From assembly GCA_016186145.1 (NCBI GenBank), contig JACPMF010000019.1, positions 1-37,185 of the forward strand: a stretch of 37,185 bases of DNA. Reading direction: 5' to 3'. A program made the position numbers and the translations under genes. Positions 1 through 37,185 of this stretch are shown here, piece after piece. The stretch is from Candidatus Sungiibacteriota bacterium (GTDB lineage Bacteria; Patescibacteriota; Minisyncoccia; Sungbacterales; SURF-37). Numbering within the stretch: the stretch's first letter is position 1; every line of letters begins with the position of its first letter. Under the pieces are notes generated by a model that worked only from the letters and a program-made list of their open reading frames with translations, was not told where the DNA came from and did not search any database.

Positions 1-1055
1 AAAAACAGGTTGACATCGCAAATTATCCCTTTGTTACCATAGAGCCGAATATCGGCATTGTTCAGGTACCGGACGAGCGCGTTCGCCGCCTTGCGGAACT
101 TTCCCATTCAGCAAAAAAAATCCATGCGGTAGTGGAATTTGTTGATATTGCCGGCCTCGTAAAAGGAGCGGCTGAGGGGCAGGGGCTTGGCAACAAGTTT
201 CTTTCACACATAAAAGATGTTGATGCTATTGCCGAAGTTATACGTGTTTTTCCCACCGAAGAAGGCGCTGCCGGTAAAGAAAATATAACCCATATATACG
301 GCACCATCGACCCCGTACGCGACATTGAAATTATCGAGCTTGAACTCATTCTTAAAGACCTGGAGATAGCCGAAGCAAGAATGGAAACGCTTGAAAAAAA
401 CGTACGTGCCGGCGATAAGACAGCTTCGATACAAAAAGAATTCCTCGAAAAATTATGCACGGGCCTTCGGAAGGAAAAACGGACGGAAAAAATTGTTCGG
501 GAAAACGCCGCTGACGCTGAACGAAAAGAAATTAAAATACTGCTCAACGAACTTGCGCTCTTAACCGCAAAACCGCGCATTTTTGTCTTCAACGGATCGG
601 AGGAACAGGTCCAAAATGGATGGACGCCGCCTGCGGAGCTGAAAGAAAAAATCGGCAACAACCCGTGGGTGTTGCTTTCTGCAAAAATGGAAGACGAGCT
701 TACGGCTCTTTCAAACGAAGAAAAGACGGAGTACTTGAGCGGGTTGGGGCTTGAAGCGTCGGGACTGGATCAATTGATAATTCTTGGCTATAAAACCTTG
801 CACCTGATAACATTCCTTACGACCGGAGAGGACGAAACAAGAGCATGGACCATTCCGGACGGCTCAACCGCGCCGCGGGCAGGCCGCGCAATCCACTCCG
901 ATTTTGAAGAAAAATTCATCCGAGCCGAAGTCATCGGCTATGAAAAATTGATTGAAGCCAAATCATTTATCAAAGCCCGGGAACTCGGCTGGGTCCGCAC
1001 CGAAGGTAAAAATTACGTCGTCAAAGATGGGGATGTAATTGAATTTAAAATCTAG
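1..1055 (+). CDS. ychF: Redox-regulated ATPase YchF (Obg family), 5' end outside the window
   Basis: Frame open from base 3 (KQVDIANYPFVTIEPNIG); motifs DIAGLVKGA, GLGNKFLSHI, AGRAIHSDFE and EGKNYVVKDGDVI. Confidence 0.96.
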   Translation, partial: KQVDIANYPFVTIEPNIGIVQVPDERVRRLAELSHSAKKIHAVVEFVDIAGLVKGAAEGQGLGNKFLSHIKDVDAIAEVIRVFPTEEGAAGKENITHIYGTIDPVRDIEIIELELILKDLEIAEARMETLEKNVRAGDKTASIQKEFLEKLCTGLRKEKRTEKIVRENAADAERKEIKILLNELALLTAKPRIFVFNGSEEQVQNGWTPPAELKEKIGNNPWVLLSAKMEDELTALSNEEKTEYLSGLGLEASGLDQLIILGYKTLHLITFLTTGEDETRAWTIPDGSTAPRAGRAIHSDFEEKFIRAEVIGYEKLIEAKSFIKARELGWVRTEGKNYVVKDGDVIEFKI

Positions 1056-1217
1056 AACCCATCTTAAAAATGGCTTTGTAGGCGAAATCGAGCGAATTTT
1101 CAGGCGAGGCCGCCGCCGCAGAAACGATTCGTATTGGAAATACGATGAGTTTCGAGAAGGCGGTCGCAGCCAAAATTCGCCGATTACAGCCCAAATGTAT
1201 TTTTGAGATGGGTTCTA
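1053..1217. mobile_element. MITE-like hairpin element with 19-bp terminal inverted repeats
   Basis: TAGAACCCATCTTAAAAAT (1053-1071) vs ATTTTTGAGATGGGTTCTA (1199-1217), 18/19 complementary; related end at 26037-26063. Confidence 0.7.
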
Positions 1218-1283
1218 AATCTCATCGATTATCCTTAAGAATCTGCGGAGTCGCAGAAGAGTTGTTGCCAAAAATAAGCCCTC

Positions 1284-1312
1284 TTGCAGCAGGCCCCTGA
1301 ACATGCTATCCT
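1284..1312 (+). promoter_or_regulatory. Putative sigma70 promoter of rpsF with a very short leader
   Basis: TTGCAG-17 nt-TATCCT with TGn extended -10; ATG at 1322. Confidence 0.5.
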
Positions 1313-1321
1313 CACAAAAAG

Positions 1322-1762
1322 ATGGAAACTGAGCCAAAAAAATACGAAATCGCATATCTCATCTCTCCGAACGTGCCGGAAGAAGACGCTTTGGGGGAAG
1401 CCGGAAAAATTAGCGGCCTCCTTCAGGATGCAAAAAGCGTTATAGGCCACGTTGAAGAACCGCGGCGGAGACGCCTTGCATACCCGATCAAAAAATCTCG
1501 CGAATGCTACTTCGGCTGGACACGCTTTTCGTGCCACCCGGAAAATATCCCCGACTTTGAAAAAAAGCTCAAACTTGAACCCCAAATTATACGATATCTT
1601 CTCGTTGAAGCCGAAGAAATTCCCGTCGATACAAGACTACCGAGGATGACCAGAACCCCGTTTGTCCAGCAGAAAGCCCAAAAAAACCAAACAGGAGAAG
1701 AAAAAGAAAAAATGGATATTGTAGAGCTTGATAAGAAGCTGGAGGAGATATTGGGTAAATAA
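1322..1762 (+). CDS. rpsF: 30S ribosomal protein S6
   Basis: YEIAYLISP, RRRLAYPIKK, IIRYLLV; rpsF-ssb-rpsR synteny. Confidence 0.93.
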   Translation: METEPKKYEIAYLISPNVPEEDALGEAGKISGLLQDAKSVIGHVEEPRRRRLAYPIKKSRECYFGWTRFSCHPENIPDFEKKLKLEPQIIRYLLVEAEEIPVDTRLPRMTRTPFVQQKAQKNQTGEEKEKMDIVELDKKLEEILGK

Positions 1763-1776
1763 TATAAAAAATCATG

Positions 1777-1933
1777 ACCCCGCACCAAATTTCGCGGGTA
1801 TAAAACGAGGCAAGGCGCTTCGCCCATAACGGGTTGGCTCTATTCGAGCCACGCGCCTTGCGAGAAGTATACAGTACGTTATTGAACCACAGTCGTTTTC
1901 GCTCCGTTTATGGCGAAATTGGTACGGGGTTCA
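1777..1933. mobile_element. Palindromic element, family A (CCCCG[C/T]ACCAAA ends)
   Basis: ACCCCGCACCAAATTTCGC ... GCGAAATTGGTACGGGGTTCA; internal GCGCTTCGCCCATAACGGG shared with the 32819-33049 copy. Confidence 0.75.
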
Positions 1934-1970
1934 TAATTTGTAGCTTCTCGCTTGCGCTCGAAGACAAATT

Positions 1971-2420
1971 ATGAATTTCAACAAAGCTTTCGTTTTAGGA
2001 AATGTCACTCGCGATCCGGAGCTGCGGCATACGACATCCGGACATGCGGTAGCAACTTTTGGACTTGCGACAAACCGTGTCTGGAAAGATAGTTCCGGCC
2101 AGCAACAAAAGCAGGCAGAATTTCACAATATCGTCGCATGGGGACGCCTCGGAGAAATCTGCAGCCAATACTTAAAAAAGGGTTCGCTTGTTTTTATCGA
2201 GGGACGAATACAAACAAGATCATGGCAAGACCAGCAAGGACAGAAACGCTTCAGAACCGAAATTGTGGCGGAAACCATGCAAATGGGACCAAGAGGAACA
2301 GGTTTTGCAGGATCCGGCCAAGATGAAAAAGAGAAACCGGTGACGGACGAACTTGCCACCGTCGAACTTCCCGGCGCCGAAGACGAAGAAGAAATTAAGC
2401 CCGAAGAAATTCCTTTCTAG
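1971..2420 (+). CDS. ssb: Single-stranded DNA-binding protein
   Basis: NKAFVLGNVTRDPELR, EGRIQTRSW, acidic EEIPF tail. Confidence 0.97.
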   Translation: MNFNKAFVLGNVTRDPELRHTTSGHAVATFGLATNRVWKDSSGQQQKQAEFHNIVAWGRLGEICSQYLKKGSLVFIEGRIQTRSWQDQQGQKRFRTEIVAETMQMGPRGTGFAGSGQDEKEKPVTDELATVELPGAEDEEEIKPEEIPF

Positions 2421-2528
2421 AAGCGGATTTATACCGATGACAACGCAGATCAATGCGGATCCGCGTGAATCCGCGTAGCTACTCGCCTCGCTGAAGCTAC
2501 GGCGAAGCGGGTCCGCGCTTATCCGCCT
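2421..2528. repeat. Degenerate (ACGCGGAT/ATCCGCGT) palindromic repeat with nested 30-bp hairpin at 2482-2511
   Basis: Repeated GCGGAT/ATCCGCG units; nested CTCGCCTCGCTGAAGCTACGGCGAAGCGGG matches the reverse complement of 25665-25694 at 29/30. Confidence 0.65.
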
Positions 2529-2536
2529 CTATTTCT

Positions 2537-2743
2537 ATGAAAAAACAGTGCCCCTTTTGCACCAAAAACCAAAAAGTGATTGATTACAAAAGCGAAACCG
2601 TGCTTCGCGAATTCATATCCGGACAGATGAAAATCATGCCGCGGAAACGCTCGGGTGTTTGCGCGAAACACCAACGAAAACTCTCAACGGCCATCAAACG
2701 AGCTCGCTTTTTGGGGCTTCTCCCCTACACATTGCCAAAATAA
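2537..2743 (+). CDS. rpsR: 30S ribosomal protein S18 (zinc-binding type)
   Basis: CPFC, IDYK, KIMPRKRSGVCAKHQR, AIKRARFLGLLPY. Confidence 0.97.
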   Translation: MKKQCPFCTKNQKVIDYKSETVLREFISGQMKIMPRKRSGVCAKHQRKLSTAIKRARFLGLLPYTLPK

Positions 2744-2769
2744 AACCCTCCGCTATTGCGGAGGGTTTT
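2742..2769. terminator. Bidirectional intrinsic terminator
   Basis: AAAACCCTCCGC-TATT-GCGGAGGGTTTTT between convergent genes. Confidence 0.85.
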
Positions 2770-2790
2770 ATAAAAATCTTAATGATGCTT

Positions 2791-3449
2791 TTATTGAAAT
2801 TCCTCACTAACCCTTATACCATCATCTGCAATATTTGACGGGAGTATTTGCATATTGGCCCTTTTAACAAAATCCTCTAATTCATCCCTTTTTGCCGGGT
2901 CAATCAGAAGGGCTACACACCCGCCACCGCCAGCACCGCATACGCGCAAAGCAAACGCTCCTATCTTGAAAGATTCGAACGTTAGCCTTTCAATTTCTGG
3001 AGTAGTCATACCCGGAAGCATTGCCTTTCGTGTTTGCCAATCATCATTTAATACCTCTGAAATTCTATAAATATCTTCTTGTTGTAAGGCGGCTTTCATA
3101 GCGATGGCATTTTCTTTTAATTTTTCAAAAAACTCAACTATCTCCTGATCACCATCTATGTGTCTCTTGAATAATTCCCAATTATTAGCCCCGGAAAAGT
3201 GCGGCTTGCCTACATAAACAAGAAGCAAATGGCGTTCAAACTCTTTGTGAAATACTTCAGAGCCAAGAGGTATTTTGATTAATTTTCCGTTAAGTCCCAT
3301 CTCGTAGGCATGAATTTTGCCGTATACCGCTCCCCAATAATCTTGATATCCGGTTGGAACTTTAATTGTTTGGGTCTCAATTGATTTCGCATAATTGACA
3401 AGCCCTTAAGGTCTACGCGTGTTGGTGCTTCCGACCTTATAACTCTCAT
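2791..3449 (-). pseudogene. GHMP-family sugar kinase (HddA-like) with internal deletion and frameshift
   Basis: N-terminus MRVIRSEAPTRVDL joined out of frame to GLVNYAKSIETQTIKVPTGYQDYWGAVYG...VCGAGGGGC (open 3405-2791); ATP-binding PxGSGLGSS segment absent. Confidence 0.8.
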
Positions 3450-4135
3450 AAAAATAGTATACCATTCAAATCCCGACAAACAACATGCTGATAGCGCCAT
3501 GTCTTTCCCAAATATTTTTTAGCTTCTAGAAACCTTAACCGTGCCGACCCGTCACGGGAATCAAACATTTCATCGGGAACACGATTTATGCAGTATGTTT
3601 CCACGGTCGATACCATATCTTTAATCAAATCAAGTTCTGCCGGATTATTATCAACAACAATAATGCGATCAAATCTGTCTGCCACCTCTAAAATAATACC
3701 CGCTTTCCCGCCCTCTTTGGGAACAAAGAACATATCATCAAAATGACTGCCGACACGAGAAGCTAAAACCTTGTAACGCTGCCAATCTGGGTTGCCAAAA
3801 GACAACAGGAAAAGATAAACATCTTTCTCTTTTGCGCGCCGAAGAAAAGGCAAAACATCCGAAAACAAGTAACGCCGCAAGTCCGAAAAAGTTCCGTCAA
3901 TAATACTTCGCATTTCACCCAGCGGCAGCTGATTGCCAGATTGGCGATGAATCTCCTCTGCGTGTCTTTCGAGCGTGTAACCGGCTTTCCATACTCTCTC
4001 ATAGGTTTGCTCCCACAAAGCGTCATCTATTCCAAGGTGACCAAAAGCGCCTCTTACATCAACATGAAAAAATTCGTCGGTATCAAAAAGTGTATGATCA
4101 AAATCAAGAAAAAGCGCAGTATTTAGATTAGACAT
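3446..4135 (-). CDS. HAD-superfamily hydrolase
   Basis: LFLDFDHTLFD motif I, VVDNN motif IV; GGAGGA SD before ATG 4135. Confidence 0.85.
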   Translation of the reverse strand: MSNLNTALFLDFDHTLFDTDEFFHVDVRGAFGHLGIDDALWEQTYERVWKAGYTLERHAEEIHRQSGNQLPLGEMRSIIDGTFSDLRRYLFSDVLPFLRRAKEKDVYLFLLSFGNPDWQRYKVLASRVGSHFDDMFFVPKEGGKAGIILEVADRFDRIIVVDNNPAELDLIKDMVSTVETYCINRVPDEMFDSRDGSARLRFLEAKKYLGKTWRYQHVVCRDLNGILFL

Positions 4136-5115
4136 ATTTTTACTCCTCCGCGCCGAGCAGACTCTTCGGCCGCGAAACAAACCAAATGGGTGTTGACTGC
4201 ACTACGTAAGCTGCAGGAAGTTTCCTTGTTTTGAATTATGCAATCAATAAGCTCTTGTACCATTCCGCGAAAGGGATGGTGCCAAACCGCACCGCTATCG
4301 GGAACAATTCCTGCGATAGTTTCTATAGTTTTTGAGTGCGAGTGCCTTGAATAGAACTGGTTTAGACGTATTGAACCGTCGCCACCGAAAAGCGCGACAT
4401 TAAACACATACGGCATAAATACTTCATCTGTTGCTGAAATCTTACCAATAACACCGTTCTCAAACCTAACAACAGCAGCAGTGGTTCGCTGAATTGACTG
4501 TTCTTGTTTGGTTGGGGTTATTGCTGTTACTTCGATAATATCAGAATCTGTAAAAAATCTGGCCATATCGACGGCATGACATCCGCCGCCAAGAAATGCA
4601 CCGATCTGCTGCAGTCTTGTACCATATTCATGTGGAATATGTTCCTTTTCATGAGAAGGGCCGTGCCAATAGTCAGTTTCTAGATAAAATAATGTATCAA
4701 TCTTTCTAAGATAATGTTGTTTGATATTAAGCATTAAATCATTCCATCGAAGCACAAAACCAATAATGGTCCTGACGCCATACTGCGCAACGGCATGATG
4801 CATTTCAAACAATTCTCTTTTGTTCAAAGCAACAGGTTTTTCTATAGCGACATGAATGCCACGGCGAGCTATTTTTACAGTATGTTCACAATGCAACTCT
4901 GGGGGACTGCAAACCGAAACAACATCGGGCCCCTCGGTATCAAGCATGAGTTCAAAATCGTCGTAAGCGACTGCGGATATTCCTAACTCCTGAATTTTCA
5001 CATTTGCGGATTCCTTTGTCCTTCCGCACATAGCCACAACCTCAACACCGCATGCCAAATATGCTTTTACATGCTCACCGCTTACTCGACCGGCGCCAAC
5101 AATTGCCGCTTTCAT
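4123..5115 (-). CDS. Gfo/Idh/MocA family oxidoreductase
   Basis: IVGAGRVS, IEKPVA, GGGCHAVD; AGGAGG SD. Confidence 0.92.
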   Translation of the reverse strand: MKAAIVGAGRVSGEHVKAYLACGVEVVAMCGRTKESANVKIQELGISAVAYDDFELMLDTEGPDVVSVCSPPELHCEHTVKIARRGIHVAIEKPVALNKRELFEMHHAVAQYGVRTIIGFVLRWNDLMLNIKQHYLRKIDTLFYLETDYWHGPSHEKEHIPHEYGTRLQQIGAFLGGGCHAVDMARFFTDSDIIEVTAITPTKQEQSIQRTTAAVVRFENGVIGKISATDEVFMPYVFNVALFGGDGSIRLNQFYSRHSHSKTIETIAGIVPDSGAVWHHPFRGMVQELIDCIIQNKETSCSLRSAVNTHLVCFAAEESARRGGVKICLI

Positions 5116-5202
5116 TGCGTCCTCCTTTTGTTAAAGTGCGTATCAATTATAAATTATACCTTCAATACCCATCTGTGGTTGCGCCATTCCGCGTCAATAA
5201 AC

Positions 5203-5233
5203 AAAAATCCTCCGTCTAACGACGGAGGATTTT
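5203..5233. terminator. Intrinsic terminator downstream of recA (bidirectional form)
   Basis: AAAAATCCTCCGTC-TAAC-GACGGAGGATTTT. Confidence 0.75.
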
Positions 5234-5320
5234 CTGATTCTGTAATCAAACGGTAACTCTTGCCGCCTCCTTTATTTGCCAATGTTATCTCCGACGTTAC
5301 GTCGGAGCTACAACATTGAG

Positions 5321-5382
5321 CACCCTGTTAAATAATTTCGCCTTTGGCGAAATTGCCGCAAAGCGGCATTTAACAGGGTAAA
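5321..5382. repeat. Palindromic element, family B (CACCCTGTTAAAT...ATTTAACAGGGTAAA)
   Basis: Identical ends to 8776-8837 with different internal hairpins. Confidence 0.8.
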
Positions 5383-5401
5383 GGTTTGGCAACTCCGCTT
5401 C

Positions 5402-6415
5402 CTACGCTTTCGGCTCAGAACCGGAGGCCAAGCCCTTTATTTTCTTCATGACCTCTTCCGCTACTTTCGAATTCTCTTTTAAAAAGTTCCGCGCATTGTC
5501 AAAACCGGAACCAAGACGAACGTTGCCGTATGAAAAGGAAGCGCCGGCTTTTTTGATAATGGCGTATTTTTCTCCAAGCGTCAAAAGTTCCGCCTCGGGC
5601 GAGATGCCTTCGTTGAAAAAAATATCGAACTCCGCCCTTTTGAAAGGTGCTGCAACTTTATTTTTAACAACTTTCGCATTCACCCGATTGCCAATAATAT
5701 CCTCGCCCTTTTTAATCTGCGCGGCCCTCCGCACCTCAATCCTCACCGAAGAATAGAATTTCAGGGCTTTCCCACCGGGCGTTGTTTCCGGGTTGCCGAA
5801 CATAATCCCGATCTGCATTCTTATCTGATTAATAAAAATGACCGTGGTCTTGGTGCGGGCAACGCTTGCCGTAAGTTTCCGCAACGCATGGCTCATTAAG
5901 CGCGCCTGCAAGCCGATATGCTGCTGACCCATTTCACCCTCAATTTCGGCACGCGGCGTAAGCGCGGCAACAGAGTCAACGACAACAACATCAACCGAAC
6001 CGGAGCGAACAAGCGAATCAACAATTTCAAGCGCTTGCTCTCCGGTATCCGGCTGTGAAATCAAAAGGTCGTTCACCTTAACTCCAAGCCGCTTTGCATA
6101 TTCCGGATCCAAGGCGTGTTCAGCATCAACAAAGGCTGCAAGTCCCCCCTTCTTTTGGGCCTGCGCGACAATATTCAAAGCAAGCGTGGTTTTACCAGAG
6201 GACTCCGGCCCAAAAATCTCAACAACTCTCCCCCGCGGGACCCCTCCGACGCCAAGCGCCAAATCAAGAGAAAGCGAACCGGTCGGAATAACATCAACGT
6301 CAACTTTTCGCGCATCCCCCAGCTTCATAATCGCGCCCTCACCAAACTTTTCCTGAATATCCTTAACGGTATCCTCAAGAATTTTTAACTTCGATTGTTT
6401 TTCTTCTTTAGCCAT
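5402..6415 (-). CDS. recA: Recombinase RecA
   Basis: [42 protein letters not shown]; likely start MAKEEK at 6415. Confidence 0.98.
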
Positions 6416-6428
6416 TTGCCATTGCTCT

Positions 6429-6515
6429 ATCAACGAATTACGAATCTTTTACGAATCTACGAATAATCAAATTTACAAAATTCGTATATTCGCGGCTGAT
6501 TCGTAATTCGATGAT
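6429..6515. repeat. Palindromic (TACGAAT/ATTCGTA)n element, family G
   Basis: ATCAACGAATTACGAAT...ATTCGTAATTCGATGAT; close match to 32265-32350 and 30051-30121 inside the 23S. Confidence 0.8.
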
Positions 6516-6524
6516 GAATTTATC

Positions 6525-7157
6525 TTATTTAACAAACACATACCTCACCCTTTTTTCCGCCTTCCCAAGCCGATCCACCGCTTCGAATTCAAGGGCATTT
6601 AACCCCTTACGAAGAAGCGCCGTTTCATCAAACTTTCCCTCTTCATTAACCGCAAGCGCCCTGCCATTTAAAAATACATTCGCCCCTGCTCCCGCAGACC
6701 CGGAAATCCGAACTTTTTCCTGATCTATACTGATATCTTTTTCAGGTAATTTTACGACAAGATCCGGTCCTCCCCAGATGTGCCGAAATCCGAAGAAAAA
6801 ATAAGCGCCGACGGCAAGAAGAATCGCAAGAGAGAAAAGAGAAACGCCTCTTATCCGATCAAAAAATGCCTGTATGCCCAATCCCCTTTCCGCACGAGAA
6901 GGCCTTTTTGCTTCACCGGGCCTTCCGTCCGAACCCTGAAGATCAAACTCGCTTAATACCTCATGCTCCGGAAGACCAAGATGCAAAGCGTACTTCTTCA
7001 GAAAACCTCGCGTATAAACCCGGGGCGGAAGCTTCGAAAAATCTTCGCGCTCTAACGCATCAACTATTTTTAATGGTATTTGGAGCTTGTCGGCAACTTC
7101 TTTTGCCGACCGTCCGATTTCTTCCCGCGCCTCGCGCAATATCTCGCCGAACGCCAT
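6525..7157 (-). CDS. RodZ-like HTH membrane protein with C-terminal Ig-like domain
   Basis: FGEILREARE, ALEREDFSKLPPRVYTRGFLKKYA, single TM segment, LRKGLNALEFEAVD. Confidence 0.85.
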   Translation of the reverse strand: MAFGEILREAREEIGRSAKEVADKLQIPLKIVDALEREDFSKLPPRVYTRGFLKKYALHLGLPEHEVLSEFDLQGSDGRPGEAKRPSRAERGLGIQAFFDRIRGVSLFSLAILLAVGAYFFFGFRHIWGGPDLVVKLPEKDISIDQEKVRISGSAGAGANVFLNGRALAVNEEGKFDETALLRKGLNALEFEAVDRLGKAEKRVRYVFVK

Positions 7158-7310
7158 GGTTCAATTTGTAGCACGAGGATAAAAAAATCGCAATTCCCAT
7201 CGCCTGCGGCACTTTTGTTACTTCAGTGGCGTGCCGCGGAAACCCTTGCGATTCTTTTCTGGATTTGCTACTTTAGCATCGGGTGTTTAACAACAAAATA
7301 GGAGGGTTTG

Positions 7311-7502
7311 ATGCAAAAGATAATGAAAGCTTTGAAGATTGTTGGATTATTGGCCATACTGGCTGTTATTATCGGAGTTAATGGGGAGCCGCTTATTCGT
7401 GGTTGGTTGCGTCCAATTTTTACGCTCGGCGGAATGGCAATATTCAGTATGGCCGTTATTTATCAAAGCAGGTTTGCTCGTCGTCCAAATCAGTCTTCCT
7501 AA
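7311..7502 (+). CDS. Small two-TM hypothetical protein
   Basis: AGGAGG SD, two hydrophobic stretches, followed by terminator GAGCCG...CGGCTC-TTTTTT (about 7513-7536). Confidence 0.65.
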   Translation: MQKIMKALKIVGLLAILAVIIGVNGEPLIRGWLRPIFTLGGMAIFSMAVIYQSRFARRPNQSS

Positions 7503-7598
7503 TCCATCCCCGGAGCCGTTTCTGCGGCTCTTTTTTATTGGTGAATTTGCAAATCTGACAACATGGGTTATTTGTATTTATTGCATGTTCGTTGCTCA

Positions 7599-8714
7599 CT
7601 AATGTAATCCCAACCGCAAAATCTCCTCGGCGATTACTTTCGTCCCGTCAATCCTGGCAAAACGCTGGGCAGCTTCGCCCATGCGCTTCATTCGCTCCTT
7701 ATCCGCGACCATTATATCAATTTCATGAAGAAGCAAACGCGGCGTCAAATTCGCCTCCTCAATCACCAAAGCGGCCCCTGTACGTGCGTATTCGTACGCA
7801 TTTTCCCGCTGGTGACCCTGGGCTGAATTTTTAAGAGGAACAAGAATCGCCGGCCTGCCCCATGCGGCAATCTCAAAAATCGCACCGGCGCCCGCGCGCG
7901 AAATAATCACATCTGCCAAAAGGTACGCGTCCCTTAAACGCCCTTCATCGAGAAGAGGGTGAATATGGTACTCTTCGGCCCTACCGCCGAGAATAACCTT
8001 GGCCTGACTTAAAACATCTTCATAATTATTTGTTCCGGCCTGATGGATAACCTCATACCGGGAAATAAGTTCCTTAAGAATGCCAAGAACGGTGTTATTC
8101 AAGGTTTGCGAACCTTGGCTGCCGCCAAGAATCAATACCACCGGCCTTCCGGAGAAAACTCCAAATTCCTCTCTTGCCTCACCAGGACTGCCCCCCAGCA
8201 GCCGTTTTCTGACCGGATTCCCCGTAACAGCGACTTTTCCTTTTGGGAATTCAGCCGCAGTTTTTTCGAAAGATACTGCGATACGCTTCGCGAAACTCGC
8301 TGCCCACCGATTCACTCTCCCGGGAACCACATCCGATTCATGGACAATCACCGGTAGCCGAAACAATCGACAAGCAAAAAGCACAGGAAAACTCCCGTAT
8401 CCGCTCTTTGAAAACACGATATCCGGCATAAGAACGAAAACCCTCCATAACGCCTGCATGATTCCGACAACGATTTTTACCGCATCAAGAACGTTTTTCA
8501 ACGAAAAATACCGGCGTATTTTTCCGGCAAAGATATGGGAAATAACCACCCCTTCTTTTTCTAATATGTCATCGCCTTCCGTTTCCGGCCCGATATAAAA
8601 AAACTGCATATCAAGCATGCGCTTTTCTTCGGCGAGATCTTTTATTTCTCTAATAACAGCGACGATGGGAAAAAGATGCCCTCCGCTACCGCCACCGGTG
8701 AATAGTATTCGCAT
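7599..8714 (-). CDS. murG: Undecaprenyl-PP-MurNAc-pentapeptide GlcNAc transferase
   Basis: TGGGSGGHLFP, HESD, GNPVR, GGSQGS, SRAGA, HQRENA. Confidence 0.96.
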   Translation of the reverse strand: MRILFTGGGSGGHLFPIVAVIREIKDLAEEKRMLDMQFFYIGPETEGDDILEKEGVVISHIFAGKIRRYFSLKNVLDAVKIVVGIMQALWRVFVLMPDIVFSKSGYGSFPVLFACRLFRLPVIVHESDVVPGRVNRWAASFAKRIAVSFEKTAAEFPKGKVAVTGNPVRKRLLGGSPGEAREEFGVFSGRPVVLILGGSQGSQTLNNTVLGILKELISRYEVIHQAGTNNYEDVLSQAKVILGGRAEEYHIHPLLDEGRLRDAYLLADVIISRAGAGAIFEIAAWGRPAILVPLKNSAQGHQRENAYEYARTGAALVIEEANLTPRLLLHEIDIMVADKERMKRMGEAAQRFARIDGTKVIAEEILRLGLH

Positions 8715-8775
8715 GCGAATTTTCTCAGCGAGGCAAGCAAGTTTACTTGCGTAGCCGAGATGTTAGAAAATTCAA

Positions 8776-8837
8776 CACCCTGTTAAATAAAACCTTTGGT
8801 TTTCTTTTGCCTTCGGCAAAAGATTTAACAGGGTAAA
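8776..8837. repeat. Palindromic element, family B
   Basis: CACCCTGTTAAATAA...GATTTAACAGGGTAAA. Confidence 0.8.
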
Positions 8838-8895
8838 GTTTTGGCAGCCGCGGTTTATTCGACTACGTCTCTAAACCGCGGGCCAATACATTATA

Positions 8896-9981
8896 TCACG
8901 TATACCGCGACACATTAAGGACGATGCCGGTAGCAAAAAGAGTCGTAATAAGAGCCGTTCCTCCATAACTGATAAACGGAAGCGGAATTCCCGTAAGCGG
9001 CAAAAGTCCGGATATGGCACCCATGTTAATAAACGCCTGAAAGCCGATACTGGCGGCGAAGCCCGCGACAATAAGCTTTGAAAACGTATCGGGGGCTGAT
9101 CGCGCAATCAAAATGCTCCGCCAGACAAAGAAAACAAAAAACCCGATGAGAACCATTACCCCGAAAAACCCAAACTCCTCCGCCGCAATCGCGAAAATCG
9201 AATCACCGATGGGTTCGGGGAGATAATTATATTTCTGCAGACCCTGACCATACCCTCTTCCCCAAAATCCTCCGCTGCCGATCGCGATCAGGGCCTGGCG
9301 TATATGATAGCCGATGCCGGAAGGATCGACATCGGGATTTAAAAAGACGGCAAACCTGGCTAACCGATAAGGCGCAAGCTGTACCAAGGCGGCCAAAGAC
9401 AACATTCCGAGAACAAAGAGAGAAACAATTTGGGAAACTTTCCCGCCCCCCAAAAAATAAAGGGCCGTTGCGGTAAATGCCACCACCAAGAGAGTTCCGA
9501 TATCCGGCTGAAGCACGAGCAACACGCTTACAATCCCAAGAATCACCACGAACGGCAAAAACGCCCGATACGTATCTTTAGGCGAGTCGCGACGGCTCGA
9601 AAGCCAGCTTGCAAGATATATGACCAACGCAATTTTCAAAAATTCGGACGGCTGAAAAGAAAAAAAACCAACATCCAGCCACCGCGAAGCGCCTCCATGA
9701 CGAAAACCGACTCCAGGAAAAAAAACGAGTGCCGTAAGAACGAGCGAGATGACCATCAAAAGCAACGCAAGCTTTCTCCATGCTTTATACGGCAAACGCG
9801 ACGTGATAAAAAGCGCGCAAAGACCGATACCGAGAGAAAGCAGGTGCCGGAGCGTATAATAATACGTCGTCCCAAAATTACGATCTGAAATTACCACCGA
9901 CGCGGAGGAAATAATAAGTACGCCGGAAAAAACCAGAAGAAGAATTACCGTAAAAAGCGGACGATCAACGGGACGAGACAT
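8896..9981 (-). CDS. ftsW: SEDS peptidoglycan polymerase FtsW
   Basis: GASRW, FQPSEFLK, QPDIGT, GSGGFWGRGYGQG, LPEPIGDSIFA, PFISYGG; adjacent to murG. Confidence 0.93.
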   Translation of the reverse strand: MSRPVDRPLFTVILLLVFSGVLIISSASVVISDRNFGTTYYYTLRHLLSLGIGLCALFITSRLPYKAWRKLALLLMVISLVLTALVFFPGVGFRHGGASRWLDVGFFSFQPSEFLKIALVIYLASWLSSRRDSPKDTYRAFLPFVVILGIVSVLLVLQPDIGTLLVVAFTATALYFLGGGKVSQIVSLFVLGMLSLAALVQLAPYRLARFAVFLNPDVDPSGIGYHIRQALIAIGSGGFWGRGYGQGLQKYNYLPEPIGDSIFAIAAEEFGFFGVMVLIGFFVFFVWRSILIARSAPDTFSKLIVAGFAASIGFQAFINMGAISGLLPLTGIPLPFISYGGTALITTLFATGIVLNVSRYT

Positions 9982-10122
9982 GGTTTAAGTATAATATGTA
10001 AGATTTAAGAAACAAACGCCTCCCTTTACATTTCATAAGAACTATACTATCGTCTGTTAACAGTGGTTCTTGGTTTCTTGTTAACAACTCACTAGAACCC
10101 AAAACTAAAAAGGGGGCAAGCA

Positions 10123-10497
10123 TTGGCTAACAGATGTGACTATTGCGGCAACGGACCAAACACGGATCTTGGTGCACTAAAAAACTATGAAGATATGGTC
10201 GGCACCCAAAATCCGACATTTATGCCAATAACAGCCCATAAGCCGTGCAGGCTCAAAAGATCAACGTTTCCAGAGATTATTACGACGGTCTCTGTAGTTT
10301 TAGCTCTTTTACTATCTATCGCGTGGCTATTAACCTTATCTCCGAGATTTGACCTAGCTTTTCCATTATTCCTTAAGATTATCGTGCCTGTCCTTTGGAT
10401 AACAAGCATAACATCAGGGTTTTATCTGATGTTGTGGAGTAGATACTATGGAGCTGAGCTAACCGGAAAAATTCCTGAACCGCCACACCGACGATAA
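10123..10497 (+). CDS. Hypothetical two-TM protein with N-terminal CxxC
   Basis: 124-aa ORF, purine-rich SD before TTG, terminator AACACGAC-TCG-GTCGTGTTTTT at about 10522-10543. Confidence 0.6.
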   Translation: MANRCDYCGNGPNTDLGALKNYEDMVGTQNPTFMPITAHKPCRLKRSTFPEIITTVSVVLALLLSIAWLLTLSPRFDLAFPLFLKIIVPVLWITSITSGFYLMLWSRYYGAELTGKIPEPPHRR

Positions 10498-10581
10498 TTA
10501 AAGCCATCGACGGCGATTACTAACACGACTCGGTCGTGTTTTTATTTAAGTTCTATCGTGTTTGAGTATTACTACAATAAA

Positions 10582-11973
10582 TTACTTTTTTGGCGCCAAC
10601 CGCATTACCGCTTTTACAAATTGATCCCCCCTATCAAATTCGTTTCGGAAAAGACCAAAACTTGCCGCTCCAGGAGACAGGAGCACCGTATCCCTTTTTT
10701 CTGCCAAGGCATAAGCTTTAGCGACCGCCTCTTTCATGGTTTTCGCCTCACGCACAATAATTTTTGATTTTTGCTTGCCCGCCGTAGCTTTAGCGTAGAC
10801 GGGGTTTCTAATTTCTAAATTCATTTTCTGTGTTGCTTCCCCCGGCAAAAAAACAACCGCTTTCGCAAATTTACAAATTGCTATAGCAAAATCTTTAACC
10901 GGCAACTTTTTATCAGACCCACCGGCAATAAGAACGATACCGCCTCCATTTCTTTCGCGAAGGACTCGCAGAGCTGCGGTAGCCGAACCGGGATTGGTTG
11001 CGGTTGTATCGTTCACAAAAGTTACGCCGCTCAAAACTCTCACCCTTTCTAACCGACCGGGAAGTTGACGGAATCTTCCAAGCACTTTACGAATAATCAA
11101 TTCCGAAACCCCAAAGCGGCGGCTGACCGCAACCGCAAGCGCGACGGAAGGAATTTGATGACTAAAGAATCGCTTCCCAATGATGGACGAGTACGGCCTC
11201 AACGCTTTTTCAACATCAACCGGAACGCGGCGGGAAACGGCGCCCCGCGTTATTTTTTCCAAAAACACATCGCCCCGTGGGATAAAAATGAGGTCCTTCT
11301 TTTTTTGATAGCGAAAAATATTCATCTTGGAACCGGCGTAGTGTTTAAAACTTTTATACCGATTCAGGTGATCAGGAAATATGTTGGTTATCACAGCTAT
11401 GTGTGGGCTCATGCGAGAATTCGCAAGCGAATCAAGTTGAAAACTCGAAAGCTCTAAAACAACATGGTCGTCGGAACGAATTTGGGGAAGGATCTCGAAA
11501 ACCGATTTCCGGATATTGCCGGCAAGCCATACTCTTTTCTTTGTCCCCGCCCGTAAAAACTCGGCGAGCAAAGAAGCGGTCGTTGATTTCCCTTTTGTCC
11601 CGGTAACACCGATGATTTTCGCCGGACAATAGCTGAAAAAAAACTCAATATCGCTTGCAACCGGAATTTTATTAACTCTGGCAAGGACAAGCCACGGCGA
11701 ATTATCAGGAACTCCCGGATTTTTAATAATCAAATCAGCGGCAACAATGTCTTTTCTCCGATGACGGCCTAAAACATAAGAGATGCTTTCATAACGCCGG
11801 AGAGCCGCAAGAGAAGACGCGAGCTCTTTCCGGCTCTTTAAATCAGCCACCAAAACCTTGGCGCCGGCCTTTGCAAAAAAAGAGGCAGCACCAACGCCTC
11901 CTCCATGTAGTCCGAGTCCTAAGATGAGAACTTTTTTATTTCTGAAAACCTTTTTTAAATCATCCAAAAACAT
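10582..11973 (-). CDS. murD: UDP-MurNAc-L-Ala:D-Glu ligase
   Basis: LGLGLHGGG, GVTGTKGKSTT, ELSSFQL, DHLNRY, NDTTATNP, LSPGAASF...FDRG. Confidence 0.96.
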   Translation of the reverse strand: MFLDDLKKVFRNKKVLILGLGLHGGGVGAASFFAKAGAKVLVADLKSRKELASSLAALRRYESISYVLGRHRRKDIVAADLIIKNPGVPDNSPWLVLARVNKIPVASDIEFFFSYCPAKIIGVTGTKGKSTTASLLAEFLRAGTKKRVWLAGNIRKSVFEILPQIRSDDHVVLELSSFQLDSLANSRMSPHIAVITNIFPDHLNRYKSFKHYAGSKMNIFRYQKKKDLIFIPRGDVFLEKITRGAVSRRVPVDVEKALRPYSSIIGKRFFSHQIPSVALAVAVSRRFGVSELIIRKVLGRFRQLPGRLERVRVLSGVTFVNDTTATNPGSATAALRVLRERNGGGIVLIAGGSDKKLPVKDFAIAICKFAKAVVFLPGEATQKMNLEIRNPVYAKATAGKQKSKIIVREAKTMKEAVAKAYALAEKRDTVLLSPGAASFGLFRNEFDRGDQFVKAVMRLAPKK

Positions 11974-11977
11974 GACT

Positions 11978-13345
11978 TTAAATAATGCGCTCTATGCGGC
12001 TTGCAATAGAGATTATTGCGCTCGCATATGCCCGGCAGCTGTAAGAACTGCAGCTCGGTCGGCCGGAAAGATACGTTTTTGCGGCGCGAATTTCCCCCGC
12101 CTCGGTCCTTGCGGCCGCACCGGACTCCGCAAGAAAAAGAGCAGATGCCGTAAACGCATCTTCAATATTCCACGGGTTCGCCGGATTATGCCCTGTGATG
12201 CGGGCCACCTTTTCTTCGAAAAGAAGCCATGTCGTCGGAATAAATTGCGCGGGCCCCATTGCCCCTCCCCAACCGTAACCGCACGGCTTTCCCGGACCGA
12301 TCCGCTCTCGCACCGACTTGGCGCAGGGGCGGGCGGAAACCGGCATTTTATCGGGATCTAAATTTAACTTATTCGTTATTGCTAAAAAGGCCGCGTGCTG
12401 GTTTGGCTTCATATCGGCTCTCCAACTACCGGTGCCAAGGTTCGTTCCTACAGTCACCTCTTCACCCTCAAACCTCCTCCCGGTTTCCACCTCAAGAAGC
12501 GCTAAAAGAAATGCGGGACGGATTCCCGTGCGCTCTGCCGCAAGTGATGCAAACCGCACCGCATCTTCGGCAGTCACGCCCGTACGCTCAAGATAGAAAA
12601 GTTGGGTTTTCAGACCGCTAATATCAAGTTTTTTTGCGGAAAGAAGGTTCTGGAAAATACTTTCTTTCCCTTTGGTAATTTGAAGAAGACGATCCTTTTC
12701 TACGCGTTGAAGCTCCATGTTTCTTTTCTCAATCTCTAAAAGCGCCTTCAGCGATTCTTGCTCGCTCCGAAACTCTTCCAGTTCTTCTTTTTCCTGTTCA
12801 AGCTGAACTCGAGAAGCGCGGAGGTCTTCAACAAGATCCCGAGCATTTGCTTGCAAAGCGCGTATTGTGTCGACAACCCTGAAAAACGAGGAGATACTCG
12901 CATTCTTAGCAAGAACAACAACAAGATTCTCTTGGTCATACGCATAAAGACGGCGGATATTATTTGCAAGAATTTGCCGATTCCGCTCTACGCCACGAAT
13001 CGTTTCTTCAACCTTGACCGCCTTTGTCGCAATATCAACGCCAGCTTGGCGAATCGCCAGACCCAGCCGCCTCTGCTCAAGCTCTCGCTTTTTGATTTCA
13101 CTATTAAAAATGCTGACTTCCCGACTCAACGTTGTTGACTCCTTCTTTGTCTCTTGGAGACGCGTATCAATTTCAGCCGCCTCCCGTTCCAGTGCTTCAA
13201 TTTGCGCCTGAAGAGACTGCTTTTTTTCTTCATCGGGACTTGCCGCATTTGCCGCCGGAAGCATTGCCAACAAGACAAAAAACAAAACAGCGGATAGGGT
13301 CTCCGCCAAAAAAAATAATTTTCTCAAGGGCCGGCTGTTCTTCAT
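11978..13345 (-). CDS. Secreted coiled-coil lytic murein transglycosylase (MltB/Slt35-like C-terminus)
   Basis: Signal peptide, long coiled coil, LEVET catalytic Glu, GGAMGPAQFIPTTW. Confidence 0.85.
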   Translation of the reverse strand: MKNSRPLRKLFFLAETLSAVLFFVLLAMLPAANAASPDEEKKQSLQAQIEALEREAAEIDTRLQETKKESTTLSREVSIFNSEIKKRELEQRRLGLAIRQAGVDIATKAVKVEETIRGVERNRQILANNIRRLYAYDQENLVVVLAKNASISSFFRVVDTIRALQANARDLVEDLRASRVQLEQEKEELEEFRSEQESLKALLEIEKRNMELQRVEKDRLLQITKGKESIFQNLLSAKKLDISGLKTQLFYLERTGVTAEDAVRFASLAAERTGIRPAFLLALLEVETGRRFEGEEVTVGTNLGTGSWRADMKPNQHAAFLAITNKLNLDPDKMPVSARPCAKSVRERIGPGKPCGYGWGGAMGPAQFIPTTWLLFEEKVARITGHNPANPWNIEDAFTASALFLAESGAAARTEAGEIRAAKTYLSGRPSCSSYSCRAYASAIISIASRIERII

Positions 13346-13366
13346 AAAGAGCGAAAGGCCTTATAA

Positions 13367-13437
13367 ATCCCCACACCTTCCCGATTTTGGTGTTGGGACA
13401 AGAGACCGCGGGGTATTCGAGAAGGTGCGGGGATAAA
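13367..13437. repeat. Family A-related palindromic element
   Basis: ATCCCCACACCTTC.CGA ... TCGAGAAGGTGCGGGGATAAA. Confidence 0.55.
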
Positions 13438-13466
13438 ACACAAAAGAACCGCCGCAAAGAGGATGC

Positions 13467-14141
13467 TTATACTGCTTTTTCAGACTCGGCTTTTGCCGCA
13501 GCCTTCGCAGCGCGCTCTTCCGTCTTTGTTTCCTGTTCGGTCTTAACCTCCACAACTTCCGCTGCCGGCACTACCGCAAGATCCTCTTCCGCGCGCGGCG
13601 CCTCAATAATAACAACTACGTCATCAAGATCCTCACGCACCATAACTCCAGTCGGTATGACAATATCTTTTACCTGAATCCTGTTGCCTACTTTTTCAAG
13701 CGCACCGACAGATACGGCAATTTCTCGGGGCAGATTTTTCGGCAATGCCCGCACTTCAATTTCTTGCATAACCTTCACCAGGATTCCTCCCTCATTTTTA
13801 ACCGCAGGCGGTTCGCCCGAAAAAACAAGAGGAATCTTTGCGTCGATCTCTTTGTCCATGCGAACCGAATGGAAATCTGCGTGCACCGGCTTCCCGGTCA
13901 GCGGCTCGTATGCGATATCCTGGATCATAACATTTAACGGTTTGGCGCCGTCAACAACCAGAGTCACTAACCCGGTCTCCCCCGCTGACTGATACACCTT
14001 TTCAAAGTCACGCGCGGAAACGGTGACCGATTGCGAATCAACCTCTTCTCCGTATACCACCGCAGGCAAAAAACCGGCCCTGCGAAGGGCTTTTGTTTTC
14101 TTCCCTAATTCAATCCTCGATTTGGCGTTCAATTCAAACAT
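13467..14141 (-). CDS. rplY: 50S ribosomal protein L25 / Ctc
   Basis: ALRRAGFLPAVVYG, PVHADF, VKNEGG, LPKNLPREI. Confidence 0.95.
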   Translation of the reverse strand: MFELNAKSRIELGKKTKALRRAGFLPAVVYGEEVDSQSVTVSARDFEKVYQSAGETGLVTLVVDGAKPLNVMIQDIAYEPLTGKPVHADFHSVRMDKEIDAKIPLVFSGEPPAVKNEGGILVKVMQEIEVRALPKNLPREIAVSVGALEKVGNRIQVKDIVIPTGVMVREDLDDVVVIIEAPRAEEDLAVVPAAEVVEVKTEQETKTEERAAKAAAKAESEKAV

Positions 14142-14184
14142 TTTTAAATGTTACCATGCGCCGAGAAAAAAGAAAAGAGGCCGT

Positions 14185-14433
14185 CTATGGCCCCTGTTCA
14201 CGAATTTTTCTTCCGATCCCTAGTTTAACTATCATATCAGTAAGGTCCGAAAAACGAACATGATGCTTCCAGGCAAAGTCCACTACAATTTCAGCATTTG
14301 CGTACCATTTTTTTGTATCCTGTATGCCGCCTGGCGACATATGACCATAAAGGCAATGCATAGCCCCATGATCCTCCATGCAAAAAGAACGGTGAAGTCT
14401 ATCCGCTGTATCTCGAACAGCATCATCGACCAT
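14185..14433 (-). CDS. Hypothetical protein
   Basis: 82-aa ORF with AGGAGG SD at 14439-14444. Confidence 0.5.
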   Translation of the reverse strand: MVDDAVRDTADRLHRSFCMEDHGAMHCLYGHMSPGGIQDTKKWYANAEIVVDFAWKHHVRFSDLTDMIVKLGIGRKIREQGP

Positions 14434-14496
14434 AAATGCCTCCTATAATATGGGAAATTAAATCTTTACAACAGTACTGCAATTATATCATGACTA

Positions 14497-15471
14497 TCAG
14501 TGTTTGACAAGATTCGGCGGAATTCTGCCTTCAAGCGCCTCAATGATATTGCGGGCTGCCAGTTCCGACATGGCTTGCCTTGTGTCTTCGGTTGCTGAAG
14601 CAACATGCGGCGTCAAAATAACATTTTCAAGTTCGGCAAGCCCGGGAGCCAGCGCCGGCTCGTTTTCAAAAACATCGAGTGCTGCTCCCCGAATAACTCT
14701 TTCCCTTAAAACCTCAACAAGCGCCTGCTCGTCTACAACAGGCCCGCGCGATGTATTTACCAAATATGCGGTTTTTTTCATCAGCCGCAAACGACGAGCA
14801 TCAACCAAATGGCGGGTTGAAACCAGAAGCGGAACATGAATGGAAACGAAATCCGCCCCTCTGAAAATGTCATCAACGTTTTGCCGATATTCAGCGCCGT
14901 ATTCCTTCTCGAATTCCTCCGATCGCCTTATATCGTGATAGATCACCGGCATATCAAACCCTCTCCGTGCGTGATACGCCACCCGTGAACCAATTCTTCC
15001 AAGACCGACGATACCAAGCGCCTTTTTAGAAACATCGCTCCCCAATAAAAGCATCGGCTCCCACCCCTTAAATTTTCCCGCCCTTGTAAAACGGTCGGAT
15101 TCAGGAATGCGGTGCGCCAAAGAAAGCATCAGGGCAAAAGCATGCTCTGCTACCGTGTCAGCCAGAACACCGGGGGTGTTAGTCACAATAATTCCCACCC
15201 TCTCAGCGGCTTTTATATCGATGTTGTCCGTGCCAACCGCGAAATTTGCAAAAATTTTTACCCCGCTTTCTTTTGCGGCATCAAAAATATCGCTATCTAT
15301 CTTATCCGTAAGCAAACAAAGAACTGCGTCATAACGATCTCTTTCCAAATATCCAATCAGCTCCGCCTTTTTAATCACCCTATCTTCCAAATTTACAAAA
15401 ACATCGTACCCGTTGCTTTTTAATAAATCGGGGCCTTTATTCGGAATTTGACGAGTTACGAGTATTTTCAT
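14497..15471 (-). CDS. D-glycerate dehydrogenase / glyoxylate reductase (D-2-hydroxyacid dehydrogenase)
   Basis: GIVGLGRIG, NTSRGPVVDE, ALDVFENEP, TPHVAS. Confidence 0.92.
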   Translation of the reverse strand: MKILVTRQIPNKGPDLLKSNGYDVFVNLEDRVIKKAELIGYLERDRYDAVLCLLTDKIDSDIFDAAKESGVKIFANFAVGTDNIDIKAAERVGIIVTNTPGVLADTVAEHAFALMLSLAHRIPESDRFTRAGKFKGWEPMLLLGSDVSKKALGIVGLGRIGSRVAYHARRGFDMPVIYHDIRRSEEFEKEYGAEYRQNVDDIFRGADFVSIHVPLLVSTRHLVDARRLRLMKKTAYLVNTSRGPVVDEQALVEVLRERVIRGAALDVFENEPALAPGLAELENVILTPHVASATEDTRQAMSELAARNIIEALEGRIPPNLVKH

Positions 15472-15481
15472 TTTTTGAATT

Positions 15482-16360
15482 TTAAATTTTGTTTACCACC
15501 CCGAACAATTTTAGTTTTTCTTTTAACACTTCTTTCATTGCCAGTGAGGCCGGCGTGTCTAATTTATACATTGCCGCCTCATCGGGTTTTTCAACAAAAG
15601 TTTTTTTAAGTTCTTTGAGATACGCAACGCGAATATCGGTATTTATATGTATATTTGAAATCCCCGCGTCAATCGCGGCTCTAATTTGATCATCCGGAAT
15701 TCCGGACCCGGCGTGTAAAACAAGCGCTACATTTTCGGGAATCGCTTGCCTTATCGCGCGGATCCTTTCAATATCCAACGCCGGCTCGTCAAGAGAAATG
15801 CCGTGGATATTTCCAACCGCGATTGCGAGACGATCAACGCCGGTCTTTTCTACAAATTCCCTTGCTTGTCCCGGATCGGTATAATCTCTCTCTTGTATTT
15901 CAATCTTTTCTTTTTGAATTTTTGATTCGCCGCGCAGATACCCTAATTCTCCTTCAACAGAAATGCTGAATGCTGAATGCTGAATGCTGAATTGCCGAGC
16001 GTAGTCGACAATCTCCTTGGTTCCTACAAGGTTTTCTTCAAACGGAAGCGCTGATAAATCAATGTGCACAGAATCATATCCGGCATCAACCGCCTTTTTT
16101 GCCGCCTCCACACTTTTATGATGATCGGCATTCAAAAAAATCGGGATTCCATACTCTTCCCGAAAGACATCGCGAAGAGCTATCGCCTCCGCGTATCCAA
16201 AATGTTTGGCCTCTCCCTCCGAAGTTCCTATAATCGCTGGAGCGCCAACCTCATAACACGCCTCAACAATCGCCCGCATCTGATCCATTTCTGAAACATT
16301 AAAATGGCCCGTTGCCCAGCCTTCTTCCGTAGCCCTTTTTAAAATTTCTCTCAACAACAT
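15482..16360 (-). CDS. fba: Class II fructose/tagatose-bisphosphate aldolase
   Basis: NADHH, VEGELG, LAIAVGNIHG, VLHAGSG, INTD; start overlaps upstream stop (TGATG). Confidence 0.9.
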   Translation of the reverse strand: MLLREILKRATEEGWATGHFNVSEMDQMRAIVEACYEVGAPAIIGTSEGEAKHFGYAEAIALRDVFREEYGIPIFLNADHHKSVEAAKKAVDAGYDSVHIDLSALPFEENLVGTKEIVDYARQFSIQHSAFSISVEGELGYLRGESKIQKEKIEIQERDYTDPGQAREFVEKTGVDRLAIAVGNIHGISLDEPALDIERIRAIRQAIPENVALVLHAGSGIPDDQIRAAIDAGISNIHINTDIRVAYLKELKKTFVEKPDEAAMYKLDTPASLAMKEVLKEKLKLFGVVNKI

Positions 16361-16563
16361 CAAGCGCATACGCAATTGTCTTCCGCCTCTCCGCATCTTT
16401 TGCATTGAGCGCGCATCTTCCCCTCTGTTTTACAACTTTGCCAATGCAACGGATCGTAATACCCGGACGCGAACCCGCATTTCGGGCATTTAAAACCGTC
16501 AGTTACGCCATGGCAAACAGCACAAAATTTTGAAGAGACGTGTTTTGCGGCGTCGTATTCCAT
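16360..16563 (-). CDS. Small Cys-rich putative zinc-binding protein
   Basis: CxxC, CxxC, HxxxC, CxxC, CxC in 67 aa; stop overlaps the fba start. Confidence 0.7.
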   Translation of the reverse strand: MEYDAAKHVSSKFCAVCHGVTDGFKCPKCGFASGYYDPLHWQSCKTEGKMRAQCKRCGEAEDNCVCA

Positions 16564-16568
16564 TAAAC

Positions 16569-17603
16569 CTAAATTTCTTTGGGAGAATAATCCACGGGAG
16601 CTTTCACAAGATACTCCTCTAATCTCTCTCTTGACAAAAGTCCTGCCCTAGCACCTATCCCTTGCACCACCGACATGGAATTAACCGGACCCCAGCGTAA
16701 CGCCTCCTGAATATTTTTGCCGAGACCAAGCGCTGCCGTAACCGTAGACGAGAAAGCGTCCCCGGCCCCGGTTCTCTGAAGCGGAGGTTTTGGGTCCGGA
16801 TATAAAGGCATAAAATACATCTTGCCGCCCTCCCCGAGCGCGGTCGAGGTATCAAACACATAAGCTCCTTTTACTCCGTCAGTGATTGCAACGATTTTGG
16901 GACCGAGCGCGCTCAACCCTTCAAGCAAATTTTTAATATCTCCATCATCAGCGCCTAAAATTCTTTGCGCCTCCTCCTTATTGCAAAAGAAAACGTCCGT
17001 CCGAGCGTATATTCTTTTTAACTTTTCTTTTCCAAACTTCATTTGAAAAGTGCCGGGCTGAAAAGCAAGTTTGACATCGGGATGCGCTTCTAAATAGTCA
17101 GCAATCTCTTCGTGGAACTCTAAGGAATTTTCACCAAGCGATGAAAAATAAATCCATTTCGGCTCGCCGATATCCGGCAGTTTATAGGGATACTGCTGAT
17201 GCTTGATAAGAATGGTCCGTTCATCTTTATACCAGAGAACGTAGTGATAATTGGTCGGAATCCCTTTATGAATTTTTATGAAATCCCCCGCAACGCCCTC
17301 CTTTTTAAACACATCGAGGATTTCTTTTCCCTGTTCGTCATCGCCGACATGAGAAACAAAAGCAGCTTTCAAGCCGAGGCGTGAAGCGCTCACTGCCGCA
17401 TTTGCCGCATTCCCGACACCGGCCACCACATGGACTTCATCATAAGGAATTTTATCGCCAAACCGCATACAGATTTCTCTGCCGCTGCCATGGTCAAGCT
17501 CTACATGCGCAGATGCAATATTCAAACGGATGAAGGCATCTGTTACCGTATCGCCGATCGCAATAAAATCATATTCTTTTCTTGAAAAGATACTCATAAT
17601 CAA
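16569..17603 (-). CDS. PfkB/ribokinase-family carbohydrate kinase
   Basis: GVGNAANAAV, VGDD, CNKEEA, RTGAGDAF. Confidence 0.92.
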   Translation of the reverse strand: MIMSIFSRKEYDFIAIGDTVTDAFIRLNIASAHVELDHGSGREICMRFGDKIPYDEVHVVAGVGNAANAAVSASRLGLKAAFVSHVGDDEQGKEILDVFKKEGVAGDFIKIHKGIPTNYHYVLWYKDERTILIKHQQYPYKLPDIGEPKWIYFSSLGENSLEFHEEIADYLEAHPDVKLAFQPGTFQMKFGKEKLKRIYARTDVFFCNKEEAQRILGADDGDIKNLLEGLSALGPKIVAITDGVKGAYVFDTSTALGEGGKMYFMPLYPDPKPPLQRTGAGDAFSSTVTAALGLGKNIQEALRWGPVNSMSVVQGIGARAGLLSRERLEEYLVKAPVDYSPKEI

Positions 17604-17635
17604 ACATGCCGCTTTTATTTAAGGACCGGAATAAA

Positions 17636-18664
17636 CTACTTCCGTGTTACAACTCTTTTTGCCGCCGCCACGATGTGCTTCACTCCCATCCCGAAGTGAT
17701 CAACAAGCTCATTGGGTAAACCCGACTCGCCAAACCGATTCTGCACACCGATGAATTCCATAGGGACCGGATAATTTTTCACAAGCACCTCGGCAACGGC
17801 TGAACCCATTCCTCCGGATACTTGATGTTCCTCAACAGTTACAACAGAACCCGCGTCTTTGGCCGATTGAATAATTGTTTCCTCATCCATCGGTTTTATC
17901 GAAACCGCATTGAGAACCCGAACGGTGACCCCCTCTTTTTCCAACTCTGCCGCGGCAAGAATTGCGTTGTGCAAAAGCGGTCCGCAGGCAATAATCGCCA
18001 CGTCTGGTTTTGCTTGCCCCGAGCCGCCTATCGAGGGGCGCCCCGGCTCCATCCAAAAAACTTGCGCCTTGCCGATTTCAAACGGCGTCTCCTCTGTTGT
18101 AAAAACTGGTGTTTTCTCGCGAGCAAAACGCGCATAACATGGCCCGTAAACTTTTGAAATCGCATAAGTTATTTTTTTTGCTTCATGCGCGTCACAAGGG
18201 GCAAAAACTCTCATGTTAGGAATAGGACGCGTAATTGCGATATCCTCTATGGCCTGGTGAGTCGCTCCGTCCGGCCCTACTGAAACGCCCGCGTGAGAAC
18301 CTATAATTTTCACGTTCGCGTCGTTATAGCAAATAGTTGTTCTCATCTGCTCCCAATTTCGGCCGGGGCTAAACATGGCATAAGAAGTAATGTAAGGGAT
18401 TTTGCCCACCAATGACATCCCTGCCGCGACCGATGCCATATTCTGCTCGGCCACCCCCATTTCCACAAACCGCTCGGGGTATTTTTTAGCAAACGCCTCT
18501 GTCCGTGTTGATTCTGTTAAGTCTGCGCAAAGCGCTGCCACATCTGGGTTTTCATCCCCTGCCTGAACCAAACCTAAACCGTAGCCGTCTCTAGTGGGTT
18601 TTTGTTCCAATGACTTCAAATCTAGAATTTTTTCTACAAGTTTTGCTTTTGGATTGACTGGCAT
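17636..18664 (-). CDS. tkt: Transketolase, C-terminal subunit
   Basis: MGVAEQNM, GPDGATHQAIED, VEEHQVSGGMG. Confidence 0.94.
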   Translation of the reverse strand: MPVNPKAKLVEKILDLKSLEQKPTRDGYGLGLVQAGDENPDVAALCADLTESTRTEAFAKKYPERFVEMGVAEQNMASVAAGMSLVGKIPYITSYAMFSPGRNWEQMRTTICYNDANVKIIGSHAGVSVGPDGATHQAIEDIAITRPIPNMRVFAPCDAHEAKKITYAISKVYGPCYARFAREKTPVFTTEETPFEIGKAQVFWMEPGRPSIGGSGQAKPDVAIIACGPLLHNAILAAAELEKEGVTVRVLNAVSIKPMDEETIIQSAKDAGSVVTVEEHQVSGGMGSAVAEVLVKNYPVPMEFIGVQNRFGESGLPNELVDHFGMGVKHIVAAAKRVVTRK

Positions 18665-18665
18665 A

Positions 18666-18953
18666 CCCGCCTAAGTTTTTGCATTAAAGTAGTTATAAAG
18701 CGTCCTTTGGATGTACTGACGGCCCCACCCTGTTTTGAAAAACCGTTCTCTATTCTCTGCACCTTCTCGATTTGGAAAAGCTTCATAGTAAATAAGCTTA
18801 AGTGGAATTCTTGTCTTTGTAGCAAATGAAAGTCCTTTGTTGTGCATGGAAATGCGCTTTTTCAAATCGTTTGTACAACCAATATACATCTTAGCATCTT
18901 TTTGGCTTCTCAAAATGTAGACATATGAAAACATATGCAAAAATTTAGGCGGG
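18666..18953. mobile_element. 288-bp inverted-repeat-bounded element carrying only a GIY-YIG gene
   Basis: CCCGCCTAAGTTTTTGCAT (18666-18684) and ATGCAAAAATTTAGGCGGG (18935-18953), 18/19; GGCATAC direct repeat at 18660-18666 and 18952-18958. Confidence 0.75.
18671..18934 (-). CDS. Small GIY-YIG nuclease (YhbQ/UPF0213-like)
   Basis: YVYIL...MYIGCT.DLKKR...HN.G...TK.R.P.KLIYYE...A..RE...K. Confidence 0.92.
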   Translation of the reverse strand: MFSYVYILRSQKDAKMYIGCTNDLKKRISMHNKGLSFATKTRIPLKLIYYEAFPNREGAENRERFFKTGWGRQYIQRTLYNYFNAKT

Positions 18954-19009
18954 CATACTTAAATACTTATTCCGACCGGGGCAAAAACCCGGTCGTGAAA
19001 ATATTCAAA

Positions 19010-19276
19010 TTATTTTTGCGTCCCGTCCATTCCGCTGCATGTTCCGCATCCGCACCAACCGTGTTTACTGCGAACCCCCATAGCAAGAACCCCACCGACA
19101 AGCGCTGTCCAGTACCACGTCATATAAGAAACAGCATAAAATTCGCCCCCTCTCCATAATGCAAGAAGCCCTCCCATAAAAGAAAGAAGTGAAGCAATCC
19201 AAATAATTTTTCCGAGTATGGACCTCCAACAACATCTCCAATGCATTTTATAATGCTGCATATTGTTATCTATCAT
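19010..19276 (-). CDS. Small two-TM hypothetical protein with Cys-rich tail
   Basis: Hydrophobic ORF in the operon direction; start uncertain. Confidence 0.6.
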   Translation of the reverse strand: MIDNNMQHYKMHWRCCWRSILGKIIWIASLLSFMGGLLALWRGGEFYAVSYMTWYWTALVGGVLAMGVRSKHGWCGCGTCSGMDGTQK

Positions 19277-19312
19277 AAATTTAAAAATGTAAAACTTTTT
19301 AAAACGACCTTT

Positions 19313-20173
19313 TTATTGATGCTCACCTTTAATTTTCCCCCCAAGCGTACGAAGTTGACGAAGCGACTCCGTTACCTCTTCTGGCTTAAACGTTTTTGAA
19401 TGCCACGGGTATTGAAATTCCATAAAATCAACCCCTTTGCCGGCAACGGTATGAGCAATAATAAGAACCGGTTTTTCATAAATGGCGTGGGCGGTTTCAT
19501 ATGCATTCACGATTTCTTCAAAATTATGCCCGTTGATTTCCAAAACATGCCAGTTAAATGCTTCATATTTTTGGCGAAGCGGTTCAAGCGGCATTATGTC
19601 TTCGGTCATGCCGTCAATCTGAATGTTGTTACGGTCTATAAGCGCCGTGAGATTGTCCAATTTCAATTTTCCGGCAAGCATAGCCGCCTCCCACGTCTGG
19701 CCGGCTTCCTGCTCTCCGTCAGACATCAAGCAATAGATGTTAAAAGATTTTTTATCCATTTTTGCGGCAATTGCCATACCAACAGCTTGAGAAAGCCCGG
19801 AACCAAGAGGCCCGGAAGTAGTTTCAACTCCTGGTAACGCAGTCCGATGCGGGTGGCCTTGCAATCTGGTTCCGAACTTGCGAAGTGTTTTTAATTCCTC
19901 AACCGGAAAATAGCCGGCCCTTGCCATGGCCGCATAGCGTACGGGACAAATGTGTCCGTTCGAAAGCACAAGACGGTCGCGTTCCGGCCAATCGGGGTTT
20001 TTAGAATCATGTTTTAGAACATGAAAGTAGAGAGCAGTGAAAATATCGGCCATATCAAGAGGGCCAGCTACATGTCCGGAACCGGCATTTACCACCATTT
20101 CAATGACATCCTGGCGAATGGTATTGGCCGTCTCCTCCAAAAATTTAATCTTGTCCTCGTGTAAATGACTCAT
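19313..20173 (-). CDS. tkt: Transketolase, N-terminal (TPP-binding) subunit
   Basis: GSGHVAG, RDRLVLSNGH, LQGHP, SDGEQEAGQTWEA...DRN. Confidence 0.95.
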   Translation of the reverse strand: MSHLHEDKIKFLEETANTIRQDVIEMVVNAGSGHVAGPLDMADIFTALYFHVLKHDSKNPDWPERDRLVLSNGHICPVRYAAMARAGYFPVEELKTLRKFGTRLQGHPHRTALPGVETTSGPLGSGLSQAVGMAIAAKMDKKSFNIYCLMSDGEQEAGQTWEAAMLAGKLKLDNLTALIDRNNIQIDGMTEDIMPLEPLRQKYEAFNWHVLEINGHNFEEIVNAYETAHAIYEKPVLIIAHTVAGKGVDFMEFQYPWHSKTFKPEEVTESLRQLRTLGGKIKGEHQ

Positions 20174-20185
20174 AAAATTTGATTC

Positions 20186-20260
20186 GTCCCGATTTTGTCT
20201 CCGGCTCCGCCGGAGCTACAAAATCGAGGATCCTCGATAACCGCAAGCGGTTATCGGGAC
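20186..20260. repeat. Double-hairpin element, family C
   Basis: GTCCCGATTTTGT...AAAATCGAGGATCCTCGATAA...TTATCGGGAC; same scaffold at 25551-25634 and, inverted and partial, at 29756-29805. Confidence 0.8.
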
Positions 20261-20325
20261 CGTTTCTTCAAGAAATTTGATCTTGTCGTCATGCAAATGT
20301 GGCATGGTATTACAAAATTAATAGC

Positions 20326-20979
20326 TTATTTATTTCTCCGTGCTGCCGTGACATCATTTCGCAAAACACGTATTGCTTTCTCGATATCTTCCGCCCCAAA
20401 GACGCTTGAAGCGGCAACAAGCACATCGGCACCGGCCTCAACCGCGTGTCTGGCAACGCCAATTTTCACTCCGCCGTCAACTTCTATTTTACAGCCCCCG
20501 CACAACGCCCGCAAATGACGAATTTTTGAATAGTTATGAGGTTGAAATTCCTGACCGGCAAGCCCCGGGTGAACGGCTAAAATCTGAAAAAGGTCCGCCT
20601 TGCCCACGAAAGCTTTAAGACGGGTCCACGAAGTATCGGCAGCAATAGCAATACCCGCATCAACCTTTTCCCGACGACAAGTGTCTTTAATGAAATCAAA
20701 ATCTTGGACAACCTCTTCATGAACTATGATTCGCTGAACTTGCGGCAGAAACCATGCCTCAAATCTATCCTCAGGATGGTCTTCCATTAAATGGATTTCC
20801 AATTTTGCTACGGTTTCAAAACCGACAAGGTCCAAGGGATTATGCCAAAGCGTATTCTTCGTAAAAGTCCCGTCGGCAATATCGAGATGAATCCAGTCGG
20901 TAAAATGCTCGACCCGGCGGATTTTTTCACGGGCTTCTTCCCACGTTTTTGCATTGATTGCAGGAATGATCTCAATCAT
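20326..20979 (-). CDS. rpe: Ribulose-phosphate 3-epimerase
   Basis: IHLDIADG, EIHLM, PGLAGQ, IEVDGGV, AGADVLVA. Confidence 0.93.
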   Translation of the reverse strand: MIEIIPAINAKTWEEAREKIRRVEHFTDWIHLDIADGTFTKNTLWHNPLDLVGFETVAKLEIHLMEDHPEDRFEAWFLPQVQRIIVHEEVVQDFDFIKDTCRREKVDAGIAIAADTSWTRLKAFVGKADLFQILAVHPGLAGQEFQPHNYSKIRHLRALCGGCKIEVDGGVKIGVARHAVEAGADVLVAASSVFGAEDIEKAIRVLRNDVTAARRNK

Positions 20980-21062
20980 TAGCTTTTAGCTTATAGCTTA
21001 TAGCTTCATTAGCTTTCCGTGTATTCCCTAACAAGCTAATGAAGCTATAAACTAATGAAGCT
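20978..21062. repeat. (AGCTTAT/AAGCTAATG)n palindromic spacer, family H copy 1
   Basis: TTAGCTTTTAGCTTATAGCTTATAGCTTCATTAGC...AAGCTAATGAAGCTATAAACTAATGAAGCT. Confidence 0.75.
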
Positions 21063-21520
21063 CACTTGAAGTTTTTCTCTTCTATCTCTCTGATCTTCTC
21101 CAGTCTCCTCATATGCCTCTCTTCTCCTGAAAACGGTGTCTTAAGCCAAATCTCAACAATTTTTTTTGCCGCATCAACATCAACAGTATCGGCCCCCAAA
21201 GTCAGCACATTAGAATTTCCGTGCTCGCGTGATTGTACTGCGCATTCAATATCCCCGCATCGCGCCGCAAAAAGACCCCGATGTTTATTTGCGACAATAT
21301 CCATACCGTATCCGGAACCGCATACAAAAATGCCGCGGTGTTCGTCGGGTTCATTCACAATTTTTTCAGAAGCGATTCGCGCAAAATCAACATAATCATC
21401 GTCTTTATCATAACTAAAAGCGCCAACGTCTTCCATGGCGTATCCTTTATCAATCAAGTATTCTTTCAGCCCTTCTTTTAATTGAAGGCCGCGGTGATCA
21501 GCAGCTAAATAGATAGTCAT
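21062..21520 (-). CDS. rpiB: Ribose-5-phosphate isomerase B (RpiB/LacAB family)
   Basis: IYLAADHRG, DDYVD, CGSGYG, SREHGNSNVL, ERHMRR. Confidence 0.93.
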   Translation of the reverse strand: MTIYLAADHRGLQLKEGLKEYLIDKGYAMEDVGAFSYDKDDDYVDFARIASEKIVNEPDEHRGIFVCGSGYGMDIVANKHRGLFAARCGDIECAVQSREHGNSNVLTLGADTVDVDAAKKIVEIWLKTPFSGEERHMRRLEKIREIEEKNFK

Positions 21521-21597
21521 TAGCTTATAGCTTATAGCTTCTTTAGCTTTTCGCACATGTCCTAACAAGCTAATGAAGCTAATTACCCAATGAAGCT
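21520..21597. repeat. Family H copy 2
   Basis: TTAGCTTATAGCTTATAGCTT...CCTAACAAGCTAATGAAGCT...AATGAAGCT. Confidence 0.75.
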
Positions 21598-21598
21598 C

Positions 21599-22681
21599 TT
21601 ACATTATATCACTCCTCGAGTGAATCTTAATACTCTGCAAAATTCCCGTGCCGATCATTAAGGTTACCAAACTAGACCCTCCGTAACTTACAAAAGGCAA
21701 AGTTACTCCCGTAACAGGCATAAGACCAAGATTTGTTCCCGTGTGAACCAAAAACTGAAAGAAGACGATTGAAGAGAATCCGAGCGCGAAAAGCTTAGAA
21801 AAATTATCTTTTGCAGAAAAACCGACAAGAAGAACGCGCACAATAAAAAAAGCAAAAAGACCGATAAGAATGAGAACGCCGAAAAAGCCATTTTCCTCCG
21901 CAAAAGCGGCAAAAATAAAATCAGTTTCCGCCTCAGGAAGAAAATTAAGGTGCGACTGGGTGCCAAATCCAATCCCTTTCCCCCACAAACCGCCGGAGCC
22001 GACCGCAATAAAAGCCTGGATCGAATTATACCCCGCGCCCTGCGGATCCCGATAAGGATCAAGAAACGCAACAACTCGATCCTTTTGATAAGGCTTCAAC
22101 AAAAAAACCCATGAAAGCCCGGCAATGACCGCAAAGAAGAAAATAAACAAAACAAGATGCTTCAACCGGATACCGGCAAACATAACCATAACCACCCATA
22201 GCACGGATAAAATAACCGCCGACCCCAAATCCGGCTGAAGGAGCACCAGGGATGCCGGTAAAAAAACGTAGATACCGGATACCAAAAGATGACGAAACTG
22301 AAAAACCTCGATATGCCGCCCCGACCAATATTTGGCGAGAACCAAAACAAGAATAAGCTTCACAAGCTCAACCGGTTCAAAAGCTACACTGCCGAATCGA
22401 AACCAGCTCGCCACCCCCCTTGTTTCCGATCCGATGACAAGGAGTAAAATAAGAAGCACCAGGGCGCCAAACAGCATGCTCAAAATAAAGCCGCCGTGAT
22501 TTCGAAAGATGCGATAATCAAGAAAAGCCGCAGCGAAAAAAAGTCCGAAACCAATAACAACCCAGGTCACCTGCCGTATAAAAAAAACAGCCGGAGACAA
22601 ACTCCATAAAGAGACAAGACCAATTGCAATTAAAAGGCATGTAACAACAAAAAGAGGCCAATCGAAGTTTTTGAAAATCAA
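21599..22681 (-). CDS. rodA: SEDS rod shape-determining protein RodA
   Basis: FDW N-terminus, QPDLGS, LKPYQKDR, GAGYNSIQ, FLPEAETDFIFA, PFVSYGGSS; start (TTG) uncertain. Confidence 0.9.
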   Translation of the reverse strand: MIFKNFDWPLFVVTCLLIAIGLVSLWSLSPAVFFIRQVTWVVIGFGLFFAAAFLDYRIFRNHGGFILSMLFGALVLLILLLVIGSETRGVASWFRFGSVAFEPVELVKLILVLVLAKYWSGRHIEVFQFRHLLVSGIYVFLPASLVLLQPDLGSAVILSVLWVVMVMFAGIRLKHLVLFIFFFAVIAGLSWVFLLKPYQKDRVVAFLDPYRDPQGAGYNSIQAFIAVGSGGLWGKGIGFGTQSHLNFLPEAETDFIFAAFAEENGFFGVLILIGLFAFFIVRVLLVGFSAKDNFSKLFALGFSSIVFFQFLVHTGTNLGLMPVTGVTLPFVSYGGSSLVTLMIGTGILQSIKIHSRSDIM

Positions 22682-22683
22682 AC

Positions 22684-22770
22684 TTAGCTTATAACTTATA
22701 GCTTATAGCTGCATTAGCGGAAATTGTATGCGAGTTTAAAAGCTAATGAAGCTATAAGCTAATGAAGCTA
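22684..22770. repeat. Family H copy 3
   Basis: TTAGCTTATAACTTATAGCTTATAGCT...AAGCTAATGAAGCTATAAGCTAATGAAGCT. Confidence 0.75.
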
Positions 22771-22771
22771 T

Positions 22772-23530
22772 CTATCTTAAAATGTTCACTCTTGGTTCAA
22801 GAGCTACAAAAACATTATCCTGCTCGACGGCTCCCGGCCAAGAAAAAAATATGCGCCGCTCGCCCCCGGCGCGCACATCTTTCTCAACCGTTTTTGACAC
22901 CGCGAGTATATTTTCCTCCTGATCAAAAACAAGCGCGGATACGGTGACTTCCTTAAAATCGCCCAAAGAACGGTTCAAAAGGGTTGCCGTAACCGTTGTC
23001 TCCCGTTTTTCGCCCGAAACAACGAGTTTCCGATCCCCAACCGCAACGTCGGGAGGAATACGGTCCGTAAAAACCCAACTGACTCCCCGAACCGCAAAAA
23101 GAACCCGAGAAATCGTTCGTCCGGTAGTGATATTCGATTCAACAAAATGCGCTGTCTCTCCCGGATACAAAAAGGAACGACCGATCCTCCGCGCAACCAA
23201 GATGTCGGAATCGTCAAAAAATTGAAATTCGTATTCAATTTCTTCGGCGCCGAGTTTAATGTTGGGGTTCTTAACCTCTGCAACCGCATCATAACTTCCT
23301 TCTCGGACCGAAACAAAACGCGCCCAAAAAACGTTAACCGCTTGGGGGTTTTTTAATGCACAAGAAGCGCACGGGCCTCCGCAATCAATACCTTCCTCGC
23401 CCTGATTTCTACGGTTATCTTGACAGCTTGCCGTCGGAAACCACAAATAGATTGAAAAAAACACCGGAATCAAAATGACGGCGAGAAAAACTCCGATAAC
23501 TGCAAGCTGTCGTTTTATTCTAAAGTCCAT
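22772..23530 (-). CDS. Membrane-anchored hypothetical protein with CxDxxxNxxExGxDCGGxC motif
   Basis: Single N-terminal TM, Cys-rich motif, beta-rich C-terminus; start 23530 or 23551. Confidence 0.75.
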   Translation of the reverse strand: MDFRIKRQLAVIGVFLAVILIPVFFSIYLWFPTASCQDNRRNQGEEGIDCGGPCASCALKNPQAVNVFWARFVSVREGSYDAVAEVKNPNIKLGAEEIEYEFQFFDDSDILVARRIGRSFLYPGETAHFVESNITTGRTISRVLFAVRGVSWVFTDRIPPDVAVGDRKLVVSGEKRETTVTATLLNRSLGDFKEVTVSALVFDQEENILAVSKTVEKDVRAGGERRIFFSWPGAVEQDNVFVALEPRVNILR

Positions 23531-23735
23531 GACGGCGATCCGCGGGCTCATCGCGAATAATCTGTAATATTTCTCGTACCTTCATGCCGAGTGTTCGCAA
23601 ATCATGCTCGCGGATGGTGTTAACCACCTCACCACCTCTTAATCCCTTAATGAGTTTCTGAATATCCAACCATGTCCGTTCTTGCATTTCCCGAATCTCC
23701 ATAAAATCGCTTGGTTCTGTTTCGTAATTGCTCAT
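23520..23735 (-). CDS. Small hypothetical protein
   Basis: MSNYETEPSDF... portion of the track ORF, downstream of a hairpin at about 23771-23796. Confidence 0.4.
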   Translation of the reverse strand: MSNYETEPSDFMEIREMQERTWLDIQKLIKGLRGGEVVNTIREHDLRTLGMKVREILQIIRDEPADRRHGL

Positions 23736-23836
23736 ATCGCTTTTAGTGTAACGATATCCGGTAAAAAAGAAAAGCGGCGTTTTGTACGCCGCTTTATGTC
23801 GCCATATTCTTCCTAATTTACCCTCCAGAAACGACA

Positions 23837-24445
23837 TTAATCCATTGCAGAAACCCAAGAGCCTTTCCTCCGTCCGCTCTCGGCAGATTTTTCTTCTAAC
23901 CCTTGATACTCGCGCCACAAAGGAAGCCAATCGTCTCTAAAAACAGCCATCATTACAAGATCATGATAACGGCCATTTTTGTAAACCTCTTGCTTTTTTA
24001 CTCCTTCAACCTTGTAGCCGCACCTCAATTGGCATTTTACACTGCGCTCATTAAACGCGAGGACGTGTGAATTTATTCGGCGCAAATTTAGAACCTCAAA
24101 CGCATACCACAAAAGAACCATTTTTGCATCAGTTCCAAGCCCCTTGCCCCAATACTCTTTGTTGCCGATAAAGGTGCCAGTTATAGCTGTTCCGTCAAAA
24201 TGACAAACATGCACCAAACTCGTTATCCCTATATGCACTCCTTCAAGAGTGTCAATGGCGAACACAACATTTGATTCGTTACTAATAATCTTCTGAAGTA
24301 AGCTCCTCTCTTGATCTTTAGTAATCGGTTTAAACGGCTTCCCTAAAAATTGCATTACTTCGTAGTCGTTAATCCAGACCGCACACCGTTCCAAATCACG
24401 CTCTATATCAATTGGACGAAGAATAACTTTTTTGCCTTTAAGCAT
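23837..24445 (-). CDS. GNAT family N-acetyltransferase (RimJ/RimL type)
   Basis: LKGKKVILRP, YWGKGLGT, FNERS...CGYKVEG; AGGAGG SD. Confidence 0.9.
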   Translation of the reverse strand: MLKGKKVILRPIDIERDLERCAVWINDYEVMQFLGKPFKPITKDQERSLLQKIISNESNVVFAIDTLEGVHIGITSLVHVCHFDGTAITGTFIGNKEYWGKGLGTDAKMVLLWYAFEVLNLRRINSHVLAFNERSVKCQLRCGYKVEGVKKQEVYKNGRYHDLVMMAVFRDDWLPLWREYQGLEEKSAESGRRKGSWVSAMD

Positions 24446-24687
24446 GGGCGCCTCCTTTCTTCACGCTCAACGTATACCCAATACACCATTCGAACAAAAT
24501 CATTTACGGCCTCTTCAAAAAACCATTTCGTAAGTTTCGCGTCGGGGCCAATAAGAAGTTCCCATGTATGCGCTTGGTCCTCGGTATAAGAAATATGGTC
24601 TGCCACCCATTGTCGCACAAACTCCAAAAGCAATTCCTCCATTCTTTCATCAAGAGAAAACTTCGGTATGTCAGTTTGCTGATTCAT
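24403..24687 (-). CDS. Hypothetical protein
   Basis: GGAGGG SD before MNQQTD at 24687. Confidence 0.55.
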   Translation of the reverse strand: MNQQTDIPKFSLDERMEELLLEFVRQWVADHISYTEDQAHTWELLIGPDAKLTKWFFEEAVNDFVRMVYWVYVEREERRRPCLKAKKLFFVQLI

Positions 24688-24898
24688 GTTTTTACCCCCC
24701 TCCATTTCAAAGAACAAATAATTAAAATCCCCTGGCGGGTTTCGCCAGGGGAAGTGTGTTCCTAACTAAATAAAAGGTTTAAAACATTAAGAAAACAATT
24801 TCCATGGCGAAAACGCAAAATGACCACAATCAGGTGTGGTTAATTTCCACATATTCGCAATGGAATAAAATCTTTGCATATTTAAACTTGCTAAATAG

Positions 24899-25435
24899 TT
24901 ATCCTTCCCCGCCTTCATCTTGATATATCCTATCTATTTCATCGCCCCCGTTCCCGTCTTTATCTTCAATTTTTCTAATTTCCTCTTTTAATATCTGCTC
25001 CTGTCGAAAAAGATGATTTATAATGTCAACATGTTCGGGTTTGTCCACAAGCCGTTCTCGGCGTTCAACAATTTCAGCAAGCTGCCGCCTTAAATCTTCT
25101 ACATTATTCCCGCCACTTTCCTGTTCTTTCTTAGCGATCGGAGATTCACGAACCACTTCGATTTTTCTTTCAATCTTGATGCCCAAGGATTTTTCCAACT
25201 CCGCCATTGCTATCTTGAGAGTTCGTATCTTTTCGTCTTCGGATAAGCCAGAGGATGCAACTCTACCTTCAAAGAATTTCAGTTGAGCACGATAATATTC
25301 TAGAGATTTTCTCTCTGTTTCCCTAAAATCATTAATCGCCCCCCCAATCCACGCCTCCCAAGCCCGCCTATTTTCAATAGTGTCGTTATAGAATGATGGT
25401 TTTTCATTACGAGGTGGAATTTCCCTGTTCGGCAT
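24899..25435 (-). CDS. Hypothetical charged coiled-coil protein
   Basis: 178-aa ORF rich in E/K/R; no family recognised. Confidence 0.65.
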   Translation of the reverse strand: MPNREIPPRNEKPSFYNDTIENRRAWEAWIGGAINDFRETERKSLEYYRAQLKFFEGRVASSGLSEDEKIRTLKIAMAELEKSLGIKIERKIEVVRESPIAKKEQESGGNNVEDLRRQLAEIVERRERLVDKPEHVDIINHLFRQEQILKEEIRKIEDKDGNGGDEIDRIYQDEGGEG

Positions 25436-25730
25436 AACTTATGTCATTAACTTAATTTATAATCTTCGATTACCTTTCCAAAATTTTGGTATGCCGGCAT
25501 ACCTTACTTTCCTATTCCGCTAGGCGGAAAAGTATCATCGAGTCCATAAGTCCCGATTTTGTTCCCGCTGAAAGCGGGATTGTAAAATCGAGGATCCTCG
25601 ATAATCTATCCCAAAATTTTGGAGATTATCGGGACTTTTCCGCCAGAAGCGCCATGCCGGCCGGCCCGCTTCGCCGGAGCTTCAGCGAGGCGAGCAGGCG
25701 GGGATCCGCCTTCGGCGGACACTTCTCTGT

Positions 25731-25894
25731 CCCCGTACCAAATCTTTTGTATACTGGCGTACCCTACTTTCCCAGGAAGCCATGCTTCCAAGTATCATCG
25801 GGCTCAAATGCTTTCACTTCTCTGTTCGGAATGGGAAGAGGTGGGGCACATTTGAGTAAAACACCAGTAAACAGAAAATTTGGTACGGGGCAAG
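25731..25894. mobile_element. Family A element carrying an intact 5S gene
   Basis: CCCCGTACCAAAT...ATTTGGTACGGGGCAAG; removal restores CACTTCTCTGT|TCGGAATG with no target duplication. Confidence 0.7.
25752..25869 (-). rRNA. rrf: Inner intact 5S rRNA gene
   Basis: 118 nt; contains CCCAUUCCGAAC, GAUGAUAC and GGGAAAGUAGG; closing helix UACUGGU/GCCAGUA. Confidence 0.9.
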
Positions 25895-26193
25895 TCGGAA
25901 TGTTCCCGTTTTGTCTGCGAGCCGTAAGCGAACAGTTACAAAACGCGATCCCTTACTCAGCTTGCTGAGTATGGGAGGAAGAGGTGGGGCACCTATGGAT
26001 TAAACACCGGCAAATAAAATTTTTGATGGTTTTACCTAAAACCCATCTTAAAAATGCATTTGGAAAGTGTACTTTGAGCGGGGAGTAAAAATGATCTGTT
26101 AGTACCTCTCGGCTAAAACGCTTGCGCGCCTTACACCTAAGGCCTATCGACGTGATAATCTCTCACGGATCTATGATACCTAATCTTGGGGTG

Positions 26194-26226
<33 letters not shown>

Positions 26227-26368
26227 CTTCCGAACATAGCTACCCAGCGATGCTCCTGGCGGAACAGCTGGTAGACCAGAGGTTCGTTCATCCCGGTCCT
26301 CTCGTACTAAGGACAACTCCCCTCAAGTATCGACGCCTGCAGTAGATAGGAGACCAACCTGTCTCACG

Positions 26369-27083
26369 CTTGTTTGCTTTGCAAACCGCGGAACTACGCT
26401 GACTTCACGCAGACCTACGCAGAAAAATTCCGCGTTTGCCCGCATCCGATCTGCGACCGTCCGCGATGCTTAAGCATATCCTCTGTTACCAGAGGGATTG
26501 GACTATACCACTATCCTAGCCACTAGGGTTTAGCCACTAGCGATTAGGACAACCGACATGTTAGCAATTCATTATATGAATTACTCTGCCGCTTTCACGA
26601 CAAGTCTCTACGGGGTTAGCTTTCCAAAATACTTATTAAGTGCTTTATCATCCTTTTAGCTCTTTCTCGCTCATCTTCAGACAAATTCTTTACCACTCCT
26701 CCGAGTCGGCTTAAGAGATTTGCCACCTCTACAAACTCTTTGGATGCTTCCTTATCTTCTCCAGAGTTAAATGGTTCTTTCTCCATAAAATTATTCCTTA
26801 ATAATTATACCAACTAACTTCCCTCGGTATTATCCTACTAAACCCAGATTGGTTAATCAATTTCCGCGTCAATCCGCGTTGCCATCCGCGTATATCCGCG
26901 TGTTTTGACTTCAGTCAAAACAATAGGACTCCACCGATATGAGTCGGTTTATTCGATCCCGCTTACGCGGGAAAGCCGCCGTGCTTGCCCCGTACCGAGC
27001 TTTACTCTGGTGCGGGGTGTTTAACAAGTTCCTATCTAAAACTTGCTAAAAGATTTCGATGTCAATTTCAGGCTCTTTTTTTG
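26369..27083 (-). ncRNA. Group I intron at L2593
   Basis: Follows exon U and ends in G; core motifs UAUCGGUGGA, AAUACCGAGGGAAG, CCCCGUAGAGACU, GGUAUAGUCC; IGS GCGGCUU and P10 CACG. Confidence 0.9.
26616..26786 (-). CDS. 56-aa intron-encoded hypothetical protein (not a homing endonuclease)
   Basis: MEKEPFNSGEDKEASKEFVEVANLLSRLGGVVKNLSEDERERAKRMIKHLISILES; upstream TATAAT and AAGGA; below the ORF-track cutoff. Confidence 0.6.
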   Translation of the reverse strand: MEKEPFNSGEDKEASKEFVEVANLLSRLGGVVKNLSEDERERAKRMIKHLISILES

Positions 27084-27092
27084 ACGGTTTGA

Positions 27093-27931
27093 CACTTATA
27101 TTACGATTACTCGTAAAGTAGACTATACCTTTATTCAATCTCCGCAGACTGAATACCGACGTCTTATACAACAAGACTTGCTTCTTGTATCTGACCCAAC
27201 ACTGATTGGATCAAGTCGTTACGGGGATTACAAATCTTATGGGTCATTGATGGAATTATAAATGGTTCAATAATATTGTTGAACTTTTGATACTCATGCC
27301 TTCCGATTCTTATCTTGAACCTTGCTCTGTCTTTGATTATCGTTGCGGAAATCTTGAATCTCCGCGCTAGAAATTCAACAATTCGTTCTTGGTCTTGAAG
27401 CAAGAAATTATGAGTACTTATGGTGTACGAAGCTTTCGTATTTGAACCATCGTCCATAAACCATATTGCGATTGCTCTCGGAATCAAATAATCAAACAAA
27501 TCTTGAGGAAATATTTTAACCGCATCCTTATAGAAATAATGATACAGTGCTCCAAGTTCTTTGAGTGTTTTGGTGTGGAAGTACCACGAATAATGATCTT
27601 TGTTTCGCTTGGCATCATGCCAAACTTTGATTCTTCGCGGCTCCTTTAACACCAGATTCTCAAGTTGAGCATATTTCCAGAAGACGTATTCTTTCTGTTT
27701 CTCACTTTGATGAATTCGCAATCGTGCGCTTATGGGATATCGTTTTCCAACTGAACGGCACTCAAGACGAGCATCGCCCAACAATGATCCTATAATCACA
27801 TCAACTTGATGTGACGGAAATAACGATTGTAATCTTCCCACGGTATGGTCCATACAATTTTATTGTATCATAAATTTGCATGGATTCCACCGTTATGAGT
27901 CGGTTTAATCTGGGCTCAGTAGTTTTCACTA
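27093..27931 (-). ncRNA. Group I intron at L2584
   Basis: P1: exon CUGGGU pairs with GCCCAG (U-G at the splice site); terminal G; core CCCCGUAACGACU and GGUAUAGUC. Confidence 0.88.
27164..27853 (-). CDS. LAGLIDADG homing endonuclease (double motif, LAGLIDADG_2-like)
   Basis: IIGSLLGDA and IAIWFMDDGS motifs; inside the L2584 intron. Confidence 0.92.
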   Translation of the reverse strand: MDHTVGRLQSLFPSHQVDVIIGSLLGDARLECRSVGKRYPISARLRIHQSEKQKEYVFWKYAQLENLVLKEPRRIKVWHDAKRNKDHYSWYFHTKTLKELGALYHYFYKDAVKIFPQDLFDYLIPRAIAIWFMDDGSNTKASYTISTHNFLLQDQERIVEFLARRFKISATIIKDRARFKIRIGRHEYQKFNNIIEPFIIPSMTHKICNPRNDLIQSVLGQIQEASLVV

Positions 27932-28015
27932 ACCCAGCTCGCGTATCTTTTTAAATGGCGAACAGCCATACGCTTGGGAGCTTCTTCACCCCCGCGCTAA
28001 GATGAGCCGACATCG

Positions 28016-28845
28016 CTGTCGTTATTTGTCTTCCGTTACCGGAAGGATCGGACTATATCTTCATCCCACCTTTAATGGGAGTTGGCGTTTTAGCTCTCCA
28101 TGTTCTGGAGAACTCCGGTCAACTTCTGACCAAGTCTCTACGGGGTCATAACTCAATTTATACTTCATCGAAGGAATAATATGTTCAGAAATTAATTGAT
28201 TAAATTTCTTAATACTTTCCTTCAAAAATCTTAGTCGATAATAGGATTTATCTTTATTTATGGTCGTTTCCAAACCCAAAACTTTTAACATTCCCATCAA
28301 TTTTTCTTGATCGGAATGGCTGAACTGTTGGGTATTAAGATAAACATCTCTATCGCGGCATCTGCTTCCGTCATCCATAAACCACACAGCAAGTGAAATT
28401 GGACCGAGTTGAATATCTGGTATTCGTTTCTTTCCGCCCTCATAGAATAATTCATGCATTCGCGATAATTCTGGATGCTGCTGTGTATAGAAACGATATG
28501 CTATCCGATGCCCATTTCCATACCGTGATTTTGGAATTCCGCCCGCAATATTTTTGAGTACAGAATATTTCCAATCAACGTACTCTTTTGCTCTTATGGA
28601 ATGGTTTATCTCGAGAAAAGCATCTTTACGCCCTTTTAGTTTGCGCAAATAGCCGTCTCCTAAGAGTGTTCCTATTATCAGAGATTTTTGTAATTGAGTT
28701 AGACTTCCCACGGTATTGTCCATATTAGGTATTTTACCATATGGAGTCCACCGTTATAAGCCAATATTTTATTCGAATTTCCGCTCCTAACGGATTGATT
28801 CGAACGGCTAATGCCGTTGCTGGCATGGCGCCCCGATGTTGTTTG
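28016..28845 (-). ncRNA. Group I intron at L2500
   Basis: Splits GGCACCU|CGAUGUCGG; terminal G; P10 CAUCG; core CCCCGUAGAGACU and AAGAUAUAGUCC. Confidence 0.92.
28061..28723 (-). CDS. LAGLIDADG homing endonuclease (double motif, LAGLIDADG_2-like)
   Basis: IIGTLLGDG and LAVWFMDDGS motifs; inside the L2500 intron. Confidence 0.93.
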   Translation of the reverse strand: MDNTVGSLTQLQKSLIIGTLLGDGYLRKLKGRKDAFLEINHSIRAKEYVDWKYSVLKNIAGGIPKSRYGNGHRIAYRFYTQQHPELSRMHELFYEGGKKRIPDIQLGPISLAVWFMDDGSRCRDRDVYLNTQQFSHSDQEKLMGMLKVLGLETTINKDKSYYRLRFLKESIKKFNQLISEHIIPSMKYKLSYDPVETWSEVDRSSPEHGELKRQLPLKVG

Positions 28846-28885
28846 AGGTGCCGAACTGCGCCGTCGCTGTGGACGCTTGGGCGCA

Positions 28886-28921
<36 letters not shown>

Positions 28922-29136
28922 AATCTTTGGCCTTGTTCTAGCAAGTACCATCGGTTCACTAAGTTCTGCTTTCGCACCTGCTCGGCATGTCCGCCTCGCA
29001 GTCAAGCCGGCTTTTCCCTTTACGGGTCCGACGCGGTTTCCATTCGCGCTAAGCCGACCTTTAAACTCCTCCATTACTCTTTAGGAGGAAAATGCCCCAT
29101 TCAAACTGCCCACCAGACACTGTCTCAGTTGGGTTT

Positions 29137-29228
29137 CACCACGAAGCCCGCAATAATGCAAATCTACGAATGCATCAGAATGCTACGAATAATTTATTCG
29201 CAATTCGCATTTTGTGAACACTGTGGTG
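29137..29228 (-). other. Hairpin insertion in 23S helix 79 region (G-type repeats)
   Basis: CACCAC...GTGGTG stem enclosing TACGAAT/ATTCGCA units. Confidence 0.7.
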
Positions 29229-29506
29229 TTCCCAACTGGTTAGAATACAAGTTTTCACAGAATGGTATTTCACTGACGGCTCCGTCCCATCCGAAAACAG
29301 GACCTCAACGCCTCCCATCTATGCTACGCAGTAAAAACTTATACCCAATATCAAGCTACAGTAAAGCTCCCGGGGTCTTTTCGTCTAACTGCAGGTAACC
29401 TGCATCTTCACAGGTACTGTATTTTCACCGGGCTCCTCCTTGAGACAGTCCCCCGATCGTTACGCCATTCGTGCGCTTCGGAACTTACCCGAAAAGGAAT
29501 TGCGCT

Positions 29507-29830
29507 CAACTTTGTTACAAGAATCTAAAAACTAAAAAGTAGAATCTAGAATCTGGACGAGACATTTCTGCTCGCCTCTGCATATTACTATGCAGTTCGG
29601 ACTATATCTTCCGAGTACACTTAAACTCGGTTCGGCGTGTAGTCTCTACGGGGTCCCTCGATAAACTCGGGACTTCCCTCGGTATTGTCCAAAATCCTGT
29701 CTGAAATTTTGGATGTTCACCGATATAGCTCCGCCGTCGCCTTACGGCTATGGACGGATCCTTGATTTTGTAACTCCTCGATAAACTCGGAGACAAAATC
29801 GGGACAAATTTTACTAAGGCAAATCAATTC
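29507..29830 (-). ncRNA. ORF-less group I intron at L1931
   Basis: Splits CUAAGGU|AGCG; P1 with GCCUUAG; terminal G; core CCCCGUAGAGACU and AAGAUAUAGUCC. Confidence 0.92.
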
Positions 29831-30038
29831 ACCTTAGAACGATTATAGTTATCGCTGACATTGACGAGGGCTTAACATCTCACGCAATAAAAAATTGATG
29901 TAATCTCATTCCCATCACAAAAATGTTTGACCTTCTCGCATCGGTCAGGCGTCACCTCCTATACATCCTCTTACGAGTTAGCAGGAGGCTGTGTTTTTGG
30001 TAAACAGTCGCCAGGGGTTCTTTTGTTGCAGGCGCGCG

Positions 30039-30130
30039 CCCCGCACGCTCATCAGCGAATTACGAATCAGATACGAATATACGAATTCGTAATATTCGCA
30101 AGAGCTTCGCTATTCGTTGATAGCGTGCGA
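30039..30130 (-). other. Hairpin insertion in 23S helix 63 (family G element 30051-30121)
   Basis: CGCACGCT...AGCGTGCG stem with ATCAGCGAATTACGAAT...ATTCGTTGAT. Confidence 0.72.
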
Positions 30131-30676
30131 AGCACGCGTCAAGCCTTATCGCGAACTTACGGCTGCTTTTTTGCCTAGTTCCTTAAGGAGGACTCACCCG
30201 TTCGCCTTGGTGCACTTACACCAACCCACCTGTGTCGGTTTTCGGTACGGTCACCCAGCGGATAATCTTAGAAGCTTTTCTTGGAGGCCTGCTTTACCGA
30301 ATTTCGTCCCGCAAAACGGAACGATTTTCGCTCTGCTTGAGGCCGGGCATAACCCCCGCTGCCGGATTTGCCTGGCAGCGCCCCTTACAGCCCGAACGCA
30401 AATCCAATAATGCGCCCGGCATACTAAACCCCGTCACTCCATCGATCCGCTGGATGGTGCTGGAATATTAACCAGCTGTCCATCGACTTCGGCTTTCGCC
30501 ATTGCCTTAGGCCCGACTAACCCTTGGATGATTGTCATTGCCAAGGAAACCTTGGGTTTACGGCGTGCCGGACTTTCACCGGCATTGTGGTTACTTGTGC
30601 CAACATTCTCTCTTCCCTACGCTCCAATTCCCCTCGCGGGTGAATCTTCACTGCATAGGAAATGCTCTCCTACCGC

Positions 30677-30820
30677 ATCGCTCCTCGCTACTGCTCGGTC
30701 GCTTAATATAATGCGAATCTACGAATATATGCGAATGCTACGAATGTTGTATTCGCGGTATTCGCATACCAATTCGCATTATTCGCATTATGAAAGCTCC
30801 GAACAAAAGTGAGGAGCGAT
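30677..30820 (-). other. IVS-like insertion in 23S helix 45
   Basis: ATCGCTCCTC...GAGGAGCGAT stem with GCGAAT/ATTCGC repeats, at the classic IVS helix. Confidence 0.75.
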
Positions 30821-31458
30821 ACCCGCAACTTCGGTACTTTGCTTAGCCCCGATAAATTTTTAGCGCAGGGACTCTAGACGAGTGAGCTGTTACGCACTCT
30901 TTAAAGGATGGCTGCTTCTAAGCCAACCTCCTCGATGTCTGAGAATCCCCACCACCTTTAACACTGAGCAAAGATTTAGGGACCTTAGTTTGCGATCAAC
31001 GGCTGTTTCCGTTGCGCACGACGGAGCTTAGCCCCCGCCTGCTGACTGCCGGAATAACTCGCTTGCGCATTCGGAGTTTGATTGGTCAAGGCGAGTTTCC
31101 CCGCTCTTGACCATCCAGTAGCTCTACCTCGCAGCGCGCATGATCCGACGCTAGTCCAAAAACTATTTCGGAGAGAACCAGCTATTTCCAGGTTCGATTA
31201 GCTTTTCACTCCTTACCACAGGTCATCCGAAGGCGTTGCACGACCAACCGGTTCGGGCCTCCCCCGCGGTTTTAACCGGGGTTCACCCTGCCCATGGCAA
31301 GCTCACCTGGTTTCGGGTCTTTTGGATTCTACCTAAAGACATTAGACAATAGGTGCTAGATTTTAAAACATAAAATAAGAAGCAAAAAACTTTACAAAAT
31401 CTTTAACTACCTGCAGACTAAACCCAATCTGGTTCTTTTCCCAAACGGAGGAATATAT

Positions 31459-31563
31459 ATGCTAGTTACAATGCTAATCATTATCAGCGGCGTTCTTTTA
31501 GCCTGCATAGTATTTTTATTTCTTATTATCAAAGGTATCGTTGGAATCTTGATTGAACGATAA
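31459..31563 (+). CDS. 34-aa single-TM hydrophobic peptide antisense to the 23S
   Basis: MLVTMLIIISGVLLACIVFLFLIIKGIVGILIER; GGAGG at 31447-31451; TTTACA-17-CAGACT at 31391-31419. Confidence 0.65.
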   Translation: MLVTMLIIISGVLLACIVFLFLIIKGIVGILIER

Positions 31564-31571
31564 CTTTTACC

Positions 31572-31593
31572 AACAGGCCTATGGCCTGTTTTT
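31572..31593 (+). terminator. Intrinsic terminator of the antisense peptide gene
   Basis: AACAGGCC-TAT-GGCCTGTTTTT, 8 nt after the stop. Confidence 0.7.
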
Positions 31594-31802
31594 ATGTTCT
31601 AAAATCTAACACCTAAAATCTAAGGTCTTAAGCGCGCTATTCACACTTGGTTTCCCTTTGCCTCGGTGCCGTAAGCACCTAGACGAGTAGAATTCAAAAA
31701 CTCGTTGGCTCATTCTTCAATAGGCACCTGGTCACCCTTGCGGGCTCCCAGTCCTTGTAAGCGTATGGTTTCAGGTACTATTTCATCGCCCTCATCGGGC
31801 TG

Positions 31803-31841
<39 letters not shown>

Positions 31842-32028
31842 GTTCCGTTAGTATTTAGCCTTAGGAGACTAGTTCTCCCTGCTTCCCGCGCAGTCTCCAT
31901 ACGGCGCGGTACTCAAGAATAATTCAGAGAGCATAAGACCGTTTTCGCGTACAGGACTATTACCTTCTTTGGTGCGCCTTTCCAGGCGTCTTCTGCTAAC
32001 GAAGCCTTAATTTTTATACTCTCCCCGA

Positions 32029-32147
32029 TTGCTCCCTCCTCCGCTCCTCGCTGCGCTCGGAGCTGTGGAGGGCGAGACTCATTGCAAAAGATACTATTGC
32101 AATACTCGCCCTCCGAAGCTCTTGCGAAGCAAAGAGCGAAGGGGGGC
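32029..32147 (-). other. Multi-hairpin insertion in 23S helix 16-18 region
   Basis: GGAGGGCGAG...CTCGCCCTCC stem with GCTC/GAGC side hairpins. Confidence 0.6.
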
Positions 32148-32248
32148 TCGGACGAACTACTCTTACAACTGCAATTTAAATCACTTGATAAATCAAGAAA
32201 TAAAATTGCTCTGGGCTATTCCCTTTTCGCTCGCCGCTACTAAGGGAA

Positions 32249-32363
32249 TGCGCTCCGCACATTCATCAACGAATTACGAATTTTGTACGAATTTACGAAT
32301 AAACAAACTTGTAAATTCGCATATTCGCAGTAGATTCGTTATTCGTTGATAAAAGGCGAAGCC
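32249..32363 (-). other. Insertion near 23S position 220 (family G element 32265-32350)
   Basis: Lies between CTACTAAGGGAAT and TTTCTTTTCCTCC landmarks; near-copy of 6429-6515. Confidence 0.78.
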
Positions 32364-32414
32364 TTTCTTTCTTTTCCTCCGCTTACTGAGATGTTTCACT
32401 TCAGCGGGTATCGC

Positions 32415-32545
32415 GAGCGCTGCTTACGCAGCTAAACTAAAAATGAAAAACTTAAAATTAAAATTTAAGGAATCGTGAAAATTTTTCGCCCACCATTTTT
32501 AATTTTTCATTTTAAACTTTTAACTTAGCTGAGAAAGCAGCGCTC
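32415..32545 (-). other. AT-rich hairpin insertion in 23S helix 9-10 region
   Basis: GAGCGCTGCTT...AAGCAGCGCTC stem with TAAAATT-type 7-mers. Confidence 0.7.
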
Positions 32546-32818
32546 ATCGCTGATTTCTCAGCGATGGGTTTCCCCATTCGGAAATCGCCGGATCAAAGGT
32601 TGCTTGACACCTCCCCGACGCTTATCGCAGTCACGCCACGCCCTTCATCGCCTACGGAACCCTAGGCATCCACCATACGCCCTTATTATTACTCCCCGCC
32701 CAAAACACACTTTGTTTTGAACGGTTTTATTTTTAGGTTACCTGTATTAAATTTTCAAACTGCTTACCTTACCAACCATCGTCTACTCCCAAAAACAGAC
32801 GACGACCGATAAGAATTT

Positions 32819-33049
32819 ACCCCAGCACCAATTTTGCGATAAACTCCAACGCAAAGCGCTTCGCCCATAACGGGATGTGCCTATTTCTGCGGGGTTTCCT
32901 GCTGCGGGTGCGGCTCCGCCGCATCCTCGCAAAACCCGTGAAAAGCTATTTAAACGCTTTTCACCACACGCGCTTCGCTATAAACTTAAATAGCATTTTA
33001 TCTTAACAACGCGTTATTTCTTGCAGCGGCAAAATTGGTGCGGGGTTCA
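32819..33049. mobile_element. Family A element in the rRNA leader
   Basis: ACCCCAGCACCAATTTTGC...GCAAAATTGGTGCGGGGTTCA; shares GCGCTTCGCCCATAACGGG with 1777-1933. Confidence 0.75.
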
Positions 33050-33242
33050 ATTCTTATAGCCGCTCGAGCTGCGCCTTACGGCTTGCTCTCGCGGATAAGA
33101 ATTGAAAAACCGCGTATCCACGCGGCTCAAATGCATGAGACAGTTTAAAAACTGCTGGCAATTACGGTCCCGGGCTAGTGTCTTTTTGAGCCGCTTTTTT
33201 TGAATTTTTTGAAACAATAATCATATTTTCTTACGTTATCCA

Positions 33243-33270
33243 ATTATACGCGGCAACAAAACCCTGTCAA
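33243..33270 (-). promoter_or_regulatory. Consensus sigma70 promoter of the 23S-5S unit
   Basis: TTGACA (33270-33265), 16-nt spacer, TATAAT (33248-33243). Confidence 0.85.
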
Positions 33271-33285
33271 GAGAAACAAGGGCGG

Positions 33286-33294
33286 TGTGGATAA
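33286..33294 (-). promoter_or_regulatory. Perfect DnaA box
   Basis: TTATCCACA on minus, 15 nt upstream of the -35; also at 34224-34232 and 34557-34565 on plus. Confidence 0.55.
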
Positions 33295-33360
33295 CCATTG
33301 CACCGATAACCAAAATCCCGCCAGCGGCGGGATTTTGAAATCTTCTCAACACATTCATTT

Positions 33361-34044
33361 CTAGGATCCGCGGACCTCGCGGATAACTCGATCAACAACT
33401 GCTCCTGCCGCATCTTTTCCGCCAAGACCGAATGCCAAGCCGAACGCCAAAGCAAGCATAGCAACAAGGCCGGTGACAACCGTCTGAAGAAGAACGGTCG
33501 CAACACCCAACTGCAAAAGCGCTGCCACAATTGCGAATACCCAGACTGACCATCGCGCTACCAAACCGACCAATGAGCCGCGGCGAAGACCGGCCGCCTC
33601 AACAGAACCGCGAACTACCCGTTCTGCCACTTCCGCCACCAATGCTGCGATGACCAAGATCAAAACGGCAACCACGACATTCGGAAGATAGAGCAACACG
33701 GAAGTCAAGAAATCGGTAACCTGCGTCAATTGAAGAATGTTTGCGGCAGCAAGAAGCGCTACTATGATCAAAAACCATCTCACCAAACCGCCGACAAAAG
33801 CGCCGGTGTTCAACCGCATGCCGGCTCGCTCCATTGCTTTCTCGAAGTCAAGCTTTGCAAGAAACATGTCCACACGAAGGGCCTTAATCACCTGCTCGAC
33901 GAGCTTGCCTAGGGCAACCGCAATAATCCACCCGATAACAAAAACAATAAGGGCAGAAAGAAGAAATGGCACGAAACTCACCACTGCAGACCATGCTTGT
34001 TGCAAGGACGCAACTACGACATCACCCCATGTTTGAAATATCAT
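33361..34044 (-). CDS. MscS-associated conserved TM-helix protein (CmpX-like)
   Basis: FVPFLLSALIVFVIGWIIA, YLPNVVVAVLIL, ALAFGLAFGLGGKD; likely start MIFQTW. Confidence 0.85.
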   Translation of the reverse strand: MIFQTWGDVVVASLQQAWSAVVSFVPFLLSALIVFVIGWIIAVALGKLVEQVIKALRVDMFLAKLDFEKAMERAGMRLNTGAFVGGLVRWFLIIVALLAAANILQLTQVTDFLTSVLLYLPNVVVAVLILVIAALVAEVAERVVRGSVEAAGLRRGSLVGLVARWSVWVFAIVAALLQLGVATVLLQTVVTGLVAMLALAFGLAFGLGGKDAAGAVVDRVIREVRGS

Positions 34045-34233
34045 AGCGTAAATAAAAAGAAACGAAGCGCGCTGAACCATGCATCAGTTAAACGCGCTTG
34101 TTTTTTACTATTAAAACTGTTAAAACTCCCTTCCCGAACGCCCAAGCGGCTTCGGACCGACCCGGAAGTCTGTAAATTAGTACCGTTTTATTATACTTCC
34201 TCTATCGCCAGCTCCAAAACCGTTTATCCACAA

Positions 34234-34482
34234 CTATCGCTTTTCGTTCTTATGAGTCCTTTGTGGGCTCTTCACATCTTCAACCTCTTTTTCCATTCGT
34301 TTTTCGACTTCCTCAATTTCTTTCATGAGTTCGCGACTCAACAATTCTTCGCATTTTTTCGAGTCTTTGGCAGATTTAAACTCCGGAAGTTCGCCAATGA
34401 ACTGACTTAAGGCAGCCTTAAGATTATCGAAACCACTGTGAACGAACTTTTCCGCCTCGGAAACCTCAACCCTGAATACCAA
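34234..34482 (-). CDS. Small hypothetical protein
   Basis: 82-aa charged ORF; start uncertain. Confidence 0.4.
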   Translation of the reverse strand: MVFRVEVSEAEKFVHSGFDNLKAALSQFIGELPEFKSAKDSKKCEELLSRELMKEIEEVEKRMEKEVEDVKSPQRTHKNEKR

Positions 34483-34675
34483 AGATAATGTGGGGATTCG
34501 AATACAATAACCCTGCTCTTCTTTATTTTAGCACTTTTTGCTATATTTATCCCAACTTATCCACATGATCCTGCTTTATACAGGACATATGAAGGGCCAC
34601 CAATAAAAACGCGAAATGCCACTAATTTTAATGACACTTCGTGTAAATATTGGCGGTTAGTAATGTCTGCGCAGC

Positions 34676-35242
34676 ATGCTTTCAATAAATGACCTAAAAA
34701 GCGGACTTGTTATAACGATCGATAATGAGCCCTATCAAATTCTCGAAGTAAAGCACCTCCATATGGGAAGAGGGGGGTCTTCAATCCAAACCCGCATCCG
34801 AAACCTAAAAACCGGACAGGTTTTGCAAAGAAACTTTAAGCCGGCTGACGCTTTTGAAGAGGCAGATATTGAAAAAAGAAAAGTTACATTCGTCTATGCG
34901 CACCGCGGTGAATATGTTTTTTCGGAGGCCGGCAAACGCTTTTCTCTCAAGGAAAACGAAGTTGGCGATATCCGAAAATGGCTCAAGCCGAATACCGAAA
35001 TCGAAGCGGTATTTTTAGACGATGCGCTTCTTTCCATCAATGTTCCTATCAAAATCGACTTTCGGATTACCGAATCGCCGCCGGGACTTAAAGGAGATAC
35101 GGCCCAAGGAGGCACGAAGATTGCGACCATAGAAACCGGAGCAAAAATTTCCGTGCCGCTGTTTATCAATGAGGGAGACGTAATCAGGGTGAATACCCAA
35201 ACAGGAGAGTATGCGGAAAGGGTTGAGAAAATGAAAGACTAA
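34676..35242 (+). CDS. efp: Elongation factor P
   Basis: HMGRGGS loop (Arg at the modified position), PPGLKGDTAQGGTK, VPLFINEGD. Confidence 0.97.
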   Translation: MLSINDLKSGLVITIDNEPYQILEVKHLHMGRGGSSIQTRIRNLKTGQVLQRNFKPADAFEEADIEKRKVTFVYAHRGEYVFSEAGKRFSLKENEVGDIRKWLKPNTEIEAVFLDDALLSINVPIKIDFRITESPPGLKGDTAQGGTKIATIETGAKISVPLFINEGDVIRVNTQTGEYAERVEKMKD

Positions 35243-35271
35243 CAGTTTTAAAAAGACCTGCTCACGGAAAC

Positions 35272-35303
35272 ACAAACGCCGCCAGCTAGCTGACGGCGTT
35301 TGC
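35272..35303. terminator. Hairpin between convergent efp and ATPase genes
   Basis: CAAACGCCG.CAGC-TA-GCTG.CGGCGTTTG. Confidence 0.6.
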
Positions 35304-35314
35304 TCGTTCTATAC

Positions 35315-37185
35315 TTACTCAAAAGTGATTCTCTCCCCCGGTTGAATTATCTTTCCATTTTTATCTTCTTCCTGATGTTTCGCCTTTTCTTCCTCCCTCA
35401 CGACAGACTGTGAAAGTATTTCTCTTAAACCCTGAAGATCAACTTCCTTTTTTTGCGGCTGCGGCCTTGTGAACTCCCTTCTCCCGGGCCTTGATGAGTG
35501 ATCCGAAGAAATTTCAGACTCATCATGGCCGTTAAAATCCCCCGATTCGTCTTTTGCTGTTTCTTTCGGTTTTAACACATCGAGTGACAAAGGCCTGCTG
35601 ACAGCAGGAGGAAAACGGACTGCCGGCCTTGAAGGAACCGACTTCTGCAAAGCTGGTCTGGGTGAAGAAAAACGGCTAACCGAAGGAGCGCTCGGCGGAA
35701 CAGGATTCCGTGGAGATTCTGGTGGAGCAGGAATGGCTTCGCCGCGCCGTAACATCTCAAGATGTTTTTCGCAGTACACCGGCCGCCTTTTATCGGGCAT
35801 AAAAGGAACCATAACCAATTCGCCATCTATAGCGCAACGAGCTTCATAAAGCTTCCGGTCGGCTTTCCTTGCCGCTCCCCCATCCGCCGGCCCGAACATA
35901 GGAGCTGGCGAAATATCATTTCCGGTTCGGACCGAGGCTGCCGCGCCGAAAGAAAGACCGTGAAATTTCTCTATTTTCTGCCTTACTTCTTCTGCGGACG
36001 TCCCGTACTGCTTGCGCGATAATTTAATTATCGCCTCACGATTGCTTTTCGCGGGTTTTGGCAGGGGCGCTAAGGTTGTCGCCGAGAACGGCCGCGAAGC
36101 AATCCCGTCAATCATGAGCTTCAAATAAATTTGAGCAAAACCCAGGTTTACCAAGTCCTCCGCCATAAACTCCGGGTTAAACTCTTTTTCCAAAAGCTCC
36201 GCATCCGGCGCACCAACCCGAAACGTAACAGTAGTCCCTACGTTGCCGAATACCGCATCAGCTACTTTTTCATCCATCTGTGCCACATACTGGTGCGCAA
36301 GAATAAGACTCAAACGGTATTTCCGGGCTTCGGCAAGAATATTTGCGAAAGATTCTGTCGCGAAGTTTTGAAACTCGTCAACATAAAGGTAGAAATCACG
36401 CCGTTCTTCCTCCGGAACATCAACACGAGTCATTGCGGTCAAATATAATTTTGTCACCAGCATTGCGCCAAGAAGCCGGGAATTCTCTTCCCCGACTTTT
36501 CCTTTGGAAATATTCATAATGAAAATTTTTCCGCCATCCATTACCTCCCGCATGTCAACCGAAGACCGTTCTTGGCCGACAATATTGCGAATCAACGGAT
36601 TCGAAGTGAACTGGCCGATCTTATTTTGAATAGCTGCTGATGCCTCCGTCGCAAAACGCTCCTGATATTGGGCATATTCTTTTTCCCAAAAAGCGCGCAC
36701 CACCGGATCGGTAAGTTGAAAAACAATGCTTTTCCTGAATTCCTTATCCGCGAACATCCGGTTAATTCCAAGCAGTGTGGAACCCGGGACCTCAAGAAGC
36801 GCCAAAATTGAATTTGAAAGCAAGTACTCCATTCTCGCCGACCAGACATCCGGCCAAATCTTTTTAAAAACACCCAGGAGCCCCGATGCGATAAGGTGCC
36901 GTTGCTCCGGCAAAACGCTTTCCATACTGTTGAAAGCAACGGGGTATTCCAGATCCGACGGATTGAAATAAATAACATCTTCAATTCGTTCCGAAGGCAC
37001 AAAATCGAGCATCCGCTCCGCAAACTCTCCGTGGGGATCAATTATGCCAAGGCCTTTCCCGTTTTGAATGTCCTGAATAGCCATATTCTCAAGAAGCGTG
37101 GTTTTCCCCATGCCGGTTTTCCCGATGATGTACATGTGTTTTCGGCGGTCAGCGGGCTTTATGCCAAAACGCCGCCTCGCATCGC
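35315..37185 (-). CDS. VirD4/TraG/DUF87-like P-loop ATPase with C-terminal CxxC-x17-CxxC-like domain, 5' end outside the window
   Basis: RRKHMYIIGKTGMGKT, IDPHGE, YVDEFQNF, EARKYRL, AHQY; CAID...VPF.P...RPVYCEKH. Confidence 0.88.
   Translation of the reverse strand, partial: DARRRFGIKPADRRKHMYIIGKTGMGKTTLLENMAIQDIQNGKGLGIIDPHGEFAERMLDFVPSERIEDVIYFNPSDLEYPVAFNSMESVLPEQRHLIASGLLGVFKKIWPDVWSARMEYLLSNSILALLEVPGSTLLGINRMFADKEFRKSIVFQLTDPVVRAFWEKEYAQYQERFATEASAAIQNKIGQFTSNPLIRNIVGQERSSVDMREVMDGGKIFIMNISKGKVGEENSRLLGAMLVTKLYLTAMTRVDVPEEERRDFYLYVDEFQNFATESFANILAEARKYRLSLILAHQYVAQMDEKVADAVFGNVGTTVTFRVGAPDAELLEKEFNPEFMAEDLVNLGFAQIYLKLMIDGIASRPFSATTLAPLPKPAKSNREAIIKLSRKQYGTSAEEVRQKIEKFHGLSFGAAASVRTGNDISPAPMFGPADGGAARKADRKLYEARCAIDGELVMVPFMPDKRRPVYCEKHLEMLRRGEAIPAPPESPRNPVPPSAPSVSRFSSPRPALQKSVPSRPAVRFPPAVSRPLSLDVLKPKETAKDESGDFNGHDESEISSDHSSRPGRREFTRPQPQKKEVDLQGLREILSQSVVREEEKAKHQEEDKNGKIIQPGERITFE

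Follow-up and report, generated by a model that had tools for sequence, protein, structure and literature searches.

Between the N- and C-terminal halves of the transketolase in a 37,185-nt stretch of Candidatus Sungiibacteriota DNA (the window), a very small GIY-YIG nuclease gene lies enclosed by inverted repeats and immediately ahead of the start codon of the C-terminal half, tktC. An earlier note on this DNA had taken the arrangement for a minimal mobile element, and the question is whether the 288-bp unit did arrive as mobile DNA and, if so, what moves it. The evidence supports the view that the unit is selfish DNA whose sole gene is a very small GIY-YIG nuclease, inserted exactly on the tktC start codon. 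That it is a real mobile insertion is very probable, and that the nuclease is the agent moving it is an evenly balanced proposition; the overall explanation adopted here, a copy of a mobile family that was inserted at TATG and is moved by its own nuclease, is considered fairly probable. The features of the locus are these:

17636-18664, minus strand: transketolase C-terminal half, tktC, intact (Pfam Transket_pyr and Transketolase_C).
18662-18665, minus strand: downstream copy of TATG (from the sequence and from the conserved tktC start in relatives).
18666-18684, minus strand: right arm, ATGCAAAAACTTAGGCGGG, holding the last codons of the nuclease gene and its TAG (from the sequence and a repeat search).
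18671-18934, minus strand: GIY-YIG nuclease gene, 87 codons and TAG (Pfam PF01541, AlphaFold2 model and structure matches).
18935-18953, minus strand: left arm in the orientation of the element, CCCGCCTAAATTTTTGCAT (from a repeat search and arm conservation in nine comparators).
18954-18957, minus strand: upstream TATG copy of the target duplication (from the sequence and from TATG on both flanks of 24 of 52 unique same-arm elements).
19010-19276, minus strand: 88-aa ORF between the two transketolase halves, host context outside the element (no Pfam or NCBIfam match).
19313-20173, minus strand: transketolase N-terminal half, tktN, host context (Pfam Transketolase_N, E 3.8e-64).

Measured over both arms the unit is 288 bp long, and 292 bp if one TATG is counted. 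A repeat search of the window returned arms of 22 nt (18663-18684 and 18935-18956, minus strand), 91% complementary and spaced by 250 nt, which include the 19-nt inverted arms of the unit (18666-18684 and 18935-18953) with their single mismatch. The 19-nt core, CCCGCCTAARTTTTTGCAT, has two matches in the window, one per strand, against a chance expectation of 0.05, and at least two matches were obtained in none of 100 shuffles, which rules out the arm pair as a product of chance. When the unit is folded as a single strand the arms close the minimum-energy structure (z-score -3.26), and an equally good fold was seen in none of 100 shuffles. The nuclease gene occupies this frame just as the earlier note had described, filling the space between the 19-bp repeats, with its ATG (18932-18934, minus strand) adjoining the left arm without a gap and its TAG (18671-18673, minus strand) inside the right arm.

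Two copies of TATG enclose the unit. The ATG of the upstream copy (18954-18956, minus strand) is the former tktC start codon, which now opens a mini-ORF, ATG CCC GCC TAA (18945-18956), with its TAA in the left arm. The ATG of the downstream copy (18662-18664, minus strand) is the working start codon of tktC; it reads ATG CCA GTC..., the conserved MPVNP start that is common to all 28 relatives in which the start is in view. The mini-ORF and the restored start had both been read correctly in the earlier note, while its proposal that GTATGCC is duplicated stands in part: the sequence does occur at both ends, but the 59 other same-arm elements compared indicate that the true duplicated target is TATG, 4 bp and not 7, the extra G and CC being accounted for by the terminal G of the arm and the conserved second tktC codon, CCN.

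The 18-nt arm is present in 111 metagenome stretches; from the 80 that were retrieved, 54 arm pairs were recovered, of which 52 are unique. The 4-mers on the two sides agree in 25 of these 52, against 1 in 256 expected, the matching flanks being TATG in 24 and TCAA in one; TATG stands on the right flank only in 7 and on neither flank in 21. In L110 the duplication is of 5 nt, ATTGA. With gene starts judged by an ORF proxy, the right-flank ATG opens an ORF in 31 of 31 cases, compared with 28% of all TATG sites in the genome. This copy is shown by comparison, as far as sequence can tell, to have inserted at the TATG that holds the tktC start codon, with duplication of 4 bp.

The empty site that the earlier note had called for was found in relatives. 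The tktC gene is 68-85% identical over its full length in the best-matching 30 relatives; in 25 of 28 relatives a GIY gene is absent from the examined DNA upstream of tktC, and in L019 and L024 tktN directly abuts tktC. Homologues of the 88-aa ORF lie upstream of tktC in the loci of eight relatives (L013, L014, L016, L018, L023, L031, L035 and, weakly, others). A GIY gene precedes tktC in three of the 28 only, always of another arm subfamily and at another insertion point, and the 5' end of tktC has been struck by two distinct GIY/arm subfamilies. No empty allele at the exact site was found in four groundwater metagenome runs, which represent one study and were searched as contigs, in which rare variants are dropped. 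These runs contain the window, three of them possibly being its own source, and such joints at the arms as they contain are those of other loci or organisms, where the flanks differ and 24 other letters separate the arms.

Within the GIY-YIG superfamily the protein belongs to the UPF0213/SLX1 branch and is a minimal nuclease. Pfam returned PF01541 (E 4.2e-15; 56.3 bits against a cut-off of 22.6) and otherwise only the overlapping T5orf172; nothing in NCBIfam rose above its cut-off, and no PHROGs family was found. The AlphaFold2 model (pLDDT 95.9) is a single compact domain, for which the nearest solved structures are UPF0213 BH0048/EF2693 and the SLX1 nuclease domain (PDB set 1zg2, 1ywl, 7cq2-4, 6seh and 4xlg). 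Profile E-values to this group are 4.5e-14 (1zg2), 5.1e-12 and 2.9e-06 (SLX1), TM-scores to SLX1 nuclease domains are 0.65-0.68, at 2.1-2.8 A in most chains, and Foldseek ranks 1-13 are held by UPF0213, SLX1 and HIGLE. The catalytic domain of I-TevI (1mk0/1ln0) is a weak match (profile E 0.0073, Foldseek E 0.26), with UPF0213 and SLX1 far better, and a DNA-binding domain of the homing-enzyme kind is absent from the 87-aa protein, the catalytic domain filling its whole length. Residues Y6, Y17, G19, H31, E63 and K67 are invariant across 64 sequences, and the catalytic Tyr, Arg, His and Glu positions are kept in the GIY alignment; judged by these conserved positions, the nuclease is likely to be active. 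A sequence search gathered 7174 clusters of such enzymes at 50% identity.

In the host genome (980 kb, 99% complete) there are seven GIY-YIG paralogues, 37-51% identical to this copy, and six of the seven are bracketed by their own, differing repeats in elements of 258-297 bp. GIY matches occur in 48 of 61 related genomes, at 0 to 12 per genome and several with internal stops, and some copies are pseudogenes. Repeats bracket the gene at 31 of the 42 homologous loci. Each of the 31 elements parsed has a gene that occupies the space between the arms with scarcely a base to spare: the ATG comes right after the left arm, and in 30 of them the stop codon falls within or just past the right arm. The family anatomy is one of inverted arms of 13-21 nt, starting with CCC and ending with GGG, around one gene for a GIY-YIG nuclease of 85-95 aa and of the UPF0213/SLX1 type. 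The ends do recur at unrelated loci, a check proposed in the earlier note: CCCGCCTAA...TTTTTGCA termini are present in Uhrbacteria, Yanofskybacteria and other Patescibacteria (L041-L045), with proteins 60-73% identical to this copy and one of them located before an S19-like gene, in two relatives (L055 and L056), and in the metagenome stretches. An empty counterpart of the same-arm insertion L055 was sought in a congeneric genome, but the protein encoded downstream of it had no match in any of the five genomes searched.

Each GIY subfamily keeps its own arm sequence across phylum-level lineages. In nine comparators the arms are identical at 15-18 of 19 positions, whereas third codon positions of the ORF are merely 26-46% identical (ungapped codon comparison; L045 and L055 left out for a register shift, L107 not parsed), and this disparity suggests that the arm sequences are under selection. 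The repeats at six of the seven paralogues, the GIY genes before tktC in three of 28 relatives and the same arms elsewhere bear out the reading of the unit as a mobile element, and the picture that would speak against it, homologues without repeats and synteny before tktC throughout the clade, is not what these loci present: 31 of 42 are bracketed and the three GIY-bearing relatives differ. On sequence grounds, the comparison supports placing the 288-bp unit as one copy of a large, barely described CPR/Patescibacteria family of very small mobile elements. As in generic insertion sequences, there are terminal inverted repeats, a short target-site duplication, copies at unrelated loci and empty sites in relatives. 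The nearest relatives of this copy are only 73% identical in protein and its arm subfamily has just one further pair in the genome, and there is therefore no sign of recent activity here.

Most elements with these arms carry no nuclease. Five of the 52 unique arm pairs enclose a GIY gene and 47 are gene-less miniatures, spanning 37-200 nt, with interiors that are unrelated to the GIY gene and are mostly unrelated sequence; they did not arise simply by loss of the interior of the full element, since only the arms match it. The same arms enclose a tRNA-Val in L114 and in G000 contig C8. In this genome, the arm of another paralogue has 72 matches, and a scan for CCC...GGG repeat pairs returned 105, against 6-13 in controls, although the scan also catches the 5S rRNA terminal helix (25731-25890) and a pair beside the 23S 5' end, so that the 105 include non-elements. 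The arm subfamily of this copy is represented by one gene-less pair only. The suggestion that such elements drive the palindrome families is consequently sustained for the family by the arm matches and pair counts, but is weak for this copy.

Since the same arms surround other cargo (tRNA-Val and unrelated sequence), the GIY gene could be a passenger. The mobile unit would then be the arm pair, a hairpin shell moved by a host or foreign enzyme that it does not encode, and the gene would be one of several possible cargoes with another role, such as cutting incoming single-stranded DNA in the manner of Ssn in Neisseria. This reading accommodates the 47 gene-less pairs of 52 and the tRNA-Val inside two shells, and it draws on the role demonstrated for Ssn nucleases in limiting transformation (PMC11893778). 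It is nevertheless unlikely: searches of the 99%-complete genome returned no Y1_Tnp, rve, DDE_Tnp_1 or TnpB-type transposase (PF01797, PF00665, PF01609, PF07282), a control search with PF01797 being positive in 6 of 14 named genomes; each GIY subfamily is paired with its own arms across phylum-level lineages; and the fit of gene to arms is almost to the base in every parsed element.

A homing process, in which a free-standing GIY-YIG endonuclease cleaves alleles that lack the element, perhaps following DNA uptake, and is copied by recombinational repair, with the repeats incidental or regulatory, would explain the traces of host genes found beside related cassettes. In three relatives (L023, L034 and L036) the GIY cassette before tktC is accompanied by a duplicate of about 30 tktC codons (codons 1-30), which looks like recombination-based spread rather than cut-and-paste; L012, L025 and L026 show tktC ghosts unaccompanied by a GIY gene; the paralogue on contig C8 is flanked by two copies of the end of a uvrB-like gene; and two different subfamilies have reached the tktC 5' end. 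This copy, however, has only 4 bp in common with its target and no host-gene segment, same-arm copies precede many unrelated genes, the 87-aa protein is without the DNA-binding domain that gives long target sites, and short duplications other than TATG exist (TCAA, ATTGA), all of which makes homing quite unlikely. That the gene is a vertically inherited GIY-YIG repair nuclease, its repeat an RNA stem regulating or stabilising the transcript and nothing mobile, would suit the wide occurrence of UPF0213-type proteins as single genes in many bacteria, and arms that would pair in mRNA too, but is already contradicted by the comparative data (0 to 12 copies among 61 relatives, a site empty in relatives, recurrence of the arms at unrelated loci and in gene-less pairs, flanking TATG duplications, pseudogene copies) and is scarcely credible.

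Under the preferred explanation, transposition by the element's own nuclease, pairing of the arms would form either a hairpin on single-stranded DNA or a cruciform, and the structure-specific nuclease would cut the foot of the stem beside TATG. The target TATG would be cut with a 4-nt stagger, host polymerase and ligase would complete the insertion, and the nuclease may act in trans on the many gene-less arm pairs. None of the known transposase classes (DDE, HUH, serine or tyrosine recombinase) is encoded in the element, its sole ORF being the GIY-YIG nuclease. GIY-YIG enzymes are hydrolytic nucleases and are not known to transfer strands, and a nuclease-only transposon would need host repair at every step. 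The stronger proposal, that the unit represents a class of autonomous transposons of about 290 bp outside current schemes, in which an 87-aa SLX1-like nuclease recognises its own extruded hairpin and the element inserts at TATG, duplicates 4 bp, borrows the start codon of the host gene for its own translation and gives it a new one in return, is offered tentatively, with the balance slightly against it.

The old tktC ATG now begins a three-codon ORF ending at the left-arm TAA, and the new ATG, 5 nt past the nuclease TAG in the right arm, starts tktC, therefore leaving both neighbouring genes intact. No promoter-like site was found within the element, so the nuclease probably depends on the transcript of the operon. 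Ribosomes probably reach it by re-initiating after the captured start codon, and reach tktC by re-initiating after the nuclease.

Among published systems the closest is formed by the Ssn nucleases and their hairpin repeats (Chenal et al. 2025, Nat Commun 16:2388, PMC11893778), which are likewise single-domain GIY-YIG proteins, of about 90-100 aa (87 aa here), with hairpin-forming repeats flanking the gene and many gene-less repeat copies, and whose repeat-gene-repeat layout is said there to resemble an insertion sequence. Each Ssn flank has a complete NTS/SRM hairpin (PMC11893778), whereas each flank here has one arm, so that the whole gene lies in the loop. The SRM search motif taken from that report has 4 matches in the whole genome, against 0-7 in 10 controls, and none within 300 nt of this gene; it is absent beside six of the seven GIY genes of the genome, with one match near the seventh, and has 2 matches in 154,857 bases of related loci. 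Being neither enriched nor placed beside the gene, it is ruled out as the repeat of this element. In the sections examined of PMC11893778 nothing is said of mobility, of a duplicated target or of docking on start codons, and the terms Patescibacteria, candidate and CPR do not occur in that paper. Full-text literature searching found no description of GIY-YIG-only transposons or of start-codon docking in CPR; in the part of PMC12455944 that was seen, GIY-YIG genes are mentioned once, among genes transferred from Patescibacteria.

The resemblance to REP/REPIN-RAYT systems, on established knowledge and the discussion in PMC11893778, lies in a nuclease gene bracketed by cognate palindromic repeats, many intergenic gene-less copies and hairpins as the presumed substrate. 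The enzyme is of the HUH Y1 type (IS200/IS605-like) there and GIY-YIG here, PF01797 having no match in the genome; this one genome contains several nuclease/arm pairs that have diverged from each other, the closest relatives are in other phylum-level lineages, and there is a 4-bp duplication at start codons. With the 'peel and paste' elements of IS200/IS605 the unit shares its tiny size, hairpin-forming ends, a specific tetranucleotide beside the end and the lack of a DDE enzyme. In IS200/IS605 elements the target is not duplicated and subterminal hairpins take the place of terminal inverted repeats that span the element, and their TnpA works through a covalent tyrosine intermediate, which GIY-YIG nucleases do not form.

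Homing endonucleases (I-TevI, Seg proteins) have the GIY-YIG catalytic domain and the selfish habit in common with this family, in which related cassettes carry a replacement host gene end, but here the DNA-binding domain is absent and the sites are many unrelated genes that share only TATG. SLX1 and UPF0213 (YhbQ-like) proteins, the best sequence-profile and fold matches, are cellular repair proteins that are not known to have associated repeats or to be mobile; SLX1 has an additional zinc-finger domain and a partner, SLX4. The gene-less arm pairs of 37-200 nt, with their short target duplications, are like MITEs such as the Correia elements of Neisseria, and differ in that the presumed parent encodes a GIY-YIG nuclease and not a DDE transposase, and in docking on start codons.

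If the nuclease does move the element, a new route of transposition would be at hand, one that combines a hydrolytic, structure-specific nuclease with host repair in under 300 bp, and if the autonomous reading is true this would be the smallest self-contained DNA transposon known. Such a family would be the source of the abundant hairpin miniatures of CPR genomes, tRNA-carrying shells included, and would account for much of the hairpin repeat content of streamlined Patescibacteria genomes and for its exact placement at gene junctions. Docking on a start codon and rebuilding it would let a parasite live inside the operons of a genome with almost no spare DNA. The family may also be a rich natural source of small nucleases, each matched to a hairpin of its own, which is the property behind the interest in Ssn enzymes as single-stranded DNA tools. 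For annotation, insertions of this kind yield false N-terminal extensions and ghost gene ends, which gene callers misread.

Comparison shows that the 288-bp element at the start of tktC, the gene for the C-terminal half of transketolase, is an insertion that ends in inverted repeats and has duplicated 4 bp, and that its relatives stand at many unrelated gene starts. From tktN, the gene for the N-terminal half, to tktC the region reads as follows.

19313-20173, minus: tktN, transketolase N-terminal half
19010-19276, minus: 88-aa ORF of no known family, then a 53-nt spacer
Between the 53-nt spacer and the left arm, minus: upstream copy of TATG
18953-18935, minus: left arm, 19 nt
Between the arms, minus: GIY-YIG ORF of 87 codons, its ATG abutting the left arm with zero gap
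18684-18666, minus: right (mirror) arm, containing the TAG of the GIY-YIG ORF
After the right arm, minus: downstream copy of TATG, its ATG being the tktC start
17636-18664, minus: tktC, transketolase C-terminal half

A repeat finder returned two 22-nt arms with 91% complementarity, 250 nt apart, and the 19-nt core occurs at two places only in the window (chance expectation 0.05; two or more matches in 0 of 100 shuffles). The ORF between them is a GIY-YIG domain (PF01541, E 4.2e-15). The arms, the domain, the placement of ATG and TAG and the tktC start are all as the earlier note described them. The GTATGCC that it read at both ends is also present, but the real duplication is the 4 nt TATG rather than 7 nt, the other three being the last G of the arm and the second codon of tktC, CCN, which is common to 28 of 28 relatives. 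The 88-aa ORF, which matched no family, also lies upstream of tktC in about eight relatives and is therefore older than the element.

The closest homologues, 60-73% identical and found in one-genome-per-species contigs of Uhrbacteria, Yanofskybacteria and other Patescibacteria, share the arms of the window copy; next to the right arm comes (T)ATG, opening onto another gene in every case, one of them S19-like. On the left, TATG (loci L041 and L044) or the near-match TACG (L042) is present in three of five. Bracketing repeats were found in 31 of 42 homologous loci (six paralogues from the source genome, six of 13 closest-homologue loci and 30 loci of relatives, one being the window's own copy), giving units of 275-313 bp, and in 14 of these 31 a same-strand ORF starts -1 to +3 nt from the right arm; raw matches of this kind in L059 and L063 were rejected as GTG artefacts. 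The 61 related genomes carry 0 to 12 GIY matches each. The proposal that the ends recur at unrelated loci is thus borne out in other CPR lineages, in L055 and L056 (67% and 66% identical, among the 42 loci) and in 111 metagenome stretches recovered by an exact-match scan of metagenome contigs for an 18-nt arm. Of the 80 stretches fetched, 54 have a pair of arms inside 340 nt and 26 a single arm, and de-duplication left 52 elements: five full-length ones, whose GIY gene shares 62-73% identity with the window copy, and gene-less units of 81-210 nt (36) or at most 80 nt (11), so that in this arm subfamily gene-less copies outnumber full ones about 9:1. In the four metagenome runs where the window occurs there are also contigs that join the two arms across 24 unrelated letters, with flanks unlike those of the window; these are a miniature, or gene-less arm pair, from a different locus or organism.

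TATG stands on both sides of 24 of the 52 elements and on the right of 31. The flanking four nucleotides are identical left and right in 25 of 52, where unrelated flanks would agree once in 256; a mismatched-pair control gives 0.27, so much of this signal is a shared preference for TATG. Pairs at other words, TCAA/TCAA in L127 and ATTGA/ATTGA in L110, show that real duplication occurs beyond TATG. Each of the 31 ATGs on the right flank opens an ORF; the same test gives 28% for the full set of 6285 TATG sites of the source genome. Repeats, 4-bp duplication and unrelated loci together support the mobile-element reading of the earlier note.

The arms themselves are under selection: across nine same-arm copies they are identical at 15-18 of 19 positions, against 26-46% identity at third codon positions of the ORF (L045 and L055 dropped for register, L107 unparsed). 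Stem position 10 is non-Watson-Crick in 43 of the 52 elements (A.C, as in the window copy, in 22 and G.T in 21; A.T in 8 and G.C in 1 of the same L084-L163 set), and this conserved mismatch may mark a strand or an end for the nuclease. Folded as single-stranded DNA, the element is closed by its arms (z-score -3.26; none of 100 shuffled sequences matches its fold energy). Only the arms are common to miniatures and full copies, the interiors of miniatures being variable. In the metagenome contig L114 (about 297-418) arms of the same type enclose a tRNA-Val(tac) gene and no nuclease gene, and the sole other pair of the window's arm type in the source genome (contig C8, 130986-131093; L010, 1412-1519) encloses a complete tRNA-Val(cac) called by ARAGORN; hairpin shells may therefore carry tRNA genes as cargo. 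By eye, this 108-nt unit itself lies inside an apparent outer tRNA, interrupted in the anticodon region, for which ARAGORN made no call.

The nuclease belongs to a large family, with 7174 homologue clusters at E <= 0.001 among 1.84 billion protein representatives, or 811 if the limit is set at E <= 1e-10; the best 150 clusters listed are mostly 80-130 aa long. Three longer homologues (P0003, P0006 and P0011; 214, 655 and 2448 aa) show 2 to 9 matched stretches, which may reflect GIY domains in tandem or fused, or a gene call that spans more than one element. Seven positions never vary in an alignment of 64 sequences (Y6, Y17, G19, H31, L47, E63 and K67), and R27 and E51 hardly vary; these positions are assigned to the GIY-YIG catalytic set. 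The predicted structure is confident (pLDDT 95.9). By profile search the nearest solved proteins are the UPF0213 members BH0048 (E 4.5e-14) and EF2693 (5.1e-12), then SLX1 (2.9e-06), a ranking with which Foldseek agrees; the match to I-TevI is far weaker (0.0073). SLX1, to judge from the titles of entries 6seh and 7cq4, cleaves branched DNA such as flaps and junctions, and by analogy the foot of an extruded hairpin would offer a similar substrate.

Among published systems the Ssn family comes nearest, described in PMC11893778 as single-domain GIY-YIG nucleases that cut single-stranded DNA beside hairpin repeats flanking their own genes, a layout which its authors call insertion-sequence-like and possibly domesticated. 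Ssn loci have a whole hairpin in each flank, whereas the element has one arm per flank, and the published SRM motif is not found in the element; the element works like the Ssn/hairpin pair and is not classed as a member. Its logic also resembles that of REPIN-RAYT and IS200/IS605, but without the HUH enzyme of either type, none of which was found in the source genome, and its gene-less copies recall MITEs. In full-text literature searches neither GIY-YIG-only transposons nor start-codon docking turned up. The element is a nuclease with hairpin repeats, a variant of a known layout, and there is a fair chance that it represents a new class of transposon.

If the nuclease drives movement, it would cleave TATG targets as well as the base of the paired arms and leave the joining to host enzymes, a mechanism that we only infer. 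Two other models keep real weight, because the enzyme only hydrolyses, shells carry other cargo, some cassettes look recombination-borne and the data compared show no sign of recent movement of the window copy. In the first the arms are mobile and the GIY gene is a passenger, which would fit the other cargo carried by shells; GIY-YIG enzymes, to our knowledge, only hydrolyse, which counts against the nuclease as mover. Transposases of four common families were not found in the source genome. In the second model the gene is a homing endonuclease, and some relatives' cassettes do look recombination-borne, with host gene ends. tktC is present in 48 of 61 related genomes; 30 loci were fetched and its start is in view in 28, the upstream DNA being short in a few (113 nt in L017, for example). 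By tblastn a GIY gene lies upstream in only three (L023, L034 and L036), where the cassettes use a different arm subfamily (CCCTCCCAAC...), a ghost, or duplicated piece, of tktC codons 1-29 precedes the cassette and runs into the left arm, and the working tktC begins 23 nt past the right arm. Ghost starts also occur without a GIY gene (L012, L025 and L026). The ghosts span the first 25-67 codons, three adjoining a GIY cassette and three not. The empty site that the earlier note anticipated is found in L019, where the tktN stop overlaps the tktC ATG, and in L024, where the genes are ten bases apart. With occupancy of 3 in 28, these junctions and the ghosts, the gene is not a syntenic resident before tktC, and the model of a resident gene has no real weight. 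The tktC 5' end, from these comparisons, is a recurrent target in this order, hit repeatedly in different ways. About 90 nt upstream of tktC in L013 (relative G024) a gene-less hairpin of CCCCCACACC type, seen by eye, occupies the position taken in the window by the GIY element.

The source genome (980 kb, 99% complete), in which the window forms contig C14, has seven GIY-YIG paralogues, 37-51% identical to the window copy and one with an internal TGA. Six are bracketed by inverted repeats of their own, as elements of 258-297 bp; none bracket the copy on contig C22. Their arms all differ in sequence, most starting (T)CCC and ending GGG(A). Two paralogues on C23 have ATGAA on both sides and rebuild the ATG of the next gene, and that on C8 has a version of a uvrB-like gene end on either side. 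Gene-less pairs cognate to other paralogues are numerous, with 72 matches in the source genome for the C2 arm, and CCC...GGG repeat pairs number 105, a count that includes at least a 5S rRNA helix, against 6-13 in three controls.

No promoter-like site was found inside the element. The captured ATG opens ATG CCC GCC TAA, the nuclease ATG follows 10 nt further on, and the tktC ATG lies 5 nt after the nuclease TAG. The ATGA subfamily has the captured ATG in the reading frame of the nuclease (L003, L068 and L080), with the nuclease TGA overlapping the ATG that follows. The element thus probably depends on the operon transcript, with translation by re-initiation or coupling, which would also keep the host gene expressed.

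Other repeats and insertions were noted in the window. A 155-nt gene-less unit at 1058-1212, with 14-nt CCC.../...GGG inverted repeats and nested hairpins inside, begins 2 nt past the stop of an ORF ending at 1055. A 64-nt hairpin unit (CCCCACACCTTC.../...GAAGGTGCGGGG) at 13369-13432 lies between the minus-strand genes 13467-14141 and 11978-13345, and its arms resemble the CCCCCACACC subfamily found with GIY genes in L079 and L082. At 32821-33045, immediately before the 5' end of 23S, 17-nt CCC.../...GGGG repeats make up a 225-nt pair that may serve as a processing stem for rRNA and not be an element. The 23S rRNA gene (within 26092-32695, minus) covers the whole of its 2925-position model but takes 3955 nt to do so, and is interrupted by several insertions; both LAGLIDADG_2 ORFs lie between the gene and a second 3'-end piece.

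29578-29840, minus: group I intron match in 23S
28061-28723, minus: LAGLIDADG_2 endonuclease ORF (E 1.7e-40)
27164-27853, minus: LAGLIDADG_2 endonuclease ORF (E 4e-37)
26092-26333, minus: second 23S 3'-end piece (model positions 2655-2912)

What the first reader, a model, noticed from the sequence alone, without database searches (positions are those of the whole stretch)
25492..26012. A 5S rRNA gene nested inside another 5S rRNA gene
Seen: removing four self-pairing inserts (25551-25634, 25639-25719, 25731-25894, 25903-25976) yields a 118-nt 5S collinear with a second, divergent, intact 118-nt 5S (25752-25869) that lies inside insert 3 between family A ends. The two copies differ by compensatory changes in helices I and II and have similar flanking stems. 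All inserts fall within 23 nt of the helix III/loop C arm and leave no target duplication. Established: single 5S insertions exist (Halococcus). I know of no nested 5S. Inference: an element delivered a replacement 5S into the resident gene, which then accumulated insertions or persists as a giant RNA.
Basis: partly seen in the sequence, partly recalled or inferred. Interest (0 to 1): 0.92.

Follow-up and report, generated by a model that had tools for sequence, protein, structure and literature searches.

The report
5S rRNA gene nested inside another
A complete 5S ribosomal RNA gene sits on a small hairpin insert inside the loop of a second, split 5S gene, and the same Russian-doll layout recurs in related tiny-genome groundwater bacteria, which suggests that a ribosomal RNA gene can be replaced by an incoming copy of itself.

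Summary
All features lie on the minus strand.

**What is there**
- Removing four inserts leaves a 118-nt 5S that lines up without gaps against the inner 5S (91 of 118 identical).
- The joined outer copy keeps 30 of 34 Rfam pairs, against 32 for the inner. Six pairs differ by compensatory changes.
- Only the inner copy is found by Rfam (69 bits).

**Not an assembly artefact**
- Contigs from two groundwater metagenome runs match every junction exactly, except across the interior of the ins2 repeat.
- Extra 5S halves flank the intact 5S in 12 of 39 related genomes examined, in up to three layers. They also occur in unrelated metagenome contigs.

**The inserts**
- They are non-coding hairpin repeats that also occur elsewhere in the genome.
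- The one carrying the inner 5S has the "family A" arms. The same arms flank a tRNA-Arg gene and multi-copy cargo.

**Reading**
- Best reading: a hairpin cassette delivers a replacement 5S, and the old gene becomes a shell that later erodes.
- Still open: the insertion mechanism, and whether the complete outer copy here yields a working RNA. No RNA data covered this organism.

My four literature searches found no nested 5S. A survey of 645 CPR (candidate phyla radiation) 5S genes reported no insertions.

The parts
26092..26333 (-). 3' end of the 23S rRNA, the last exon-like piece of a heavily interrupted 23S gene
   Evidence: RF02541, 228.9 bits, model positions 2655-2912
25977..26012 (-). Outer 5S piece 1 (nt 1-36): helix I 5' strand, helix II 5' strand and helix III 5' strand
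   Evidence: Joining and ungapped alignment; nhmmer 5'-half hit
25949..25976 (-). Insert 4a, a 28-nt hairpin with TCCC...GGGA ends
   Evidence: Folds as a closed hairpin. The same kind of hairpin sits at the same site in L022 (G008) and L124.
25903..25948 (-). Insert 4b, a 46-nt hairpin
   Evidence: Homologous hairpin at the same site in 5 loci; 4 of 14 predicted pairs are kept through changes on both sides. The first 50 nt of insert 4 are 88% identical to C23:15583-15631.
25895..25902 (-). Outer 5S piece 2 (nt 37-44), the loop C core
25870..25894 (-). Insert 3 left side: a 4-nt linker plus the family-A arm and the A/T stem leading into the inner 5S
   Evidence: Inverted repeat I1, 30 nt, 87% complementary; regex hit
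25751..25869 (-). Inner 5S rRNA gene, intact
   Evidence: RF00001, 69.1 bits, model positions 1-120, the only 5S match in the genome; 32 of 34 consensus pairs
25731..25750 (-). Insert 3 right side: A/T stem and family-A arm
25720..25730 (-). Outer 5S piece 3 (nt 45-55): helix III 3' strand
   Evidence: 11-nt exact repeat of the inner copy (D5)
25639..25719 (-). Insert 2, an 81-nt hairpin repeat with TCCGCC...GGCGGA ends
   Evidence: Full-length copies at C3:85486-85566 (98.8%), C1:17285-17365 (96%), C5:28279-28359 (93%) and C5:9214-9292 (91%). Most copies examined lie between long ORFs.
25635..25638 (-). Outer 5S piece 4 (nt 56-59), loop B
25551..25634 (-). Insert 1, an 84-nt double hairpin
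   Evidence: About 20 copies at 69-83% identity on 11 contigs, several beside tRNA genes. A related hairpin sits at the same site in the relic layers of G009 and G028.
25492..25550 (-). Outer 5S piece 5 (nt 60-118): helix II 3' strand, helices IV/V and helix I 3' strand
   Evidence: model R1 hit at 25492-25562, 44 bits, E 1.7e-8
26988..27017 (.). Empty family-A hairpin inside the large 23S insertion
1778..1929 (.). Family-A cassette with a 116-nt cargo that has no Rfam match; member of a dispersed repeat family

Best explanation
The 23S-5S operon of this small-genome (0.98 Mb) groundwater bacterium ends in a Russian-doll 5S locus.

A resident 5S gene, the outer copy, has been split after nt 36, 44, 55 and 59. 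Those positions lie in loop C, helix III, loop B and the start of the helix II 3' strand. Five non-coding hairpin modules fill the gaps, and none left a target duplication. Three kinds of module also occur elsewhere in the genome as dispersed hairpin repeats.

One module is a 'family A' hairpin. Its loop holds a complete, divergent 5S gene closed by a stem of about 20 bp.

I read the inner gene as the working 5S and the closing stem as its processing stem. I read the outer gene as a superseded shell that happens still to be complete here.

The process is recurrent. Cassette after cassette lands in the loop-C region of whichever 5S is resident, giving layers, and older shells lose halves and conserved residues.

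Shown: the anatomy; the recurrence; the repeat nature of the inserts and of the family-A arms; an empty-site orthologue in another genus; erosion of outer shells elsewhere.

Inferred: that the inner copy alone is functional here; that the stem is a processing signal; that delivery was horizontal.

Unknown: the enzyme or recombination route that inserts the cassette.
For: **Only the inner copy is always intact.**
- It is the sole RF00001 match in a genome that is 99% complete.
- In every analogous locus the innermost copy is the full-length one.

**Recurrence.**
- 12 of the 39 genomes of the order with a 5S match carry extra 5S halves beside the intact gene at E<1e-3: 37 genomes checked and 2.
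- G002, G008 and G009 show three layers.
- The layout also occurs in metagenome contigs L124 (a 117-kb contig), L077/L126, L133 and L162. That is 5 of 119 pattern hits; the rest were chance matches.
- In a class-wide sample, G101 and G110 have it, out of 146 genomes outside the order.

**Erosion of outer shells.**
- Shells lack a 3' or a 5' half in G002, G003, G023, G028 and G110.
- All 4 outers of the 'TTCACCCC' junction type that still have a 3' half (G045, G035, G019, G101) have changed the loop-C CGAA to CGGG, TGAG or CGTG. All 31 rows of the alignment keep CGAAC.

**Empty site.** G049's single 5S shares both flanks with the outer 5S of G045, a member of the same genus.

**Repeat nature of the inserts.**
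- ins2 has a 98.8% identical copy on another contig.
- Family-A arms enclose a tRNA-Arg gene, two other cargos and two empty hairpins.
- One of those cargos is multi-copy in 21 of 61 relatives.

**Divergence.** Inner and outer here differ in every variable helix. The helix IV/V segment differs by an edit distance of 11 over 18 nt, as expected for an incomer.
Against: - The outer copy here is complete: 30 of 34 pairs, 91 HMM bits, and every loop-C, loop-B and loop-E piece at or close to consensus. That is not what long neutral decay predicts.
- All four insert sites fall in the zone that PMC7812874 describes as the least obstructed in working 5S rRNAs. This suggests the gene was under selection when the inserts arrived.
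- In G058, G045, G035 and G009 the inner and outer helix IV/V segments differ by 0-1 nt, while only 1.6% of 630 between-genome pairs are that close. In those loci the inner copy is therefore not simply foreign; conversion or in-place duplication is needed.
- No transposase-like gene (Y1_Tnp, TnpB-type) and no reverse transcriptase was found in the genome, so no mobilising enzyme is identified.
- Short rRNA contigs in binned genomes may be mis-assigned, so the counts by family are soft.
- No RNA evidence exists for either copy.
Confidence: 0.55

Rival explanations
1. Both genes are used. One transcript yields the inner 5S, released at its closing stem, and also a working outer 5S. The outer would be either a very large expanded 5S whose hairpins and second 5S protrude from the top of the central protuberance, or a molecule from which the inserts are cut out and, if needed, rejoined.
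For: [quoted passage not shown] Loop C and the helix III bulge are described there as the least obstructed sites (PMC7812874, passages).
- The outer copy is complete, with 30 of 34 pairs and 6 compensated pairs.
- By my own hand arithmetic, four independent hits within 23 nt of a 118-nt gene have p of about 0.03 for any window, and about 0.002 for this pre-named zone.
- Inner and outer usually differ in helices I and II, the 'T-type' versus 'G-type' combination in 9 of 13 layer pairs read by eye. They often share helix IV/V. That is what correct folding of two 5S molecules from one transcript, plus concerted evolution, would produce.
- The 561-nt RNA folds far better than shuffles (z -9.35) and keeps outer helix I and the inner 5S.
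Against: - Exon pieces of 4, 8 and 11 nt cannot stay together after simple cutting.
- No RtcB ligase was found in the genome.
- Expansion segments on record reach 109 nt. Here 403 nt would sit in the uL5/uL18 contact region.
- Outer shells are truncated in at least 5 other genomes, and 4 of 4 'TTCACCCC'-type outers have lost an invariant loop-C motif, so the shell is dispensable there.
- In the 561-nt minimum-free-energy fold, outer helices II and IV/V are replaced by other pairings.
- The outer has G-to-A changes at two otherwise (nearly) invariant columns of the 3' half, one of which makes a C-A mismatch.
Confidence: 0.22
2. There is no mobile element. The CCCCGYACC...GGTRCGGGG stems are the native processing and terminator stems of stable-RNA genes in this lineage. 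Nesting arises inside the operon, when the organism's own pre-5S unit is copied into its own gene by recombination or template switching at the hairpin-rich core. Divergence of helices I/II follows, or homologous exchange with DNA taken up from relatives.
For: - Every single 5S gene in the order is also enclosed by a 15-20-bp flanking stem. It often has similar ...ACCAAA.../...TTTGGT... arms and a T-run after the 3' arm.
- Inner and outer share a genome-specific helix IV/V in G058, G045, G035 and G009.
- No transposase or reverse transcriptase was found.
- The only long stretch conserved between divergent 5S genes is the core where all the junctions lie.
Against: - Family-A arms also enclose non-RNA-gene cargo that is multi-copy and dispersed: 21 of 61 genomes, up to 14 copies. 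They also occur as empty hairpins, one of them inside a 23S insertion.
- Only 1 of 46 tRNA genes has these arms.
- The same junction types and the same accessory hairpins recur beside very different host 5S sequences, including the short-type 5S of L077.
- In this window the inner and outer differ in every variable helix.
- Simple homologous crossover gives tandem copies, not nested ones.
Confidence: 0.18
3. The locus is an assembly or binning chimera: two strains' 5S genes were stitched together by the assembler.
For: The genome is a 24-contig metagenome bin. ins2 is a multi-copy repeat, and no listed contig piece bridges its interior at 25679-25721.
Against: - Independent Logan contigs of X1 and X3 reproduce every other junction with zero differences, at the depth of the flanking single-copy DNA, about 9x and 13-27x.
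- The shared exact stretches between inner and outer pieces are at most 16 nt, too short to mislead a k-mer assembler.
- The same nesting occurs in at least 12 other genome assemblies and several unrelated metagenome contigs.
Confidence: 0.02

Closest known systems
[quoted passage not shown]
   Same: [quoted passage not shown] They co-occur with 5S remnants that carry the same inserts. The authors propose spread by recombination and horizontal transfer.
   Different: Those segments are 13-109 nt, number one or two per gene, and were found in Clostridia, Halanaerobiales, Alteromonadales and Halobacteria. None carries a 5S gene: the word 'nested' occurs 0 times in the text. Here there are 403 nt in five modules, one of which is a full second 5S, in recursive layers, in a CPR-type lineage.
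Insertion sequences in CPR 16S/23S rRNA genes (Tsurumaki et al. 2024, PMC11270868, passages; Brown et al. 2015, recalled)
   Same: The same kind of organism, and the same operon: the 23S here has a group I intron and two LAGLIDADG genes. Inserts in rRNA genes are frequent.
   Different: That survey states that no insertion of 100 bp or more was found in any of 645 5S genes. It took cmsearch hits as the genes, which would return only inner copies. The 5S inserts here encode no protein and match no intron family.
Halococcus morrhuae 5S rRNA with a 108-nt insertion (mentioned in the PMC7812874 introduction; details recalled)
   Same: A large insert carried within a 5S gene.
   Different: A single insert, retained in the only 5S of the cell, at another site, with no gene inside it.
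MITE/REP-like hairpin repeats of bacteria (general knowledge, recalled)
   Same: Small, non-coding, palindromic, multi-copy, mostly intergenic, nested in one another, and lacking their own transposase.
   Different: No target-site duplication. No matching transposase in the genome. One family carries stable-RNA genes as cargo.
Integrative elements that target tRNA genes and bring a replacement for the disrupted end (general knowledge, recalled)
   Same: The logic is the same: an insert into an essential RNA gene is harmless because it supplies a working copy.
   Different: Those elements are kilobases long, encode an integrase, replace only the 3' part and leave direct repeats. Here 164 nt with no protein carry the whole gene.
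Archaeal processing stems and bulge-helix-bulge introns of rRNA (general knowledge, recalled)
   Same: An RNA enclosed by a long stem within a longer transcript. In archaea the flanks are rejoined after excision.
   Different: This is a bacterium. No RtcB was found. I did not test for the bulge-helix-bulge motif.

Membership tests
5S rRNA (RF00001), inner copy | Full-length match above the Rfam gathering score, with three-helix junction and loop C/E motifs | tested here: met
   69.1 bits against a cut-off of 38, model positions 1-120; 32 of 34 consensus pairs
5S rRNA (RF00001), joined outer copy | Full-length match to the 5S model once the inserts are removed | tested here: met
   Tested by proxy. 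118 nt, 30 of 34 threaded Rfam pairs against a shuffle maximum of 23. 91 bits over positions 1-118 of a profile HMM built from 29 relatives. The minimum-free-energy fold is the 5S shape. Infernal itself could not be run on a joined sequence with these tools.
5S rRNA (functional gene), outer copy | A mature RNA of that sequence exists in ribosomes | not testable with these tools
   RNA runs X5 and X7 cover only stretches shared with other organisms. They give no depth on any unique part of the locus.
5S expansion segment (Stepanov & Fox) | The insert lies at a sterically permissive site and folds on its own without pairing to the core | tested here: inconclusive
   [quoted passage not shown] But an 11-nt perfect complement links the junction of ins2, outer piece 4 and ins1 to outer helix IV (I6), and the 561-nt fold disrupts outer helices II and IV/V.
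5S expansion segment (Stepanov & Fox) | The expanded gene is the only 5S, or an expressed one | tested here: not met
   An intact 5S lies inside it. Expression could not be tested.
MITE | Terminal inverted repeats, small size, no coding capacity, many dispersed copies | tested here: met
   ins1, ins2 and family A
MITE | Target-site duplication flanking each copy | tested here: not met
   None at the four sites in the 5S, nor at the 5 full-length ins2 copies. One possible 4-nt duplication (TAAA) flanks a different insert in G019.
IS200/IS605-derived palindromic elements / REP | A Y1 (HUH) transposase or RAYT gene in the genome | tested here: not met
   PF01797: 0 matches. The TnpB-type domain PF07282: 0 matches. 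Genome 99% complete.
Group I / group II intron | Match to the intron covariance models | tested here: not met
   No such match in 25300-26200, even at E up to 10. The window's only group I hit is in the 23S at 29578-29840.
Retro-inserted RNA copy | A reverse transcriptase is available | tested here: not met
   PF00078: 0 matches
Bulge-helix-bulge type intron with exon ligation | A splice motif at both junctions and an RtcB-type ligase | tested here: not met
   RtcB (PF01139): 0 matches. The motif itself was not examined.

The most novel reading that the evidence does not exclude
The family-A hairpin is a new kind of protein-less mobile cassette that carries stable-RNA genes: 5S, a tRNA-Arg, and RNAs of unknown kind. 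It lands in the loop-C region of whichever 5S gene is resident.

In this lineage a ribosomal RNA gene would then be replaced again and again by an incoming copy of itself, partly across lineages. Most 'single' 5S genes there would be the last survivors of such invasions.

A bolder extension, which I put at about 1 in 10: where the shell is still complete, as in this window, one 521-nt transcript gives two different 5S rRNAs. That would require either an unknown bacterial cut-and-rejoin pathway or ribosomes that carry a 5S inside a 5S.
Probability: 0.35. Interest if true: 0.92.

Novelty: categorically new. Interest (0 to 1): 0.86.

Why it matters
rRNA genes are treated as the most vertically inherited and least mobile genes, and 5S genes in CPR bacteria were reported to be free of insertions.

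A 5S gene that travels on a 164-nt hairpin and replaces the resident copy from within would be a new way for a core ribosomal component to turn over and move between lineages.

It would also explain three things:
- why helices I and II of the 5S differ so sharply between close relatives;
- why standard model searches see only one tidy 5S at these loci;
- why about a third of the examined 5S loci in this order are layered.

It gives a concrete test bed for how protein-less hairpin repeats insert without target duplication, and for how much foreign RNA the top of the central protuberance can carry.

Tried and rejected
1. **Interrupted tRNA genes as proof of RNA-level excision.** My ARAGORN run listed only 32 tRNAs, with no Asn, Asp, Cys or Trp. 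RF00005 then found 46 intact tRNA genes. The idea is dropped; the ARAGORN run was simply incomplete.

2. **Empty-site allele of this window's own outer 5S.** An exact 26-nt pattern from outer piece 1 found 0 metagenome contigs.

3. **RNA evidence.** RNA runs X5 and X7 gave depth only on the ins2-like repeat, the conserved 5S core and the 23S. This organism is not shown to be in them, so nothing can be said about expression, ends or splicing.

4. **Enzymes.** RtcB, Y1_Tnp, RVT_1 and the TnpB-type domain each gave 0 matches.

5. **Terminator and promoter scan of 24800-26200.** Nothing on the rRNA strand after either 5S.

6. **Rfam on family-A cargos.** Only the tRNA matched. The cargo at 1778-1929 and the one on C24 have no match.

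7. **Genome-wide junction pattern in genome contigs.** 9 hits, about the number expected by chance. One is a 3,396-nt record titled 'uncultured Candidatus Saccharibacteria bacterium', the same length as G009:C88. I take it to be that contig by inference only.

9. **No tree of the 5S copies.** At 118 nt, the identities of inner and outer to relatives (65-81%) do not resolve a donor.

10. **Family-level distribution is soft.** G009:C88 and G028:C90 are contigs of 3.4-3.7 kb that share nearly the same relic layers and the same downstream ORF, although they are binned in different families. G028 also has a second 5S locus. Mis-binning of short rRNA contigs is likely.

12. **Supplementary files were not opened.** The supplements of PMC7812874 and PMC11270868 may list 5S remnants relevant to this finding.
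Full report
**What is in the window**

Rfam places a bacterial 23S rRNA on the minus strand. It comes in two blocks, 32695-28741 and 26333-26092. Between them lie a group I intron hit at 29840-29578 and two LAGLIDADG endonuclease genes.

About 80 nt after the 23S end lies the region in question. Rfam finds one 5S gene, 25869-25751, at 69.1 bits against a cut-off of 38. It is the only 5S match in the whole 980,396-bp, 24-contig genome, which is 99% complete.

The genome's size and its intron-rich 23S are those of a candidate-phyla-radiation (CPR, Patescibacteria) bacterium. The sequencing runs that hold the window's sequence come from groundwater. One family member's contig appears to be a public record titled 'uncultured Candidatus Saccharibacteria bacterium'.

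**Checking the observation**

Read on the minus strand, five pieces join to 118 nt: 26012-25977, 25902-25895, 25730-25720, 25638-25635 and 25550-25492.

- The joined sequence aligns to the inner gene without a single gap, with 91 of 118 identities. This includes a 41-nt identical core that is cut into five pieces in the outer copy.
- Both sequences fold by minimum free energy into the three-arm 5S shape.
- I threaded the Rfam consensus of 34 pairs onto both. The inner has 32 standard pairs and the outer 30. In 1000 shuffles of the outer the mean was 12.8 and never exceeded 23.
- Six pairs in helices I and II differ on both sides and remain paired.
- A profile built from 29 relatives' intact 5S genes scores the inner at 112 bits and the joined outer at 91 bits over its full length. 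The unjoined region gives only two end fragments.
- The four inserts each fold as a closed hairpin. Insert 4 is two hairpins side by side.
- I see no target duplication at any junction.
- The flanks of the two copies are also alike.

The description is therefore accurate, and the resemblance is far beyond chance.

**Is it an assembly artefact?**

Contigs built independently by Logan from runs X1 and X3 lie on the window with no differences, at the depth of the neighbouring single-copy DNA. They bridge these junctions:
- the outer 3' piece into ins1 and ins2 (25300-25678);
- the helix III piece into insert 3 and the inner 5S (25722-25836);
- the inner 5S through the left arm, the 8-nt piece and insert 4 (25828-25923 and 25894-26092);
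- in X1, everything from the inner 5S to the 23S (25823-26221).

Only the interior of ins2 (25679-25721), a multi-copy repeat, is not bridged by a listed piece. The two runs belong to one study, which may be the source of the window, so this shows reproducibility rather than independence. The stronger argument is recurrence, described next.

**The same thing in other genomes**

RF00001 matches 39 of the 61 genomes searched in the order, counting the window's own. The order holds 62 genomes.

I built half-gene profiles, 5' up to ...CCGA and 3' from ACAG..., and ran them over the 5S loci of all 39 genomes: 37 and 2. Twelve genomes have extra 5S halves beside the intact gene at E<1e-3: G000, G058, G002, G028, G035, G003, G009, G008, G045, G023, G019 and G036.

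Reading those loci gave the following.
- G058, G045, G035, G019, G036 and layer 2 of G008 have an outer gene with both halves around an intact inner gene.
- G002, G008 and G009 have three layers.
- G002, G003 and G023 keep only 5' relics. G028 keeps only 3' relics.
- By eye, G017, G031 and G032 still show a few loop-C letters next to the stem of an otherwise single 5S.

Outside the order:
Five of them hold 5S halves. L124, on a 117-kb contig, has exactly the layout of this window: 4a, 4b, the 8-nt loop piece, a family-A cassette with an intact 5S, and a complete outer gene. L077 and L126 show the layout in a short-type 5S.
- A 3'-half covariance model was run on 151 genomes drawn across the class. 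It finds both halves in the window (89 and 44 bits) and two closely spaced 3' halves in G101 and G110. On reading, these are a nested locus and a relic.

Nesting is therefore common in this order, in about a third of the loci examined. It is sporadic elsewhere in the class: 2 of 146, using a model tuned to the order.

**What the inserts are**

- **ins2** (81 nt) has full-length copies at 98.8, 96, 93 and 91% identity on contigs C3, C1 and C5, with the same ends.
- **ins1** has about twenty copies at 69-83% identity on 11 contigs.
- Most copies examined lie between long ORFs, and several lie beside tRNA genes.
- **Insert 3** has arms CCCCGTACC... and ...GGTACGGGG. The same arms enclose six things in this genome:
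  - the 5S;
  - a tRNA-Arg(GCG) gene (C8:9891-10002);
  - a 116-nt cargo with no Rfam match (window 1778-1929);
  - another cargo on C24;
  - two empty hairpins, at C24:31334-31365 and at window 26988-27017 inside the 23S insertion.
- A further copy with a variant arm lies in the 23S leader.
- The cargo at 1778-1929 is itself a dispersed repeat. It matches in 21 of 61 genomes, with 14 matches in G005, 9 in G044 and 5 in G000.
- Hairpin 4b recurs at the same site in five loci, with 4 of 14 predicted pairs kept through changes on both sides.
- None of the inserts matches an intron or any other Rfam family, even at E up to 10.
- The genome has no match to Y1 transposase, the TnpB-type domain, reverse transcriptase or RtcB.

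The inserts are thus protein-less hairpin repeats of several families. They nest in one another and have no recognisable mobilising enzyme in this genome.

**Which copy works, and what happened**

Several observations point to replacement.

- The innermost copy is always the intact one.
- Outer shells lose halves in at least five genomes.
- One junction type starts the insert with TTCACCCC after CCCATTC. In that type, all four outers that keep a 3' half have changed the loop-C CGAA to CGGG, TGAG or CGTG. All 31 rows of the alignment keep CGAAC.
- Within one genus there is a series. G049 has a single 5S whose two flanks match those of the outer gene of G045, which makes it an empty site. G045 is nested. 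G048 and G041 have only a cassette-type gene in family-A-like arms followed by a T-run.
- In this window the inner and outer genes differ in every variable helix. The outer's helix I/II type (...TTAATCCAT...) is the one seen in family members G008 and G003. This fits a resident outer gene and an incoming inner gene.

**What speaks against a simple dead shell**

- The outer gene here is complete and nearly perfectly paired.
- All four sites lie where Stepanov and Fox found expansion segments of working 5S rRNAs to concentrate, with loop C and the helix III bulge the least obstructed. By my own arithmetic, four independent hits within 23 of 117 junctions have a probability of about 0.03 for any window, and about 0.002 for that pre-named zone. 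Either the elements prefer this zone, or the gene was under selection when they landed.
- In G058, G045, G035 and G009 the inner and outer helix IV/V segments differ by 0-1 nt, while only 1.6% of 630 between-genome pairs are that close. Helices I and II differ strongly in the same loci. So the two copies exchange sequence or arose from one another there.
- Their helices I/II tend to be of two contrasting types. That would limit both deletion by recombination and misfolding.
- The 561-nt transcript folds with z = -9.35. It keeps outer helix I and the inner 5S with its stem, but not outer helices II and IV/V.

No RNA data bear on this organism, so the working state of the outer copy remains open. 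I give the replaced-shell reading 0.55, a two-product or giant-RNA reading 0.22, and a purely in-operon origin without a mobile element 0.18.

**Comparison with what is known**

The closest described thing is the set of 5S expansion segments and associated 5S remnants in Clostridia, Pseudoalteromonas and haloarchaea (PMC7812874; abstract and passages read). They share the zone of the molecule, the self-pairing inserts and the suspected spread by recombination. None holds a gene, and the largest is 109 nt.

The survey of CPR rRNA insertions states that none was found in any of 645 5S genes (PMC11270868, passage read). That survey took covariance-model hits as the genes, which returns only inner copies.

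I ran four full-text searches:
- 5S rRNA, insertion, candidate phyla radiation;
- 5S rRNA gene, nested, insertion, bacteria;
- 5S rRNA, intervening sequence, interrupted, Patescibacteria;
- 5S rRNA gene, inserted into, 5S rRNA pseudogene, prokaryot.

None listed a paper describing a 5S gene inside a 5S gene in bacteria or archaea, judging by titles and abstract starts.

The logic resembles that of integrative elements which repair the tRNA gene they disrupt. Here the carrier is a 164-nt hairpin with no protein.

**Verdict**

The finding is real, reproducible and recurrent, and within the searches named above it is undescribed. The mechanism of insertion and the fate of the outer transcript are the open questions.

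Noticed in passing
window 26334-28740 and 29578-29840: The 23S gene is interrupted by about 2.4 kb that holds two LAGLIDADG_2 endonuclease ORFs (27164-27853 and 28061-28723, minus strand), and by a group I intron hit (52.8 bits). The Rfam alignment also shows hairpin insertions of 110, 117 and about 150 nt in the 5' domain.
   Followed up: partly
window 1778-1929: A family-A stem (18 bp) encloses a 116-nt cargo with no Rfam match, between an ORF end and an SSB-like gene. Its first ~85 nt are a dispersed repeat, matching in 21 of 61 related genomes with up to 14 matches in one genome. It could be an unknown small RNA or a pure hairpin repeat.
   Followed up: partly
G000:C8:9891-10002 (L224): A tRNA-Arg(GCG) gene is enclosed by the same family-A arms and ends with ...GGGGCAGG, like the 5S-locus hairpins in relatives. 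Just upstream sit the same mini-hairpins (CCGCC...GGCGG) that occupy the loop-B site of outer 5S genes in G009, G019 and G036. I saw no relic tRNA halves.
   Followed up: partly
window 32822-33047: Another family-A-type element, with right arm GGTGCTGGGG, about 225 nt long and full of nested hairpins, lies in the leader just upstream of the 23S 5' end.
   Followed up: no
window 25633-25706: Contigs of two metatranscriptome runs (X5, X7) cover an ins2-like sequence carrying a 2-nt (TT) insertion variant. Repeats of this family therefore occur in RNA libraries of some organism in groundwater. DNA carry-over is not excluded.
   Followed up: no
window 25523-25533 and 25634-25644: There is an 11-nt perfect complement between the outer helix IV 5' strand and the junction of ins2, outer piece 4 and ins1. 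It competes with the outer 5S fold in the 561-nt minimum-free-energy structure.
   Followed up: partly
window 32696-37185: There is no 16S rRNA next to the 23S in the window; protein genes follow instead. The rRNA operon is therefore split, or the 16S lies elsewhere.
   Followed up: no
L016 (G009:C88) and L011 (G028:C90): Two contigs of 3.4-3.7 kb, binned in different families, share nearly identical relic 5S layers, the same ins1-like hairpin and the same downstream ORF. G028 also has a second 5S locus on C51. This is probably mis-binning of short rRNA contigs. G128, G156 and G176 likewise show 5S halves on several contigs.
   Followed up: no
L032 (G019), outer helix IV loop: An insert of about 70 nt is flanked on both sides by TAAA. 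It is the only possible target-site duplication seen in any of these 5S loci.
   Followed up: no

Follow-up and report, generated by a model that had tools for sequence, protein, structure and literature searches.

The 23S rRNA gene of a Candidatus Sungiibacteriota bacterium (GenBank assembly GCA_016186145.1) carries an insertion whose loop holds a small cassette on the strand opposite to the rRNA, with its own expression signals and an ORF for a short hydrophobic peptide. Comparison of homologous inserts indicates that this ORF is very probably a real, translated gene. The overall explanation that we favor, in which an insert-borne mini-gene is silenced by the rRNA and encodes a peptide similar to type I toxins, is put forward tentatively, with chances that we place somewhat below even. 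Throughout, ‘the window’ refers to the whole stretch of DNA that was analysed (37,185 nt; contig JACPMF010000019.1, positions 1 to 37,185 of the forward strand), and the coordinates of all features within it are collected in Table 1.

A putative excisable helix in an interrupted 23S rRNA gene

The host gene is heavily interrupted, matching the pattern of heavily interrupted 23S genes that the main text of PMC11270868 describes for CPR bacteria. Its genome assembly comprises 980,396 bases on 24 contigs. The organism itself is a tiny groundwater bacterium belonging to the CPR.

The insertion site is expressed here in RF02541 model positions. The local Rfam alignment obtained with cmscan shows 302 nt in place of three model positions, and BLAST of the flanks gives an insert length of 298 nt. 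The insert sits within a hairpin of 5 bp (RF02541 consensus ~681-694) that lies immediately to the 5' side of the conserved GACCCGAAACC. Between them, the two inverted arms (43 nt) reach a complementarity of 84%.

Folding the insert as rRNA-sense RNA yields -107.4 kcal/mol (z = -8.8), compared to a weaker -85.0 kcal/mol (z = -5.6) for the plus strand. Furthermore, the four homologous inserts described below display compensatory changes in 18 of the 47 predicted stem pairs of the rRNA strand, and several invariant G.U pairs of that strand become A.C on the plus strand. Because of these compensatory pairs and of the G.U pairs specific to the rRNA strand, the stem is assigned to the rRNA strand, as a helix of the kind cut by RNase III, by which the insert would be excised from the pre-rRNA. 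RNase III itself is encoded in the genome (PF14622, 134.9 bits, G000:C24:48536-48931).

Inside the insert, the Rfam scan of the window gave no match to an intron covariance model and no endonuclease ORF was found. Identity as a MITE or other repeat was considered and rejected, since the insert is single-copy in the 980-kb genome. Its sequence is invariant across four DNA runs of one study, possibly the source sample, and these runs therefore offer no population variation for testing selection on the window's ORF. Among sequencing runs, none of RNA is listed for positions 31300-31660 of the window.

Table 1. Features of the window that bear on the insertion, its cassette and the host rRNA gene.
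Feature	Position	Strand	Details
IVS-like helix insertion, ~300 nt	31333..31632	minus	tip of domain-II hairpin, RF02541 ~686-690
Stem arm (3' arm in rRNA sense; 5' side on plus strand)	31333..31375		inverted repeat
Partner stem arm	31590..31632		inverted repeat
Promoter-like site TTTACA-17-CAGACT	31391..31419	plus	TTTACA at 31391-31396, CAGACT at 31414-31419, 17-nt spacer; read directly
Shine-Dalgarno GGAGG	31447..31451	plus	7-nt spacer to ATG; read directly
34-aa hydrophobic ORF, antisense to rRNA	31459..31563	plus	MLVTMLIIISGVLLACIVFLFLIIKGIVGILIER
Intrinsic-terminator-like hairpin and T-run	31572..31597	plus	8 pairs, 5 of them G-C; hairpin at 31572-31590, then TTTAT
Body of the 23S rRNA gene that hosts the insert	28741..32695	minus	Rfam RF02541, 1808.8 bits
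Further 3' piece of 23S rRNA	26092-26333		Rfam RF02541, 228.9 bits
5S rRNA	25751-25869		Rfam
Group I intron in the same 23S gene	29578-29840		sole Intron_gpI match of the window
Two LAGLIDADG_2 ORFs in the same 23S gene	27164-28723	rRNA sense	outside the ~300-nt insert

A gene-like cassette on the plus strand of the loop

The original prediction, made from the sequence of the window, had described a 23S rRNA insertion with a long stem and, within its loop, a plus-strand unit composed of a promoter-like site, a Shine-Dalgarno sequence (SD), a short ORF and a terminator. Every one of these elements lies at the place it had given. Its caution that the -10 hexamer is imperfect was equally well placed: CAGACT matches at only three of six positions, for which reason the site fails our sigma-70 rule, and that rule finds no promoter in 31200-31750. 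The encoded peptide has a GRAVY of 2.44 and a maximum of 3.32 over 19 residues, with three charged residues that all fall within its C-terminal third. Two terminator-like sites are found, compared to a mean of 0.6 in shuffled sequences.

One way to account for such a cassette is to suppose that there is no gene: an AT-rich loop with a T-rich plus strand would give rise to hydrophobic frames by chance, and the motifs around them would be look-alikes. To assess chance, the 214-nt loop was shuffled 5000 times with dinucleotide content preserved. In 15.4% of these shuffles, one or other strand contains an ORF of 34 aa or more that begins with ATG; in addition, promoter matches are no more frequent than in shuffled sequences. 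Both results agree with a chance origin. Against it, an ORF of this length preceded by an SD is found in just 1.6% of the shuffles, and the full combination of ORF, SD and a GRAVY of at least 2 in 0/5000. From this last result, the window's cassette has a low likelihood of having arisen by chance.

The predicted mRNA pairs the SD with a stretch of the coding sequence in both the minimum free energy and the centroid structure (z = -1.95). This fold is barely better than that of shuffles and constitutes weak evidence for the explanation favored here.

Long inserts of relatives at the corresponding 23S position

BLAST with the insert DNA matched 0/11 family genomes and, in the order, returned only three short weak matches (E 0.002-0.005). 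Given this near-empty result, the site was instead fetched by its conserved 23S flank. The order set consists of 62 genomes, among them that of the window. The flank is present in 23 of them; both flanks could be placed at 22 loci (19 order relatives), and three loci end at a contig edge. Among the order relatives, the sequence occupying the site measures between 1 and 708 nt. The values for L022 (360 nt) and L023 (242 nt) are overestimated, as a late right-flank match takes in a neighbouring insertion; read by eye, the sites measure about 50 nt and about 117 nt, respectively. Long inserts with clearly homologous stem arms are present at two of the 22 loci, L015 (286 nt) and L021 (271 nt), both from one family (f2) that is different from the window's.

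Metagenomes were scanned with a search anchored on the stem base and the 23S flank, a design that is blind to the content of the loop. Eight contigs were recovered: two are identical to L021, two are identical to L015, one is cut off by the end of its contig, and the remaining three represent a new insert type of 281 nt, hereafter L181. At 18 further loci examined at class level, 1-101 nt occupy the site, about 190 other matching genomes lying outside this survey. The long insert thus seems to be confined to this order and to be patchy inside it.

Other sequences occupy the same position. The closest 23S flank found, L209 (91% identical), carries an unrelated 79-nt hairpin at the site, and the 708-nt insert of L026 includes genes for tRNA-Thr and tRNA-Ile that are oriented in the same sense as the rRNA (ARAGORN, Rfam).

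A search for the stem pattern with three mismatches allowed matched 26 of 401 class genomes. Of the resulting 30 loci, only the window's own and that of G013 have 23S flanks; the others were set aside as heptad-like CTAAAAN repeats located elsewhere and not rRNA inserts. A looser pattern gave at least 119 stretches, nearly all of them unrelated AT-rich DNA, and L092 is the sole flank-bearing stretch among the matches listed, apparently at the same place as G013's.

The cassette recurs in all four long inserts

All four distinct long inserts (the window's, L015, L021 and L181) hold an antisense cassette between their arms. The ORFs start with ATG and have lengths of 34, 40, 41 and 41 aa. Each of the peptides combines one strongly hydrophobic stretch with a polar or charged end; the best 19-residue window reaches 2.06-2.96 in the three homologous cassettes, and charged residues number 3-6 per peptide. 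Conservation of the ORF in homologous inserts had been set beforehand as a test that could refute the original prediction. The prediction withstood it, since a 40-41-aa antisense single-TM ORF with a terminator is present in 3/3 lineages.

The expression signals recur to different degrees. A TTKAC-type -35 box is situated directly inside the stem in 4/4 inserts, and -10-like hexamers (TAATAT, TAAACT, TATAAT and CAGACT) are located 16-18 nt past it; the leaders are 23-33 nt long. By consensus rules, the promoter is the weak point of the cassette. More specifically, one cassette out of four passes the sigma-70 rule (L015, with TTGACT-16-TAATAT and an upstream TG), promoter match counts in the four inserts are not above shuffles, and L021 has two promoter-like sites that are on the rRNA-sense strand instead. 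An SD is found in three cassettes (GGAGG in the window, GGAG in L015, GAGGAG in L181); L021 is without a clear SD and has AAAGAAAAAG only.

A terminator hairpin and T-run are located right after the stop codon in 4/4 inserts compared to shuffle means of 0.1-0.6. On inspection by eye, a T-run is missing from these hairpins when read in rRNA sense, and consequently these terminators should not stop rRNA transcription.

To place the cassettes in context, 45 rRNA loci (129,896 nt) were scanned loosely for small hydrophobic ORFs, resulting in six antisense and six sense ORFs. These equal numbers led us to reject a general excess of antisense ORFs in rRNA genes; four of the six antisense ORFs are the cassette ORFs. 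A strict scan of the rRNA loci recovered the window's ORF alone because its terminator and SD rules are too narrow.

A coding signature in two of the cassettes

The ORFs of L021 and L181 share 57-60% nucleotide identity over 41 codons each with no indel, and 21 of the 41 residues of their peptides are identical (51%). Differences at codon positions 1, 2 and 3 number 14/13/27, an excess at position 3 over positions 1 and 2 that is significant by Fisher's test (p = 0.001). Likewise, pN is 0.34 compared to a pS of 0.74, whereas pN exceeds pS in four of the five control frames. The exceptional control frame is on the opposite strand, where it shares wobble positions, and is not open in L181. The Smith-Waterman score of the two peptides is 87 versus 23.7 +/- 4.5 for shuffles (p < 0.0005). 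Around the ORFs, the arms of the two inserts are 90% identical, the loop 52-60% identical, and the promoter and leader region 52% identical with 10 gap columns. This pattern points to a translated plus-strand gene and not to a structure of the rRNA strand.

L015 can be aligned to the L021/L181 pair without internal gaps, with a similarity that is marginal (p 0.05-0.09). The window's peptide has no detectable homology to the other three (Smith-Waterman p 0.04-0.8), and peptide profile A3 does not match it. Coding selection is accordingly shown for the L021/L181 pair alone, the window's peptide not being detectably related. Either the peptide evolves fast under a constraint on size and hydrophobicity only, or the cargo has been exchanged.

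These comparisons also bear on the supposition that there is no gene. In its favor, no homologue of the window's peptide could be detected, and shadow ORFs of 41-49 aa exist on the opposite strand in three of the four inserts. The shadow ORF is however missing in L181, and a play of chance in AT-rich DNA is at odds with the same-strand cassette in all four long homologous inserts, with the coding signature of L021/L181 and with the position of the terminators. Together with the shuffling result, this makes a loop devoid of any gene improbable.

A related question is whether the functional product could be the RNA. In such a scenario, the antisense RNA would pair with the insert in the pre-rRNA and guide or accelerate its removal by RNase III and its degradation, and the ORF would be secondary or untranslated. 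The positional conservation of the promoter-like and terminator elements and the RNase III gene of this genome are in agreement with it, and a precedent exists in H. pylori, for which PMC6582327 describes an antisense RNA:pre-rRNA duplex cut by RNase III and where a comparable role of the antisense RNA was proposed. A functional RNA leaves unexplained, however, the third-position excess and the indel-free conservation of 41 codons at 57% nucleotide and 51% amino acid identity, as well as the hydrophobic helix in 4/4 ORFs and the SD in 3/4. Moreover, the insert already has a long RNase III-type stem of its own. We give an RNA-only function little chance, and retain the reading of the cassette as a translated gene.

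Relatives of the peptides and the case for a toxin

The peptide had been likened to type I toxins in the original prediction. This likeness stands as far as architecture is concerned, the product being a small hydrophobic peptide with a single TM segment, and does not extend to sequence, where known type I toxin families give no match. Searches of Pfam returned 0 families for all four peptides at E up to 10. NCBIfam gave none for the L015, L021 and L181 peptides and, for the window's peptide, one weak unrelated match to a sortase-dependent surface protein (E 3.4, 8.2 bits versus a cut-off of 47). By Pfam and NCBIfam, the peptides are thus not members of a described toxin family (Hok, Fst, Ldr, TisB, Ibs and others).

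Wider searches gave similar results. The window's peptide obtained 0 matches among 1.84 billion representatives with phmmer and a top score of 0.78, below the useful level, in an Atlas search; the 41-aa peptide of L021 had no candidate in a protein collection of 5.8 billion clusters. That these peptides are missing from protein collections fits with gene callers skipping rRNA genes. At the genome level, the window's peptide matched only itself in 12 family genomes, and profile A3 recovered only its own sources in the 62 order genomes, its weaker matches being located within frames that stay open for 49-937 aa, with a stop interrupting three of these matches. Neither the 12 family genomes nor the 62 order genomes contain a paralogue outside the rRNA gene.

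Hydrophobic mini-proteins are often harmless. The cassette could accordingly be a real gene for a harmless small membrane protein, such as a regulator or an accessory subunit, lodged in an rRNA insert whose loop is dispensable. The loop would then be a safe harbour in a compact genome, and expression may still run inverse to rRNA synthesis. All the evidence from conservation and coding signature applies equally to this possibility, and the peptides match no toxin family. The site tolerates other cargo, as illustrated by the tRNA genes of L026, and fast peptide divergence is typical of orphan small proteins.

Three observations are harder to reconcile with a harmless protein. A gene of ordinary expression would be oddly placed where the cell's strongest transcription unit overlaps it completely, and paralogues outside the rRNA gene are absent from both genome sets. 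In addition, type I toxins are typically recognised by small size, a single TM segment, a polar tail, rapid change of sequence and a partner RNA of full complementarity, and the cassette fits this description in its size, its single TM segment, its polar or charged C-terminus, its combination of fast turnover with constant architecture and its predicted complementary RNA. A harmless product is a serious possibility to which we attach about one chance in three, as we do to a toxin-like effect. The toxin-like reading is the one taken up in the discussion below.

Discussion

We hypothesize that the insert extends the domain-II hairpin in the manner of an intervening sequence, with a ~35-43-bp helix of the kind excised by RNase III. 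Its ~200-nt loop would act as a cargo bay for an independent mini-gene that opposes rRNA transcription, rather than being a feature of the rRNA. This mini-gene would start from a sigma-70-like promoter of low strength and continue with an SD-containing leader of ~30 nt and the coding sequence of a membrane peptide (34-41 aa, single-pass), up to a terminator that works in one direction only; its mRNA would measure ~170 nt. Because this mRNA would lie wholly within the rRNA transcription unit, the pre-23S RNA or the excised insert would constitute its full-length antisense RNA. The original prediction had proposed precisely these molecules as the antitoxin, and the geometry that would make them a perfect antisense partner is real, the unit being located wholly inside the minus-strand 23S gene.

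We infer from this arrangement a chain of events that runs from transcription of the cassette, its silencing by rRNA and excision of the insert to a toxic effect of the peptide. The polymerases that transcribe the rRNA would collide head-on with the mini-gene promoter. At high rates of rRNA synthesis, the peptide would be silenced, both by transcriptional interference and by cutting of the duplex by RNase III. Upon a drop in rRNA transcription, the short-lived insert RNA would be lost and the peptide synthesised, so that peptide synthesis would be inversely coupled to rRNA synthesis. The original prediction had likewise suggested a coupling to rRNA shutdown, or an insert that could be addictive. 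Provided that the gene is real, we regard antisense control of the cassette by the rRNA as reasonably probable.

Once made, the peptide would enter the membrane and act in the manner of type I toxins, leading to growth arrest, to dormancy or to stabilisation of the insert. A toxin-like effect, for which we argue by analogy, has about one chance in three. The most complete version, a type I toxin-antitoxin (TA) module with the rRNA itself as antitoxin and the rate of ribosome synthesis as the signal to live or to arrest, may exist and is on present evidence unlikely.

Ribosomal RNA genes are treated as protein-free territory, and gene callers skip them. A conserved antisense protein gene with its own signals inside a bacterial rRNA would represent a new kind of gene location and would physically link ribosome synthesis to the expression of a membrane-active peptide. 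If true, such a link would equip ultra-small CPR bacteria, whose genomes to our knowledge are without most classical regulators, with an intrinsic means of sensing growth rate or switching to dormancy, and loss of the rRNA insertion would become difficult.

Comparison with known systems

Type I systems with an overlapping cis-antisense RNA include ibs/Sib as well as txpA/RatA and bsrG/SR4, the latter two silenced with the involvement of RNase III. The cassette resembles them in encoding a peptide in the range of ~20-60 aa that combines a single hydrophobic helix with a polar tail, in the predicted existence of a perfectly complementary partner RNA from the opposite strand with RNase III as the expected executor, and in the conservation of architecture alongside poor conservation of sequence. 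It differs in that the partner would be the pre-23S RNA or the excised insert instead of a dedicated sRNA with its own promoter, and in that the cassette peptides match no toxin family model. Our literature searches found no work joining ‘type I toxin-antitoxin’ with ‘Patescibacteria’ and no description of such an antisense peptide gene inside a bacterial 23S rRNA.

The insertion is similar to known intervening sequences (IVS) of 23S rRNA in prolonging the tip of a variable-region hairpin by a long helix, in its patchy distribution and in the presence of an RNase III gene. We take its site not to be among the classic IVS helices. According to the main text of PMC11270868, 23S IVS are excised by RNase III and can carry a sense-strand ORF family, 23S_rRNA_IVP. 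Proteins of that family form a four-helix bundle and are encoded on the sense strand, unlike the cassette peptide: the cassette ORF is antisense, has its own signals and, in the window, encodes a 34-aa membrane peptide with no Pfam match.

The same main text describes CPR rRNA insertions consisting of group I and group II introns accompanied by homing endonucleases of the LAGLIDADG or GIY-YIG type (Tsurumaki et al., 2024, PMC11270868). These are found in the same organism group and in the same heavily interrupted 23S genes, whereas the ~300-nt insert has neither an intron model match nor an endonuclease. ORF annotation as presented there was limited to ORFs with Pfam domains, and the words ‘antisense’, ‘opposite’ and ‘transmembrane’ are absent from the main text, supplements aside. 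The unexplained class of CPR rRNA insertions that this text reports as ORF-less can conceal cargo missed by domain-based annotation.

In H. pylori, Iost et al., 2019 (PMC6582327) describe a cis-antisense RNA to the leader of the 23S-5S precursor; RNase III cleaves the duplex of the two, and degradation of the antisense RNA is rapid. According to the same authors, antisense targeting of a stable RNA had otherwise been reported from a chloroplast only. Both cases involve a bacterial antisense transcript overlapping pre-rRNA, the cassette transcript being a prediction. The RNA of H. pylori is described as non-coding and covers the leader, whereas an SD, an ORF and a terminator are located here within an internal insertion.

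The yeast gene TAR1, as summarized in PMC3026818 and PMC3563013, is a protein gene antisense to the 25S rDNA. It provides a parallel for a protein-coding gene nested in antisense orientation in a large-subunit rRNA gene and normally silenced. TAR1 is however eukaryotic, extends over mature rRNA sequence instead of a removable insert, has a mitochondrial protein as its product and owes its silencing to chromatin. Compared to all of these systems, what is new in the present case is a cis-antisense gene for a small hydrophobic peptide that has ribosomal RNA as its partner.

Additional 23S rRNA gene insertions

The window's 23S rRNA gene, whose body lies on the minus strand, contains a group I intron match and is followed downstream by a separate piece matching the 3' end of the Rfam bacterial large-subunit model (RF02541). 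Two LAGLIDADG_2 homing-endonuclease ORFs sit between the gene body and this piece, within window positions 26333-28741 (see table). The downstream piece is probably the true 3' end of the gene, in which case the insertions near model position 2655 would amount to about 2.4 kb. In a relative (locus L022, G016:C59), a second insertion is located a few tens of nucleotides away from the domain-II hairpin site under study; judged by eye from its sequence, the rRNA-sense ORF in this neighbouring insertion looks like a GIY-YIG-type endonuclease.

Features found in or next to 23S rRNA genes of the window and of relative L026
Feature	Location	Strand or orientation	Detail
Group I intron match	window 29578-29840	minus	inside 23S gene; 52.8 bits
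LAGLIDADG_2 homing-endonuclease ORF	window 28061-28723	minus, rRNA sense	220 aa; E 1.7e-40
LAGLIDADG_2 homing-endonuclease ORF	window 27164-27853	minus, rRNA sense	229 aa; E 4e-37
Separate 23S 3' piece	window 26092-26333	minus	model positions 2655-2912
tRNA-Thr(tgt) and tRNA-Ile(gat)	L026 locus 1009-1083 and 1103-1176	same as rRNA

The E. coli genomes include NZ_AP027616.1 (L229), a 2911-nt circular 'plasmid' whose sole annotation is a 23S rRNA. Because the E. coli 23S motifs searched for in this record are absent, and its sequence looks like rRNA from a different organism, the record may stem from contamination or from an assembly artefact.

Contents and stems of inserts at the hairpin site

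At the hairpin site itself, the insert of relative L026 (G054:C4) is 708 nt long, with a stem of its own flanking it. Besides the two tRNA genes, a third stretch of this insert resembles a tRNA but received no tRNA call. Processing of the embedded tRNAs would free them from the 23S insertion and, in doing so, break up the 23S rRNA.

In the homologous insert of relative L021, the rRNA-sense strand carries two sigma-70-like sites, at 1750-1777 (10/12 matches) and 1864-1891 (9/12). Both are probably chance matches in AT-rich DNA, and they warn against trusting promoter hexamers in these inserts.

The helices inserted at the site are made up of units with a period of about 7 nt, such as CTAAAAN or TAGnnnn repeats; this periodicity was seen in the stems of loci L009, L012, L018 and L209 and of the window (arms 31333-31375 and 31590-31632). 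Comparable heptad-like runs occur away from this rRNA site in 26 of the 401 class genomes (stem-pattern matches L031-L060). One idea is that the heptad-like units reflect rRNA hairpins grown by slippage.
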